A stretch of 64,000 nucleotides of DNA from Thermoanaerobaculia bacterium. GTDB taxonomy: Bacteria; Acidobacteriota; Thermoanaerobaculia; Multivoradales; SZUA-115. Of this stretch, positions 1 through 64,000 are shown piece after piece. Every line of letters begins with the position of its first letter. The stretch's first letter is position 1. The stretch covers positions 9,114-73,113 of the forward strand of contig JBIOYC010000074.1 in the NCBI GenBank assembly GCA_044869955.1, given 5' to 3'. The notes under the pieces are model-generated. The model was not told the DNA's origin. It saw nothing but the letters and a program-made list of their open reading frames with translations, and did not search any database. A program made the translations under genes and the position numbers.

Positions 1-969
1 CGGCAGGACGGCGGCGATCCGCGGGAGCTCAGCCGTGTGCTCTCCAACCTCGCGGGCGTCAGGATCAGCCAGGGTGCCTACCAGGACGCGGCGGCGCTGG
101 CTCGCGAGAGCCTCGCCCTCGAGCGCCGGCTCTACGGCGAGCAGCACGAGGAGACCGCAACCACGCTGCGCCGCCTGGGCCTGGCGCTCAAGGAGATGGG
201 AGAGCTCACGGAGGCCGAAGGATTCGTGCGGGAGTCGGTCGCGATGCGGCGTCGCCTGTTCCGGGAGCCGGATGCCGCCCTGGTGGAGAGCGTCAATCAA
301 CTCGCGACACTGCTCCACGAGCGCGGGGAGTACGACGCAGCCGAGGCGCTCTTTCGCGAGAACCTGGAGATCGCACGAGCGCTCCCCGGCGATCGCTACC
401 CTGGCCTGCCGTCGGCGATGGCCAGCCTGGCGGCGGTGCTGGGCACGAAAGGCGATCTGACGGCCGCCGAGTCACTGCTCCGCGAGGCGCTCGGTCTGTG
501 GCGGGAGAGGCTGGGCAACGACCATCCGGACCTCGCCCTCTACCTGCGCAGCCTGGCGACGACGGTGCGCCGCAGGGGAAGGCACGAGGAGGCCGCGGCG
601 CTCTACCACGAGGTGTTGCGCATCCAGCGTCTTGCCCACGGCACCGAGCACCACGAAGTGGCGAAGACCACCTACGACCTCGCGGCGCTGCTCCACGAGG
701 AGGGCCATCTGGCCGCGGCCGAACCCCTCTACCGCCAGTGCGTCGCCATGCTGGAGAAGCTGGTGGGGCCGCAGCATCCTCACTACGCGCGGGCGCTCGC
801 CGGCCTGGCGCGGCTCGAGCTCGACTCCGGGCGAAGCGCCGAGGCCGAGCGGCTCTTCCGTCAGGCCCTCACGGTCCTCGAGAGCAAGCTGCCGCCTGCC
901 CACCCCTTCACCGTCACGGCCCGGAAAGGACTGGACCGCGCCATCGCCGCCCGGCAGCAGGAGCTGTGA
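1..969 (+). CDS. TPR-repeat protein (tandem TPR_12-like repeats), 5'-truncated by the window edge
   Basis: The frame is open from base 1. Repeated LxxLxxxGxYxxAExLxRExL motifs are typical of TPR. Its stop overlaps the next start (TGATG at 967-971). Confidence 0.75.
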   Translation, partial: RQDGGDPRELSRVLSNLAGVRISQGAYQDAAALARESLALERRLYGEQHEETATTLRRLGLALKEMGELTEAEGFVRESVAMRRRLFREPDAALVESVNQLATLLHERGEYDAAEALFRENLEIARALPGDRYPGLPSAMASLAAVLGTKGDLTAAESLLREALGLWRERLGNDHPDLALYLRSLATTVRRRGRHEEAAALYHEVLRIQRLAHGTEHHEVAKTTYDLAALLHEEGHLAAAEPLYRQCVAMLEKLVGPQHPHYARALAGLARLELDSGRSAEAERLFRQALTVLESKLPPAHPFTVTARKGLDRAIAARQQEL

Positions 970-1541
970 TGGCCGCGACCGAGGTCAACGAGCTGCTCCG
1001 CGCCCACCGCCGGGGCGACGCCGAGGCTTTCTCAAAGCTCGTCCGCCTGGTCTACCCCGACCTCAAGCGCCTCGCCCACCGCCAGCTCTCCCGTCTCAAG
1101 CCCGGCGACACCTTTGCCACCACCGGCCTGGTGCACGAGGCCTACCTGAAGCTGGTCGACCAGACACGGGCCGACTGGCAGGACCACGGCCACTTCCTGG
1201 CGGTGTCCGCGCGGGCGATGCGACAGGTGCTGATCGACTACGCCCGGGGCCGCTCACGCGACAAGCGGGGCGGCGGCGAGCGGCCGGGAACCCTCGACGG
1301 CCGCGAGGTCGCGGTGGCCGCCGAGGTCGAGCACCTGCTCGCCCTGGAGCAGGCGCTCGAGCGGCTGGCCGCCGTCGAGCCGCGGTTGGCTCAGGTCGTC
1401 GAGTGTCGTTACTTCGGCGGCTACACCGAGGAGGAAACCGCCGCGGCGCTTGGAGTCTCCACCCGCACCGTGGAGCGCGACTGGATCAGGGCCAGGGCAT
1501 TGCTGCGGGAGGCGATCGGCGGAGGCTCAGCGCCGGTCTGA
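969..1541 (+). CDS. ECF-type RNA polymerase sigma factor (Sig-70_X6 / TIGR02999-like)
   Basis: Motifs TTGLVHEAYLKL and ECRYFGGYTEEETAAALGVSTRTVERDW match sigma region 2 and the region 4 HTH. The start overlaps the TPR gene stop. Confidence 0.8.
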   Translation: MAATEVNELLRAHRRGDAEAFSKLVRLVYPDLKRLAHRQLSRLKPGDTFATTGLVHEAYLKLVDQTRADWQDHGHFLAVSARAMRQVLIDYARGRSRDKRGGGERPGTLDGREVAVAAEVEHLLALEQALERLAAVEPRLAQVVECRYFGGYTEEETAAALGVSTRTVERDWIRARALLREAIGGGSAPV

Positions 1542-1696
1542 GGATCTGAGCGTCTCCACTGTGCAAAACGAGCTGCTGGAGGGGCTGTTGCCGTTTGGGA
1601 GAACACACTTCTGCAGACCTCGAGAACCATCCCGTGATGGGCCTGGTACATCCCTGTGACAGAGGGGGTTGGGGGGTTGGCGAGCAGGCAGGCAGC

Positions 1697-1714
1697 GGGG
1701 GGCCTAAGCCCCCC
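1697..1714. terminator. GC-rich hairpin (GGGGGGC-CTAA-GCCCCCC) between the convergent sigma and HU genes; no U-tract
   Basis: A perfect 7-bp stem with a 4-nt loop read directly. It lies 8 nt 3' of the HU stop on the minus strand. Confidence 0.4.
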
Positions 1715-1721
1715 AGCCTTC

Positions 1722-2150
1722 CTAGTCCGAGATTTCCTTCAGGCTCTTCAGGGGGCGGATGCGCACGGCTTTGCGGGCGGGCTTGGCCGGGATGAGCATC
1801 TCCTTGCCGGTGAAGGGGTTGACGCCCTTCTTGGCCTTGGTCGCGGCGCGCTTGACGACGCGGACCTTGAGCAGGCCCGGCAGGGTGAAGGTGCCGGCGC
1901 CGCGGCTCTTGAGATGACGGTGGACGACGTCGGTGAGGCAGTCGAAGACCTTGGTGACGTCCTTCTTGGCGATGCCGGTGTCCTCGGCGATCGCGGCGAA
2001 GAGCTGGGCCTTGGTGTAGGCGTCCTTGATCGCCGCGCCGGCGCGCTTGGCAGCCGGGGCCGCCTTCGGCGCCGCCTTGGGGGCGGCCTTGGCCGTCTTG
2101 GCGGCCTTCGCAGGAGCCTTGGCCGCTGCCTTGGTGGTCTTGCCAGCCAT
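1722..2150 (-). CDS. hup: HU/IHF-family nucleoid protein with an Ala/Lys/Pro-rich histone H1-like N-terminal tail
   Basis: The C-terminal 90 aa match the HU fold (FTLPGLLKVRVVKR, NPFTGKEMLIPAKP). The N-terminus is AKAAPKAAPK repeats. A strong SD GAGGAGAGAGA lies upstream of the ATG. Confidence 0.85.
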   Translation of the reverse strand: MAGKTTKAAAKAPAKAAKTAKAAPKAAPKAAPAAKRAGAAIKDAYTKAQLFAAIAEDTGIAKKDVTKVFDCLTDVVHRHLKSRGAGTFTLPGLLKVRVVKRAATKAKKGVNPFTGKEMLIPAKPARKAVRIRPLKSLKEISD

Positions 2151-2281
2151 TCTCTCTCTCCTCTTTGTGGATGGTGCCCCTGTCGATTGGGGCGGTAAAT
2201 GCCGCCATTCTAGACCAGGGACGAGAGAAACTTCAAGAAAAAGCGCCCTTCGCGCGTCAGTCGACGTGTTTGGCAGGGCTT

Positions 2282-3859
2282 CTACCGAGGAAGCGCAGTG
2301 GCTGGAGCGAAAGAGGCTCGTTCTCCGCCCTTTTCCCACCAGAGGAAGCGAACTCCCAGGAGCTCTCCGGCCGGGTAGTTGCGGAAGCCGGCGAGCCTCG
2401 CGTCCATCACGGCGACGTTGTGCTTGGTGAAGAGGCTGAGGTAGGGCAGGTCGCGGGCGAGGATCTCCTGCACCTCGAGGTAGAGGGGGCGGCGTGCGAC
2501 GCGCTCGGGCAGCGAGGCGCCGAGGTCGAGACGCCGGTCGACCTCGGGGTTCCGGTAGCGCCCGCGGTTCTGTCCCCGGGGCGGGATGCTGTCCGAATGC
2601 AGGACCAGGCGGTAGAGGTTGGGATCGTGGATCGCCGTGCGGACCAGGCTGAAGAGCTGGAAGTTGCCGCGGGAGATGTCGCTGTAGAAGGTCGCGAACT
2701 CGTGGCTGCGCACCTCGAGGGCGATGCCCGCCTCGGCGGCCATCTGCTGGATCACCTGGGCCTGCAGGACGTACATCTCCGCGGTGGAGGTCTTGAAGGT
2801 GAGGGTGAGCCGGGGTCGGGGCCCGGGGCCGTCGGGGTCCGGGTAGCCGGCCTCGTCGAGCAGCCGCGCGGCGGCCGTGGGGTCGTGGGGGATCCGCGGC
2901 AACGCTCCGTGCCGTGCCCAGGAATCGGGCGGCATCATGGTCTCGGTGACCACCCCCAGCCCGCGCCAGAGGGTCGCGACCAGCGCCTCCCGATCGATTG
3001 CCAGGGCGAGGGCCCGCCGAACCCGCACGTCCGAGAGGATCGGATCCTCGAGGTTGAAGCCCAGATAGGCGTAGTTGCCGCCCGGGTCGGCGGCGACTCG
3101 GAAGCGGGGATCGGCCTGGAAGCGGGGCACCAGGTCCGGCGGCAGGTCGTTGATCACCAGATGGACCGAGCCCTTGAGCAGCTCGAGGGCGCGCACGGTG
3201 GAGTCCGGCACCACCTTGAGCTCGACCGAGCGGATCGCCGGTGGCGGGCGGTGGCCCCCGTCGAAGGCCTCGAGCAGCACCCGCTCCGGGCTCGTCGCCA
3301 CCACCCGGTAGGACCCGCAGCCGACCGGGCTCGCGTTCATCTCGGCGGGGGTGGTCCCCTTCGGCAGGATGCCGATCGCCGGGGTGAGCTCGATGGCGAA
3401 GGCGCCGGAGGGACGGGAGAGCACCACGTCCACGACCCCGGGCGCCGGGCTCTCGACCCGCTCGAGCTCGGTGAAGGCACCCCGCTTGGCGGTGACGATG
3501 CGACCGTCGACGATGCTCATGAGGGTGTCGATGACGTCGTCGGGAGAAAGGGCTCGGCCGTCGTGGAAGCGCACGTCGGGACGCAGGTGGAAGCGGTAGC
3601 GCCGGCCGCCTTCGAGGATCTCCCAGGAAGCGGCGGCATCGGGCTCGAGCTCGCCGGTGGGGGTCTTGATCAGGAGGCCGCACATCGAGAGGTCGAAGAG
3701 GCGGTCGGCGGCCTGATCGAGGGCCACCCGGGGGTCGAGGTGGCTGGGGGCGCTCTCGATGGCGATCACCAGCCGCTCGGGCAGGTCCCGGACCTGCGTC
3801 GGCCGATCGCAGCCGGCGAGCACGCAGGCGGCGAGTGACCAGGGGAACCAGCGGGGCAT
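2282..3859 (-). CDS. ABC transporter substrate-binding lipoprotein, family 5 (peptide/nickel, DppA/OppA-like)
   Basis: Signal peptide with an LAGC lipobox. Extended similarity to SBP_bac_5 (GGNYAYLGFN, IDREALV). The upstream part of the 1412-aa track ORF is rejected as a GC artefact. Confidence 0.8.
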   Translation of the reverse strand: MPRWFPWSLAACVLAGCDRPTQVRDLPERLVIAIESAPSHLDPRVALDQAADRLFDLSMCGLLIKTPTGELEPDAAASWEILEGGRRYRFHLRPDVRFHDGRALSPDDVIDTLMSIVDGRIVTAKRGAFTELERVESPAPGVVDVVLSRPSGAFAIELTPAIGILPKGTTPAEMNASPVGCGSYRVVATSPERVLLEAFDGGHRPPPAIRSVELKVVPDSTVRALELLKGSVHLVINDLPPDLVPRFQADPRFRVAADPGGNYAYLGFNLEDPILSDVRVRRALALAIDREALVATLWRGLGVVTETMMPPDSWARHGALPRIPHDPTAAARLLDEAGYPDPDGPGPRPRLTLTFKTSTAEMYVLQAQVIQQMAAEAGIALEVRSHEFATFYSDISRGNFQLFSLVRTAIHDPNLYRLVLHSDSIPPRGQNRGRYRNPEVDRRLDLGASLPERVARRPLYLEVQEILARDLPYLSLFTKHNVAVMDARLAGFRNYPAGELLGVRFLWWEKGGERASFAPATALPR

Positions 3860-3877
3860 CGCACGTAGAATCGTTTC

Positions 3878-5008
3878 ATGTTTCGCTGGCGACGGATCGG
3901 TGCCTTGCTGGCCCTCTCGGCCGCGGGTGCCATGTCCCCTGGAGCCCAGCCCCCGGCTTCGCCGGTAGCGGAGGGGGAGGGTCGGCTGGCGGCGATCCAG
4001 GGTGAGATCCGCGGCCTCGAGGCCCAGCTCTCCAGCCTGGGCCAGACGGCCGAGTCGATCGAGGGAGAGATCGGCCGGTTGAGTCTCGCCACCCGCCTGC
4101 AGGAGCGGCGCGTGGCCGAGGCCGGCGCCGCGGTGTCTCTCGCCCAGGCCCGCGCGCAGGAGGCCGAGCAGCGGCTGGGCGAGCTCGAGGCCCGGCTCGA
4201 GGCCACCCGCGAGACCCTGCGCCGCAATTTGCGCAGCCTCTACCGGCTGGGCCGCTACGGCTACCTGCGCTTGCTGCTCTCGGCTCAGGCGGGCTCGGAC
4301 CCACTGGCCGCCGTGCGGTTGGCCCGCTATCTCGCGCGTCGCGATGGCGCGGAGATCGGGCGCTACGAGAGCCTGCGCTCCGGTGTCGTGGCCGAGCGGG
4401 ACCGCCTGCGCCGCGAGCGCGACGAGCGGGCGGCGTGGCGCAAGCTCGAGGAGGAGCGCCGCACGGCCCTGGCCAAGCTCCAGGGTGAGCAGGCCCGCCT
4501 CCTCGCCCGGGCCGAGCGCGAGCGTCTCACCCTGGCGTCGCGGGCGGTCGAGCTGGCCGCCGAGGCGGCCCGTCTCAGCCAGCTCTTCGCCGATCTCTCC
4601 GGCCAGGCGGCACCCCTCGCCGGCATGCCGATGCAGAGCTTCCGCGGCACCCTGGAGAGGCCGGCGGGCGGCGAGGTGGCCATCCGCTTCGGACCACGGC
4701 CGGATCCGCGCTACGGCACGCGGGTGCCCCACAACGGCATCGAGATCGCCACCCACCCCGGGTCCGCGGTGCGGGTGGTCTATCCCGGCAAGGTGCTCTA
4801 CGCCGCGCCCTTCCGCGGCCTCGGCCCGACGGTGATCGTGCTCCATCCGGGCAAGATGTTCTCGCTCTACGCCGGCCTCGAAGGGGTGCGCGTGAGCAAG
4901 GGTGATATGGTCCCGATCGGCCAGGCGCTCGGGGCGGCCACGGATCGCCTGTACTTCGAGATCCGCCTCGACAACCGTCCCGTCGATCCCCTCGGCTGGC
5001 TCCGTTAG
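3878..5008 (+). CDS. M23 peptidase-family protein with an N-terminal coiled coil (EnvC-like murein hydrolase activator)
   Basis: Signal peptide, long coiled coil, and a C-terminal LytM/M23 domain (GIEIATHPGSAVRVVYPGKV, LYFEIRLDNRPVDP). Confidence 0.8.
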   Translation: MFRWRRIGALLALSAAGAMSPGAQPPASPVAEGEGRLAAIQGEIRGLEAQLSSLGQTAESIEGEIGRLSLATRLQERRVAEAGAAVSLAQARAQEAEQRLGELEARLEATRETLRRNLRSLYRLGRYGYLRLLLSAQAGSDPLAAVRLARYLARRDGAEIGRYESLRSGVVAERDRLRRERDERAAWRKLEEERRTALAKLQGEQARLLARAERERLTLASRAVELAAEAARLSQLFADLSGQAAPLAGMPMQSFRGTLERPAGGEVAIRFGPRPDPRYGTRVPHNGIEIATHPGSAVRVVYPGKVLYAAPFRGLGPTVIVLHPGKMFSLYAGLEGVRVSKGDMVPIGQALGAATDRLYFEIRLDNRPVDPLGWLR

Positions 5009-5017
5009 AGGAAGACC

Positions 5018-6196
5018 ATGAATCGCAGCCGCACGGCGCTCCTCGTCGTCTCTCTGGCTCTGGTGGTGCCCATCCTCGCCGGCACCCTCCTCGCCGCCTC
5101 CTCCCGCGAAGACGACTCGACCGACTCTCTCTACAAGTACCTCGCCGTTTTCACCGAGACGCTCACTCGCGTCCGCGAGAACTACGTCGATCCGCCCGAC
5201 GTCGATCAGCTGCTGGTCGGTGCCCTCGACGGCGCCACCGACGCCCTCGATCCCTTCTCCCTCTACGTCCCTCCCGAAGCGGTCGACCGCTTCGTCGCCA
5301 GTCGCGGGGGGGGTCTGCCCGGCGGGCTCTTGCTGCTCAAGGAGCACGGCGTGATGTACGTCGCCGGGGCGCCGCCCGAGAGCGCCGCCGGCCGCGCCGG
5401 CCTGCGCATCGGCGACGTGGTCGCCGAGATCGGCGGCAAGTCGACGCGGGTGATGCCCCTGTGGCAGGCCCACCAGCTGCTCGCCGATGGCGGCACGCCG
5501 AGTGTCGATCTCAAGGTGATCCGCTACGGAGAGATGCGGTCGGTGTCGCTGGCCCTGGCCCGGTACGAGCCGCCGGCCCCGACCCTGCGCGAGGTCCGTG
5601 GCGTGCCGGTGCTGCGCGTCGCCGGCTTCGCGGGCGGCACGGCGACGGCGGTGGAGCGGGCCCTGGCCGAGCTCGCCCGCCAGGGGCAGGCGCGGCTGCT
5701 GGTCGACCTGCGCGGCACCCTTTCGGGCGACGCCGAGGTCGCCTACCGGGTGGCCGGGCTGTTCACCCGTGGGGAGCTCGGATCCCTGATCCGACGGGGT
5801 GAGAAGGCCGACACCTTCACCGGCAAGTCTGCCCCGGCCTGGCAGGGGAAGATCGGGCTGCTGGTCGACCGCGGCACCCTCGGCGCTGCCGAGGTGCTGG
5901 CGGCGGCGCTCAAGCAGAGGGCCTCGGCGAAGCTGATCGGCGAGCGAACCTTCGGCTACGCCGGCCACCAGGAGATGGTCGAGCTGTCGACCGGCGGCCG
6001 CTTGCTCTACACCGACTCGTTCTACACCGGGCCGGACGGCAAGGTGCTGCGCGGCAGCCAGATCCCCGACGTGAGGGTGGAGGACTTCTCCTTCGGCGAA
6101 CCGGAGGGCGAAGCCCCGTCGGACAAGGATCCGATCCTCGACCGCGGCATCGAGGTGCTGCTCGCCGAGGAGCCGGCCGCCGCCCAGGCCGCCTGA
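5018..6196 (+). CDS. ctpA: C-terminal processing peptidase (S41, Ctp/Prc) with PDZ domain
   Basis: N-terminal TM/signal, PDZ (GLRIGDVVAEIGG) and an S41 catalytic region (GERTFGYAG). The envC-ctp arrangement is conserved. Confidence 0.75.
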   Translation: MNRSRTALLVVSLALVVPILAGTLLAASSREDDSTDSLYKYLAVFTETLTRVRENYVDPPDVDQLLVGALDGATDALDPFSLYVPPEAVDRFVASRGGGLPGGLLLLKEHGVMYVAGAPPESAAGRAGLRIGDVVAEIGGKSTRVMPLWQAHQLLADGGTPSVDLKVIRYGEMRSVSLALARYEPPAPTLREVRGVPVLRVAGFAGGTATAVERALAELARQGQARLLVDLRGTLSGDAEVAYRVAGLFTRGELGSLIRRGEKADTFTGKSAPAWQGKIGLLVDRGTLGAAEVLAAALKQRASAKLIGERTFGYAGHQEMVELSTGGRLLYTDSFYTGPDGKVLRGSQIPDVRVEDFSFGEPEGEAPSDKDPILDRGIEVLLAEEPAAAQAA

Positions 6197-6227
6197 GCCC
6201 GGCCCGGCGCCTTCTCCCCCACGATCC

Positions 6228-7187
6228 TTGGCCAGACGTCCCCTTCCCCCTCGTCCCCGCTCGAAGGCGAGCCGCCCGCCTCGCGGGTTGCCCATCTTCT
6301 TGGTCGTCTGTGCCCTGGCGGCCGTCGGCTTCGCCTTTTGGATGTACCGCGGAGGCCGTCTCGGCGGCCCGCCCCGGCCGGAGCCCACCGAGGTGGAAAC
6401 ACCCAAGCCTGCCCGGCCTGTGCCGCCGGCGAAGAAACCCGACCACAAGCCCCGCGCCGAGAAGCCGGCGCCGCCCGCTCCGGTCCCCGAAGCCGCTGCG
6501 CCGAAGAAGGGGGGGCGCATCGCCCTGGTGATCGACGACCTCGGCCGCAGTGTCGAGGACGTGCGCCGCCTGGGGCGGCTGGCGGTGCCCTTGAGCTATG
6601 CGGTGCTGCCCTTCGAGCGGGCGACCGCGGAGGTGGTGGCGGCGTTGGCCGAGGAGAGGCGAGAGATCCTCTGCCACCTGCCGATGTCGCCGGACGGCGG
6701 CGCCAACCCCGGGCCGGGCGCCCTGACCGAGGATATGGGGCCGGCCGAGCTGGCCCGGGCCACCCGGGCCGCGCTCGACGCCGTACCCGGGGCGGTGGGG
6801 GTGAACAACCACATGGGCTCGAGGCTCTCGGCCGATCGCCGGGCCCTCGAGCCGATCCTGGCGGTGGTCGCCGAGCGAGGGCTGTTCTTCCTCGACTCCC
6901 GGACCAGCCCCGAGAGCGTGGCCTATCGGACGGCCCGTCAGCTGGGGATCCCGGCCGCCGAGCGGCAGGTCTTCCTCGACCCGGACCAGAGCCCCGAGGC
7001 CGTGCGCTTCCAGTTCGAGCGCTTGGTGGACCTCGCCCGCGAGCGCGGAGCGGCGATCGGCATCGGCCATCCGCACCCGGTCACCCTGGAGGTGCTGGCG
7101 GCCGAAATCCCCAAGGCCCGCGCCGCCGGCCTGGAGTTCGTGCCCGTCTCGTACCTGGTCGACGATCCCGGCGGGCCGCCGGAGTAG
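6228..7187 (+). CDS. Divergent polysaccharide deacetylase family protein (YibQ-like)
   Basis: TM segment plus Pro/Lys-rich linker, then a conserved block (IALVIDDLG, VPLSYAVLP, GVNNHMGS). The family typically follows envC-ctp. The start may be later than 6228. Confidence 0.65.
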   Translation: MARRPLPPRPRSKASRPPRGLPIFLVVCALAAVGFAFWMYRGGRLGGPPRPEPTEVETPKPARPVPPAKKPDHKPRAEKPAPPAPVPEAAAPKKGGRIALVIDDLGRSVEDVRRLGRLAVPLSYAVLPFERATAEVVAALAEERREILCHLPMSPDGGANPGPGALTEDMGPAELARATRAALDAVPGAVGVNNHMGSRLSADRRALEPILAVVAERGLFFLDSRTSPESVAYRTARQLGIPAAERQVFLDPDQSPEAVRFQFERLVDLARERGAAIGIGHPHPVTLEVLAAEIPKARAAGLEFVPVSYLVDDPGGPPE

Positions 7188-7188
7188 A

Positions 7189-9722
7189 TCACCCCTCCCC
7201 TCGCAGCACCTCGATCGGGCGCTCCGCGAGGGCGCGTAGCGAGGCCGCCAGGCCCGCCACGGTGGCCAGGGCGATGGTGAGGCCGAGGGCGGCCAGGAAG
7301 GGCCAGGGCGAGCTCTCCCAGGGCACCTCCATGCGGCGAGTGAGCACCACCCAGGCGAGGGCTCCGGCCCCCGCGGCGCCGATACCCCCCGCCACCAGCC
7401 CGGTCAGGGCGTACTCCACGGCGAAGGAGCCGGCGACGCCCCAGCGCGTCATGCCCAGGGTCTTGAGCAGGGCCACCTCCCGGCCCCGGCGGGCTGCCGA
7501 GGCGGAGACCGCCCCGGCCAGGATGGCGATGCCGGCGAGGGTGGTGAAGCTGCCCAGCAAGCGCACGCCCAGGCTGATGCGGCGCAGCACCTCCGCCACC
7601 TTGGTGAGGATCTCGCGCACGTTGATCAGCGTGACGTTGGGGTAGAGGAAGGCCAGCTCGTCCTGGAAGGCCTGCTCGCGGTCGTCGGGCAGGCGCACCG
7701 CGGCCACCCGTTGCTGCGGGGCGTCGGCGAGGGCGGCGGGCTCGGCGATCAGGTAGAAGTTGAGGCCGAAGCCTTCCCAGTTCACCGTACGCAGGCTGGT
7801 GACGGCGAGGTCGAGGGTCACGCCCTGGATGTCGAAGGTCAAGAGGGAGCCGAGCGACAGCCCCAGCTCGCGGGCGTACTCCTGCTCGACGCTGACCTCC
7901 AGCTGGCGGGCGTCGTCGAAGAGCTTGCCCTCCACGACCTCGTTGTCGGCGGGCAGCTGGTCGAGGTAGGTCAGGCGTTGCTCGCGGGTGAGGGCCCAGC
8001 GCTGGCCGCCCCGGCGGGTCCTGGCGAGCTCTTCGGTGGAGGCCCCGTCGATCGCCGCGAGGCGGGCGGTGATCACCGGCACGGAGTCTTGGCGCAACGA
8101 GCCGTGGGCCGCCAGCAGCGCGGCGACGCCCTGCCACTGCTGGGGTTGGATGTCGATCAAGAAGAGGTTGGGGGCGTCCTTCGGCAGCTCGGCTTCGAGC
8201 CGGCCGGCGAGGCGATCCTCGACCAGAAAGGTCGCCAACACCACCAGCACCCCGAGGCCCAGGGCGACGATCGCGCCCAAGGTTCCGGATCCTGGCCGGG
8301 TCAGGGCGGCGAGGCCCTGGGTGAGCTGGATGGACCCGCTCGGGAGCCGGTCTCGCAGGCGGCGGGCGAGGCGGATCAACCCCCAGGCGGCGAGGGTCAG
8401 CAGCCCCCCGGCGACGGCGATGCCGGCGGTGAAGCCCAGGCCGGCCAGGACTGACTGGGCCTGGAAGCTGGCGAGGCCGAAGATGCCCGCCCCGAGCACC
8501 GAGGGGATTGCCCACCGCGTGACCCGATTCGACGGCAGGCGCTCGGCGTTGCGGCGCAGCACACGGGCGGGCGGCACCTGGAGCAGGGCGGTGAGGGGGC
8601 CGAGGCAGAAGATCGCCGCCACCAGGGTGCCCAGGCCGAGGCCGCGGAGGATCGCGGCCGGCTGCCAGGGCTGGACGACCCCGGCGGGCACCAGCGGACC
8701 GAGGGCCGCGGGCAGGGCGAGCTGCACGAGGACCCCCAACAGGGCCCCCACCAGGCTGCCGAAGAGGCCCAGGGCGACCGTTTGGCCGACGTAGAGCCAC
8801 AGCACCTCGCGGGGTCGGACCCCCAGACACTTGAGCACGGCGATGGCGTCCAGCCTTCCTTCGAGCCAGGCGCGTACGGTCTGGGCGACGCCGATGCCGC
8901 CGGCCAGCAAGGAGAGTAGGGCCACCAGACCGAGGAAGCTCTCGGCTCGGCGGATCCCCCGGCGCAGCTCCGGCTGGGCCTCGGTGTAGGTCTCGACGCG
9001 GTAGCTCGCCCCGGCCTGGTCCTTGAGCCGCTTGGCCAGGGGCGACAGCTCGTCCGCCCGCCAGGTCGCGGGGGCCTTCCACAGCAGCTTGTTCTCGACC
9101 CGGCTGCCGCGGGCCACCAGACCGGTGCGGGCCAGACCCTCGCGCGAGAGGAAGAGCCGCGGCCCCAGGGAGAAGGCGCCGCCGATGCGATCGGGCTCCG
9201 AGATCACCTCGGCGCGCACGACGAAACGGGCGCCACCCACGGCCAGCGGGTCGCCCACGCCGACGCCGAGGGCCCGCAGCAGGTCCGGCTGGGCCACGGC
9301 GCCTTCGGCATCGAGGACCTCCGTGAGGCGACCCGGGGGCTCCAGGGCTACCTCGCCGTAGAACGGATAGCCCGGCTCGACCGCCTTGAGCTCGACCAGC
9401 CGGGAGGGGCCCGGGCGGCCATCCTCACGGGGTGGACCGGCCACCAGGGTGACGGTCTCCTCGATGCGGGAGAGGGCGCTACCCGGAATCGCCGCCAGCG
9501 TGGTCTCCACCTCCGGCGGGATCGGCCGCCAGCTCTCGATGGCCAGGTCGGCGCCCAGCAGCTGGCGGGCCTCGCCGCGCAACGAGCGGTCGAAGCCCGT
9601 GGCCAGGCTCGCCACCGCCACCACCGCTGCCACTCCCACCGCCAGGCAGGCGACGAAGAAGACCACGCGCCAGCGCTGGCCGCGCGCCTCCCTCGCGAGG
9701 TGGGAGAAGAAGAAGGAGGCCC

Positions 9723-9726
<4 letters not shown>
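7189..9726 (-). CDS. ybbP: ABC transporter permease with two FtsX domains (YbbP-like)
   Basis: 845 aa with roughly ten TM helices in two FtsX-type clusters. Its start overlaps the upstream ATPase stop by 4 bp. Confidence 0.8.
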
Positions 9727-10466
<740 letters not shown>

Positions 10467-10468
10467 CC

Positions 10469-11269
10469 GTGCGGACCGGAGCTCGGCCGCTTAGAATCGA
10501 GTACGTGAGCACTCTGCGTTTGTTACCCGCGATCTTGACCTCCCTCGCTCTCCTCGGCGCCTGCGGCCAGGGGGGCTCCTCCTCGAGCTCCGCGGCTTCG
10601 AGCTCCCGGCACGCTCCAGGCGGCGTCTCGGGAGCCCTCGCCGCGGGGGAGGAAGCTGCCGCAGCGGCCAGCGCCGCGGCGCCGGCCCGCACCGGCGCGC
10701 CCGTGGTGCTCTTCCTCGGGGATAGCCTCACGGCCGGCTATGGGCTCTCCGGCGATGACGCCTACCCGGCGGTCGTCGCCCGCCGCCTCGACGAGGAGGG
10801 CATCGCCGCCAAGGTGGTGAACGCCGGCATCTCCGGCGACACCACGGCCGGCGGCCTCGCCCGGCTCGACTGGCTGCTGCGCCAGCAGCCGGCGGTCGTG
10901 GTGGTGGCCCTCGGGGCCAACGACGGGCTGCGCGCCGTCCCCCTCGAAGAAACCGAGCGCAACCTGCGCGAGATCGTCCGCAGGAGCCGCGAGACCGGCG
11001 CCCGTGTGGTGATCGCCGGCATGATGCTGCCGCCCAACTACGGCCCGGCCTACACTCTGGGCTTCCAGGCGATCTTCCCCAAGCTCGCCCGAGAGCTCGA
11101 GGTGGCCCTGATCCCCTTCCTGCTCGAGAAGGTAGCCGCCGAGCCCCAGCTCAACCTCGCCGACGGCATCCACCCCAACGTCGAGGGGCAGAAGCTCGTC
11201 GGCGAGACGGTGCTGCCGTTCGTGGTGCGCGAGCTAGGGAAGGGGTCCGATGTAGGTGGTGCGCCGTGA
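10469..11269 (+). CDS. tesA: SGNH/GDSL arylesterase-thioesterase (TesA-like) lipoprotein
   Basis: [14 protein letters not shown] and DGIHPN blocks of SGNH hydrolases. LLGAC lipobox. It is divergent from ybbA-ybbP as in E. coli. An alternative GTG start lies near 10505. Confidence 0.8.
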
Positions 11270-14215
11270 CACGAAGGCGTCGAAGACCAGGGCGCCGAAG
11301 GTCCCGGGATCGAGACCGTTGACCATTCCCATCAGGGCGGCCTCCACGCTCTGGGCGTCGTTGTCGATCGCCGAAAGGTGGGCGACCAGGCCGCCATCGA
11401 TCCACATCTTGGCGTAGCCGTCCGCAGCACCAGGGGCCGTGGCGGCCCGCCACTCGATCTCGACCGACGTGTCGTCTTCGAAGTTGTTCCAGCCGGAGCT
11501 GAGCCAGGTTCCGGCGTCGTCCATGGCGCGCAGCTGCAACCGGAACGATCCAGGGGTCGAGGCGGGCTCGATCGCCACCCGCGAGATCGCGGCGGCGGCG
11601 GAACGGACGATGAAGAGGTAGAACTGATCGCCGGCCGTCATCGACAGGTAGCCGGGGTCGAGGTAGAAGCGGGCACGATAGCGGGGCTCGGCGACCGGTG
11701 TGTTGTCGCGCACGAAGACGGTGTCGCCGCTTCCTCCGGCTCCTGTGTAGAGAGCCCAAGGTCCTGAAAGGTCGTTTTGGTCTTTCACCGACAGTTGGCC
11801 GGTGCCGGTGACCACGGTCATCGACCAAGCCGAGGTGTCGCCGGAGTCGAGCTCGTCCGAGAAGATGTGGTCGTTGCCACACGTGCCGTCGAGGGGATCG
11901 GTCCTCGGGTAGGCGAGGATCTCAGCGCCGTCTTGAGTGCCGTCGCAGTCGCTGTCGGCGGCCTGGGGATCGGTGCCGATCAGGGTCTCAAAGCCGTCAA
12001 CCACGGTGTCAGCGTCGGCATCGGAGTTGGCATAAACCCAGCCCAGGCAGGCGCGACTGCTGACGACTTCGGTGTAGCCGGCGTACTGGCTCGAGCCCAG
12101 CTCGGAGGCGGGGAAGACCGCCTGGTCGTCCACCGCGGGGTTGCGTCGGCGCAGCAGCGGCACTGTGCCTGCCGGCTGGCAGCTGGTCACCGAGCAGGAG
12201 GTGTCGGCGCCGCAGGTCGGGAAGACGTAGCCCTCGACGCCATCCAGGTAGTAGCCGGCGTTGAAGGCCGCGAGCACCTCCGCGTCGTCGATCGCATAGC
12301 GGTGGTCCCGATGGTTGGGGTTGCCGCCGAAGGGGGCGAACTTGCTCAGCCGGTAGAGCGGGAACAACGCCCCGCCCTCGGGGATCGGGTTCACCTCGGT
12401 CGAGAGCACCCAAGCCGAAGCCTTGGGCGTGCCGTTGGGGCAGGAGCCGGTGGTGCAGCCTGGGAAGCTGCCGTAGCCCGGCACGGCGGGGCCAGCCGAG
12501 GAGTAGGTCACACCGGTGGTGTCCTGGATGGCCGCCACGGCCATCTGGGGAACGGTGGTGTAGAAGAAGTCACCGGCCGTGGAGCTGTAGAGGCTGAAGA
12601 GGGGGGTGGCCCGGTTGGCGAGCACCTGACCGTCCACGGTTCCGAGCAGGGACTCGACAGAGGCATCGGCGTCCGGGATGCCGTAGCCCAGGAACTGGTC
12701 CCAGCTGGCGGCCTGGCTTGCGTGGGTGCGCAGGTCCAGCCGGACCTCTTCGGAGCTGAGCATCGGGTCGATCGAGCGCAGTATAGACGCCAGTCCGGTC
12801 ACGTGCGGCGCCGCCATCGAGGTGCCGGTGCAGCCACCGTAGCCGGTGGGGTTGCTCGGGTAGCCGGCGTCCTGACAGGCGGAGGCTGGGTTCCAGCGTT
12901 GCCCCGTGTAGAAGGTGGAGACCACGTCCTTGGCGGGAGCCGCCAGCTCCTGCTGGGCGCCGAAGTTCGACCCGACGCCGACGCCGTCGTCCCAGAACAC
13001 CCCGGGAAACTCGAGCCCGCCGACCGCGATCACCCGCGAGTCACGTGCCGGGAAGGCGACGCTCGAAGCGTTGTTGCCGGAGGCCGCAGCCATCAGCACC
13101 TGACGGTTGGCGCCGTGGGCTAGAGCGGCGCACACCGGCGCCCACGAGGCGGGCGGGCTGGCGCAGCTCGGATGGTTGCCTAAGCTACCGAAGCTCATGT
13201 TGATCACCTGAGTGCCGTGGTCGATCAGCCAGGTGATGCCCTCGGCGACATCGCTCAGATCCTGGCTCTGGCTGACGTCCGCGCCATACTGCTGGCAGAC
13301 AACGTTGGTGCAGGGAATCAGGTGGGAGATCCGGGCGAACATCAGGCTGGTCCGCCAGGCGGTGCCGGCGACTCCGATCCCGTTGTCGGTGGTAGCCGCC
13401 ACGATTCCCGAGACGTGGGAGCCATGGCCGGCGAAGTCGGTGACACCGAACTGCCCCCCTCCTCCCACGATCTCCTCGAGCTGGAGCTCGTCGACGCAGC
13501 GATCGGGCTGGTTGGGGTTGCCGACGTCGACCGAGAGCCGCCGGCGGAAGTTGCCGTGCTCGAAGAGGTTGGTGCTGCCGGAGCGGTGAAAGGCACGCAG
13601 GTCGGGATGGCCGGTCTCGAAAGTGACCCCGGGGCAGTCCGGAGACTTGGCCTCGATGCCGCTGTCGGGGATTCCGGCGTATCCGTGCCCCCGCGTGTGC
13701 TCCCAGGCCGCCGGGAGGTTCATTAGGTGGAGCCCCCACTGCGGCCCCTGGCTTCCCGGAGACTGGGGGAACAGGGGGTCGTTGGGATCGAGGAAGGGCT
13801 CCACAGAGCCGTCCTCGTCAGCGACGAGCACGTTCGAGTCGGCGGCCAGGGCGTTCTTGGCCGTTTCGAGGTCCGTCGTCGAGGCGTACTCGATGACCAC
13901 GTAGCGCTCGAGCAGGGCGCGCGGGTCCTCGGGATTGGCCAGGAGCCAGGCCAGAAAGTCGCCCTGCGCCCGCTCGGCGAGCAGGGGCTCGGCAGCGACC
14001 GGCGATCCGCTGCCAAGCGCGCCAGGCAGGGGAGTGCGGTTGTTGACGCCGTCGACGACTTGCTGTGGGCTCGGGGCTGCCGGCTCTGGAGCCAGCAGGA
14101 CGACCAGTTCGGGGACTCCGTCGGCCTCGGAGCCGAAGGTGGGTTGAACGAAGCTGCCGAAGGTCAGCAGCGAGGCCAGGGCGAAGCCGAGGCCTTGGGA
14201 TGGCTGGGCTGTCAC
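11234..14215 (-). CDS. Secreted subtilisin-like serine protease (S8) with C-terminal accessory domains
   Basis: Catalytic triad motifs IPDSGIE (Asp), GHGSHVSG (His) and GTSMAAPHVTG (Ser). A GTG start at 14215 is preferred: AAGGAGG sits 5 nt upstream and the encoded N-terminus is a signal peptide. Confidence 0.8.
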   Translation of the reverse strand: MTAQPSQGLGFALASLLTFGSFVQPTFGSEADGVPELVVLLAPEPAAPSPQQVVDGVNNRTPLPGALGSGSPVAAEPLLAERAQGDFLAWLLANPEDPRALLERYVVIEYASTTDLETAKNALAADSNVLVADEDGSVEPFLDPNDPLFPQSPGSQGPQWGLHLMNLPAAWEHTRGHGYAGIPDSGIEAKSPDCPGVTFETGHPDLRAFHRSGSTNLFEHGNFRRRLSVDVGNPNQPDRCVDELQLEEIVGGGGQFGVTDFAGHGSHVSGIVAATTDNGIGVAGTAWRTSLMFARISHLIPCTNVVCQQYGADVSQSQDLSDVAEGITWLIDHGTQVINMSFGSLGNHPSCASPPASWAPVCAALAHGANRQVLMAAASGNNASSVAFPARDSRVIAVGGLEFPGVFWDDGVGVGSNFGAQQELAAPAKDVVSTFYTGQRWNPASACQDAGYPSNPTGYGGCTGTSMAAPHVTGLASILRSIDPMLSSEEVRLDLRTHASQAASWDQFLGYGIPDADASVESLLGTVDGQVLANRATPLFSLYSSTAGDFFYTTVPQMAVAAIQDTTGVTYSSAGPAVPGYGSFPGCTTGSCPNGTPKASAWVLSTEVNPIPEGGALFPLYRLSKFAPFGGNPNHRDHRYAIDDAEVLAAFNAGYYLDGVEGYVFPTCGADTSCSVTSCQPAGTVPLLRRRNPAVDDQAVFPASELGSSQYAGYTEVVSSRACLGWVYANSDADADTVVDGFETLIGTDPQAADSDCDGTQDGAEILAYPRTDPLDGTCGNDHIFSDELDSGDTSAWSMTVVTGTGQLSVKDQNDLSGPWALYTGAGGSGDTVFVRDNTPVAEPRYRARFYLDPGYLSMTAGDQFYLFIVRSAAAAISRVAIEPASTPGSFRLQLRAMDDAGTWLSSGWNNFEDDTSVEIEWRAATAPGAADGYAKMWIDGGLVAHLSAIDNDAQSVEAALMGMVNGLDPGTFGALVFDAFVSRRTTYIGPLP

Positions 14216-14471
14216 GATTCCTCCTTCGCGGGCTACCGGGCCCGCTCTCATCCGGTATGGCGGGAGGTCTTCGCCAGAGCTCTCAACCGAAGCGTTCCCG
14301 TTGGGCAGCGACGGCACGATTGAGTTGGGGCGGATCGATAATCAGGAACTACATTCTGACGAGATAAGACATCCCCGGGTGTCACGGTTCACTCTTCGGC
14401 CTCACTCTCTTGTGCAGAGCAACCGCTCGAACAGCATTCGCGTCCCCCAGTGGAACGGAAAGGAGCCAGGC

Positions 14472-15032
14472 ATGAAGAAGTTCCTCGCTGGCGGCTTTGC
14501 GCTCGCGGCCCTCCTGGCCGCTCCGGCGCTGGCCTCGACCTTCGCCGCCATGGACCAGAAGGCTCTGGTCCGCGCGGCCGACGTCGTGATCGAAGGCGAA
14601 GTCCTCCAGGTGAGCTCGTTCTGGACCCCGGGCGGAGAGGTCATCATCTCCGAGGCCTTGATCCTGGTCCGCGAGAACGTGGTGGGTGGCGCCGACGGCG
14701 TGATCGTCGTGCGCACCTTCGGCGGCACCGTCAACGGCTACACCGTGGAGGCGCACGGCTTTCCCACCTTCGAGAAGGGTGAGCGCCAGCTGCTTTTCCT
14801 CGAGGCGGAGGAGGACGGGGTCCGGCGGGTTGCCGGCTACCAGCAGGGCCAGTTCCGGATCGTTCCCGACCTGGAAGGCAGGCCGGTCGCGGTATCGGCC
14901 CTCGAGGCCGATACTCACCTGGTCAAACCGAATGGTCGCGTCGTCACCCTGCCGCGGGAGCTGCCTCTCGAGCAGCTGAAGGGGCTCGTCCGGAACGAGG
15001 CACGGCGCCAGGGCCGCGCGCTCGAGAACTAG
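14472..15032 (+). CDS. Small secreted hypothetical protein (P1), partner of the downstream metzincin
   Basis: SD AAGGAG, signal peptide MKKFLAGGFALAALLAAPALA. High GC3 is consistent with coding. It lies 22 nt upstream of the metzincin gene. Confidence 0.6.
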   Translation: MKKFLAGGFALAALLAAPALASTFAAMDQKALVRAADVVIEGEVLQVSSFWTPGGEVIISEALILVRENVVGGADGVIVVRTFGGTVNGYTVEAHGFPTFEKGERQLLFLEAEEDGVRRVAGYQQGQFRIVPDLEGRPVAVSALEADTHLVKPNGRVVTLPRELPLEQLKGLVRNEARRQGRALEN

Positions 15033-15054
15033 GCCAAGGAAAAGGAACCGAACC

Positions 15055-15681
15055 ATGAAGAAGACTCGCCTCTTCACCCTCGCCGCCTTCGCCCTGGTCT
15101 GCCTCCTGGTGGCCGGCAGCCTCTTCGCCTACGTCCTTCTCTCGCCGCGCCGCACCTGGGACGCGGACCCCAACGTCATCGTCGACAGCCGCGGCAACAC
15201 CTCGGTCACCGACGGGGCCGGCGGTCGCAACTACGTGCGCAGCGCGATCGTCTCGACGGCGGCCTGGAACGGTGCGGGCTCGGGCACCGTGGTCAACGCC
15301 ACGATCGGCTCGGTCTCGGCCTTCTCGTTGGGCGACGGCACGCCGATGCTCAACCTGCGTGACCCCACCGGGGCCTGCAACGGCTCTTGCCTGGCGGCCA
15401 CCTTCACCGGCTATTACAGCCGGCGTTCGAACGGCACCTACCGCATCTACGACGCCGACATCGTCACCAACCCGTCGCTCAACTTCGCCTCCGCGGGCGA
15501 GGCCTGCTCCGGCAGCGAGTACCGCATCGAGGGAGTGATGGTGCACGAGGTGGGGCACCTGCTGGGCCTGGGTCACACCAGCGTCTCCGGCGCCACCATG
15601 TTCCCTTCCGTCTCCGCCTGCAACAACAACCCGGCCTCGACCGAGGCCGACGACGAAGCAGGTATCAACGACCTGTATTGA
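15055..15681 (+). CDS. Small secreted zinc metalloprotease, metzincin (HEVGHLLGLGH plus ATMFP Met-turn; M10/M7-like)
   Basis: The HExxHxxGxxH zinc motif and Met-turn are read directly. Signal/TM N-terminus. SD AAGGAA. Confidence 0.75.
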   Translation: MKKTRLFTLAAFALVCLLVAGSLFAYVLLSPRRTWDADPNVIVDSRGNTSVTDGAGGRNYVRSAIVSTAAWNGAGSGTVVNATIGSVSAFSLGDGTPMLNLRDPTGACNGSCLAATFTGYYSRRSNGTYRIYDADIVTNPSLNFASAGEACSGSEYRIEGVMVHEVGHLLGLGHTSVSGATMFPSVSACNNNPASTEADDEAGINDLY

Positions 15682-15786
15682 TCGATCCTGCAGACTGATC
15701 GAACCCCGCGCCGTGGAGCGATCCACGGCGCGGTTTCCTTCAGCTTGGTGTGGGCTGGTCTCGCGGCATGGCCAGAACGATCGCGC

Positions 15787-16083
15787 TCAAGGCAAGTGCC
15801 GTTCAAGGTCCAGCTTGCCGTGGTAGATGCCGAGGACCTCGATGGACTGCTCGGGGCCGATGAGGTAAGCGATGCGGTAGTGGCCGTAGAGGAGGGTGCG
15901 GATCGGCCCTCCGGGGGTGTCGCGGTAGCGATGGCCCAGCTCGGGGAATCGCCTCAGGCTCTGGATTTTGTCGTAGATCCCGCGAACGGTGCGGCGAGCG
16001 GCGGTGGGGTTGTCCAGGGCGATGAAGTCGTGGATCTCCCGCAGCCAGCTCTCAGCCTCGGGTGTCCACCTTATTCTCCCCAT
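15787..16083 (-). CDS. parE: Type II toxin, ParE/RelE family
   Basis: 98 aa. The C-terminal RIAYLIGPEQSIEVLGIYHG region is typical of ParE/RelE. It overlaps the upstream antitoxin by 13 bp. Confidence 0.7.
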   Translation of the reverse strand: MGRIRWTPEAESWLREIHDFIALDNPTAARRTVRGIYDKIQSLRRFPELGHRYRDTPGGPIRTLLYGHYRIAYLIGPEQSIEVLGIYHGKLDLERHLP

Positions 16084-16268
16084 GCCGCGATCCGCCGCTC
16101 CATCTCTTCGTCGCTGATCAGGCGCCCGGCTCTCACGTCCTCGAGCCCGCGTTCGACCATCCGGGCGAAGGCCAGCTCGTGGAGGAGCTCGTCGAAGCTG
16201 CTGTCCTCGGGTTGATCGTCGAGGATCTCGCGGATTCGCTCCTTGGCGGTCAGCGTGGCAGTGCTCAT
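16071..16268 (-). CDS. Putative addiction-module antitoxin (65 aa, TIGR02574-like)
   Basis: A small acidic protein immediately upstream of, and overlapping, the ParE-like toxin. It is the C-terminal part of a 149-aa track ORF; the N-terminal part is rejected as low-complexity. Confidence 0.55.
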   Translation of the reverse strand: MSTATLTAKERIREILDDQPEDSSFDELLHELAFARMVERGLEDVRAGRLISDEEMERRIAAWGE

Positions 16269-16290
16269 GGTCTCGAACCTCCGCGTGATT

Positions 16291-17076
16291 CTACCGCCCC
16301 TTCGCCTCCTCCCACAGCCGGTCCATCTCTTCGAGGGTGGCGTCGTTGACGCTCCGGCCGTCGGCGGCGAGGGCAGTTTCGATGTAGGCGAAGCGCTGGC
16401 GGAACTTGCGGTTGGTGGCGGCGAGCGCGGCTTCGGGGTCGACCTCGAGCTTCCTCGCCAGGTTGACGGCGGTGAACAGGAGGTCGCCGATCTCCTCGGC
16501 CACGGCCTCGCGCCCCCCATCCTCGGTGACCGCCTGGCGCAGCTCGGCGACTTCCTCGTCGACCTTGACCAGCACGTCCCCCGGCTCGGGCCAGTCGAAG
16601 CCGACGCCGGCGGCCTTCTGGGTCATGCGATAGGCGGCGGTGAGCGCGGGCAGGGAGCGGGGCACCCCGGCGAGGAGCGAACGCGCGCCGCCCTCCTGGG
16701 CCACCTTGCGCCGCTCCCAGGCCTCGCGCACGGCCGCGGCGTCGGCCAGCTTCTCCTCCCCGAAGACGTGGGGGTGGCGCTCGATCATCTTGCGCAGGAC
16801 GTGAGCGATCGAGTCGCCCAGGTGGAGGGTGCCGGCCTCCTCACCCAGCCGTCCGACGAAGGCGATCTGGAAGAGCAGGTCTCCCAGCTCCTCGGTGAGG
16901 CCGGCCCAATCGCCGTCGTCGATCGCCGCTGCGGCCTCGTGCGCCTCCTCGAGCAGATAGGCGCGGAGGTCGGACAGGCCCTGGCGGCGGTCCCAGGGGC
17001 AGCCGTCCGGTGCGCGCAGCCGGGCGACCAGCTCGAGCAAGGGGGCGAGGTCGGTCGGCGGCCCCGGCCGGCTCAT
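16291..17076 (-). CDS. mazG: Nucleoside triphosphate pyrophosphohydrolase MazG
   Basis: Two tandem MazG domains (EEAHEAAAAID, EEVAELRQAV, EEIGDLLF). Confidence 0.85.
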   Translation of the reverse strand: MSRPGPPTDLAPLLELVARLRAPDGCPWDRRQGLSDLRAYLLEEAHEAAAAIDDGDWAGLTEELGDLLFQIAFVGRLGEEAGTLHLGDSIAHVLRKMIERHPHVFGEEKLADAAAVREAWERRKVAQEGGARSLLAGVPRSLPALTAAYRMTQKAAGVGFDWPEPGDVLVKVDEEVAELRQAVTEDGGREAVAEEIGDLLFTAVNLARKLEVDPEAALAATNRKFRQRFAYIETALAADGRSVNDATLEEMDRLWEEAKGR

Positions 17077-17172
17077 GGTGGCGCCGCATCTCCTTGCCTC
17101 GCAGTTTCTCGCCTTGCTACGATCGCCGAAAGTTCCACCACCTCGGCCTTGGGCCGGTGCGGGCGCTGAGCC

Positions 17173-17637
17173 ATGAGCGAGCCAGAGATCAAGGTCGTCG
17201 ACAAGCGAATCTTCCTAGCGGACGGGAGTCTACGGGAAGAGTACCGGTTCCTCGAAGAGGAGGCGTCCGCGCGAGCCGCGTCGGCGCCCGCGGAGCCGCC
17301 GTCCACCCCGGCGGCGCCTGCGGCGACCTCGCTCCCGCCGCCGGCCGCGCCTCTAGCCGAGCCTTCGCCGGAGCTCGATCCTTTCGGGCCGGACCCGGGA
17401 GGCCCCGGCTTCTTCCACCTGCTCGAGATGATCGCCGGCCCGATCTCGATCTACCTGGGGGACGCCCCCCTCCCCGGTGGGCAGGACGGAGAGGACCTGG
17501 AGATGGCCCGGCTCCACATCGACCTGCTGTCGGTGCTGAAGCAGAAGACCGCGGGCAACCTCTCCGCCCGCGAGGCGGCCGTGCTCGAGGACCTGATCTA
17601 CCGCTTCCGCATGCGATACGTCCAGAAGCAGGGGTAG
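17173..17637 (+). CDS. DUF1844 domain protein
   Basis: N-terminal VVDKRIF, an acidic/Pro linker, and a C-terminal LHIDLLSVLKQKTAGNL...LIYRFRMRYV pattern characteristic of DUF1844. Confidence 0.6.
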   Translation: MSEPEIKVVDKRIFLADGSLREEYRFLEEEASARAASAPAEPPSTPAAPAATSLPPPAAPLAEPSPELDPFGPDPGGPGFFHLLEMIAGPISIYLGDAPLPGGQDGEDLEMARLHIDLLSVLKQKTAGNLSAREAAVLEDLIYRFRMRYVQKQG

Positions 17638-17656
17638 GCGCGCTCGCCTTTCCACG

Positions 17657-19441
17657 TTGCCGATGCTGCCAGCCAGGCCACGCCGGTTCCGAGCCGGGCT
17701 CTTGCGGCTCGCGCTGTTGGCCGTGGTGGTCCAGACGCCCGCCGCCGGAGCCGCGGGCGGAGTGGTCGGCTTCGAGCTGACCCCCGAGGCGAAGCGGGCC
17801 CTGGTCCGCCTCGAGGAGCAGTGGGACCAGTGGACGGCGGCGCTCGAGGGGCAGGAGTACAAGCGGGCGAGCACGGTTTTCGAAGGGCTTTCGGGCAGCA
17901 TCCGGGACCTCGGCATGTCGGCCGTGCCAGACCTGGCCGTCGCCGCGGAGGCCCTGGCCATCCGTGCCGCCCGCCAGGGTCAGCTCGACAAGGCGACGGC
18001 CGCCCTCGCCGCCGCCGAGCGGCTCGATCCCGGGCGCCCCGAGCACCTCTTCGCCTCGGCCCGGATCGCGCGTCTCGAGGGTCGCCCGTTCGGGGCGGCC
18101 CTGCTCCACGTCCGCGGCTGGCTGCGCCTGCTCAGCTGGCGAGCCGAACGGCGGATCGCCCTGACCAACGTCTCGCTCTGGTTGATGGCCTCGGCGCTGA
18201 CCGCCTGTGCCCTCTTCGTGGTGCTCCAGCTGGCGGTCAAAGGGGGAGGGCTGCTGCAGGACGCGCGGCGCCTGTTCGCCCGCCTTGGAGCACCGGGCTT
18301 GGGCCTCGCCGCCGGCCTCCTGGTGCTGGTGCTGCCGGCGCTGCTGCCGCCGCAGCCGATCTGGGCGATCCTGGTCGGCTCCGTGCTGATCTGGGGCTAC
18401 TGCACTCCGAGCGAACGCCTCGTCCTGGCCTCCCTCTGGCTGCTCTGGGGCGCCGCCCCCTTCGTCCTCGACCACGGCCGGCAGGTGGTCCAAGAAGAGC
18501 TCTCGCCGCCCCTGCGTGCGGTCGAGGACCTGCGACGAGGGCGCCTCCATGGCGAGTTCTTCTCCGACATCGGCACCTTGACCGGCCTGCTCCCGGATCG
18601 CGTCGAGGTGATCCACCTGCTCGCCGATCTCCACCGCACCCTCGGCCAGTGGGACGCGGCGAGAGCCCACTACGGCCAGGTGCTGACCTCCGAGCCGAGC
18701 AACACCGCCGCCCTGCTCAACATCGGCAGCTACTACTTCCTGCGTGGCGACTACGGCTCCGCGGTGTCGTATTTCAAGCGTGCCACCCAGGCGGCTCCCG
18801 ACTCGCCGGCGGCCTGGTTCGACCTGAGCCAGGCCTACTATCAGCAATACCTCTTCCCGGAGGCCCAGCAGGCCCTCGACCGGGCGAGCGCTCTCGACCT
18901 CGCCCGGGTGACCGTGTGGTCGAACGCCTCGGCCGGGGAGAGGCTGCGGACGGACAGCAGCGGTCTCGCTCGTGGCGACGCCATCCGGGACGATCTCGCG
19001 AGCCTGCTGCGCGGCGAGGATCACGGCCCGGGAGACTGGCGGCGCCGCGGCCGGTGGATCTCCCTGGCGGCCACCTTGGTGCTGCTCGCGCTGGCCCTGA
19101 CCCTCCACGTGGCTCGCCGGCCTCACGGTTACTCCGAGCCCGGCCTTGAGGAGCTGTTGTCGCGCTCGACCGGCGAGCGGGCGCTGCGGCAGCTGCTGCC
19201 CGGCCTGGCCGCCGCCGAGGCGGGGGAGGGAGTGCTCGCCTGGCTGGACCTGTGGGTGCCGACCGCCCTGCTGATGGTCCCCCTGGGCCCGGCCCTGGCG
19301 TTCGACCTGCCCCTCGGTTTCGACCCCGGCGGCGGCTTGCTGTGGACGGTGGGTCTCGGTGGTCTGGCGATCTTCCTGCTGCCGCGGCTGATCCGGCTGC
19401 TCCTGCGCCTGCGCGGGGGCCGGCTGCTGGAGGCGAGCTGA
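17657..19441 (+). CDS. Membrane-embedded TPR-repeat protein
   Basis: Signal/TM segments plus TPR repeats (AALLNIGSYYFLRGDYGSAVSYFKRA). Its stop overlaps the next start (TGATG). Confidence 0.7.
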   Translation: MPMLPARPRRFRAGLLRLALLAVVVQTPAAGAAGGVVGFELTPEAKRALVRLEEQWDQWTAALEGQEYKRASTVFEGLSGSIRDLGMSAVPDLAVAAEALAIRAARQGQLDKATAALAAAERLDPGRPEHLFASARIARLEGRPFGAALLHVRGWLRLLSWRAERRIALTNVSLWLMASALTACALFVVLQLAVKGGGLLQDARRLFARLGAPGLGLAAGLLVLVLPALLPPQPIWAILVGSVLIWGYCTPSERLVLASLWLLWGAAPFVLDHGRQVVQEELSPPLRAVEDLRRGRLHGEFFSDIGTLTGLLPDRVEVIHLLADLHRTLGQWDAARAHYGQVLTSEPSNTAALLNIGSYYFLRGDYGSAVSYFKRATQAAPDSPAAWFDLSQAYYQQYLFPEAQQALDRASALDLARVTVWSNASAGERLRTDSSGLARGDAIRDDLASLLRGEDHGPGDWRRRGRWISLAATLVLLALALTLHVARRPHGYSEPGLEELLSRSTGERALRQLLPGLAAAEAGEGVLAWLDLWVPTALLMVPLGPALAFDLPLGFDPGGGLLWTVGLGGLAIFLLPRLIRLLLRLRGGRLLEAS

Positions 19442-20775
19442 TGTCGATCGAAGGCTCGCTCGAGTACTTTCAGCTGCCGGACATCCTGCAGGTGGTCGCC
19501 CAACAGGGCAAAACCGGCATCCTCACCGTCCAGGGCGAAGCGGACATCATCGCCATCTCCTTCGAGCACGGCAAGATCGTCGGTGCCGATGCCCTGAACC
19601 AGACCCTCGAGGAGGCGCTGGGAGAGGTGCTCGCCAGCCAGGGCCTGGTGGCGCCCTCCGCCTTCGCCGCCGTGGCTGCCGAGCAACGGACCCGCGAGGG
19701 CCGCCTGATCGACCTGCTGGTCCAGCGGGGCGTGATCCAGCGGGACCAGCTCCTCGGTGCCCTGCGCCGCCACACCATGCGCCTGCTCTCCGAGCTGCTC
19801 CACTGGCGCAAGGGCGAGTTCAAGTTCTACAGCGGGGAGGAGGTCTCCTACGAGGAGGGCTTCCAGCCGATCTCGGTGGACGAGCTGCTGTTGAGATCCG
19901 TCGAGGAGGCGGCGGGGGAGGGCCATCCCACCATTCCAGACTCCCGCTCGATCTACGAGAGCGTGCCCCCGGACCGGCCGATTCGCCTGCGCCGGGAGGA
20001 GGAGGGACCGGCCCTGCCGGACAGCCGGGCGTTCTGGCTGACCGAGGGGGAGAAGTCCGTCTACGACCACCTGGCGGTGGGCCACAACGTCGCGGCTCTG
20101 GTGCGCAAGAGCGGGCTCGACGAGTACAAGGTGCGCTACAACTTGCACCGGCTGCTCGAGCTGGGCCTGGCGCGTCGGCGGATGGGGTTGCCCGGAGCCT
20201 CCGCCACGAGTCGCACCGCGCCGGCCGCCGAACAGGCTCCTGCCCCGGCCCGGCTGGCACCGCCCGCCGCCCAGCCGGCGCCCGTCCTGACCCTGCCGCG
20301 ACTGCCGGAGACGCCGGCGGCGGTGCGGCCCCGCTACGGGCTGCTCGCCGCCGCGCTGGGAGTGGCGGCGGGCTTGGCCCTCCTGGTTTTGCTGGCCCGC
20401 AACCCGCTCCGGATGGGGCTGCCGTTTCCCTGGCAGGCGACTGAGCGGGAAGCCCTCTTCGACCAGGTCGCCGCCGCGTCCTCGGCGAAGATCGACGATG
20501 CGGTCAAGGCTTACCACCTGCTGGAGGGTCGCTTCCCGGACCGCCTCGAGAACCTGATCAGCCTCGGGCTCCTGCACCGTCAGGACCTCGAGGATCCCCT
20601 GGGCCGTCCCTTCGTCTGGGAGGTCGAGGGCGACGCCTACCAGCTCTCGACCGCCGAGGGCTCTCCCTACTCCTTCACCGTCCGCGAGGCGGTGACCGGC
20701 CATTTCCTGCTCGACCCCGAGCTGGCGAGCGGCCCCGGAGCCAGCGAAGCCCAGCCCCTGATCCTGCTCGATTGA
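19441..20775 (+). CDS. DUF4388 (PATAN-like) domain protein with a C-terminal TM segment
   Basis: The N-terminal LEYFQLPDILQVVAQQGKTGILTV is the DUF4388 signature. The ATG at 19441 is preferred over the track's upstream in-frame start because of the translational coupling. Confidence 0.7.
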   Translation: MSIEGSLEYFQLPDILQVVAQQGKTGILTVQGEADIIAISFEHGKIVGADALNQTLEEALGEVLASQGLVAPSAFAAVAAEQRTREGRLIDLLVQRGVIQRDQLLGALRRHTMRLLSELLHWRKGEFKFYSGEEVSYEEGFQPISVDELLLRSVEEAAGEGHPTIPDSRSIYESVPPDRPIRLRREEEGPALPDSRAFWLTEGEKSVYDHLAVGHNVAALVRKSGLDEYKVRYNLHRLLELGLARRRMGLPGASATSRTAPAAEQAPAPARLAPPAAQPAPVLTLPRLPETPAAVRPRYGLLAAALGVAAGLALLVLLARNPLRMGLPFPWQATEREALFDQVAAASSAKIDDAVKAYHLLEGRFPDRLENLISLGLLHRQDLEDPLGRPFVWEVEGDAYQLSTAEGSPYSFTVREAVTGHFLLDPELASGPGASEAQPLILLD

Positions 20776-20827
20776 AGCCGCTGGAATAAATCTTAGCGTC
20801 TCGTTGTCATATCTCCTGAGGGCGAAC

Positions 20828-20858
20828 CTTGACAGGGATCGACTAAGGTTCGTACACT
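20828..20858 (+). promoter_or_regulatory. Candidate dnaK promoter (TTGACA-N18-TACACT) overlapping a weak HAIR-like dyad (CTTGACA-N7-ACTAAGG)
   Basis: Hexamers read directly about 35 nt upstream of the dnaK GTG. The HAIR resemblance is imperfect. Confidence 0.3.
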
Positions 20859-20891
20859 TCGGGACCTAACGGGAAGAAATGGAGAACAGCG

Positions 20892-22793
<1,902 letters not shown>

Positions 22794-22805
22794 GGGCGAT
22801 CCGCC

Positions 22806-23198
22806 ATGAGCCAGTCCGGGAAGACCGGCCGCAAGCCCGGCAAGAAGTACGTGATGATCAGCGTGGTGGCGGAGCAGCTCGCCATCCACCCGCAGACCAT
22901 CCGTCTCTATGAGCGGGAAGGGCTGATCTCCCCGACCCGCAGCGCGGGCAATACGCGGCTCTACGACGAGGAAGCGATCCGTCGTCTCGAGACCATCCTC
23001 ACCTTGACCCGCGACATGGGGATCAACCTCGCGGGGGTCGAGGTGATCCTCGGCCTCAAGGACCGTATCGAGGAGCTGCGCGCCGAGGTCGAGCGCCTGC
23101 GCGAGGATCTGCGCCAGTTCACCAACGACGAGCGTGCAGGCGTCGACCGTCGTTTCGCCCTGGTCCAGATCAAGAGCGGCCTGCCGGTGAAAAGGTAG
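22806..23198 (+). CDS. hspR: MerR-family heat-shock repressor HspR
   Basis: MerR HTH (MISVVAEQLAIHPQTIRLYEREGL) followed by a coiled coil. It sits directly downstream of dnaK. Confidence 0.8.
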   Translation: MSQSGKTGRKPGKKYVMISVVAEQLAIHPQTIRLYEREGLISPTRSAGNTRLYDEEAIRRLETILTLTRDMGINLAGVEVILGLKDRIEELRAEVERLREDLRQFTNDERAGVDRRFALVQIKSGLPVKR

Positions 23199-23256
23199 CC
23201 AAGAGGGCCGGCCAACGTGTCGGCCCTCCCCGTCGCCATTTGCTACCATCGCCCGG

Positions 23257-24042
23257 ATGGTGGAACCCCTCCCAGAAGAGTGCCCGCGTTGCCACGGCCG
23301 GGGTTGGGTGATCGTGGCCGACGGCGGCGCCGGCACCGCCCGGCCCTGTGAGTGCCGCCTCCAGGCGATGGGGCCGCGTCTGCTCGACGCATCCGGCATC
23401 CCGGCCCAGTACCGAGCCTGCTCCCTCGACGGCTTCCGGGCCAGCCATCCCGACGCTGCCGCCCGCGACCAGCTGGCCCGCGCCCTCGCCGAGAGTCGGG
23501 CCTACGTCGATGGCTTCTTGCGCGCGAACGGGCGCTTCGCGGAGGCCGGTTTGATCTACGTGGGGCCCACCGGTACCGGCAAGACCCACCTGGCAGCGGC
23601 CGTGGCCACGGCCCTGATCGAGCGCTATCGGGTGGGCTGCCGCTTCGTCGAGTTCACGGCCCTGGTGCACGAGATCCAGTCGACCTTCTCGCCCAACGCC
23701 GGAGGATCGAAGGGGGAGATCCTCGAGCCGGTCATGGAGGCCGAGCTGCTGGTGCTCGACGAGCTGGGGGCCCAGCGGCCCACGCCCTGGGTGCAGGATC
23801 TGCTCTACCTGATCATCAACACCCGCTACACCGAGCGCCGGCCGACGATCTTCACCACCAACTATCGCCTGGCCGAAGCGACGGCCCGCTCCGGTGCCGC
23901 CGAGGCCGTGGACACCCTGACCCATCGCCTGCCGGCCACCCTGGTCAGCCGCCTCTTCGAGATGGCCAAGCCGGTGCAGCTCGACGCCGTCTCCGACTAC
24001 CGGCGCGAAGTGCGCAACGTCTCCTTCCGCAGCGATCGATGA
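23257..24042 (+). CDS. DnaC/DnaI/IstB-like AAA+ ATPase with an N-terminal Cys-rich zinc-binding segment
   Basis: CPRCHGRG...CEC, Walker A GPTGTGKTHLA, Walker B LLVLDELG, sensor TTNY. There is no transposase partner or terminal IRs nearby. Confidence 0.7.
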   Translation: MVEPLPEECPRCHGRGWVIVADGGAGTARPCECRLQAMGPRLLDASGIPAQYRACSLDGFRASHPDAAARDQLARALAESRAYVDGFLRANGRFAEAGLIYVGPTGTGKTHLAAAVATALIERYRVGCRFVEFTALVHEIQSTFSPNAGGSKGEILEPVMEAELLVLDELGAQRPTPWVQDLLYLIINTRYTERRPTIFTTNYRLAEATARSGAAEAVDTLTHRLPATLVSRLFEMAKPVQLDAVSDYRREVRNVSFRSDR

Positions 24043-25946
24043 AGGGCGCCTGCCGCGGCTGCTGGGGCCGAGCCGGGACCAGCCTGCCCCTCATCCTGGC
24101 CCTCGCCGGCTGCACCACGGAGAGGTCTCCGCCGGAGCCGGCGGTGGTGGTGGTCGAGCCGGTCCTGCCTTCGGTCGTCGAGCCCCGGCTCACCAGCCCG
24201 GCGCTCGACGAGATCGTCCTCCCCAGGCTGCCGAAGCCGGAGGCGGCCTCGATCCCGGGTCAGCCTCCCGAGCCGATCGCCGTGCGCATCGGCCTCGCCG
24301 GGGACCTCCCGGTCGTCGCCTGGCCCTGCTGCACTCCGGGGCTGGTGGTCGAGCTGCCGGCCGAGCGGCTGGTGATGGACGGGGCTTTCGAGGTCCTGCC
24401 GGAGAGCCCGGGCCGGGGCGGCTTCTTCCACCGGCTGCAGGTCGCGGCCCTGCGCGACGAGCCAGCGGCCACCGAGCTGGCGCGGCGGCTCGCCGCGGCG
24501 ACCGGCCAGCCCGCGGATGCCCACTACGACCCGAGCGTGGACCTCTATCGCGTGCGCGTCGGGCGCTTCGCCAGCCGTGCCGAGGCCGAGGCGCTCAAGA
24601 AGAGGTCGATCCCCGGCCTCGCTGCCGGCTTCCCGGTCGCCGAGCCGGCCCCCGGACAGGAGGCGGTCGGTCTGATCCTGCGCAACGGCTCCGAGTCCCG
24701 CCGAGTGGCGGGCCGGAGATTGGTGCTGGTGCCCCCCGAGGGCCAATCGATCGGCTGGCAAGGAGGGCGCTACCGGGGTCGCCTCGCCGTCCACCTCAAC
24801 CCTCGTGGCAGCCTCAACGTGGTCAACGAGCTGCCCCTCGAGGGCTATCTGCGCGGGGTGGTGCCCAAGGAGCTGGGGCCGGAGGCCTATCCCCGGCTCG
24901 AGGCCCTGAAAGCCCAGGCGGTGGCGGCCCGCACCTACACGCTGCGCAATTTGGGCCTGTTCGAGCTCGAGGGCTATGACCTCTGCGCCACCCCCCGCTG
25001 CCAGGTCTACGGCGGCCTCGAGACCGAGCACCCTCTGTCCGACCGCGCCGTGGCCGAGACCGCCGACCAGGTGCTGATCTTCGACGGGCAGCCGATCGAG
25101 TCTTTCTACACGGCCAGCTGCGGGGGGCACACCGAGGACGTGCGGGTGGTCTTTCCGAACAAGCAGGCGGCCTACCTGCGGGCGGTGCCCTGCGTCGAGG
25201 CGGGCGAGGTGCGCCTCGGCGGCTCCCAGCGCCGGGGCGCTCCCTTCCCCGGAGGGCTGGCGAAGGCCCTCGAGACGGCGGAGAGCCGAGGCCAGCTGGA
25301 ACGCCGGGAGCTGGTCTATCTCGCCCGCCGGACCGGTGGAGTGATGGTGCTCGATCAAGGGATCGAGACCCGCCTGGCCTTGCCGGCCAAGCTCGCGACC
25401 TTCCGCCAGGACAGCGGCCGCCTGGTCGCCGGCGAGCTCCGTGTCGCCGCCGGCGACCGCCTCACCGCCTTGCGCTCCGGCGGCCAGCTGCTGGCCCTGC
25501 TGCAGGAACAGGAAGCGGCGACCTTCCCCCGCGACCGTGCCGCGTCGCTGCGCTTGTGGACCCGGACCAAGACCGAGGGGGAGCTGGCGGCGCGAGTTTC
25601 CGATCGCTTCCCTGGCTTCCCCTTCCGTGGCTTCGAGGTCCTGGAGCGTGGTGTCTCGGGCCGGGTGGGGAAGCTGCGCCTGCTCGGCTTCGGCGGCAAG
25701 TCGGAGGTCGTGGCCGGGCTCGAGGTGCGCTTCCTCCTCGACTTGCCGGAGACCCTCTTCACCGTCGAGCGCGGCAAAGGGAGCCGCGGCCGGCACAGCT
25801 GGGTGTTCAAGGGGCAGGGCTGGGGGCACGGGGTCGGCCTGTGCCAGACCGGGGCCTTCTCCATGGCTGGTCGAGGGGCGAGCTACCGCGAGATCCTCGC
25901 GCACTACTACCGCGGGACGCAGCTCGCGCGGGTACGACGGCCCTAG
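24039..25946 (+). CDS. SpoIID/LytB-domain lipoprotein with a SPOR-like segment
   Basis: Lipobox LALAGC. The SpoIID signature is YTASCGGHTED plus HGVGLCQTGA. The start overlaps the upstream stop (ATGA). Confidence 0.75.
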   Translation: MKGACRGCWGRAGTSLPLILALAGCTTERSPPEPAVVVVEPVLPSVVEPRLTSPALDEIVLPRLPKPEAASIPGQPPEPIAVRIGLAGDLPVVAWPCCTPGLVVELPAERLVMDGAFEVLPESPGRGGFFHRLQVAALRDEPAATELARRLAAATGQPADAHYDPSVDLYRVRVGRFASRAEAEALKKRSIPGLAAGFPVAEPAPGQEAVGLILRNGSESRRVAGRRLVLVPPEGQSIGWQGGRYRGRLAVHLNPRGSLNVVNELPLEGYLRGVVPKELGPEAYPRLEALKAQAVAARTYTLRNLGLFELEGYDLCATPRCQVYGGLETEHPLSDRAVAETADQVLIFDGQPIESFYTASCGGHTEDVRVVFPNKQAAYLRAVPCVEAGEVRLGGSQRRGAPFPGGLAKALETAESRGQLERRELVYLARRTGGVMVLDQGIETRLALPAKLATFRQDSGRLVAGELRVAAGDRLTALRSGGQLLALLQEQEAATFPRDRAASLRLWTRTKTEGELAARVSDRFPGFPFRGFEVLERGVSGRVGKLRLLGFGGKSEVVAGLEVRFLLDLPETLFTVERGKGSRGRHSWVFKGQGWGHGVGLCQTGAFSMAGRGASYREILAHYYRGTQLARVRRP

Positions 25947-26054
25947 CCGGGAACGGCACGGCGCCGAGAAGCACTTATACTGTAGGAGCTTGAGACAACC
26001 ACGAATCGGCGATCGGGGCCCGCGCCCGGGCACCCGCTGAAGGAGACTCCTACT

Positions 26055-27851
26055 ATGAGAGCCACCATCCTGGTCCGTGCCTCGCTGGCCCTGACGACCT
26101 TCTTGATCCCGACCCTGGCTCTTGCCCAGGAGGCGCCCTTGCGGGTGGGACCCCCTGCCGCCGAGAGCGTCGCGATTCCCCCACCCCTGCGCCTCGCGGA
26201 ACGTGCCGACGCCGTCCCCCTCGCCTCCCTGGCGCCGGCGATCGAGCGCGAGTCGGCCCGTCTCGGCGCCCTCGCCCTCCACAACCGCCAGCGTCAGCTG
26301 CCGGTGCAGAACGGCTTCGCACGTGACGTGCCGCGCCTCGAGCGCCTGCGCATCCAGCCCGGAAGCGCCCAGCTCTCGCAGCGGGCCGCGGGCGGCCTGC
26401 TGGAGCGCACCGCCGAGGGCCGGTTGGTGTGGGGGACCGAGGTGCGGGTCGCGGACGCCTGGCGCCTACGGCTCCATCTCTCCGGGGTGGCGTTGCCACC
26501 CGGCTCGCGACTGTGGGTCTACGGTGAGAGGGAGACGGTGGGCCCCTTCGGGCTCGAGCTCAAGGGACCCGACGGCGACCTTTGGACGCCCTCGGTGGGC
26601 GGGAACGCGATCCGCCTGGAGGTCGAGATGCCGGCCTCGGGTGGAGAAGCCGGCTTCCTGGTCGATCGGGTGCTCGAGCTCTTCGAGCTGGACACCCAGG
26701 GCGCCGCGGTGACCGCCCAGTCCACCGCGGGCGATCCGCCCTGTCTGGTCGACGTCCAGTGCGTCAACAGCTCGGTCTTCGACGTCGTCGACCTCGCCCA
26801 GGCGGCCATCGCCCACATCCAGTTCATCGACGGCGGCCTGGGCTTCATCTGCTCGGGCGGGCTGCTGAATGACCAGGGCTCCACGGGGACGCCGTGGTTC
26901 CTCACCGCCAACCACTGCTTCGACAACCAGTCCGCGGCCTCGACCCTCGAGGCCTACTTCGACTACTTCTCTGCCACTTGTGGCGGGGCGGCGCCGAGCC
27001 TCGGCTCCCTGCCGCGGGCCACCGGCTCGACCCTGGTGGCCACCGGCTCGCTGGATCTCGGGATGTCGGACTTCACCTTCCTGCAGCTCTCCAGTGCGCC
27101 CGGCAACCGGGTGTTCCTGGGTTGGAACGCCAATACCTCGGCTACCGCCAACGGCACCACTCTGCACCGCATCTCCCATCCCCTGGGCCTCAAGCAGCAC
27201 TATTCGCAGAACCACGTCGACACCGCCGCCATCACCTGCGCGGGAGCGCCCCGACCGACCTTCCTCTACTCGACCTACAACGCCGGCGTGGGCAACCAGG
27301 GCGGCACCTTCGGCGGCAGCTCGGGCTCGCCGACCATCCGTTCCGGCGGCCAGGTGGTCGGGCAGCTGACCGGCGGCTGCGGCCCCAACCCCAGCGATGG
27401 CTGCGACTACGACAACGCGGACGTGGATGGCGCCTTCGCGTCGACCTTTCCCTTCATCGCGGATTCACTGAACCCTCCGGACGGGGCCTGTGTCGCCGGG
27501 CCGACCACCATGTGCCTGGTCGGCGGCCGGTTCAAGGTGGAGGTCGACTACGACACTGGGTCACCGCAGAACCTCTCCGGTCCTGGCTCGGTGGTGCCCC
27601 TCGGCTCGGACAACTCCGGCATGTTCTACTTCTTCAACGCGGACAACTGGGAGATGCTGATCAAGGTCCTCGACGCCTGCGCTCTGCCCTCCAATCCGCG
27701 TTACTGGGTGTTCTTCGCGGCCACGACGAACGTCGGTTTCACGGTCACGGTCACGGACACGGACAACGGCAGCTTCAAGACCTACACCAACCCGATCGGC
27801 ACGGCCGCAGCGCCGGTGCAGGACACCAACTCCTTCGCCACCTGCCCGTAG
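26055..27851 (+). CDS. Secreted trypsin-fold serine protease (S1; lysyl/glutamyl-endopeptidase-like) with a C-terminal beta-rich domain
   Basis: Signal peptide. TANHC (His), GGSSGSP (Ser). SD AAGGAGA. Confidence 0.75.
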   Translation: MRATILVRASLALTTFLIPTLALAQEAPLRVGPPAAESVAIPPPLRLAERADAVPLASLAPAIERESARLGALALHNRQRQLPVQNGFARDVPRLERLRIQPGSAQLSQRAAGGLLERTAEGRLVWGTEVRVADAWRLRLHLSGVALPPGSRLWVYGERETVGPFGLELKGPDGDLWTPSVGGNAIRLEVEMPASGGEAGFLVDRVLELFELDTQGAAVTAQSTAGDPPCLVDVQCVNSSVFDVVDLAQAAIAHIQFIDGGLGFICSGGLLNDQGSTGTPWFLTANHCFDNQSAASTLEAYFDYFSATCGGAAPSLGSLPRATGSTLVATGSLDLGMSDFTFLQLSSAPGNRVFLGWNANTSATANGTTLHRISHPLGLKQHYSQNHVDTAAITCAGAPRPTFLYSTYNAGVGNQGGTFGGSSGSPTIRSGGQVVGQLTGGCGPNPSDGCDYDNADVDGAFASTFPFIADSLNPPDGACVAGPTTMCLVGGRFKVEVDYDTGSPQNLSGPGSVVPLGSDNSGMFYFFNADNWEMLIKVLDACALPSNPRYWVFFAATTNVGFTVTVTDTDNGSFKTYTNPIGTAAAPVQDTNSFATCP

Positions 27852-27867
27852 CGGCCTGGCCCAGCAC

Positions 27868-27895
27868 CCCGGTGCGAGGACTCCCTCGCGCCGGG
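27868..27895. terminator. 12-bp stem hairpin (CCCGGTGCGAGG-ACTC-CCTCGCGCCGGG) between the convergent S1 protease and nitrilase genes
   Basis: Read directly. It includes one G-U pair and has no U-tract. Confidence 0.45.
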
Positions 27896-27900
27896 CCGCC

Positions 27901-28659
27901 CTACCGCCGATCCTTCAGGAAGGGCAGTCTCGCCCGGGTCTCGGCCACCAAGGTCGGGTCGATCTCGGCGAGCAGCAGGGTCTCGCCCCGGGAGGCCGAG
28001 GCCAGCGTCTCGCCCATCGGGTCGACGATCCGGCTGTCCCCGACGTAGACCAGCCGCCCTCCCTCGCCGACCCTGTTGACCGCCACCACGTAGGCCTGAT
28101 TCTCGATCGCCCGCGCGGTGGCGAGGCCCACCCAGTGGTGGCGCCGGGTCTCCGGCCAGTTGGCCACCACCAGGTAGGCGTCGGTCCCCGGGGCCACGGC
28201 CCAGAATTCATCGGCGAAGCGCAGGTCGTAGCAGACGAAGAGGGAGAAGCGCACGCCTTCGATCGTCACCGTCACCCGCTCGCGGCCGGCCTCGAAGTGC
28301 TCCTGCTCGCCGGCGTAGGTGAAGGGATGGATCTTGGCGTAGCGGTGGAGCTCCCCGCCTGGCCCCGCAACCAGCAGGGTGTTGGCCGGCCGCTCGGCGC
28401 CGGGTGAGCGCTCGGGGAGGGAGCCGGCGAGCCAGCAGCCCAGGCGCCTGGCCTCGCGGACCAGGAACTCGGTGGAGGGTCCCCCGGGAGGCTCGGCGGT
28501 GCGCTCGGTCGCCATCGAGAAGCCGCAGGCGAACATCTCGGGCAGGGCGATCAGGCGGGCCCCGGTCGCGGCGGCGCGCTCGAGCCAGGGAACGAGCCGT
28601 GCGAAGTTGCCCGGCGGGTCTTCCCAAAGGATATCGGTCTGGAGGGCGGCGACGCGCAT
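27901..28659 (-). CDS. Carbon-nitrogen hydrolase (nitrilase superfamily, omega-amidase-like)
   Basis: The E-K-C triad context is ALPEMF, YAKIHPF and FVCYDLRF. Confidence 0.8.
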   Translation of the reverse strand: MRVAALQTDILWEDPPGNFARLVPWLERAAATGARLIALPEMFACGFSMATERTAEPPGGPSTEFLVREARRLGCWLAGSLPERSPGAERPANTLLVAGPGGELHRYAKIHPFTYAGEQEHFEAGRERVTVTIEGVRFSLFVCYDLRFADEFWAVAPGTDAYLVVANWPETRRHHWVGLATARAIENQAYVVAVNRVGEGGRLVYVGDSRIVDPMGETLASASRGETLLLAEIDPTLVAETRARLPFLKDRR

Positions 28660-28791
28660 GGCGGGAGGATGGCCGATCGGTGGGCCGGAAGCAAGACTGC
28701 GGGACCTCGTCTCGCAAATTGGCGACTTCGCCGTCTTGACTACAAGGTTCGAGAGAACTTAAAATCGCGCATCACTAGAGATGGTATACCC

Positions 28792-29559
28792 ATGAACGAG
28801 AGACACTGCTTGCGGCCCATGAGTTGGATCCTGGTCGGATTTCTGACGGGCAGCGCTGTGCTCGCCGAGGTTCCCGACCGAATCGATTCCCCTCTCAAAT
28901 CACCCTCCAACGTCCTTTGGCTTTCAGAGGAGCTTGCCTTCAGTCCTTCCGGTGAGCTTCGCAGCGAGCTGTTCTCGAGTTCCGAGCTTTCCATGCTCCG
29001 CAACGAGGTTGAGGGCCTTCGTCGCGCCAGAGCACGCGCAGTGGACGGCAGTGCCGAGACCGCGTGTCCTCTGATCCAAGTGGGCGATCGCGACTTTGCG
29101 GCCGATCGGCCCACCCTGGCGCAAGTGTTCGAGGAAGCTAAGCTCGTGGTCCTGGGGGAGCTAGCCGCGGTCGAGCAAGGTGTGTTCTACGGCCAGTTCG
29201 TGACCCTCTACGAGCTCCGGATCGAGACCGTCGCCAAGGCCCCGGCCAGTTGGAGCGCGCCCGAAACTCTCCTGTTCGTGGGTGTCCGCTTCGACCGAGT
29301 GGTCGATGGTACGCGCGTCTGTCTGGCCGGATCGCGCTTCCCTCATGAGCCGACACTAGGTCGTCGGGTCCTGATTCTCGCTCGAGCGATCCCGGTCGAG
29401 AGCCCGGTCGTTTTGAACCCGCTCGAGGACGAGCTCTACTTCGAGATCGAGGGCGGAGTCGCCTCCTTGCCATGGGCCAAGGCGACGGGCCTGCCGGCTG
29501 GGGTGTCCTGGGCCGAAGTAGAGAGGCAGCTGTTCGCTGTACAGGACAAGCGGCCATGA
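28792..29559 (+). CDS. Secreted hypothetical protein (P2), partner of the downstream snapalysin-like metzincin
   Basis: Signal peptide. Its stop overlaps the next start (ATGA at 29556-29559). It shows faint similarity to P1 (AKLVVLGELAAV against ADVVIEGEVLQV). Confidence 0.55.
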   Translation: MNERHCLRPMSWILVGFLTGSAVLAEVPDRIDSPLKSPSNVLWLSEELAFSPSGELRSELFSSSELSMLRNEVEGLRRARARAVDGSAETACPLIQVGDRDFAADRPTLAQVFEEAKLVVLGELAAVEQGVFYGQFVTLYELRIETVAKAPASWSAPETLLFVGVRFDRVVDGTRVCLAGSRFPHEPTLGRRVLILARAIPVESPVVLNPLEDELYFEIEGGVASLPWAKATGLPAGVSWAEVERQLFAVQDKRP

Positions 29560-30203
29560 AGACTACCCGTCCCGGCGGGCTGGGCCGGTCGAGGTGGGCT
29601 GCTCTGTTGCTTTGCTTCTTGGCAGCAGCGACCGGGACGGATGCCAGAGGAGACAGCTGTGCCAACAGCTATTCGGAAATCTCGGCCAGTTCTGCCATCG
29701 ATACCATCCGACTCAACGGAATCTACGGCGACCGAGCCCCCTGCATCAGCTGTCTGTCGACCGCGGCGAGCGCGTGGTCCAGTGCCTGTGGGAGCAGCAG
29801 TCTCCCCAACCTGACCACCAGCGGGGCTGCCGACATGGTCGTCCCGGTCTATTTCCTGCTTGGTCAGAATCCAGGAACGGTCCCGGGCTGCAGCGGCACC
29901 AAGTGCGCGTGTACGCGGCTGACTTTCTCCGGGGGTCAGATTGCCACCGCACAGATCTACATCTGGGAAGCCACCGGTGGTGGGCAGAACTGCACCGCGC
30001 AACAGACGGCAGTTCTCACTCACGAGATCGGGCATCTTCTCGGTCTGGAGGACCCCTCGCCGGGGACCTGCACGACGAGGATCATGGGCAACGTCACTGG
30101 TGCCATCGCTGCCGCCGACTGCAACGAAGTGGATGGCAACTTCTACATGAGCTGGGAGGGAGGAGTGCCGAATGACCACGACTGCGTCTGGCGCGAATAC
30201 TGA
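29556..30203 (+). CDS. Small secreted Cys-rich zinc metalloprotease, snapalysin-like metzincin (HEIGHLLGLED plus RIMGN Met-turn)
   Basis: HExxHxxGxxD with Asp as the third ligand, as in the M7 snapalysin family. Signal peptide. Eleven Cys. Confidence 0.65.
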   Translation: MKTTRPGGLGRSRWAALLLCFLAAATGTDARGDSCANSYSEISASSAIDTIRLNGIYGDRAPCISCLSTAASAWSSACGSSSLPNLTTSGAADMVVPVYFLLGQNPGTVPGCSGTKCACTRLTFSGGQIATAQIYIWEATGGGQNCTAQQTAVLTHEIGHLLGLEDPSPGTCTTRIMGNVTGAIAAADCNEVDGNFYMSWEGGVPNDHDCVWREY

Positions 30204-30873
30204 GCAACTCCTGCGCCGAGCCCGCACCCGCGTCAGCTGGTGCTTGCTCCTGGTGGTCCCCGGCTTCGTCGTCCCCGCGATGGCCGATCACGCCTGCACC
30301 AGCCCTTTGATTCTCAATCTGGACGATAACGGGCGGATCGACACGACGGGCGAAGAGCACTGGGTCGACTTCGACATCGATGGCGATGGCGAGCTCGATC
30401 GCATCGCTTGGACCAGCTTCGAAGCCGAAGATGCTCTCCTTTGGCTGGACCTCAACGACAACCGCCTGGCGGATCACGGCGGCGAGCTCTTCGGCGACTC
30501 CACCCGCCTTCCATCGGGTGAGTTGGCCCGCAATGGCTTTGAGGCGTTGGCGGTTTACGATCGGCCGGAGCAGGGCGGCGATGGGGATGGGCGGATCACC
30601 GCCCTCGACCGGATCTGGCCCCGCCTGCGCCTGTGGGCCGACTTCAACCACGATGCCGTCTCGCAGCCGGAAGAGATCCACCGTCTCACGCCTTCGGCAG
30701 TTCTAGCCATCGACCTAGCCTACGAGAAGGCGCAGGTGCTCGACGGTCACGGCAACCTCCACGCCCTGCGGGGGACCTTCGTGAGACGCGTAAGAGAGGC
30801 AGGCTTCGAGAGGATCCAGCAGGAGCTGGTCGAGGACGTTTCCTTCCTCTCGGAGGAGTTGCACCAACCTTGA
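30172..30873 (+). CDS. Secreted hypothetical protein with EF-hand/dockerin-like DxDxDG calcium-binding motifs
   Basis: DFDIDGDGELD, DLNDNRLAD, GGDGDGRITALD. Signal peptide. The start is uncertain; the ATG at 30172 overlaps the upstream gene by 32 bp. Confidence 0.5.
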   Translation: MTTTASGANTEQLLRRARTRVSWCLLLVVPGFVVPAMADHACTSPLILNLDDNGRIDTTGEEHWVDFDIDGDGELDRIAWTSFEAEDALLWLDLNDNRLADHGGELFGDSTRLPSGELARNGFEALAVYDRPEQGGDGDGRITALDRIWPRLRLWADFNHDAVSQPEEIHRLTPSAVLAIDLAYEKAQVLDGHGNLHALRGTFVRRVREAGFERIQQELVEDVSFLSEELHQP

Positions 30874-30894
30874 CCGTTGGCGAGCCCGTGCTCC

Positions 30895-32412
30895 TCAGTC
30901 GTCGGCCGCCGAGGCGTCCTTGATCACGAAGCGGGCCGAGAGGCGCGCCACCTCGGTGGCGAGCCCGGCGAGCTCCACCGAGCGCAGCACTTCGGCGAAG
31001 TCCTTGTAGGCGGCGGGGGCCTCGTCCCGGGGATAGTTGCGGCCGTTGAAGAGGATGTCGCGCTCCTCGAAGGAACGGTCGATCTCCCCTTGGTCGAGCT
31101 CACGGATCGCCCGCTTGCGGCCCAAGGCCCTCCCGGCGCCGTGGTTGACGCTAAAGCAGGAGAGCGCGGCCCCGGGCTCGGCCACCATCACCGAGGAGCC
31201 GGCCTGGGGGTTGCCCGGCAGCAGGATCGGGTGGCCGGTCTGCGCGAACGGAGTGCCGGCGAGCTCGTGGTGCCCGGCTGGGAAGGCGCGGGTGGCGCCC
31301 TTGCGGTGGACCCACATCCGTCGCCCCTCGACCACCTCGAGCCGGGCGATGTTGTGGCTGATGAAGTAGACCAAGGAGGCCTGGACGCCCGGCACGACCT
31401 CCTGGAAGGCCTCGAGCACCAGCGCATTGATCAAGAGGTGGTTGAGCGTGGCGAAGTTGGCGCCGAGAGCCATGTCGTCGAGGTAGTCATCGGCCTCGGC
31501 CGTGCCCAGCGGCGCATAGACCAGCTCGCGATCCCCGCCCGGCAGGGGGATGCTCCAGGTGGCGAACTTCTGCTGCAGAGTCTTGAACTGGCGCGAGGCG
31601 AGCAGGTGCCCGAAGCCCCGCGAGCCGCAGTGGGAGAGGAAGGCCGCCCGACCGTCGGCGAGCCCGAAGGACTCCGCCACCCAGCGGGCGCGGTCGCTGC
31701 CGGCCACCTCGACTACCTCACACTCGCCGAAGTGGTTGCCACCGCCGTAGGAGCCGAGCTGCTGGACCTTCTCGCCGAACTTGCCGAAGGCTGGGTCAGT
31801 ACCCAGCAGGCGCTCGAGACGCACCGCCAGGGCCTCCTGGGTGCCATCGTGGCCGCGGTGGAAGGCGTCCTCGCAGCGCTCGGCCCATTCGGGTGGGATG
31901 CCGAGAGCCTCGCAGACCGCGTCCGAGGCTCCCTCCACCACCAGCCGGCGGCCGAGATCCTCCGCCACCCGCCGTGCCTTCCTCACCGAGCGCTGGCCCT
32001 TGCCGGCGCCGGTGGGCACCCGCTCGCCGATGGCCTCGATCAAGGCCCGACGTACCTTGCGGTCCACCACCGCCTCGGCGGGCAGGTCGAGCTGAAGCAG
32101 GCTCATCGAGCACTTGATGTCGACGCCGACCGGACCGGGGTAGATGTGGCTGGGCGAGGCGACCACGCAGCCGACCGGCGCCCCGTAGCCGACGTGAGCG
32201 TCCGGGTTGAGCACGACCCGGGCGACGCCCGGGGACATCCGGGTGTTCATAGCCTGCTGAAGGCAGCCGGCGTCGAAAGTTCGGCGGATGGCCTCGGTGC
32301 CGATCACGGTGATCGGCGGCAGCGAGCCGCCGGCGACCGGCAAGAGGGCGGTAGCCTCGCCGGTCGGCACCAGCTCAAAGCCGGTGGCTTCAGAAGGGTT
32401 GGCAGAGGTCAT
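30895..32412 (-). CDS. rtcB: RNA-splicing ligase RtcB
   Basis: Collinear with the RtcB family (GVDIKCSM, GGGNHF, HNIA, VNHGAGR metal/GMP-His blocks). The upstream part of the 964-aa track ORF is rejected. Confidence 0.85.
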   Translation of the reverse strand: MTSANPSEATGFELVPTGEATALLPVAGGSLPPITVIGTEAIRRTFDAGCLQQAMNTRMSPGVARVVLNPDAHVGYGAPVGCVVASPSHIYPGPVGVDIKCSMSLLQLDLPAEAVVDRKVRRALIEAIGERVPTGAGKGQRSVRKARRVAEDLGRRLVVEGASDAVCEALGIPPEWAERCEDAFHRGHDGTQEALAVRLERLLGTDPAFGKFGEKVQQLGSYGGGNHFGECEVVEVAGSDRARWVAESFGLADGRAAFLSHCGSRGFGHLLASRQFKTLQQKFATWSIPLPGGDRELVYAPLGTAEADDYLDDMALGANFATLNHLLINALVLEAFQEVVPGVQASLVYFISHNIARLEVVEGRRMWVHRKGATRAFPAGHHELAGTPFAQTGHPILLPGNPQAGSSVMVAEPGAALSCFSVNHGAGRALGRKRAIRELDQGEIDRSFEERDILFNGRNYPRDEAPAAYKDFAEVLRSVELAGLATEVARLSARFVIKDASAADD

Positions 32413-32426
32413 GGGCGGGCGGGAGG

Positions 32427-33596
32427 TTACCCGAAAGCTCGCCTCGCCCGCCAGGCGAGCAGCCGTTCCACCGCCTGGTCGATCGTGTCCTCGTCCTTGC
32501 AAAAGGCGAAGCGCAGCCAGGGGCGGCCGTGCTCTTTGTTGAGGTAGAAGGGGCTCGCCGGGATCGCCGCCACGCCGGCTTCCTCGGGCAGGAGGCGCGA
32601 CAGCTCGAGGTCGTCGTCGAAGCCCAGGGGGCGGATGTCGGCGAGCACGAAGTAGGTGCCTTCCGGTGCCTGGACCCCGAAGCCGGACTCGGCGAGGCCG
32701 CGGCAGAGACGGTCGCGCCGGCTCCGGTAGCGGGCCAGGTAGTCCTCGAAGTAGTCGTCGCCGGCCGCGAGGGCCCTGGCCATGGCCACCTGGAACGGCG
32801 TGGCCTGGCAGAAGGTCACGAACTGGTGGGCTGCTCGCAGGGCCTGCGTCAGCTCTGGGGGGGCGCAGCTCCAGCCGATCTTCCAGCCGGTCAGGCTGAA
32901 GGTCTTGCCCGCCGAGGAGATGGTCACCGTGCGCTCGCGCATCCCGGGCAGGGAGGCGAGGGGCAGGTGCTCCCCCTCGAAGACCAGATGCTCGTAGACC
33001 TCGTCCGAGACGGCGATCAGGTCGTGCCGGCGGCATAGGTCTGCTACCGCTTCCAGCTCGGCGCGGGTGTGCACCCGACCGGTGGGGTTCTGCGGTGTGT
33101 TGAGCAGGATCAGCCGGGTGCGGGGCGTGATCGTCGCCGCCAGCTCGGCGGGGTCGAAGCGGAAGCCCGGCTCGCGGAGGGTGACGGCGCGCACGGTGGC
33201 GCCGGCCATCTCGGCGCCGGCAAGGTAGGAGTCGTAGAAGGGCTCGAAGAGCACCACCTCGTCCCCGGGATCGCAGAAGGCCTGGAAGACGCAGAAGAGG
33301 GCCTCGGTGGCGCCGGCGTAGACGGTGATCTCCCCCTCGGGGTCGAGGTCCTGGCCATAGAAGCGCCTGCGCTGCGCGGAGACCGCCTCGACCAGCTCGG
33401 GCAGCCCGAAGCTGCGGCTGTACTGGTTCCGCCCCGCCCGGATGGCTTCGACGGCGGCTTCCTTGACGAAGTCCGGGCCATCGAAGTTGGGGGCCCCCTG
33501 GCCGAGGTTGATGGCGCCGAAGCGTGTGGCCAGCTGGTTGACGGCGGAGAAGATCGAGGTGCCGAAGCCGGAGACGCGTCGGGCGGCTCGCCTCAC
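32427..33596 (-). CDS. PLP-dependent aminotransferase, class I/II (YbdL/methionine aminotransferase-like)
   Basis: FGTSIFS, INLGQGAPNFDGP, and the PLP-Lys context SSAGKTFSLTGWKIGW. A GTG start at 33596 gives 389 aa. Confidence 0.8.
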   Translation of the reverse strand: MRRAARRVSGFGTSIFSAVNQLATRFGAINLGQGAPNFDGPDFVKEAAVEAIRAGRNQYSRSFGLPELVEAVSAQRRRFYGQDLDPEGEITVYAGATEALFCVFQAFCDPGDEVVLFEPFYDSYLAGAEMAGATVRAVTLREPGFRFDPAELAATITPRTRLILLNTPQNPTGRVHTRAELEAVADLCRRHDLIAVSDEVYEHLVFEGEHLPLASLPGMRERTVTISSAGKTFSLTGWKIGWSCAPPELTQALRAAHQFVTFCQATPFQVAMARALAAGDDYFEDYLARYRSRRDRLCRGLAESGFGVQAPEGTYFVLADIRPLGFDDDLELSRLLPEEAGVAAIPASPFYLNKEHGRPWLRFAFCKDEDTIDQAVERLLAWRARRAFG

Positions 33597-34054
33597 GGGT
33601 AGTCGTCCAGGTCCTGGAAGGGCAGGCCGCAAGGATAGAACAGGTTGAAAACCGGCTGTTCGATCGCCTCGGCGAATCCCAGGAAGAGGGGGCCGTACTT
33701 CTCGATCGGGGAACCGCCGGCCTCGACGGTCTGGTACTCCTCGACGCTGATGCCCATGGCTTCGGCGATCTGTTGGGGGGTCTTGCCACGGCGCTCGCGG
33801 TGCTGGGCGATCAACCGGCCAGCCTGACCGGCCTGGCAGTCGGCGAAGCGCCCACTGTCGGCCAGCAGGCGGGAGGTCGGCGTCTCGAGCGAGATGGCGA
33901 TCTGTGCCAGGCGATAGCCCCAATCCTCGGCCGGCGTGCTGCCGGCTTCGATGTCCTGGTATTCGGCGGCCGGGATGCCCAGCCGGGAAGCGGTCTGGTC
34001 GACTGTCAGACCCTTCTTCTCACGCTCTTTTCTGAGGACTTCGCCCTGTTTCAT
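33593..34054 (-). CDS. Transcriptional regulator with two tandem XRE-type HTH domains
   Basis: Two copies of G(L/K)T..Q.A..(L/M)GI...Y...E.G. GGGAGA SD. Its end overlaps the aminotransferase start by 4 bp. Confidence 0.65.
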   Translation of the reverse strand: MKQGEVLRKEREKKGLTVDQTASRLGIPAAEYQDIEAGSTPAEDWGYRLAQIAISLETPTSRLLADSGRFADCQAGQAGRLIAQHRERRGKTPQQIAEAMGISVEEYQTVEAGGSPIEKYGPLFLGFAEAIEQPVFNLFYPCGLPFQDLDDYP

Positions 34055-34469
34055 TCGTCTAGTCTCCCATGAGAGTGGTCTGGCCAACTGCGGTCGGCGC
34101 CGGGCTCGACCCGGTCGCCGGGCGGACACTTCCTAAGGATGCGTTGCCACGCTCTGCCGTGACAGGGCACTATAGGAGAGACCGCTTTGCATGCGCCTTG
34201 CTAGTCAGGGTCGTCACTCTGACTCTCGCTGCGTTCCCTGGGCTGCCAGGAAGGCTCCGCCCGGTCGGTGCATGCACAAGGAACTATGTATTATGGGGTG
34301 TTGCTGAGCACCAGAGTGTGGGCCGACTGGATCAGTCGGTGATCAAAGTGACCAGGAGTCTGGAGCAAACCGGGCCGGAGGGGCCGACCCGGTTCGGGGT
34401 GAACCGTGCTCTAGACCTCGAAGAACCAAACCGACGTCTCGCGAACGTCAAACCCAGGAGGTTCCTCTC

Positions 34470-36179
34470 ATGTCCGAGTCCGAAGTCCAGCACCGCATCC
34501 AAGATACGACTGAGGAGACCCAGGCGGATTCATCGGGTCTCTCTCGACGGCATCTGCTGGGGGGCATCGGCGCCCTGGCTGCCGCCGCCACCGCCGGCTC
34601 GCTGCCGGTGGTGCTCACGCCGACGACGGCCGAGGCCGAGCTCGGCCCGGAACTGGGCAGCAACCGCACCGCCGCCGCCGTGGCCAAGCGGCAACAGCTG
34701 ACGGCCCTGATGCAGGCCGCTGGCTCGCCTGCGCATCCCGACAACGGCGACGAGGCGCTCTACGCCAACCTCATCGGCAACTACTCCAAGGGCCTGCCCC
34801 ACAACGCCATCGGTGAGGTGCGCCCGGCGGCTTACTCGAAGTGGCTGACGGCCCTCAACTCGGGGCTCAACGCGGATTTCGAGGCGATCCCCCTGGGCGG
34901 CGTCACGAAGCTGACCAGCCCACAGTCCGGCCTGGCCTACGACCCCGAGGGCAACGACGGACACCAATACGTCATCCCGCCGGCGCCGGCCTTCGCCAGC
35001 GCCGAAGAGGCGGGCGAGATCGTCGAGAACTACTGGATGGCCCTGCTGCGCGACACCCGCTTCACGGACTACGCGAACAGCGACCTCGCCCAGGCGGCGG
35101 CGGACGAGCTCTCCGGGCTCACTGACTTCCGGGGTCCGACGGAAGGCGGCGTGGTCACCCCGCAGAGCCTCTTCCGCGACGTCCTCCCCGGTTGCACCAC
35201 CGGCCCCTACGTCTCGCAGTTCATGCTCCTGGGCACTCCGTTCGGCGTCGAGTACGTCGAGCGCCGGATGCGCACCCTGGCCCAGGGGAGCGACCACATG
35301 ACCAGCTTCGCCGACTGGCTGGCGGTGCAGAACGGCAACGTCCCGGGCGCTGCGAGGTTCGACTCCACCCGGCGCTACGTCCGTAACGGCCGCGACCTCT
35401 CCGAGTGGGTGCACATCGACGTGCTCTTCCAGGCCTACTTCAACGCCTGCCTGATCCTCGGCACTCCGCCCGACCCGAACAACAAGCCCACCGGCGGCGG
35501 CATCGGCTGCCCGCTCAACTCGGGCAACCCCTACAACGGGTACCAGAAGCAGGCTGCCTTCGCTACTTGGGGGCCCCCGTTCATCAAGGCCACTCTTTGC
35601 GAGGTCGCGTCCCGAGCCCTGAAGGCCCAGTGGTACCAGAAGTGGTTCGTGCACCGCCGCCTGCGTCCCGAGGCGTTCGCCGGATGCGTCCACGTGCACG
35701 TGAGCGGCCTGGCCGACTACCCGATCCACTCGGACGCGCTGGACTCCGAGGCCGCCAGCCGGGTGGCCAGCAAGTATGGCACTTACCTCCTGCCCATGGC
35801 CTTCCCAGAGGGCAGTCCCACCCATCCCGCCTACGGCGCCGGACACGCCACCGTCGCGGGCGCTTGCGTAACCGTCCTCAAGGCCTTTTTCGACGAGAGC
35901 TACGTCATCCCCAACCCGGTGGTCCCCAACGGCAACGGCACCCAACTGCGCCGCTGGGAGGGTGAGCCGCTGACCGTCGGTGGCGAGCTCAACAAGATCG
36001 CCTCCAACGTCGGCACCGGCCGTAACATCGCCGGCGTGCACTGGCGCTCGGACGCCCTCGAATCCTTCCGTCTCGGTGAGGCGGTGGCGATCGCCCTCCT
36101 GCGCGACCACAAGGCCTGCCTCCACGAGGAGGGCAGCTTCACCTTCACCAAGTTCGACGGCACCAGCATCACCATCTAG
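34470..36179 (+). CDS. Tat-exported vanadium-dependent haloperoxidase / PAP2-superfamily enzyme
   Basis: Twin-arginine motif [19 protein letters not shown]. The vanadate-site motifs are [10 protein letters not shown] and GVHWRSD. Confidence 0.7.
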
Positions 36180-36188
36180 CTCTCAGCG

Positions 36189-36221
36189 CCGGAGCCCTCT
36201 CCTCCATGGAGGGCTCCGGCG
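36189..36221 (+). terminator. Perfect 12-bp inverted repeat (GCCGGAGCCCTC-N9-GAGGGCTCCGGC) 10 nt after the haloperoxidase stop
   Basis: Read directly. There is no U-tract. Confidence 0.45.
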
Positions 36222-36301
36222 GCTTCCCCGCCTCGCGATCGGCGCGATACGATCTCCCTCCGTGCCGGCGTTCCGCCCCGCGTCCCCGAGAGGGCTTCCT
36301 C

Positions 36302-37492
36302 ATGCCAGCGACCGTCTCAGCGAGCCTTGAAGCAGGAGTGGACTTCTCTCTCTCCGAGGAGCAACGGGCCATCCAGGAGCTGGCCCGCGACTTCGCGGCG
36401 CGGGAGATCGACCCCATCGTCGACGAGATCGACGAGGCCCAGCGCTTCCCCCGCGAGGTGATGGCCAAGGCCGGCGAGCTGGGTTTCCTCGGCGTGCTCT
36501 TTCCCGAAGAGCTGGGCGGCGCCGGGCTCGGCTACGTCGAGTACGTGCTGGTGGTCACCGAGCTATCGAAGGTCGACCCTTCGGTGGGGATCAGCGTCGC
36601 CGCCCACAACTCCCTGTGCACCAATCACATCTACAAATTCGGCAACGCCGAACAGCGCCGCCGCTGGGTGACTCCGCTCGCCAGCGGCCAGAAGATCGGC
36701 GCCTGGGGCTTGACCGAGGCCGGCTCCGGCTCGGACGCCGCCGCCGCCCGCACCAGCGCCCGCAAGGCGGAGGGCGGCTGGGTGCTGAACGGCGCCAAGG
36801 CCTTCTGCACCCACGGCTCGGTGGGGGACGTCTGCGTGGTGATGGCGGTCACCGAGCCCGGGGCGCCGAAGGGCAAGAACCTCTCGGCCTTCGTGGTCGA
36901 GAAGGGAATGGCCGGCTTGCGGGCGGGCAAGAAGGAGAACAAGCTCGGCATCCGCGCCTCGGACACCGCCGAGGTGGTCCTCGAGGACTGCTTCGTGCCC
37001 GACGGCCACCTCCTGGGCGAGCGGGGGGCCGGCTTCCCCCAGGCCCTGGCAGTACTCGACGGCGGCCGCATCTCGATCGCCGCCCTCGGTCTGGGCACCG
37101 CCATCGGCGCCTTCGATGCCGCCCGCCGCTACGCCAAGGAGCGCGAGCAGTTCGACCAGCCGATCGCGAGTTTCCAGGCGATCCAGTTCGCCCTCGCCGA
37201 CATGGCCACCCGCATCGCCGCCGCCGAGGCCCTGACCCTGGCCGCCGCGGCCGAGATGGACCGCACCGGCGAGGTGACCTTGAAGGCCTCCGAGGCCAAG
37301 CTGATGGCCGGCGAGACCGCGGTGTTCTGCGCCGAGCGCGGGGTGCAGATCCACGGCGGCTACGGCTTCATCAAGGACTACCGCGCCGAGAAGTACTACC
37401 GCGACGCCAAGATTTGCACCATCGGCGAGGGCACCAGCGAGATCCAGCGCATGGTGATCGCTCGCCAGATGCTGAAGGGCGCCTCGGCATGA
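36302..37492 (+). CDS. Acyl-CoA dehydrogenase (short/branched-chain type)
   Basis: A full ACAD fold with C-terminal motifs QIHGGYGF and [17 protein letters not shown]. Confidence 0.85.
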
Positions 37493-38469
37493 GCGCAGCC
37501 GCCGGGCGCGGGGTCTCCTTCGAGGCCCTGCTGGAAGGCGTGCGGGCTCGTCGCTCGCGCGCCCTCGGTCGAGCCATCTCGCTGGTCGAGGACGGCCAGG
37601 AGGACGCGGCCCGGCTGATCGCCGCCGTCTACGGCGAGGTCGGCCGAGCCCGGGTGGTGGGCATCACCGGCCCACCCGGGGCGGGCAAGAGCACCCTGGT
37701 CGACCGCCTCGCCCGCTTCGTCCGGGGGCGGGGGGAGACGGTAGGCATCCTCGCTGTAGATCCCACCAGCCCGTTCTCGGGCGGCGCCATCCTGGGCGAC
37801 CGCATCCGCATGCAGGGCCTGGCCACCGACCCCGGGGTGTTCATCCGCTCGATGGCGACCCGGGGGGCCATGGGCGGCCTGTCGCGGGCCACGCCGGACG
37901 CCGTCGACCTGCTGGACGCGGCCGGCTTCGACTGGGTCCTGGTCGAGACGGTGGGCGTCGGCCAGGACGAGGTGGACGTGGTGCGCAGCGTCGAGACCGT
38001 GGTGCTGGTCACCGTGCCGGGCCTGGGCGACGACATCCAGGCGATCAAGGCCGGGGTGATGGAGATCGCCGACCTCTTCGTGGTCAACAAGGCCGACCGC
38101 GAGGGGGTGGAGCGCACCTGTCGCGACCTGGAGATGTTGCTCTCCCTGGCGCCGGGATCGGGTTGGCAGCCGCCGATCCTGCGCACCGTCGCCAGCCGGG
38201 GCGAGGGCATCGAGGAGCTGGTACAGGGCATCGAGAGCCATCGCACCCACCTGATCGCGAGCGGCGAGCTCGCGGCGCGGCGCCGCGCTCAGCTGCGGCT
38301 GCGGGTGGAGACCATCCTGAAGCAGCGGGTCCTGACCGCCGCGGACCGTGGCGACCGCTTGGTGCGCGAGATCGAGCAGGCCTTCGCGGCCGGCCAGGAT
38401 CCGTACCGGACCGCCGATCACCTCTTCGCCGAGGTGGTCGAGGAAGAGGTCGCCGGGAGGCAAGCATGA
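37489..38469 (+). CDS. meaB: Methylmalonyl-CoA mutase-associated GTPase MeaB/ArgK
   Basis: P-loop [24 protein letters not shown]. The ATGA overlap couples it to the upstream gene. Confidence 0.85.
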
Positions 38470-38879
38470 TCCAGGGCCTGGACCACATCGGCATCGCCGT
38501 GGCCTCGATCGCCGAGGCGAGGAAGTTCTACGAGAGTCTGGGCCTGAGCGTGGCCCACGTCGAGGAGGTGGCCGCGGAAGGAGTGCGAGTGGCGGTGATC
38601 CCCTGCGGTGCCACCCGCATCGAGCTGCTCGAGCCGCTTACTCCAGACTCGACGGTCGGCCGCTTCCTCGCCCGCCGCGGCGCCGGCGTCCACCACCTCT
38701 GCTTCGCCACCGGCGACGTCGACGGGGATTCGGCGCGCCTGCGCGCTGAGGGCCTCGAGGTGCTGCGTGAGCAGCCCGGCGAGGGCGCCGAAGGCTGCCG
38801 GGTACAGTTCGTTCACCCGCGCAGCACGGGCGGCGTGCTGGTCGAGCTCTCCGAGCGCCCGCCTCAGAACTGTACGTAG
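38466..38879 (+). CDS. mce: Methylmalonyl-CoA epimerase (VOC/glyoxalase family)
   Basis: GLDHIGIAV and the GVHHLCF metal-ligand blocks. Translationally coupled to meaB. Confidence 0.75.
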   Translation: MIQGLDHIGIAVASIAEARKFYESLGLSVAHVEEVAAEGVRVAVIPCGATRIELLEPLTPDSTVGRFLARRGAGVHHLCFATGDVDGDSARLRAEGLEVLREQPGEGAEGCRVQFVHPRSTGGVLVELSERPPQNCT

Positions 38880-39685
38880 GCCAGAAAGTACTCGGCGGGA
38901 TCGATTTTCTTGTAGGCCAGGTCCTCGGCCTTGTCGATGGTCAGCTCGAACTGGCCAGCGCGGTCGCGCCCATTCGAGAGCATCAGCACGTCGAGGCTGT
39001 TGAGCTTGCCGGCGTGGCGGCTCTTGACGTCGACCAGGGCCGCAGCGACCGAGCGCAGCCCGTCGAGGACCGCAGCTTCGGAGTCGGTCTTCAGCTCGAC
39101 CAGGGCGCGATTCGTCTTGGTGCCCTGGAAGACCCGGGTACCGGGGAATCCGTCGCGCAGCAGCATGCGCTCGAGCTCACGGGCGACGTCCTCGGCGGGG
39201 AAGGGGCGGCGAGTCATGGTCAGCAGGTCGGGGTAGCCGGCGCGCGTGCGGCCCACGGTCGGCGGACCGGTTTCGGAGAGGGGGCGCTCGCCGCGTCGTG
39301 CCTCCGGCAGGTTCTCGGGGGAGGGTTGCCGGTCGCGCATCAAGGCGCCCATCTCCCGGCGCTCCTGCTCCTCCTTCTCGCGCTGGCGCTGGCGAGCACT
39401 CTCGGCCTGCGGTCGGATCTGCTCCGACTTCCCCTGCTCGATCAGCACCGCCTTGCCGAGGTTGTCCTGGTTCGCCTGCTCGGTCTTCTCGACGTCGATC
39501 TCGGAGAGCTTGAGGAAGGTCTGGGTACCGTTGGCCAGGGTGATGATGGCCCGATCTCCCTCCACCCGGTACTTGGTCTTGGCAGCGAGCTTACTGCCGT
39601 CTTTGAGGTAGATCGTGTAGGCGAGGGCCGGGCCGGCGAGGGCCAGGAGGGCGAGGCAGAAGGCGGCGAGGACGTTGCGGCGCAT
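38864..39685 (-). CDS. Secreted hypothetical protein
   Basis: Start chosen at MRRNVLAAFCLALLALAGPALA (signal peptide). The middle of the protein is charged and coiled-coil-like. Confidence 0.5.
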   Translation of the reverse strand: MRRNVLAAFCLALLALAGPALAYTIYLKDGSKLAAKTKYRVEGDRAIITLANGTQTFLKLSEIDVEKTEQANQDNLGKAVLIEQGKSEQIRPQAESARQRQREKEEQERREMGALMRDRQPSPENLPEARRGERPLSETGPPTVGRTRAGYPDLLTMTRRPFPAEDVARELERMLLRDGFPGTRVFQGTKTNRALVELKTDSEAAVLDGLRSVAAALVDVKSRHAGKLNSLDVLMLSNGRDRAGQFELTIDKAEDLAYKKIDPAEYFLAYVQF

Positions 39686-39720
39686 CGGGGGGCCTCCAGG
39701 GTCGTGCGCTATCATACGCG

Positions 39721-40829
<1,109 letters not shown>

Positions 40830-40833
<4 letters not shown>

Positions 40834-42047
40834 AGCCGCGCCTGCCGCTCGAGATCGAGCTGGCATGGCGCTTCGCCCGCGGCCGGCGCAGCGGCCTGCT
40901 CGCCGGGACGGCGCGGGCTGCCCTGGTGGGAGCGGGGCTGGGAGTGGCGTCCCTGGTGATCGCCATGGCCCTGATGACCGGCTACAGCGAGGACCTGCGC
41001 ACCAAGCTGCTGGGGGGCAACGCGACGGTGGGCATCTTCCCCCTGGACGACCCCCAGGCGGGCCTCTCCCCGGCCGAGCTCGAGCAGTTGGCGGCCTTGC
41101 CGGGGGTGACCGGCCTGGGTCACGTCCTCTACCGCCAGGGGCTGCTGGGCCGCGGGCTCTCCGCAGCGGGAGCGGTGGACGTGACGCTGCGCGGGGTCGA
41201 TCCGGGCGCCGACCGCCGGGCGACTCCCGACCAGCTCGCGAGCGGACCGGACGGCGTTCCCGGCGCCGTGCTGGGTGCGGACCTGGCTCGCCGGCTCGGT
41301 GTGACAGCGGGGGAGAGGGTGGTGCTGACGGCTTTCGAGGCTCCGGCCGGCGGGCGGCCCCGCTTCCGTTTCCAGAGCCTGCGCGTGGCGGGGACCTTCG
41401 AGAGCGGCTTCGCGGAGTTCGACCAGTCCTGGGCCTTGATCGACCGCCAGGCCCTCTGGCGCATCGCCAGCGCCGGGCCCCGGGCGTTCTACGAGCTGGC
41501 CCTGCGCGATCCGGCCTCGGCGCCGGGGATCACCGACACGGTGCGCGGCCTGCTCGGCGAGCGTTTCGGGGTCTCGGACTGGCGGGACCTCAACCGAGAG
41601 CTCTTCGCGGCCCTGGCCCTGCAGAAGCGGCTGCTCTTCCTGGTGCTCGGGCTGATCGTCCTGGTGTCGACCTTCAACGTCGCCTCGACCCTGGTGGTCC
41701 TGGTGCGCGAGCGGATGCGGGACCTCGGGGCCCTGGCCGCCCTGGGCCTCGGGCCGCGGTCCTTCGCCGCGGTATTCCTGCTCTGCGGCGGCTTCCTGGG
41801 GCTCGTGGGCACGGCTGCCGGCATCCTGGGCGGCAGCCTGGTGTGCTGGGTGCTGACCCGCTGGGAGCTGATCCGTTTCGATTCGGACGTCGCGGCGGTC
41901 TATTTCTTGAGCTCGGTGCCTTTCCGCGTCGACCTCGGGGACCTGGCGGCGATCAGTGGCCTGGCTCTTGCTCTGACGCTCGCGGTCTGCCTACTACCGG
42001 CCATTCGGGCTGCCCGGATCGAACCGGGAGATGCCCTTCGGGCGTAA
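40830..42047 (+). CDS. lolE: FtsX-family ABC permease (LolC/LolE-like)
   Basis: Four TM helices with a large periplasmic loop in MacB/LolCE topology. The start overlaps the carA stop. Confidence 0.75.
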
Positions 42048-42077
42048 CGGAACGAGCCCCTCGAGCGTATTGTTTTC

Positions 42078-42299
42078 GTGAACGGAACCTGGGTGATGTC
42101 AGCACCGCTCCCCGACCTCACCGTCGCGCTCTCGAGCTCCAACCCTTGGGCTTGGGTGGCGGCGATCCGGCTGGCCTTGCGCCGGGCCGGCCGTCCCCAG
42201 ACCGAGATCGAAGAGTTCAGCGACGAGGCGCTGGAGGACCCTCGCCCCGACGCCGTGCGCAAGGTCTGCGAGCGCTGGGCCAGGGTCGAGCACGCGTAG
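42078..42299 (+). CDS. Possible small hypothetical protein (73 aa)
   Basis: The only support is high GC3 and that it fills a gap. It is followed by hairpin CCCCGATC-N12-GATCGGG. Confidence 0.25.
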   Translation: MNGTWVMSAPLPDLTVALSSSNPWAWVAAIRLALRRAGRPQTEIEEFSDEALEDPRPDAVRKVCERWARVEHA

Positions 42300-42347
42300 G
42301 CTCCCCGATCGCTGAGCACGGAGATCGGGTTCTCCCCCCCTCGCCGT

Positions 42348-43994
42348 TCACCGGCCCAATCTCCTCACCTTCTCCTGCGCCGCCTCGTAGTTGGCCGACC
42401 CGGCCGGCACCTTGGCGTAGGCCTGCTTGGCGCGGGTCTCGTCCTTGACCCGCCGCTCGTAGAGGCTGCCGGCGCGGTACCAGGCATCGAAACGGGTGTT
42501 CGGGAAGCGGCTGCCGAGGTCGGTGAGGGTCCTGGCCGCCAGCTCCCAGCGCTTGGCTTCTTCATAGAAGCCGGCGATCTTCCACAGCGCCTGCTCGGCG
42601 GCCGGGTCCTCGGGGTAGCGCTGCACCAGGGTGCGGAGGGTGACCAAGGTGGCGGGAGAGGAGCCGCCCAGCTCTGGATCTCGCTGCCAGATCTTCTTGC
42701 GCTCCTCGATGTCGGCCTTGAGCAGCAGGGCGGGCAGCTCGCTCGGGCTGCCCGGATAGCGCTCCAGCAGCTCGACCAGGCGGCGCCGGGCGCCTTCGGG
42801 GTCGGCCGGTCGACCTTCGAGGAGGGCACGGGCTTGCTGGAGGAGAGCCTCGGCCTCCCCCGCTGGGGTCGAGGCGCCGGTGCCCTGAGCTTCCCGCCTC
42901 GCCGGCAGGCTCGGAGCCGGTGCGGTCGTCTCTGCGGCGGGCTCCGGGCTCGGCGGTGGGGCTGCCGGAGCCTCCTCGGTGACCCGTGGCGCGGTGGCCA
43001 CGGCCGGTGGAGCGGGGGCCGGTCGCTGGACCGCCCGTACCAGGAAGTAGCCGCCGAAGAGCAGGGCCAGCGCGGCGACCAGCGAGCCCACCACCAGCAC
43101 CACGCCCGGCCCCCGCCCGTTGGGCGAGAAGCCAAACAGGCGCCGGGTGGTGCGCGAGATGCCCTGGATCTCACCCAGCAGGCGCAGGTTCAGGTCCGAC
43201 TCCAGCTGCTCGAGGTCGGCGCGGAGCTCGCGCACCGTGCCGTAGCGGTGGCGGGGGTCGGCGGCGATGGTGCGCAGGATCACCGGGTCGAGGTCCGACG
43301 GCAGGTCGGCCACCAGCTGGCTGGGCAGGCTGATTCGGCCGCTCGGCAGCCGCCCGGTGAGCAGCTCGTAGAAGATCGAGCCCAAGGCGTAGAGGTCCGA
43401 GCGGGCGTCCGGCCTGGCGCCGTTGGCGAGCTCCGGGGCGAGATAGCGGATCGCACCGACGTTGACCTGGCCGGTGGTGAGGGTGACGCCCTCCGGGCGC
43501 GTGGGCAGCATGCGGGCGGTGCCGAAGTCCGCCACCTTGACCTCGGTGAGGTCTCGGCTGAGCAGAACGTTGCGGGGCTTGAGGTGGCCGTGGACGAGGC
43601 CCAGTCCGTGAGCGTGCTCGAGGGCCGCAGCCACCGCCCGGACGATGTGGAAGACCCGGTGGAGAGGCTGGCGGCCCTGCCTCATCAGGGCCTCGAGCGA
43701 AGGTCCGTCGACCAGCTCGGTCGCCACCCAGACCTCGTCGCCGGCGGCCTTGTAGTCGAGGATGCGAACCACGTTGGGGTGCTGGAGACGTGCGACGGCG
43801 GCGAGGTCCTTGGCCAGCTCGGCCACGGCGGCGGCGTCCTGGCGGAAGCGCGTGCCGGGCAACTTGACGGCGACCAGGCGCTGGTCGCGACGATCGATCG
43901 CTTTGAGGACGGCGGCGGAACCAGTCTTCGAGAGGGTCGCCGAGACCTCGTAAGGTCCGATCTCGAGCGGCGCGTTAGTTGGCATCGTGCTCAA
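42348..43994 (-). CDS. Membrane-anchored Ser/Thr protein kinase homolog, predicted pseudokinase (HGH replaces HRD), with an extracytoplasmic TPR-like domain
   Basis: A kinase fold with VAVK Lys, DFG and APE present, but the catalytic loop reads VHGHLKPRN with no catalytic Asp. One TM (GVVLVVGSLVAALALLFGGYFLV) and a C-terminal TPR-like region. Confidence 0.7.
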   Translation of the reverse strand: MSTMPTNAPLEIGPYEVSATLSKTGSAAVLKAIDRRDQRLVAVKLPGTRFRQDAAAVAELAKDLAAVARLQHPNVVRILDYKAAGDEVWVATELVDGPSLEALMRQGRQPLHRVFHIVRAVAAALEHAHGLGLVHGHLKPRNVLLSRDLTEVKVADFGTARMLPTRPEGVTLTTGQVNVGAIRYLAPELANGARPDARSDLYALGSIFYELLTGRLPSGRISLPSQLVADLPSDLDPVILRTIAADPRHRYGTVRELRADLEQLESDLNLRLLGEIQGISRTTRRLFGFSPNGRGPGVVLVVGSLVAALALLFGGYFLVRAVQRPAPAPPAVATAPRVTEEAPAAPPPSPEPAAETTAPAPSLPARREAQGTGASTPAGEAEALLQQARALLEGRPADPEGARRRLVELLERYPGSPSELPALLLKADIEERKKIWQRDPELGGSSPATLVTLRTLVQRYPEDPAAEQALWKIAGFYEEAKRWELAARTLTDLGSRFPNTRFDAWYRAGSLYERRVKDETRAKQAYAKVPAGSANYEAAQEKVRRLGR

Positions 43995-45264
43995 AAACTA
44001 TCACGCTGTCTCCGACCTGGATCCGGTCGAGATCCCTCAGCCGAGTCTCGGTCGCCGGCTCGCCGTTCACCCTCGTGCCGAAGCTCGAGCCGAGGTCGCG
44101 CAGCAGGAAAGAGCCGTCCGCGTGGGCCTCGACGGCCAGGTGCTCCTTGCTCGCCTGGCTGTCCGAGAGAGTCAAGGTGCAGGAGCGGGAGCGGCCAACG
44201 ACCGTCGTGCCCTCGCCCAGCAGGACGCTGGCGCCGCGCTCCGGCCCCTCGAGCACGTAGAGCCGCGCCGGGCCCGCGCCTCGCGCGGCTGGCTGGCGGC
44301 CGGTGCGGTCGGTGAGCTCGACAGTGCGCATGGGAAAGGGGATGGTGATGCCGGCGCGCTGGAACGTCTCCCAGATCCGTCCGCGGATCTCACTCCCGAC
44401 CCGTGGCGCGCTCGAGTAGTCCTCGATCCAGACCCGCAGCTCGTATTCGATGGCGCTCTCGGCGAAAGAGAGGTTGAAGACCTCGGGCGTGGGGGTCTCG
44501 AGCACGCCGTCCACCCCCTTGACCGCGTCCAGCAAGGCCCGCCGCACGCGGTAGGGAGGCGTGCGGTAGTGGGCCCCGACCACGATGCGCTCCATGTGCA
44601 GCCGGTGGGGCAAGGCGAAGTTGAGCACCCGCTCGTCGGCGATCTTGGCGTTCGGGATGATGACGTGGTCGTTGTCGCGGGTGCGCAGGTGGGTGGTGCG
44701 CCAGGTGATGGCCACCACCCGCCCCTCCTGGTCGCCGACGCGGATCCAGTCGTTGATGCCGAAGCTGCGTTCCAGGCTGACCACCAGGCCGGCGAAGAAG
44801 TTGGTCAGGATCGGCTGGAGGGCCAGGCCGAGCACCAGAGAGGTCACGGCGCTGGTGGCGAGGATGCCCTTGAAGTCCGCCTTCTCGAAGGCCAGGGGCA
44901 GGGTGACCAGCGCGGCCAGCAGATAGCCCGCCCCGATCGCCACGGCGGGTAACAGAGTGGGAATCGCCACCCCGCGCCGGACCCTGAGGTGAACCTCGAA
45001 GAGGTAAAGGGTGGCCAGGCGGAGGGCCAGCGCGATCGGCACGAAGAGCAGGCACCAGAAGAGCAGCTCGGCGAGGACCGGCTTCTTGGGTGCGCCCTCG
45101 AAGAGCTGGTAGACCTCGAGGGCCACGGCCAGGAAGGCCACGTTCAAGGGCAGGGCGAATTGCCGAACCAGGAGGAAGCGGCGCGAGAGGAGGGCGACCA
45201 GGAGGAAGCCGACGAACAGGGCGCCGAGGCTCGCGGCGAGTGCGGGCAGCAGGGAGGCGAGCAT
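43975..45264 (-). CDS. MscS-family mechanosensitive channel with a C-terminal FHA domain
   Basis: Five TM helices plus the MscS beta-domain, then an FHA domain (VVGRS..C...L.D...S..H, GS.NGT.VNG). Its 3' end overlaps the pseudokinase start by 20 bp. Confidence 0.75.
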   Translation of the reverse strand: MLASLLPALAASLGALFVGFLLVALLSRRFLLVRQFALPLNVAFLAVALEVYQLFEGAPKKPVLAELLFWCLLFVPIALALRLATLYLFEVHLRVRRGVAIPTLLPAVAIGAGYLLAALVTLPLAFEKADFKGILATSAVTSLVLGLALQPILTNFFAGLVVSLERSFGINDWIRVGDQEGRVVAITWRTTHLRTRDNDHVIIPNAKIADERVLNFALPHRLHMERIVVGAHYRTPPYRVRRALLDAVKGVDGVLETPTPEVFNLSFAESAIEYELRVWIEDYSSAPRVGSEIRGRIWETFQRAGITIPFPMRTVELTDRTGRQPAARGAGPARLYVLEGPERGASVLLGEGTTVVGRSRSCTLTLSDSQASKEHLAVEAHADGSFLLRDLGSSFGTRVNGEPATETRLRDLDRIQVGDSVIVFEHDAN

Positions 45265-45347
45265 GGGAGGAGACTGGCTCAGAGGGCGGCCGAGAGCAGG
45301 GCTCGTGGCCGAGCGTCCATGGCCGTGCCCGGCAGTCTAGCAGCAAG

Positions 45348-48038
45348 CTACTCCCGCACCACCCGGAAACCCCGGTAGGCCGGCGCGGCGTCGCCCGAGC
45401 CCTTGGGAGCGCGCGGCTGGTCGGCGCTGGGGCCCAGGAGCTTGGCGCTGCCATCCTCGGCGAGGACCCACTCGGCGGCGTTGCCACCGAGGTCGAAGAG
45501 GGGCTCGGTGGTGCCCAGGGCGTCGAAGCGGCCGACCTCGGCGAGCAGGGGACCCTCGCCACCGAGGGCCGCGGCGGCGTTGCGGAGAGCCTCGGCCTCC
45601 TCGGGGTTGGGAGCGAACCCAGCCCAGTGGTCGAGGGTGTTCCCCAAGGTGCCAGCCGACTTGCGCAAGGCGGCCACCTCGGCCTCGCGGGGCAGCCGGT
45701 AGCGCTCGCCCGTCCTCATCGAGAGCCACTCGCAGTAGGCCCGGGCCTGCTCGAAGAGGATGCCTGTGGCCGGGTAGTTCGCCCTCGCGGCTGGCACCGG
45801 GTAGGTTGGATCGAACGTGGCGTACTGCGCGCGGGTGACCTCGAAGCGGCCGAGGGTCAACCCCTCGTGGGCCACCACCTCGGGGACCAGGACTCCCGCC
45901 ACCAGTCGCCCCAGCCGGCCATCGCTGGCGACGGAGCGGGCCCGCTCGAGGGCCCGGCCGAGGGGGGAAGTCGGCGCGAGCGCCGCTGGTTCCGGCGGGA
46001 CCTTGGTGAAGAGGTAGCGGTCGAGCCAGGCGAGCTCTTCCTCGACCTTGCGCCGCTGGTGGACGTAGCGGCCGAGACCGTGAGGCTCGCCGGGAAAGAG
46101 CACCAGCCGCACGGTGCGTCCGGCTTGCTGCAGGGCCCGGTAGAGGGACCAGCTCTGGCTGGGGGGGACGTTGCGGTCCTCGGTGCCGGTAAAGACGATC
46201 GTCGGCGTGGTCACCTCGGGCAAGCGGAAGAAGGGGCTCTTGTCGACATAGCGCTGGGGGTCCTCGAGCGGCGAGGCTCCGAAGTAGAGCTGGTCGAAGG
46301 CGGCGCCGAAGTCGACGTTGCCCCAGTCGCTGATCCACTCCACGTCCGCGGCGCCGATCGAGGCTGCCTTGTAGCGGTGGGTGCGGGTGATCAACTCGGC
46401 CGAGAGAATGCCGCCGTTCGACCAGCCGGTGGTGGCCAGGCGCTCGGGGTCGACCAGGCCACGGGCGATCAGAGCGTTCACCCCGGCTTCGAGGTCGGGG
46501 ATCTCGAGCTCGTAGTACTTGCCGCCTGTGATCGACTCCACCCACTCGAGACCGTAGTTGCTGCTGCCGTGGTAGTTGACCTCGAGCACGAAGGCGCCCC
46601 GGGAGAGCCACAGGGGCAGGGGCTTACTGACCCGGAAGGTCCACTGGTCGAGGTCGGCCCCGGCCGGGCCGCCATGGATGGCGAGGATGAGCGGCCGGCG
46701 CTCGCCCTCGCGCCAGTCGAAGGGGTAGCGCAGGATCCCCTCTACCTCGTCGCCTCGGGCGCCGCGGAAGCGCATCACCGCGCTCTTGGGCCGCGGCTTG
46801 CCGGCCCAGCCGGGGTTGGGGTGGATCGTCGGCTCCGAGGCCACGAGACGCGTCCCCTCGAGCCGAGCGCGCATCCAGACCGGAGGGTCCGAGGGCGTTG
46901 AGTGCTCGTAGAGGATGCGCTGGCCGTCGCGGCTCGCGACCCAATGGAAGACGTGGCCGGCGTGCTCGCCTTCGAGAGCGGAGCGCCGGTGGCTCGACCC
47001 GTTTCGCACGAAGCGGGCAGGGCGGTGGCGGACGCCGTCGGCGAGGAGGGCCAGGAAGCCGTCCGGAGTGGCGGTGAGGGAGCCGACCTCGCCCAGCCCA
47101 CGCGCCCAGCCAAGATCGACCTTCTGCTGGCGCCCGCTCACCACGTCGTAGTGGTAGACCTCGCTGATCGTGGCCTGGAGGTAGACGGGGTGGCTCGCAC
47201 GCTCGGCGGCGAAGTAGAAGCCCTGGCTGGCCGGTTGCCAGGCGACGTGGGAGGGGAACAGTCGGCTGCCCTCGAGGAGCCGTCGGGACTCGCCGGTCCC
47301 GAGGTCGGTCAACCAGGTGGAAGGTGCCAGCCGATTGTCGTAGCCGAAGGCGAGGCTCTGCTGGCGGCGGGTCACGGCCCAACGGCCGTTGGGCGAGACG
47401 GCGAGCAGGTCGATCCAGTCCCGGTTGTCGGTCAGCCGGGTGATCTCTCCCGACTCCAGGGCCAGGCGGAAGAGGCGGGTGGGAGGGGTGAGCGGATCCT
47501 CGACGACGATCGAGGTGTCCTTGGCCTTCTCGGTCTCGAGCTCCAGGCGCGTTGGCTCCTCCGGAGCCACGAGGACGACGTGCCCATCGTCCTGCCAGGC
47601 GAAGGTGGCCAGGGGCCGGGCCAGCGAGGTCACCGGCCAGGGCTCGCCGCCACCGAGGTCGAGCAGGAAGAGCTGGCTCGGCGCGAGCTTCTCGTCAGCT
47701 GCCTTCTCGCCGCGCCGGGGCCGATCCGAGAGGAAAGCTAGGCGGCGGCCGTCGGGAGAGAAGCGGGGGGAGCCGTGGTGGTCGGCGCCGCGGGTCAGGG
47801 CGAGCTCGCGGCCGTCGTCGAGCGAGGTCAGGAAGAGGTTGGAGGCGACGGTTCCCTTCTCCTTGTCCATCACCCGCTTGACCCACACTGCGCTACGTCC
47901 GTCCGGGGCGATCTCGACCTCCTGCACCGTCTCCTGGAGCAGCAGGTCGTCGACCGTCCACTCGCTGCTGCCGGCGACGGCGGGCTGGTTGACGCAGAGG
48001 GCGAGGAGAAGAGTCAAGGCCGAGACTGGCGAGCGCAT
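45348..48038 (-). CDS. Secreted tri-domain protein: TolB-like beta-propeller, S9 prolyl-oligopeptidase-family alpha/beta hydrolase, and a C-terminal FGE-sulfatase (SUMF1-like) domain
   Basis: Signal peptide. PD40-like repeats (SPRFSPDGRRLAFLSDR). S9 nucleophile GWSNGG. C-terminal GNAAEWV and YRGFRVVRE are typical of formylglycine-generating-enzyme domains. Confidence 0.7.
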   Translation of the reverse strand: MRSPVSALTLLLALCVNQPAVAGSSEWTVDDLLLQETVQEVEIAPDGRSAVWVKRVMDKEKGTVASNLFLTSLDDGRELALTRGADHHGSPRFSPDGRRLAFLSDRPRRGEKAADEKLAPSQLFLLDLGGGEPWPVTSLARPLATFAWQDDGHVVLVAPEEPTRLELETEKAKDTSIVVEDPLTPPTRLFRLALESGEITRLTDNRDWIDLLAVSPNGRWAVTRRQQSLAFGYDNRLAPSTWLTDLGTGESRRLLEGSRLFPSHVAWQPASQGFYFAAERASHPVYLQATISEVYHYDVVSGRQQKVDLGWARGLGEVGSLTATPDGFLALLADGVRHRPARFVRNGSSHRRSALEGEHAGHVFHWVASRDGQRILYEHSTPSDPPVWMRARLEGTRLVASEPTIHPNPGWAGKPRPKSAVMRFRGARGDEVEGILRYPFDWREGERRPLILAIHGGPAGADLDQWTFRVSKPLPLWLSRGAFVLEVNYHGSSNYGLEWVESITGGKYYELEIPDLEAGVNALIARGLVDPERLATTGWSNGGILSAELITRTHRYKAASIGAADVEWISDWGNVDFGAAFDQLYFGASPLEDPQRYVDKSPFFRLPEVTTPTIVFTGTEDRNVPPSQSWSLYRALQQAGRTVRLVLFPGEPHGLGRYVHQRRKVEEELAWLDRYLFTKVPPEPAALAPTSPLGRALERARSVASDGRLGRLVAGVLVPEVVAHEGLTLGRFEVTRAQYATFDPTYPVPAARANYPATGILFEQARAYCEWLSMRTGERYRLPREAEVAALRKSAGTLGNTLDHWAGFAPNPEEAEALRNAAAALGGEGPLLAEVGRFDALGTTEPLFDLGGNAAEWVLAEDGSAKLLGPSADQPRAPKGSGDAAPAYRGFRVVRE

Positions 48039-48109
48039 GGGATCCTCCGTTGGGGAGCTGATTGTACTGGTCTGTCCCGAGTCGCCTCGCAGGTGCCACT
48101 TGAGGACAT

Positions 48110-49477
48110 GTGCCCAACAGAAGGGGGAGAATGAGCGAGATCACGAGCAGTGAGGGTGCCCGCCCCGAGAGCGAGCGGGCCGGCTGGTCCAGCTTCGGCC
48201 TGATGTGGATCGGCCAGTTCGTGTCCCTGGTCGGCTCGCGCATTACCGCCTTCGCCTTCGGCGTCTTCGTCTTCGAGCAGACCAACTCGGCCTCGGCCTA
48301 CACGGTGATCCTGCTGCTCGCCGGCCTGCCGGGCCTGCTGCTGGCGCCCTTCGCCGGCGCCCTGGTGGACCGCTTCGACCGCCGGCTGGTGATGCTCGTC
48401 TCGGATGTCGCCTCGGCGGTGGCCAGCCTGCTGATGGTCCTGGTGCTGGCGTGGTCCGGGGGGCAGCTGTCGACCGGCTACGTGTACGCCTACGTGGCCT
48501 TCGGCGCCCTGCTCCAGGCGTTCCTCTGGCCGGCCTACATGTCTTCGACCACCCTGCTGATGCCCAAGCGCCACCTCGCCCGGGCGAGCGGCCTGATGCA
48601 GCTCGGCATGGCTTCGGCCGCGGTGCTCGCGCCTCTTCCTGCCCCCTGGCTCCTTTCCTCGGTGGGGGTGATGGGCATCATCTGGATCGACTTCGTGTCC
48701 TTCCTGCTCGCGGCCCTTTCGCTGCTGCGGGTGCGCATCCCGCGGCCCACGGCCAAGACGCCGCCGGCCGGGGGAGGCGGGCGAGCCAGCCTGACGCAGG
48801 ACATCGCCCTCGGTTGGCGCTTCATCCGGGAGCGACCGGGGCTGATGATCCTGCTCTGGTACTTCGCCATGATCAACCTGGTCTTCACCATGGGCTCGGC
48901 CCTGGTGACGCCGATGGTGCTCTCCTTCGCTTCCCGCGAGACCCTCAGCATGGTTTCCGCCACGGGCTCGGCCGGTTTTCTGGTGGGCAGCCTGGTGGCC
49001 GCCGCGACCGGCGGCCCCAGGCGGCGTGTGATGACCGTGCTCTCGTTCGGGTTGCTGCTCGGCGTCGCCTTCCTGCTGGCGGGCATCAAACCCTGGCCGG
49101 GGCTGATCGCGGCGGCTCTTTTCCTCGGGCTCTTCGGCGTGCCCCTGGTCAATACCTCGAGCCAGGCGGTGTGGCAGGTAAAGGTGCCAGCCGAGTTGCA
49201 GGGGCGGATCTTCGCCGTGCGGCGGATGATCGCCCAGTTCACCATCCCGATCGGCCAGCTCTCGGCGGGACCTCTCGCGGACTACGTGTTCCGGCCCCTC
49301 TTGGTCGAGGGAGGGCCCCTCGCCGGCACGGTCGGCAAGGTGGTCGGGGTCGGGCCGGGGCGAGGCATCGCCCTGATCTACCTGGCGCTTGCGGTCTTCC
49401 CCGTCGCGATCTCGGTCTGGGGCTTCTTCCATCCCCGCCTGCGCACTTTGGAGGAGGAGCTGCCAGACGCGGTCTGA
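48110..49477 (+). CDS. MFS transporter (EntS/macrolide-efflux-like)
   Basis: 12 TM helices, a DRFDRR-type loop after TM2, and a C-terminal QGRIFAVRRM motif. Confidence 0.8.
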   Translation: MPNRRGRMSEITSSEGARPESERAGWSSFGLMWIGQFVSLVGSRITAFAFGVFVFEQTNSASAYTVILLLAGLPGLLLAPFAGALVDRFDRRLVMLVSDVASAVASLLMVLVLAWSGGQLSTGYVYAYVAFGALLQAFLWPAYMSSTTLLMPKRHLARASGLMQLGMASAAVLAPLPAPWLLSSVGVMGIIWIDFVSFLLAALSLLRVRIPRPTAKTPPAGGGGRASLTQDIALGWRFIRERPGLMILLWYFAMINLVFTMGSALVTPMVLSFASRETLSMVSATGSAGFLVGSLVAAATGGPRRRVMTVLSFGLLLGVAFLLAGIKPWPGLIAAALFLGLFGVPLVNTSSQAVWQVKVPAELQGRIFAVRRMIAQFTIPIGQLSAGPLADYVFRPLLVEGGPLAGTVGKVVGVGPGRGIALIYLALAVFPVAISVWGFFHPRLRTLEEELPDAV

Positions 49478-49580
49478 GATCTCGCCGTCCGTTCTGTCTC
49501 GATTTAGAGGTCTTTGCGCACTTTCTGAGCACGACCTTGGCGCGGAAGGTGAAGCTCTCCGCGCGGGATTCGAAGTGCCC

Positions 49581-50837
49581 ATGGGCGCAGCTGCCAAGCC
49601 TCCGCTACCGTTCTCGGCCGACCGTCCGATCGCACCCGCCCGCACCATGGAGGGTCTGGTTCGACCGGGGCTGCGCGACCTGCTCGCCCTCGCCACGCGG
49701 CCCGAGGTCCTGTCCTTCTCGATCGGGCTGCCTGCGGGGGACCTGCTGCCCTGCGAGGTGATCGCCGAGGCCGCCGCCGAGCTGCTGGGCGAAGGCCCAA
49801 GGCCGGTGCAGTACGGCCTTCCCAGCAGTGAGCTCAAGGCACGCATCGTCGAGCTCATGGCCCTCCGCGGGGTGGTGTGCACGCCCGAGGAAGTGCTGCT
49901 GACCACCGGCGCCCAGCAGGGCACGGACCTGCTGGCTCGCGTGCTCATCGAGCCTGGCTCGACGGCCCTGGTCGAGGAGGTGGTCTACGACGGCGTCCAG
50001 ATGGTGCTCTGGCCGCTCAAACCCAAGGTGGTGGCCCTGCCTACCGACCCCGGCACGGGCCTCGACCTCGACGCCCTCGAACGGAGCCTCACCCGCGCCG
50101 AGCGGCCCAGCTTCCTCTACGTGGTGCCGGAGGGGCACAACCCCCTCGGCGTGTCGCTCTCCCTACCGGCGCGGATTCGGCTGGTCGAGATCGCTGCCCG
50201 GTTCGGGGTGCCGGTGATCGAGGACGATGCCTATGGCCACTTGACCTACGACGCCCCGCCGGCGCCGGCGCTCGCCAGCCTGGACCGCCGGCGGGTGATC
50301 TACCTCGGCTCCTTCTCGAAGGTGCTCGCCCCCGGGCTCCGAGTGGGCTGGATCGTCGCCCCCCGCGAGCTGATGCCCACCCTGGCTGCCCTGAAGCACG
50401 CGAGCGACATCGACACCACCTCCCTCGGCCAGCGGATCGTCGAGCGGGTGCTCGAGCGCGGTGACTTCCAGGACCACTTGGCGCGTCTTCGCAAGGAGTA
50501 CGCCCGCCGCCGCGACGCCATGGTCTCCAGCTTGATCCGGTCGATGCCTGCGGGGGTGCGCTGGTGGCGGCCCACCGCGGGCTTTTTCGTCTGGGCCGAG
50601 CTGCCGCCCGGATTGGACAGCGCTGAGCTGCTCCAGCGTGCCGTGGCGACCGAGCAGGTGGCGTTCAGCCCTGGCCGCGTCTTCGCCGTGGGAGATTGCC
50701 GTCGGGGCCGTTCGGGGATGCGGCTGTGCTTCGCCCCGCAGAGCCCGGAGCGGATCCACGAGGGCATCGCCCGTCTATCCCGGGTGATCGCCCGCGAGCT
50801 CGAGCCGATGGCCGAGCCGGCTCTCTCAGCGGGCTAG
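49581..50837 (+). CDS. PLP-dependent aminotransferase (MocR/2-aminoadipate transaminase-like catalytic domain, no HTH)
   Basis: GLPAGDLLP, VPEGHNPLG, and the Lys in SFSKVLAPGLRVGW. The start may instead be the ATG at 49650. Confidence 0.7.
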   Translation: MGAAAKPPLPFSADRPIAPARTMEGLVRPGLRDLLALATRPEVLSFSIGLPAGDLLPCEVIAEAAAELLGEGPRPVQYGLPSSELKARIVELMALRGVVCTPEEVLLTTGAQQGTDLLARVLIEPGSTALVEEVVYDGVQMVLWPLKPKVVALPTDPGTGLDLDALERSLTRAERPSFLYVVPEGHNPLGVSLSLPARIRLVEIAARFGVPVIEDDAYGHLTYDAPPAPALASLDRRRVIYLGSFSKVLAPGLRVGWIVAPRELMPTLAALKHASDIDTTSLGQRIVERVLERGDFQDHLARLRKEYARRRDAMVSSLIRSMPAGVRWWRPTAGFFVWAELPPGLDSAELLQRAVATEQVAFSPGRVFAVGDCRRGRSGMRLCFAPQSPERIHEGIARLSRVIARELEPMAEPALSAG

Positions 50838-50891
50838 GAGGCTCCCGACCTTCGGGTATCATCCGCCGTCCCATCGACGAAAGGACGGCCC

Positions 50892-51794
50892 ATGGGTCTG
50901 CTCTCCGGTTCGCTCAGCGTCGCCCGCTTCACCGTCGCCCATCGCGAGGCCCCGGACTTCGACGTCGCGGCCTTTCGGGAGATCGCCCCCGGCTCGGAGG
51001 TGCGGGAGTCGATCGGCTTCGTGCCGTTCGAGATCGGGGCGCCCTGGGAGGTCGGGGCGCAGCGCTGGGCCTTCCGGGTGCGGGTCGACCGCATCCGCCC
51101 GGACGCCACCGCCGTGCGCGAGCGCTGGAAGCAGCTGCTGACGACCGAGCTGGAGATCTCGGGGGCGCGCTTTCTCGGTGCCAGGAAGCGACGGGAGCTC
51201 AAGATCCTCGCCCAGGAGGAGCTCGCCTTCGCCACCTCCCCCCGCAGCAAGATCCTCGAGGCCGTGATCGACCAGGACGTGCTCTTCATCGGCTCGTCGG
51301 CCCGCTCGCAGCTGGGGCTGGTGACCACGCTGCTGCGGCGGATCGGCGTCGAATCCGCCTTCAAGGCGCCCTGGGTGGATCGCGGGTTTCCGGACCGGGC
51401 GGGCGAGCTCCTCGCTTCCCGGGAGCCTTCGGACTCCCCGTGGGGAACCGAGTTTCTGAAGGCCCTGGTGGGCGATGCGGAGGTGGCCGTCGAGCCGGAG
51501 GCCGGGCGGGCGAAGCTGGCCTTCGCCGGCACGCGCATCGCCCTCGCCGGGGAGATCCTGCCCGACCTCGTGGCCTACCTCGAGCGTGGTGCGGAGCCGG
51601 TCGCACTGCGGCTGGCGACGGGCGACAGCTCCTTCACCCTGGACGGCCCCTCCTTCCGCCTCAGCGGGGCGAAGCTGCTGCCGGTTCAGGGCGGGCATTG
51701 GACCGAGTTGCTCGACGCTCGCCTGGAGCAAGTCATGGAGCTCTACGACCTGCTGGAGCGGAAGTTCGGCGAGCTGGTGAAGGGTGCCGATTGA
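50892..51794 (+). CDS. rdgC: RdgC-like recombination-associated protein
   Basis: About 300 aa, with an N-terminal pattern resembling RdgC (GFVPFEIG against GWVPPMG). The assignment rests on recalled similarity. Confidence 0.45.
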   Translation: MGLLSGSLSVARFTVAHREAPDFDVAAFREIAPGSEVRESIGFVPFEIGAPWEVGAQRWAFRVRVDRIRPDATAVRERWKQLLTTELEISGARFLGARKRRELKILAQEELAFATSPRSKILEAVIDQDVLFIGSSARSQLGLVTTLLRRIGVESAFKAPWVDRGFPDRAGELLASREPSDSPWGTEFLKALVGDAEVAVEPEAGRAKLAFAGTRIALAGEILPDLVAYLERGAEPVALRLATGDSSFTLDGPSFRLSGAKLLPVQGGHWTELLDARLEQVMELYDLLERKFGELVKGAD

Positions 51795-51856
51795 CAGACT
51801 CGGCCAGCTCTGTAAGCTCTGAGCGATCCCAGGGTCGACCCGGAAGGGAGGCCGCG

Positions 51857-52561
51857 GTGGCCGAGCAGCCCGAGCTGGACAGGTCCTTCGAGCAGGTTCC
51901 TCTCACCCGCAACGAGTACATCACGGCGATCGTCCACTACTACCGTGGCGAACGCAGCCGTGCCGACGCCTGGCGAGCCCGGCTCGATCCCACCACCAAC
52001 TGGGCGGTGGCCACCACCGGAGCGATGCTCTCCTTCGCCTTCTCGAGCCCCGAGCACTCGCACGTGGCGCTGCTGCTCGCCTTCTTCTTGGTGTCGATCT
52101 TCCTCGGTTTCGAGGCCCGGCGGTTCCGCTACTTCGACGTCTGGCGGGCGCGGGTGCGGATGATCGAGGAGAATTTCTTCATCCCGATCATCCGGCGCAA
52201 GCTTGAGAGCCCGCGGCATGACTGGCGCGAGTCGATGGCCCGGGACCTCGATCACCCGACCTTCAAGATCAGCACCCTCGAGGCGGTGGCGATCCGGCTG
52301 CGCTTCAACTACATCTGGATCTTCCTGGCAATCCTGGTCTCATGGCTCGCCAAGCTGTCCGTGCATCCGACCAAGGCCACCGCGACCGGCGAGATGGTCG
52401 AGCGCATGGCGGTCGGGCCTCTGCCTGGCTGGCTGGTGCTGGTGATCGTCAGCGCCTTCTGGCTCGGACTCAGCGGGCTCGCGCTGTGGGGGCGGGGCCG
52501 GGGGCGCGGCGGTGACGAGGTGCACGGTCTCGAGAAGGAGATGGATCACTGGAAGACGTGA
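51857..52561 (+). CDS. DUF2270 family membrane protein
   Basis: GTG start with GGGAGG 6 nt upstream. Three TM helices. The upstream 380 aa of the track ORF are rejected. Confidence 0.55.
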   Translation: MAEQPELDRSFEQVPLTRNEYITAIVHYYRGERSRADAWRARLDPTTNWAVATTGAMLSFAFSSPEHSHVALLLAFFLVSIFLGFEARRFRYFDVWRARVRMIEENFFIPIIRRKLESPRHDWRESMARDLDHPTFKISTLEAVAIRLRFNYIWIFLAILVSWLAKLSVHPTKATATGEMVERMAVGPLPGWLVLVIVSAFWLGLSGLALWGRGRGRGGDEVHGLEKEMDHWKT

Positions 52562-52574
52562 ACGCGAGCTCTGC

Positions 52575-52596
52575 CAAGGTGCCAGCCGAATTGCGG
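52575..52596 (+). repeat. Exact 22-nt repeat CAAGGTGCCAGCCGAATTGCGG, copy 1
   Basis: Identical to 57273-57294 in the same orientation. A 2-mismatch copy lies inside the MFS CDS at 49181-49202. Confidence 0.6.
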
Positions 52597-52658
52597 TTCA
52601 CGGCCGACGAGTGGCGAGGTCCAGGGCATCGGCGGCGGTTTTACGTCTACATCTAGTG

Positions 52659-53576
52659 ATGGGTCGTCCACTTCGCTTCATTCCACCGGGCTCGCTGGTC
52701 GCGGTCACGACGCGGACTCTCCAGGGAAGGCGTCTGCTTCGACCGTCCGAGCAGCTCAACGACATCATCAGAGGGTGTCTCGGGCGAGCTCAGCGGCGGT
52801 ACAGCATGCGTGTGCACGGCTGCACGTTCTTGTCCAACCACTTCCACCTCCTGCTCAGCCCGGACGACCCTTACCAGCTCGCCGCCTTCATGAACTATTT
52901 CAATTCCAAGCTGGCGAGGGAGGTCTCCCGGCTCCATGGGTGGACCGAGCGTATCTGGGGGCACCGATATCACGCCATTCCGGTCAGCGACGAAGAGTCT
53001 GCGCAGCTGGAGCAACTGGAGTACCTGCTGGCCCAGGGTTGCAAGGAGGATCTGGTCGAACGGCCCGAGGAGTGGCCGGGAGTGCACAGCGCTGAGGCTC
53101 TATGTGAGGGCACCGCAATGCGCGGCCACTGGCACGACCGCACCGCCGAGGCCCTTGCGCGCCATCGCGGCAAGCGGTGTGAGGGCTTGAGCCTTGTTCA
53201 CCCTGAGCAGGTCGTGTTCTCCCCTCTACCTTGCTGGGCGCACCTGCCACCGGACCAATACCGCCAGCGCATTCGAGGGATCCTGCAGGAGATCACTTCG
53301 CGGTATGCGGCTGAGAGGGCTCGGCGAGGGGTCAAGTGTCTGGGTGCCGAGCGAGTCCGGAGCCAGGACCCTCATACCCGCCCGGTTTCCATGGCAAGGC
53401 GGCCGCCGCCGTGGATCCACGCCGCAAGCGTTGCGATCAGGATCGCTTTCCGCCAGGCGTATCGCGCCTTCGTCATAGCCTTCCGGGAAGCCGCCGAGCG
53501 CCTGAGAACTGGGCGGCTGCCCGTCTGCTTTCCGCCCTGGAGCTTTCCTCCTCCCTGGCCCCGGCCCACGGGGTAG
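52659..53576 (+). mobile_element. IS200/IS605-like HUH (Y1) transposase-family protein with an extended C-terminus (RAYT-like)
   Basis: The HUH motif SNHFHLLL and a Tyr region (HRYHAIPV). No terminal inverted repeats were seen, and it appears single-copy in the window. Confidence 0.6.
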
Positions 53577-53868
53577 CACACTCGCCGAACCACCGTTCGT
53601 GATGTCTAGGACGACCTTGAGCCCGGGCGAGGTGGGTCTTTCGACGCGTCTGGACGACCTCCGGGCGTTCCCCGCTTGCACTCGCCGCTTGCTCCTGACG
53701 GGTTGACGGTCTGCATCGAGGTGTTGGAAGGAGCCTCGAGAGGCAATTCTCTGTGCAGAGACCAACTGCTCTCCGCCGAGTGCTCCCTCGTCGGAAAGAC
53801 GGCTGGCACCTTTTTCTCCGCCCTGGAGGAGCCGGGGGCTGGCGAGACCCCCGGGCCGAGGGTGTCTT

Positions 53869-56800
53869 CTACTTCAAGCGCAGGCGCTGCCAGCCCCCAT
53901 CCCCGCGCTGGCCGTTGGGGTTTTCGACGCGCACGTAATGCCAGTTCCAGTTGGCGGCGTCGAAGGCGAGGGCCGGGTCGAGAGGGACTTCCTGGAAGAG
54001 GAAGCCGTTGTCGGTGAAGGCGGCTGACACTGAAGGAGCGAAGGGACCCCCCAGGATCAGCCGCAGGTACTCGCGGGGGTCGAGCTCGGCGGCGGTCTCC
54101 CAGATCGGCCGGCCGGTGACAGGGTCGACGTCCCCGGTGGGATGGATCGGCAACGACATCGAGCGCAGTAGCACCTGCCCCGGCTGATTGGGCCGCTTGG
54201 TCAGGTCCGGTGGCGTGACGGCGGCGGGGTCGTCGTGGCTGAAGAGCACCAGCCTCGCCCCCGGTAAGATGCCGTTCGCGGCCACCCGTAAACGTCGCGG
54301 CGCCTCCCAACGAACCGCCGTGCCGAAAGCGCTCTCACCCGCCGGGGCGCTCGCTACCACGCCGGCCTGGAACAGGCGGACGGTGTGGGAGAAGAAGCCG
54401 CCGTGCTGGTTGTCGGCCGGATCCTGCCAGTTGAGGGTCATCTTCGGCACGGTGGCGTAGGCCGTGTTCGTGGCGATGGGCTGGAGCACCACGCCACTCG
54501 GGGCGCCCGGAGCGCTGGGTGAGGGTTGCCCGCTTGGCGCTGCCACTCGGCGCTCGCTGCCAAGCGGCGTCACCACCAACACCAGCCGATCGTTGGTCGA
54601 GCCCAGCAAGCTGGTCAGCTGGACGCGGGTCAGGCTCGCTCCCGGGGGCTCTTCGACAAAGAGGCTGGCACCTGGGTCGAACCAGAAGCCGCGGTCGGTG
54701 GCGCCCAGGTGGGCCTGCACGGCCAGCCCGTTGTTGGCCTTGCGCGTCTGGTCCTCGGCGAGGCCGAAGGCCGTGGTCGTCAGGGGATCGGCCAGGTTCG
54801 CCAGGTCCACGGTGTAGGCGATCCCCACCAGCGGGCCGACACCCCAGTCGAGCTCGTGGATGAACTGGTTGAGCTGTTGGAGGGTCGGGCAGAAGGGCAG
54901 GCCGGGCGGACAGAGAACGCCGCCGAAGAAATGACGGTCGAAGGCGTTGATCGTCGAGGTGCGGTTGAAGTCGGTGTTGGTCTGGAGGGGGTCCTTCAGG
55001 ATGAAGCCGGTGTGGAAGAGGCCCTCGAGCCCGGTGATCGGCGCGCCGTCCGGATCGACGGTGCCGGCGCGGGTCAGGCGAGCCTCCTTCTGGAACAGGC
55101 CGCGCAGGGCGGCCGTCTCGATCGGCTGGGTGGCGAGCTCCTCGGCATGATCGGCGGGATTGGTGCCGCCCACACGCTCGGTGATCTTGTTGTTGCTTCC
55201 CTCCGGCAAGGCATGACAGTGCGCGCAGGACATCAGCAGGTCGGACTGGATCAGGTGGTAGATGGTGAGGCCGGCCTGGGCGCCGGTGGGCAGGGGCGGC
55301 GGGAAGGTCTCGTCGACGAAGGGCTCGCCCGAGAACACCCGGCCCAGGGGCTGGCGGGGGTTGGGCGGATAGTTGACCGAGTTGATGAACTCCCGGAAGC
55401 CCTCCATCTCGTCGTCGGTGATCCCGGTTCCGGCGAGCAGGCTGACGAAGGCAGGCTTGAACTGGGTGAAGTCCTCGCGGTCGCCCCGCCAGTGGTAGGG
55501 GGCGTTGGTGAACAGGTCTTGGATCTCCGGCCCCACGTCGAAGTTGAGCAGTCCCTGGAGGGACTGCGTAACCATGTGCTCCTTGTCGGCCGGCCAGAAG
55601 CTCGGCATCAGCAGGCTGTCCTTGAGCTGGGGATCGATCGGCACCTGCACGCCGTCGCCCAGGTCCCAGGCGAGGCCGTCGGTGCGGCCGTCGATGTGGC
55701 AGCTCGAGCAGGAGTTGAAGCCGTTGCCGTGCTCGGCCGAGTAGAGGAAGGTGCGGCCAGCCTTGATGTGATCGGGAGTGGGGTCGTGCCGGAGGGCGAA
55801 CTGGCCGACCGAGGTCTCGGTCACCGGGTTGAGGATGGTCACCGAATTGTCGAGGCGATTGAGCACGTAGAGCCGCGGCCCGGGGTCGTTGGGGTTGCCG
55901 GCATCGGGCCCCTTGATCACCAGGCCGCGGGGCCCGGCGACCGGGCTCACGGAACCAGGGACCGGGGCCATGGCGATCCGCCGGAGGAGCCAGGAGTCGG
56001 CGGAGGAGGACCAGTCGGGCTCGATCACTCCGACCCGGTCGCTGCTCAGGGCGGTGAAGAACACCTTGAGCGGCCCGCTGGAGCCCCGGTAGGTGGCCAC
56101 TCCGGTGAGCTGGGCGAGGGCCTTGGTCTTGGGTACCGGCTGCATCGCCGGCAGCAGCGCCGCCTTGTGGGCCACGAAGCTGCCGAAGACCTCGGTGCCC
56201 GGCGCCACCAGAGGCTGGAGGGCGGGCTCGAGGTTGACGTCCCGGACCTTGAACGTGGGCGTGCCGGAGCACAGCCCACGCACCATCGTGAAGGTGCTCT
56301 TGACGAAGCCGGTCGGCGCGGCGGCCACCACCGCCTCGTCGCGCAAGGTGGTGTTCAAAGCCTCACCGCCGACGATGAAGAGGTCGTCTCCGGGCCCCCA
56401 GGTCATGTGGAAGTTGGCCGAATTGGGCAGGGCGAGGTCGGCGGCTGCACCGCCGGCCGTGGGCAGACTGTAGAGATCGAAGTCGAAGTGCTGCGTGTTG
56501 CCGCCCTTCTCGCCGAGCAGGAAGAGCTTGCCGCAGTGAACGTCGACGTCGCGGGGAGACTTGAGGGCGATGAGGTCGTTCTGCCCGTCCTGGTCGATGT
56601 CTCCCTTGGGCACGGTGGCATCGAAGAGGAACGCGCCCGGGATGATCGGCTGCAAGGTCAAGGCATCCCGCCAGCCGAGGGCGTCCTGGTCGCGATGCGC
56701 CAGGAAGAGGGAGTGACGCAGCACCGTGCCGCCAGCGCCGTCGTCCTCCTCGAAGGGATGGTAGGCGAGGGAGACCGGCTCGTCGCCCACCCAGTCGGTG

Positions 56801-57171
56801 CGCTCGACCGTCGCCACAACACCGGCCGTGTCGCCCGGGTCCAGGCGGATGATGGTCACCGAGTCTGACAGCGCGTTGGTGACGTAGAGCCGCGACAGCT
56901 GGGGCACCCAAAGCAGGGAGTTGGGCTCCAGGCCGGTGCGTACGCGAGCGATGAAGCGGGAGCCGATCGGTAGGGTCTCCTCGGTGTGGTAGAGCTCGAC
57001 CGAGTTGTCCGGGGTGTTGACCACCGCCAGGAACTGCCTGCCTCCGACCGAGACGATCGCCAGGGGATCGACCTGTACGGTCTCGGTGTTGAAGTAGTCG
57101 GTCCGGCCCTGGGCCAGCAAGGCCGGGGCCCAGAGCAGGGCGAAGAACCACAGCCAGCGCTTTGCTCTCAT
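53869..57171 (-). CDS. Large secreted protein: YVTN-type beta-propeller repeats fused to a di-heme cytochrome c peroxidase (CCP/MauG-like) domain
   Basis: Signal peptide. LYVTNALSDSVTI and LYVLNRLDNSVTIL are YVTN repeats. Two CxxCH heme sites (CSSCH, CAHCH). GGAGG SD. Confidence 0.7.
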   Translation of the reverse strand: MRAKRWLWFFALLWAPALLAQGRTDYFNTETVQVDPLAIVSVGGRQFLAVVNTPDNSVELYHTEETLPIGSRFIARVRTGLEPNSLLWVPQLSRLYVTNALSDSVTIIRLDPGDTAGVVATVERTDWVGDEPVSLAYHPFEEDDGAGGTVLRHSLFLAHRDQDALGWRDALTLQPIIPGAFLFDATVPKGDIDQDGQNDLIALKSPRDVDVHCGKLFLLGEKGGNTQHFDFDLYSLPTAGGAAADLALPNSANFHMTWGPGDDLFIVGGEALNTTLRDEAVVAAAPTGFVKSTFTMVRGLCSGTPTFKVRDVNLEPALQPLVAPGTEVFGSFVAHKAALLPAMQPVPKTKALAQLTGVATYRGSSGPLKVFFTALSSDRVGVIEPDWSSSADSWLLRRIAMAPVPGSVSPVAGPRGLVIKGPDAGNPNDPGPRLYVLNRLDNSVTILNPVTETSVGQFALRHDPTPDHIKAGRTFLYSAEHGNGFNSCSSCHIDGRTDGLAWDLGDGVQVPIDPQLKDSLLMPSFWPADKEHMVTQSLQGLLNFDVGPEIQDLFTNAPYHWRGDREDFTQFKPAFVSLLAGTGITDDEMEGFREFINSVNYPPNPRQPLGRVFSGEPFVDETFPPPLPTGAQAGLTIYHLIQSDLLMSCAHCHALPEGSNNKITERVGGTNPADHAEELATQPIETAALRGLFQKEARLTRAGTVDPDGAPITGLEGLFHTGFILKDPLQTNTDFNRTSTINAFDRHFFGGVLCPPGLPFCPTLQQLNQFIHELDWGVGPLVGIAYTVDLANLADPLTTTAFGLAEDQTRKANNGLAVQAHLGATDRGFWFDPGASLFVEEPPGASLTRVQLTSLLGSTNDRLVLVVTPLGSERRVAAPSGQPSPSAPGAPSGVVLQPIATNTAYATVPKMTLNWQDPADNQHGGFFSHTVRLFQAGVVASAPAGESAFGTAVRWEAPRRLRVAANGILPGARLVLFSHDDPAAVTPPDLTKRPNQPGQVLLRSMSLPIHPTGDVDPVTGRPIWETAAELDPREYLRLILGGPFAPSVSAAFTDNGFLFQEVPLDPALAFDAANWNWHYVRVENPNGQRGDGGWQRLRLK

Positions 57172-57272
57172 ACCTCCTCCTCACGGAGACCTCGGCTCGA
57201 AGGGGCGCCGGTCTCTCGTATCGAAGAAAGCGGATCTCTTGGAGTCGGGAGATAACGCCCTTCCCGGGCGCG

Positions 57273-57294
57273 CAAGGTGCCAGCCGAATTGCGG
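57273..57294 (+). repeat. Exact 22-nt repeat CAAGGTGCCAGCCGAATTGCGG, copy 2
   Basis: Identical to 52575-52596. It lies about 100 nt upstream of the cytochrome c peroxidase fusion gene start. Confidence 0.6.
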
Positions 57295-57304
57295 GACGAG
57301 GAGG

Positions 57305-57763
57305 TCAGCTGGGTGGAGAGGCCGCCTTCGTGGCGCCGGGCGGGCCGCCGTAGGTGGCGCGGACCCGCTCGGACGTGGCCAGGTAGGCGAGCCACACTCC
57401 ACAGAGGGCCATCGAGCCGAGGGCCAGGGGTCGCGGCTGCCCCGCCACCTGCCAGGCGTAGAGGGAGTTGGCGACCAAGACCGCCAGGCTGAGCGCCCAC
57501 CAGGTCCAGGCATGGGTCGGGGCATTCCGGTTCCTCGCCACCAGCAGAAGGCAGGCGACGGCGCCGTAGAGGCCCAGAGCGCCGCCGCCGAGGGCGAAGG
57601 CCCTCACCGCCGCGGGTTGACCGCCGTCGAAAGCGACCGGCGTGCCCATGACCGAGATGAACGACGTGATGGCCATCATCACGGTCATCAGGGCGAGCAG
57701 GCCCCGCACTCCGACGTAGGCGTTGTGGGGGCGGGAAGCCTCGGTCATGGGTGGGATCTCCAA
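57305..57763 (-). CDS. Small integral membrane protein (four predicted TM helices), hypothetical
   Basis: Hydrophobic segments and high GC3. It lies immediately downstream of the PrdB/GrdB-family gene on the same strand. Confidence 0.45.
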   Translation of the reverse strand: MEIPPMTEASRPHNAYVGVRGLLALMTVMMAITSFISVMGTPVAFDGGQPAAVRAFALGGGALGLYGAVACLLLVARNRNAPTHAWTWWALSLAVLVANSLYAWQVAGQPRPLALGSMALCGVWLAYLATSERVRATYGGPPGATKAASPPS

Positions 57764-57773
57764 GCGATCGGGA

Positions 57774-58517
57774 TCAGTCGAGGGTGTAGTCGGCGAGCAC
57801 CGGACCAGGGCCGGCGGCCGTCTCGAGCAGGGTGAGGGCGGCCTCGAGCACCCGGTGCTGGACGGCGGCGTCGCCGGGTGCGCCGAGGGCGTAGCCGTGT
57901 GGGAAGGGTACGGCCAGCGCCCGGGGCGGACGGGTCTTCTCGGCGATCATGCGCAGCAAGATGAGGGTCACGGTGGCGATGCCCCGGCGTTCCAGCTCGG
58001 CTGCGACCAGACTCACGGTCTGGTTGCACGTCGGTCACACGGGCACCAGCAGGGCGACGTCCACGCCGTCGGCGACGAAGCCCGCTGCGGCCTCCGGCGC
58101 CGACTCACCGATCAGGCGGCCGGGGGCGGTGATCGAGCCCATGAAGGAGAGGTGGCGGCTGTTGAGCTCGCCCAGCCGCCCGCTCGCCACCAGCTCGCGG
58201 GCGCGGTCGAGGGGCAGGGCGAGGTTGCGGTCGGCCGCCAGCCCGCTGTGATCGAAGGCGTCGCTCCTGTGGTTCTCGACCAGGCTTTGGAGAACGGCGT
58301 CGTGGGGGATCCAGCGATAGCTCCAGTCGCCGCCTTTGATCGTTTCGTCGAATCGAGGTTGGTCGGGCAGGGACAGCCCTCCCGAGGTCACCAGCCCGAG
58401 GCGGCCTTCGGCCAGGGGTCGGGGCAGGGGAGCCCAGGCTGGGGGGTCGATCCGTCGCCACGGGTAGGTCGTCAGGAAAACTCGGTACTTCCAGGGCATC
58501 TCGTCGAGGCGCGCCAT
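57774..58517 (-). CDS. PrdB/GrdB-family (glycine/sarcosine/betaine/D-proline reductase protein B) protein; candidate selenoprotein with an in-frame TGA (Sec) near 58036
   Basis: The track gives two same-frame ORFs (58035..58517 and 57774..58016) separated only by one TGA and six sense codons (PTCNQT). The readthrough product ...GVDVALLVPV-U-PTCNQTVSLVAAELERRGIATV... resembles the Sec motif region of PrdB/GrdB as I recall it. A hairpin lies 11 nt 3' of the TGA. Confidence 0.55.
58011..58028 (-). promoter_or_regulatory. SECIS-like stem-loop (CCAG(G)AC-CGUGA-GUCUGG) 11 nt downstream of the in-frame UGA
   Basis: A 6-bp stem with a 5-nt loop, possibly with one bulged G, read directly. Its position matches the bacterial SECIS spacing rule. 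Exact coordinates are ±1. Confidence 0.4.
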
Positions 58518-58843
58518 GGCGCGATACTACCGTCGCGCCCCCGCCTTCACGTCGCCCCTCGAGGCTGGCCCAGCCGTGTTCGACGCCCCCCGACCTCGCC
58601 TCGCCTCCCTGCCTGCTCTCTCGGCTCGGGCGGTCAGCAGCCTCCCGTGGCGACCGGATCATCGGAAAAACAGAATGCAATTTATGCTAGACATAGGCAA
58701 GATTGACATTTGATGCTCTCATGGCTATCATCACGCCAAGCTCAAGGTACTTTCCGGATCTTGCGGGGAGCACACCGCCCCAGACGCACCATCGCTCGCT
58801 CCGGGAGACTGGTCTCCCGAGACATCGCCAGGAGGTTGAAGCC

Positions 58844-59626
58844 ATGCTTCGTCGCTCGCTGCTCCTACTCCTCGGTCTCGTCTTGCTCGCCCCTTCACTT
58901 CTCGCCGCGGACCCGGTCGTCTTCAGTGGGGTCGACGCCTTCCGCACCGTGGCCAGCCGGACCTTCACGGACTTGGCCAACGACCCCATCCCGGCCGGCT
59001 TCTTCTGCCCGGGCTCGGCCCCGTTCGCAGGCAAGATCCAGCTCAAGGGCGTGCCGCTCGCGGTCGAGCCCGCCAACGCGCTCCGAGGGGCGGACACCCT
59101 CTTCCTCCGCCTGGATGATGCCGCCTTCAACGAAGAGGGCATCGCCCAGACCCGCCTCCAGATGCAGGCTCTCTCGCTCGCCAGCGTCAAGCCCATCCGC
59201 ACCAGCTGCGGTGCTTACCGGGTGCGCGTCACTCTGGCGGAAGGTGACCAGCCCATCTCGCCCAAGCACCACATGACGATCGTGCGGGAGAGCGAGCGCG
59301 GTGGCTACTTCCTCTCCGAGTTCCAGATTCGCTACAAGCTGACCTTCGTGCCAGTGGCTGGTGGCCCGAACCTGGAGCTGGAGCGGACCTCCCGCTTCTC
59401 CGGCGGCGCCGACCACAAGTGGGCGTTCCTCAACGAGGATCAAGGCGCCTTCGCCGGCACCGTGAAGGTGGACACCAACGGCGATGGCAAGCCCGACACC
59501 AGCCTTGCCGGAGTCTCCAACTTTGCAGCGGGGCGCCAGGCCAGGCAGCTGCTTGGCGGTACCGGCACCAGCAGCTCCTTCCAAGAGCTCTCGACCGGCG
59601 ACTGTGCCACTCACGGCATCGAGTAG
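58844..59626 (+). CDS. Secreted hypothetical protein
   Basis: GGAGG SD 8 nt upstream. Signal peptide MLRRSLLLLLGLVLLAPSLLAA. The upstream 47 codons of the track ORF are rejected. Confidence 0.55.
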   Translation: MLRRSLLLLLGLVLLAPSLLAADPVVFSGVDAFRTVASRTFTDLANDPIPAGFFCPGSAPFAGKIQLKGVPLAVEPANALRGADTLFLRLDDAAFNEEGIAQTRLQMQALSLASVKPIRTSCGAYRVRVTLAEGDQPISPKHHMTIVRESERGGYFLSEFQIRYKLTFVPVAGGPNLELERTSRFSGGADHKWAFLNEDQGAFAGTVKVDTNGDGKPDTSLAGVSNFAAGRQARQLLGGTGTSSSFQELSTGDCATHGIE

Positions 59627-59683
59627 ATAGCTAGCTGCTGAAGGCCGCCTCCCCCGGAGCTGGCCTCCGGCGAGGCGGCCTCG

Positions 59684-62068
59684 CTAGCGGGCGAGGCGGC
59701 GCAGGGCCTCGTCCGCGTTGCGCCGGTAGGTCAGAGCGATCTCCTCCGCGCCGAGCCGTTGGGCTCGCTCGGAAGCTGCCAATGCGTAGTCGGCGGCTTG
59801 TCGGTGCTGCCCGGCGAGGCGGAAGTGATGGGCGAGCAGCTCGACGGGGCCCTCGACACCGCCGCCGCACCGGCTCTCGAGCGAATCGGCGACCTTCTTG
59901 TGCAGGAAGCGGACCCGCTCTTTCGGTAAGGACCGGTAGACCAGCGCGCGCAGGCTCGGGTGGGTGAATTCGAAGAGGGCGGTACGGGCTCCCTCGCCCG
60001 CCAGCGCCTTGAAGCGCTCCCGGCGGCTGTCCGCCCAGTAGCGAGGGAAAGGACGCACGAACCAGCGATCGGTCAGGATCTCGAGGGCGATCTCGACGAC
60101 CTCGCCGTGCTCTCCCTCGACCTCCTGGAGCACCTCCGGGGCGAAGACCTGCCCGACCACCGCCGCGAGCGAGAGCAGGCGACGAGAGGTGGGTGGGAGG
60201 CTCCGGAGGCGTTCACGGACGACCTCGTCGAGCGACAGCCCGGCGTAACGGTCGAGGTCCTTGGGATCGCCGGCGACCGACCATCTTCGATCAGCCAGCG
60301 GAGTCAGGAGCTGCTCGTCGGCGAGCAGGTTGACCAGCTCCGCGGCCTTGTGCGGGTGCCCTCCCGAGCCTTGGTGGAGCGCCGTCGCGAAGGCCGGGTG
60401 CCGTTCCCCCAGGAGGGTCTCGGCCACGTGCTCGAGGGACTCTCGGTCGAGGGCCCCGAGCTCGATCGACGAGACGCGCTGGCGCCCGACCTGGGCGCTG
60501 AGGCGGCGCAGGGGATGGCCCCGCGGTAGGGGCTCGGCCCGGTAGGTGCCGACGATCCAACAGGGCAGCTCGGCCACGGTCCGCGGCAGCAGCTCGAGCA
60601 GCTGGAGGGTGGCGGAGTCTGCGGCTTGGAGGTCGTCCAGGAAGAGGATCACGGGGCGCACCGGCCGGTCCTTGCCACCCCGCTGGCCCAGGGAGCCGAG
60701 CACCCGGGAGAGCGCCAGGGCCAACGTTTCGGGAAGGGCTTCGGGCCGTTCGCGCTCGAGGCGGGTCTGGAGCCGAGGGTCGACCGCCGCCAGCTCGGTG
60801 ACCAGCGGCGCCAGGATCTGCAAGGCCTTCTGTCCCGAGGCGACGAGGATCTGGTCGGCGGTGTCGGGATCCGTGGCGACGGCGTTTCCGAGGGCCTCGG
60901 CCAGGGGGCGATAGGGCACTGGCGGATCTCCCTCGAAGCCGGCGCCGAGCAGCACCGTGGCCGGAGTGCCGGAGGTGGCGCCATCGAGGAAGGTGCGCAC
61001 CAGACGAGTCTTGCCGATACCCGACGGGCCCTCGACCAAGGTCAGACGCCCGGCTCCCCGTTGCACGGCGCTCCAGGCTGCAGCGAGCTGCGCCATCGCC
61101 GCCTCGCGGCCGACGAAAGGCACCACGGGCCCCCTCGATTGCCCATCCCGGGCGGCGACCTGGGCGGGCAGCTCCTCGCTCTCGATCTGGCGGGCGAGGG
61201 CCTGGGTCTCCTCGGCAGGGTCCACGCCGAGGTCTCGTCGCAGGTGGCGCTGCAGCTCCTGGTAGTGGCCGAGAGCCCGGCTACGCCGGCCCGACAGGGC
61301 GTAGAGCTGCATCAGGTTCCGATGGGCTTCCTCCGCGAAGGAGTCGATCCTCAACAGCTGCCTCGCGCACTGCATGCCGACGGCATAGCTGCCGGTCTCC
61401 AGGTGATGGCCGACGAGTCGCCTCAGGGCGGCGAGAGCGTCCTCTTTGAGCCTCTCCTGCTCGGCCATCAGCCATTCCTCGAAGTCGGGGCTCTCGCGCA
61501 GATAGAAGCCGGCCAAGAGGTCGCCGCGATAGAGCTGCGCCGCGCGGGAGAGCTGGGCCGGCTCGATCGAGCCGTCTTCCCGCTGCCCTCGCGAGACCGC
61601 CTCGCCGAAGGCCCTGACGTCCACCCAGATGGTGCTGCCAGAAGCGAGGCCGAGGGTGCTGCGGGTCGCCTCGATGGGGATATCTCCGGCGTCCGCCAGG
61701 GCGAAGGCCCGACGCAGGCCGTAGAGGGCCTGCCGGAGATTGTGGCGGGCGGTGGTCTCCGTCACTTCGGGCCAGAGCAGGCTCGCCACCATCTCACGAT
61801 CGAGGACTCGATCCGGGTGGCAGGCGAGGTAGGCGATCAGCGCCCGAGCGATGGTCGAGTCGAGCGCCTCCATCACCGCCCCGCGGCAACGCAGCTCGAA
61901 GCCGCCGAGCAGGCGGATCTCGATCGACGCCGACCCGCCGGCCAGGAGAGGGGCGGAGCTCTGAGTGGAGGGCCGGTTCTTCAAGCGTTGTTTATATGGA
62001 CATGGATGGTGGCCTGGATGACGGACGATTGACGCTCGATGTCGAGAATACTCCCATCGAGCTGACAA
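59684..62068 (-). CDS. SARP/AfsR-family regulator (OmpR-type wHTH, BTAD, NB-ARC-like P-loop ATPase, C-terminal TPR)
   Basis: IEIRLLGGFELR wHTH, a BTAD block (LYRGDLLAGFYL), the P-loop GPSGIGKTRLV, and C-terminal helical repeats. The exact start is uncertain. Confidence 0.75.
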   Translation of the reverse strand: MSARWEYSRHRASIVRHPGHHPCPYKQRLKNRPSTQSSAPLLAGGSASIEIRLLGGFELRCRGAVMEALDSTIARALIAYLACHPDRVLDREMVASLLWPEVTETTARHNLRQALYGLRRAFALADAGDIPIEATRSTLGLASGSTIWVDVRAFGEAVSRGQREDGSIEPAQLSRAAQLYRGDLLAGFYLRESPDFEEWLMAEQERLKEDALAALRRLVGHHLETGSYAVGMQCARQLLRIDSFAEEAHRNLMQLYALSGRRSRALGHYQELQRHLRRDLGVDPAEETQALARQIESEELPAQVAARDGQSRGPVVPFVGREAAMAQLAAAWSAVQRGAGRLTLVEGPSGIGKTRLVRTFLDGATSGTPATVLLGAGFEGDPPVPYRPLAEALGNAVATDPDTADQILVASGQKALQILAPLVTELAAVDPRLQTRLERERPEALPETLALALSRVLGSLGQRGGKDRPVRPVILFLDDLQAADSATLQLLELLPRTVAELPCWIVGTYRAEPLPRGHPLRRLSAQVGRQRVSSIELGALDRESLEHVAETLLGERHPAFATALHQGSGGHPHKAAELVNLLADEQLLTPLADRRWSVAGDPKDLDRYAGLSLDEVVRERLRSLPPTSRRLLSLAAVVGQVFAPEVLQEVEGEHGEVVEIALEILTDRWFVRPFPRYWADSRRERFKALAGEGARTALFEFTHPSLRALVYRSLPKERVRFLHKKVADSLESRCGGGVEGPVELLAHHFRLAGQHRQAADYALAASERAQRLGAEEIALTYRRNADEALRRLAR

Positions 62069-62124
62069 TCCGGAGCGGGGGGAGGGGGTTTGGATCGGAT
62101 GAAACCGATGGAAGGATCGAACTC

Positions 62125-63129
62125 ATGATGCGAAAGACCATCCTGGCGCTGGCTCTGTCCTCTGCTCTCGGAGTCGCGACGACCCAGTTGCTCGCCGTGG
62201 ACAAGGCGGTGGAGCCCGGCCTGTCCTACCACACCTTCATCGAGACCAACGGCACCCTCAGCGGACGCATCTGGTTCGCCATCTGCTGCGATTGCTCCGG
62301 CACGGGTGACGAAACGTCTCCGTTTTCGATCGGCGACGACGATGACGATGGCGGCTGCGGTGGGAGCTGCTGCAACTGCCCGCCGGTGGAAGACGAGACG
62401 TCCCCGATCCGGATGGACGAGCGTACCGGTGGCCAGCACGGCGATGATGATGACGACGACGATGATGATGACGATGGCGGTGCTTGCGACGGCAGCGGCT
62501 CGCTGGACGTCGGCGGCGTGACCGTGGACCTGTTCGACGGGGATGGCAACCTCGTCGACTCCCAGGTGAGCGCTCAGGACGGCAGCTACTCCTTCTCGGA
62601 CCTGGCCGAGGGCAGCTATCGAGTGCAGGTGGCCGATCTGACCTTGCCGTCCGGCGTGCGCCCGGTCTTCGACGTCGACGGCACGACGACGCAGCACCGG
62701 GCGGTGGTCCAGCTCGACAGCGGCGAGAATCGCTCGGGAGTGGATTTCGGCTACGGCGGGTGCGCGCCGGGCACCGGCACTCTCGGCTACTGGAAGAACC
62801 ACCCGGACGCCTGGCCGGAGGAGCAGATCACCGTCGGCGGGGTGACCTACGGCAAGGACGAGGCGATCGCCATCCTGCGCACCCCGAGCCGGGGCGACAA
62901 GACCTACGACCTGTTCAAGCAGCTGGTGGCGGCGCAGCTCAACGTGCAGATCGGCAACCCGAGCAGCTGCGTCACGGTCACGATCGCCGAGGCGGACGCC
63001 TGGCTCGTCACCTACCCGCTGGGCAGCCGGGTCCGGAGCTCGAGCTCGGCCTGGGCCACCGGTGCCCCCCTGCACGCGACCCTGGACGACTACAACAACG
63101 GCGAGCTCTGCGCGCCGCATCGCGGCTGA
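62125..63129 (+). CDS. Secreted Cys- and Asp-rich protein with a poly-Asp tract and a C-terminal SdrD-B/Cna-B-like beta-sandwich domain
   Basis: GAAGGA SD. Signal peptide. The sequences CCDCSGTGDE, GGCGGSCCNC and an 11-residue poly-Asp run. The C-terminal domain contains VTVDLFDGDGNLVDSQVSAQDGSYSFSDLAEGSYRVQV. Confidence 0.65.
   Translation: MMRKTILALALSSALGVATTQLLAVDKAVEPGLSYHTFIETNGTLSGRIWFAICCDCSGTGDETSPFSIGDDDDDGGCGGSCCNCPPVEDETSPIRMDERTGGQHGDDDDDDDDDDDGGACDGSGSLDVGGVTVDLFDGDGNLVDSQVSAQDGSYSFSDLAEGSYRVQVADLTLPSGVRPVFDVDGTTTQHRAVVQLDSGENRSGVDFGYGGCAPGTGTLGYWKNHPDAWPEEQITVGGVTYGKDEAIAILRTPSRGDKTYDLFKQLVAAQLNVQIGNPSSCVTVTIAEADAWLVTYPLGSRVRSSSSAWATGAPLHATLDDYNNGELCAPHRG
62310..62480 (+). repeat. 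Low-complexity GAC/GAT (poly-Asp/Gly) coding tract
   Basis: Runs of gacgacgatgatgatgacgat read directly. It is part of the CDS above. Confidence 0.6.
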
Positions 63130-63199
63130 GGTTTGCGCTAACCTGTGGAGGAGTCGGCCCCGGCGCCGGCTCCTCCCTCGCTCTTGGGGGAGGCGCGAA

Positions 63200-63481
63200 A
63201 GGCGGGTCCTCCTGAACGAGATCGAGATTGCCCCCGGCGTCCTGTACCGCGACCTCGGGGGCGAGGCGGTCCTGCTCGAGCCCAGGAGCGGTCGCTACTT
63301 CGGCCTCGACGAGGTGGGAACGCGGATCTGGTCCCTGATCGTCGAGCACCTTCGGATCGAGCCGGTGGTCGACGCCCTGATCGCCGAGTACGAGGCTCCA
63401 CCGGATCGACTGCGACAGGACGTCCTCGCGTTCGTCGAGACTCTCCGTGAGCACGGCCTGCTCGAGAACCCGCGTGCCTGA
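63200..63481 (+). CDS. PqqD-like RiPP recognition element protein (lasso-peptide B1-like); start codon not resolved
   Basis: The 91 aa from VLLNEIEIAPGVLYRDLGGEAVLLEPRSGRYFGLDEVGTRIW...LAFVETLREHGLL have the PqqD/RRE pattern. No canonical start was found; the N-terminal 45 aa of the track ORF overlap the upstream gene and are rejected. Confidence 0.55.
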   Translation, partial: RRVLLNEIEIAPGVLYRDLGGEAVLLEPRSGRYFGLDEVGTRIWSLIVEHLRIEPVVDALIAEYEAPPDRLRQDVLAFVETLREHGLLENPRA

Positions 63482-63926
63482 GCTACCCCGGCTGGTCCGG
63501 TGGTCCGGTCTGCTGCTGCGCCGAGGACTGACGCTAGCCCGCCTCTGGCGGCTCCTGGGAGCCGCTTCCGAGCGCCTCGCCCGTCTGCCTCTCGACCAGG
63601 CCGAAGCCGAGCTGGCGGCCGGCTCTGCCGTCCGCCTCGGCGAGGTCTCACCCGACGAGCTGGCGCGGCTGCTGCGGGTCGCGGGGAGGCTCCGGCGCCA
63701 AGCCGGAACCTGTCTGCCACGAGCCCTCTGCTTGAAGCTGCTGCTCGAGCGGCAGGGGAGGCGGCCCGAGCTGCGGCTCGGGGTGCGCCGGGCCTCCGAC
63801 CGGCTCGAGGCGCACGCCTGGGTAGAGCTCGGGGGGCGGCCGGTCGGCGAGGCTGCCGACCTGCTCGAGCGGTTCAGCCCCCTGGAGAGCCCCGCTGCCT
63901 GGGCGGCAGCCCTGAGCGCGAAGTAG
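63447..63926 (+). CDS. Transglutaminase-like cysteine protease (lasso-peptide leader peptidase B2-like)
   Basis: Cys in CLPRALCLKLLL, and the region ELRLGVR...LEAHAWVE is typical of the Transglut_core3/McjB C-terminal domain. GTG start overlaps B1 by 35 nt. Confidence 0.6.
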   Translation: MSTACSRTRVPELPRLVRWSGLLLRRGLTLARLWRLLGAASERLARLPLDQAEAELAAGSAVRLGEVSPDELARLLRVAGRLRRQAGTCLPRALCLKLLLERQGRRPELRLGVRRASDRLEAHAWVELGGRPVGEAADLLERFSPLESPAAWAAALSAK

Positions 63927-63942
63927 CGAGGCCCTTTCAGGC

Positions 63943-63971
63943 TTGACAGGCCTGGCGAGCCCGGCTATCTT
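63943..63971 (+). promoter_or_regulatory. Sigma70-like promoter TTGACA-N17-TATCTT
   Basis: Hexamers read directly. They lie immediately upstream of the CIRCE element. Confidence 0.5.
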
Positions 63972-63972
63972 G

Positions 63973-63999
63973 TTAGCACTCGTCGGTCATGAGTGCTAA
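63973..63999 (+). promoter_or_regulatory. CIRCE operator (HrcA binding site), a perfect TTAGCACTC-N9-GAGTGCTAA
   Basis: An exact match to the CIRCE consensus. The regulated heat-shock gene (groES/groEL or hrcA-grpE type) lies beyond the window end. Confidence 0.85.
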
Positions 64000-64000
64000 C

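Follow-up and report, generated by a model that had tools for sequence, protein, structure and literature searches.

The 64,000-nucleotide stretch of DNA analysed here, referred to as the window, ends in the regulator, secreted-protein, B1 and B2 half of a lasso-peptide cluster, which abuts a groESL operon (Table 1). Judged by their sequences, B1 and B2 are genuine lasso-peptide maturation genes. The locus by itself is unable to yield a lasso peptide, since a heat-shock operon, and not a cyclase and a peptide gene, comes after B2. Comparison with homologous loci points to a cluster family that recurs in Thermoanaerobaculia (Acidobacteriota) and in some other phyla. The system is of an ordinary kind, and its arrangement is unusual. 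The features listed in an earlier note on this DNA were all found, with slightly adjusted coordinates.

Table 1. Features at the end of the window
Feature	Position	Strand	Description
SARP-like regulator	59684–61984	−	BTAD and AAA_16/STAND ATPase; 766 aa as called; ORF to 62068 gives 794 aa
Secreted protein	62125–63129	+	Signal peptide, Cys/Asp-rich stretch, one SdrD_B, C-terminal ‘GYWKNH...LDDYNNGxLC’ domain
‘GYWKNH...LDDYNNGxLC’ domain	62764–63126	+	C-terminal part of the secreted protein
GC-rich hairpin	63147–63176	+	12-bp stem, 6-nt loop, GGAGGAGTCGGC-CCCGGC-GCCGGCTCCTCC
B1, discrete PqqD/RRE leader-binding protein	63206/63212–63481	+	Pfam and NCBIfam; best start candidate CTG 63212
B2, transglutaminase-fold cysteine protease (lasso leader peptidase)	63474–63926	+	NF033537; GTG start
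groESL promoter and CIRCE operator	63943–63999	+	Promoter scan and sequence

Identity and conservation of B1 and B2

B1 is a discrete RRE/PqqD-like protein. The open reading frame 63062–63481 matches Pfam PqqD (PF05402) with an E value of 4.8e-20 and 72 bits over residues 68–134. Its best NCBIfam match is lasso_PqqD_Bac with 60.3 bits, and the lasso-specific NCBIfam models score B1 under their curated cut-offs (60 vs 80). B1 falls short of the model for PqqD proper of PQQ biosynthesis (TIGR03859, 24.8 bits, cut-off 46), and the genes called around it on L001 and L002 give no pqq-family matches. The nearest B1 homologues, with 52–58% identity, reside in complete lasso clusters, and 18 of the 19 family-conserved residues are kept.

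B2 matches Transglut_core3 (PF13471) with an E value of 6.3e-22 and, with 70.5 bits, exceeds the cut-off of 33 for the NCBIfam model NF033537, ‘lasso peptide biosynthesis B2’. Cys80 in CLPRAL and His114 in AHAWVE are invariant across the homologues. An Asp follows downstream of His114 in an EAADL motif, in keeping with the Cys-His-Asp triad of transglutaminase-fold cysteine proteases. The protein keeps 22 of 26 family-conserved residues, and three of the four that deviate from the consensus belong to its N-terminal half. The earlier note had recognised the protease, in which both Cys and His are preserved, and placed its beginning at 63447. GTG 63474 is the more likely start codon and gives a protein of 150 aa with an 8-nt overlap with the B1 stop. 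Gene calling on an independent Logan contig yields this form, and the 159-aa form from 63447 is not on record. The exact-match Logan contig ends at about 64005.

The proposal of a split-B lasso module (B1 plus B2) in the earlier note is borne out, as the nearest homologues of both proteins sit in complete lasso clusters. Lasso clusters of the fusilassin/fuscanodin and lariatin types are split-B clusters with a discrete B1 (RRE) and B2 (leader peptidase). As in these, a discrete PqqD-like RRE is followed in the window by an overlapping transglutaminase-fold Cys protease that passes the curated lasso-B2 model, and the precursors found with its homologues have the YxxPxL...T-x leader motif. In contrast to these, the pair in the window has no contiguous cyclase and precursor, its B1 has no canonical start codon, and it is wedged between a secreted-protein gene and groESL.

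No ATG is found in 63121–63240, and no in-frame ATG, GTG or TTG downstream of the upstream stop could start B1; the earlier note was right on the missing ATG and on the lack of a recognisable start. Both statements also hold for a second, independent assembly (L003), and because its letters at the B1 start are identical, the missing start codon is not a sequencing error. The position of the ancestral ATG reads CGG at 63203 in the window and GCG in L002, a Thermoanaerobaculia MAG that is the closest relative and whose B2 is 63% identical. In the related loci L170 and L172, B1 is preceded by a TATAAT-like box, which the window has lost. Upstream of ‘VLL’ the B1 frame is open in the window and in L002, and only the encoded peptide is unconserved there. 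The gene caller skipped B1 on the Logan contig. The earlier assignment of 63200–63481 to a PqqD/RRE protein thus stands in its identity, with the beginning moved to 63206 or 63212.

Comparison of the window with L002 shows both reading frames free of stops and frameshifts. For B1 we count 32 nonsynonymous changes at 200.8 sites and 27 synonymous changes at 72.2 sites (dN/dS 0.35, Fisher test p=4e-4), and for B2 72.7 at 301.2 sites and 67.3 at 127.8 sites (dN/dS 0.32, p=2e-8). The neighbouring genes give equal dN/dS values. A ratio of about 0.33, significantly below 1, indicates purifying selection on both genes. Since the loss of the B1 start codon is common to both lineages, selection has continued after the loss. 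B1 is thereby a concrete lead as a gene under selection that has no canonical start codon.

The groESL junction and the missing cluster genes

Immediately downstream of B2, the promoter scan detects TTGACA-17-TATCTT at 63943–63971, followed by a perfect CIRCE element, TTAGCACTC-N9-GAGTGCTAA, at 63973–63999. This is the placement of CIRCE in HrcA/CIRCE-controlled groESL, between a sigma-70-type promoter and groES, with groES itself beyond the window. The same succession of promoter, CIRCE, groES and groEL follows B2 in L002 and in L170/L171. Promoter and CIRCE thus belong to the following operon, which begins here and is unrelated to the cluster. The main expectation of the earlier note, a cyclase and precursor straight after 64000, fails at this point, because groESL comes straight after B2 in the two relatives that share this junction. 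Its fallback readings, in which CIRCE ends the cluster or B1 and B2 are an orphan pair, come nearer the truth.

The related loci (L088, L036, L025, L047, L168–L172) outline a cluster family with the order regulator, secreted SdrD_B/‘GYWKNH’ protein, B1, B2, in some cases a CxxCxxCC protein, cyclase, precursor and HPr-kinase-like gene. Complete members have the CxxCxxCC protein, an asparagine-synthetase-like cyclase, the precursor and the HPr-kinase-like gene. The precursor follows the cyclase, has 50–60 aa, a leader of the form ...KPYxxPxLxEWGSIxxLT-x and a core beginning with G. None of these four genes is present in the 64-kb window, and none comes after B2. Neither the window nor the 20-kb syntenic locus of L002 gives a tblastn hit at E <0.1 with five lasso cyclases, and the gene table of L002 holds no PF00733 entry. 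Searches with the cyclases, kinases, CxxCxxCC protein and precursors of seven related loci likewise find none in either. A precursor is detected in the window neither by a six-frame search for the leader motif, which recovers its positive control in L088, nor by tblastn with seven family precursors. In L002 the leader search picks up no more than a relaxed version of the motif, twice and each time in a non-coding frame.

L002 has no cyclase, precursor or kinase within about 10 kb on either side of the pair. The 8 kb past its groEL are occupied by unrelated genes, some of them mobile-looking (AAA_14/DUF4143, HTH, Fic/MazE), and show no trace of the three. The earlier note had named two observations that would speak against it: no cyclase or precursor within about 10 kb downstream, and pseudogenised B1 and B2 homologues. 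The first is what L002 shows, and the second is not seen, as B1 and B2 are not pseudogenes. A literature search on lasso peptides in Thermoanaerobaculia and on orphan leader peptidases returned no papers.

Non-contiguous arrangements are nothing unusual in this lasso-cluster family. L170/L171, from one Thermoanaerobaculia relative, have the B2-to-groESL junction of the window and a full gene set around groESL. There, B2 stands by itself next to groES; the cyclase gene ends about 4.3 kb from it, and the distance to B1 is about 6.3 kb. B1, cyclase, precursor and kinase are found about 2–6.5 kb away on the strand opposite to B2. L172 has B1 and cyclase with no B2 within 8 kb. The cyclase directly follows B1 in L153, L092 and L144, and it directly follows the secreted-protein gene in L097 and L151. 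In Thermoanaerobaculia the cluster family adjoins groESL and has been rearranged repeatedly. As a rule its lasso genes are scattered about groESL there, B2 can be kilobases away from B1, cyclase and precursor, and boundary rules that require contiguous B and cyclase genes will therefore miss or mis-score the family. In genome mining, the locus of the window would register as a lasso fragment, to be either dropped or extended in the wrong way. New precursor sequences from uncultured Acidobacteriota are a concrete lead. The current picture of lasso biosynthesis is not overturned by any of the leads.

State of the B1–B2 pair

On balance we lean towards a leader-processing half that works and whose cyclase and precursor are encoded apart from it. 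With both B1 and B2 intact and subject to purifying selection, continued use of the pair is the most likely case. By analogy with what is established for the family, B1 would bind the YxxPxL...T leader of the precursor and hand it to B2, whose Cys-His-Asp triad would cleave after Thr-x. The cyclase would then have to adenylate Asp or Glu at position 7–9 and close the ring. Precursor and cyclase could lie on the opposite strand past groESL, or at an unlinked place in the genome. On this view, a position inside about 10 kb past groESL seems an unlikely outcome, and the remainder of our confidence falls to an unlinked location. Several observations speak against a working half. The family ATG and the TATAAT-like box of B1 are gone, with no canonical start in the window, and B2 translation looks coupled to B1, so that expression may be low or absent. 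In addition, the 8 kb past groEL in L002 hold no remnant of the missing genes. The five Thermoanaerobaculia NCBI-MAG cyclases that were looked up, taken from the best 120 of 395 matches, include none from the L002 assembly, a weak point given the incompleteness of MAGs.

In a modified form of what the earlier note expected, the cluster would resume past groESL, its kinase, precursor and cyclase being encoded on the minus strand no more than about 10 kb past groEL. This is possible but on the unlikely side. Cyclase and precursor could still lie there in the source genome, since the complete set of L170/L171 wraps around groESL with an identical B2-to-groESL junction and with B1, cyclase, precursor and kinase nearby. 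A single inversion with breakpoints between B1 and B2 and after the cyclase would turn the order of L170/L171 into that of the window and place kinase, precursor and cyclase after groEL; this model is itself inferred. L002, otherwise syntenic with the window, counts against such a continuation, having none of the three genes or their remnants within 8 kb after groEL. Its region past groEL looks remodelled (ATPase, HTH and toxin-antitoxin genes), so the missing cyclase and precursor may be a private loss.

We find it doubtful that the pair is a decaying relic, in which the genome has lost cyclase and precursor, with B1 and B2 now silent and on the way to becoming pseudogenes. Such decay would account for a B1 that has no ATG, GTG or TTG start and is passed over by the gene caller, and for a terminator-like hairpin upstream that is separated from B1 by about 30 nt with no recognisable promoter. 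About half of the lasso-type discrete RRE hits are also reported to have no peptidase and cyclase alongside (PMC7470986). Two lineages at a dS distance of 0.5–0.9, however, have kept both reading frames intact, with dN/dS of about 0.33, significantly below 1, and catalytic and family-conserved residues are retained. The start-codon loss is common to both lineages, with selection since then. In the RRE-Finder survey, about 4,000 of about 8,000 lasso-type discrete RREs lie in complete contexts with peptidase and cyclase (PMC7470986). The window resembles the lone RREs of this survey in the lack of a neighbouring cyclase and differs from them in having a leader peptidase that is coupled to the RRE, and in that homology and synteny link the pair to complete clusters from the same bacterial class.

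It is very improbable that B1 and B2 have been repurposed as a stand-alone leader-recognition and protease module that acts on another substrate, to yield a linear peptide or to process another protein: purifying selection with no cyclase or precursor nearby, similar cyclase-less B1–B2 pairs amid housekeeping genes in unrelated phyla (L016, L030, L043) and the N-terminal position of three of the four off-consensus B2 residues would fit, but no candidate substrate gene is conserved beside the pair and the conserved B1 residues are those of canonical lasso RREs. We know of no precedent for a repurposed lasso B1 and B2 pair.

Regulator, secreted protein and hairpin

The divergent upstream regulator and the Cys/Asp-rich secreted protein described earlier were both found. 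Regulators of the SARP/AfsR type combine BTAD with an N-terminal OmpR-type winged helix that binds DNA, and many also have a STAND ATPase. The regulator in the window scores 84 bits for BTAD and 87 bits for AAA_16 in Pfam, and 18.9 bits for the OmpR-type winged helix (Trans_reg_C), under the cut-off of 26.2. It belongs neither to the NCBIfam BagI/FevR family (29.6 vs 500) nor to the TOMM kinase/cyclase family (107 vs 706). Full-length homologues are located beside related lasso clusters, with 37% identity in L036, 41% in L089, 42% in L168 and 66% in L002.

The secreted protein matches Pfam SdrD_B with 39 bits, and its N-terminal half is the Cys/Asp-rich part. Its ‘GYWKNH’ domain has more than 115 homologue clusters and no Pfam or NCBIfam match. 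AlphaFold2 predicts it with a pLDDT of 97 and with the tail as a helix, and a fold search of the PDB gives no match below E=2.7. Of 63 metagenome loci that extend at least 300 nt past a ‘GYWKNH’-domain gene, 13 have lasso genes downstream of it, at a spacing of 14–250 nt in 10 of the 13 and of 0.7–3.3 kb in L147, L149 and L159. The gene of the secreted SdrD_B/‘GYWKNH’ protein repeatedly heads clusters of this lasso family and is not the precursor gene. As an uncharacterised secreted domain with a confidently predicted fold that heads a lasso-cluster family, ‘GYWKNH...LDDYNNGxLC’ is a concrete lead.

Paeninodin-type lasso clusters are those with an HPr-kinase-like tailoring enzyme. The related loci with such an enzyme (L025, L047, L089, L168, L170) have regulator and secreted-protein neighbours matching those of the window, and they differ from the paeninodin type in the large SdrD_B/‘GYWKNH’ secreted protein as first gene. 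In complete relatives the precursor is followed by the HPr-kinase/ScmC-like gene, and a kinase gene is missing from the window. To our knowledge, such a secreted protein as first gene has not been described for lasso clusters. We regard as improbable a broader reading in which the RRE and leader peptidase are a selected, stand-alone pair with a CUG, AUC or AUU start that removes the leader of a non-lasso substrate in a cyclase-free genome, and in which the ‘GYWKNH’ proteins are lasso-peptide partners. If it were true, these proteins might be an extracellular binder, receptor or scaffold for the lasso peptide.

Three other precursor or fusion candidates were rejected. The 334-aa secreted protein could be read as a giant precursor because of its tail ..WATG|APLHATLDDYNNG.., in which position -2 is T, position 1 is G/A/S and position 8 is D. 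This is ruled out because the tail is the helix of a compact domain (pLDDT 97), is kept in stand-alone bacterial and archaeal homologues, and because complete clusters have separate canonical precursors after the cyclase. A small precursor ORF from GTG 63145 meets a stop after 6 codons in L002. A read-through fusion of secreted protein and B1 is not a conserved arrangement, as the secreted-protein stop is in the B1 frame in L002 and not in the window.

The spacer between the secreted-protein gene and B1 has no Rfam match to a cis-regulatory RNA at E <= 1. The lone Rfam match in 57000–64000, Chloroflexi-1 inside B2, is at chance level (22.9 bits vs a gathering score of 80). The hairpin directly 3′ of the secreted-protein gene is terminator-like and has no clear T-tract in the window. 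In L002 its stem is identical, its loop differs and a T-tract follows, and equivalent hairpins with T-tracts are found after the homologous gene in L088, L144, L153, L047, L170 and L172.

B1/B2 module bounded by groESL

The 3′ end of the window carries one half, B1/B2, of a lasso peptide cluster of known type, with groESL (groES and groEL) as its boundary. Domain searches detect the PqqD/RRE leader-binding protein B1, the leader peptidase B2, the divergent regulator and the secreted protein, in agreement with an earlier note on this DNA, and 63121-63240 is indeed without any ATG. That note also expected the cyclase (C) and precursor (A) downstream of 64000, unless the promoter/CIRCE signals ended the cluster. 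With the groESL promoter and the CIRCE heat-shock operator in place, the cluster cannot simply continue immediately after this position.

Features at the 3′ end of the window and gene order in two related arrangements
Feature	Position	Strand	Description
Regulator	59684-61984	divergent (-)	BTAD+AAA_16 domain matches
Secreted protein	62125-63129	+	334 aa; signal peptide, Cys/Asp-rich stretch, one SdrD_B domain, unannotated C-terminal domain
GYWKNHPxAWP...LDDYNNGxLC domain	62764-63126	+	C-terminus of secreted protein; also in loci L088-L167
Hairpin	63147-63176	+	12-bp GC-rich stem after secreted-protein gene
B1	ends 63481	+	PqqD/RRE reading frame; PF05402, 72 bits
B2	63474-63926	+	lasso-type protease; NF033537, 70.5 bits, cut-off 33
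Promoter and operator	last 60 bases	+	TTGACA-17-TATCTT, perfect CIRCE (sequence, promoter scan)
L168	1-11085		groEL(-) groES(-), regulator, secreted protein, B1, B2, CxxCxxCC, C, A, kinase
L170/L171	1-14717		regulator(-), secreted protein, B1, C, A, kinase, 202-aa gene, groEL(-) groES(-) B2(-)

An identical B2 is found on one contig only, which stops five bases past the window. The closest relative, L002, is a syntenic 246-kb contig from a Thermoanaerobaculia MAG, of which a 20-kb stretch was inspected. Its identity to the window, with ranges by alignment method, is 63% for B2, 74-76% for B1, 66-67% for the regulator and 56-64% for the secreted protein. In L002, B2 is followed by the same promoter and CIRCE, then groES, groEL and unrelated genes, and we found no PF00733 gene within ~10 kb to the left or right. 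In tblastn, queries from related loci (lasso cyclases, kinases, a CxxCxxCC protein and seven precursors) gave zero matches in the 64-kb window and L002. A six-frame leader-motif search found none in the window while recovering its positive control, and in L002 gave only two relaxed-motif matches, both in non-coding frames. Together with the L002 gene order, this shows that there is no simple continuation of the cluster beyond 64000.

A B2 alignment, used as query against the representative genomes of GTDB, yielded 80 loci. With L002 set aside, 65 of 79 have an asparagine-synthetase-type cyclase in the examined flank, so that a B2 of this kind is normally part of a complete lasso cluster. In some ten further genomes, spread over several phyla, B2 is present, usually with B1, and no cyclase lies within 10 kb (including L016, L030, L043, L052, L059, L077 and L086); B modules without cyclase thus recur. 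One of these loci, L010 (8454-10288), lacks the cyclase even though a precursor-like ORF and a kinase-like gene are there. In an RRE-Finder survey, about half of the lasso-type discrete RRE matches had no co-occurring peptidase and cyclase (PMC7470986), so incomplete contexts are not new in themselves.

The secreted protein and its cluster family

The secreted protein is a recurrent accessory of a lasso-cluster family. Its C-terminal domain matches zero Pfam or NCBIfam models, and a PDB fold search found no relative among solved structures. The domain occurs in more than 115 protein clusters from bacteria and archaea, typically on its own in a secreted protein of ~160 aa. Among the 63 metagenome loci whose sequence reaches 300 nt or more beyond the domain gene, 13 (~20%) have B1, B2 or cyclase genes 3′ of it; from the general frequency of lasso clusters, we estimate a chance expectation far below one. 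These genes begin 14-250 nt after the domain-gene stop in ten of the 13 and 0.7-3.3 kb after it in L147, L149 and L159, and the linked loci include six of the seven best domain matches. In L047 (Chloroflexota), an SdrD_B protein whose C-terminal domain is 52% identical to that of the window lies immediately 5′ of B1-B2-A-C-kinase. L036 (Thermoanaerobaculia) combines a full-length regulator homologue, a giant SdrD_B protein and B1-B2-C-A.

Complete members are ordered secreted protein, B1, B2, CxxCxxCC, cyclase, precursor and HPr-kinase-like gene. Because their canonical precursors lie 3′ of the cyclase (for example ..YSPPELQEWGSIQELTQ|GGVVFGTNDFPKKGGSRQT), we regard the secreted protein as an accessory and rule it out as precursor; its tail is moreover predicted, at pLDDT 97, to be a helix within a compact domain.

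The homologues in complete clusters carry many SdrD_B repeats (670 to >3,600 aa) versus a single one in the window. In the N-terminal half of the window protein, the stretch at 62400-62480 (+) has a run of ~11 Asp codons as well as several CC/CxC motifs. In the related clusters L089 (6444-10186) and L097 (2884-6531), the asparagine-synthetase-like cyclase is present as two paralogues: the first follows the secreted-protein gene directly, the second follows the precursor.

Gene-order fluidity and the function of B1 and B2

Look-ups of Thermoanaerobaculia cyclases, covering five of the 120 matches listed, gave three informative contexts. In L170, the B2 stop is directly followed by TTGACA-17-TATGCT, CIRCE and groES, a junction shared with the window and L002 (8629-12574). 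Shared in this way, the junction is old; in L170 it coexists with a full gene set, and it is not a deletion scar. B1 is directly followed by C, with no B2 nearby, in L172, L153, L092 and L144, and the secreted-protein gene is directly followed by C in L097 and L151. Judged from these arrangements, the family has a fluid gene order, in which B2 frequently stands apart from the other genes. Within Thermoanaerobaculia, groESL lies beside the regulator, inverted with B2 after the kinase, or behind B1-B2.

We lean towards a B1/B2 pair that is still functional and works with C and A genes not contiguous with it; by synteny, the pair would act in trans. A single inversion would convert the L170 order into that of the window and would place kinase, A and C after groEL, where L002 has none of the three. 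That C and A lie just beyond groESL, one form of this reading, seems rather unlikely.

Quite unlikely is that B1/B2 are a silent relic, for which the start of B1 would speak: where the family has its ATG, the window reads CGG and L002 GCG, and the window has no in-frame canonical B1 start, a GTG of L002 being GTC at the matching position. Against it, both frames are free of stops and frameshifts between window and L002 at dS 0.5-0.9. Both genes show a significant depletion of nonsynonymous changes (Fisher p=4e-4 for B1, 2e-8 for B2), and dN/dS (B1 0.35, B2 0.32) is at the level of neighbouring genes (0.25-0.37). Of the residues that 80% or more of the family share, B1 retains 18/19 and B2 22/26, the catalytic Cys and His of B2 among them. 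Repurposing as a stand-alone leader peptidase is improbable.

B1 start region and further observations

Candidate B1 starts are CTG 63212 (conserved, GAAAGG 10-15 nt upstream), ATC 63221 and ATT 63227. In L168, L170 and L172, which keep the ATG, a T-tract terminator and a TATAAT-like box lie upstream of it. Given the overlap of B2 with the B1 stop, B2 is probably dependent on B1 for its translation. The hairpin and its L002 counterpart (9677-9706) have identical stems and different loops; no start codon follows the 5′ arm, a perfect Shine-Dalgarno-like GGAGGAG. The secreted-protein TGA is in frame with B1 in L002 and out of frame in the window.

The regulator/secreted-protein spacer (window 61985-62124; L002 8475-8628) contains the conserved blocks CATGGACAT, GGATGACG, TTGACGCT and GACAATCCGGAGCGGGGGGAGGGGG, and a 15-nt insertion in L002 gives rise to a direct repeat of CTCTGGAGAATAC in tandem. 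These may be repeats to which a SARP binds.

Elsewhere in the window, a GRDB-like frame (glycine/sarcosine/betaine reductase B family; 57774-58517, -) has one in-frame TGA (58035-58037) within LLVPV-TGA-PTCNQ, a UxxC-type motif. Gene callers divide the frame into 160-aa and 80-aa genes in window and L002 alike; the TGA is probably read as selenocysteine instead of ending translation.
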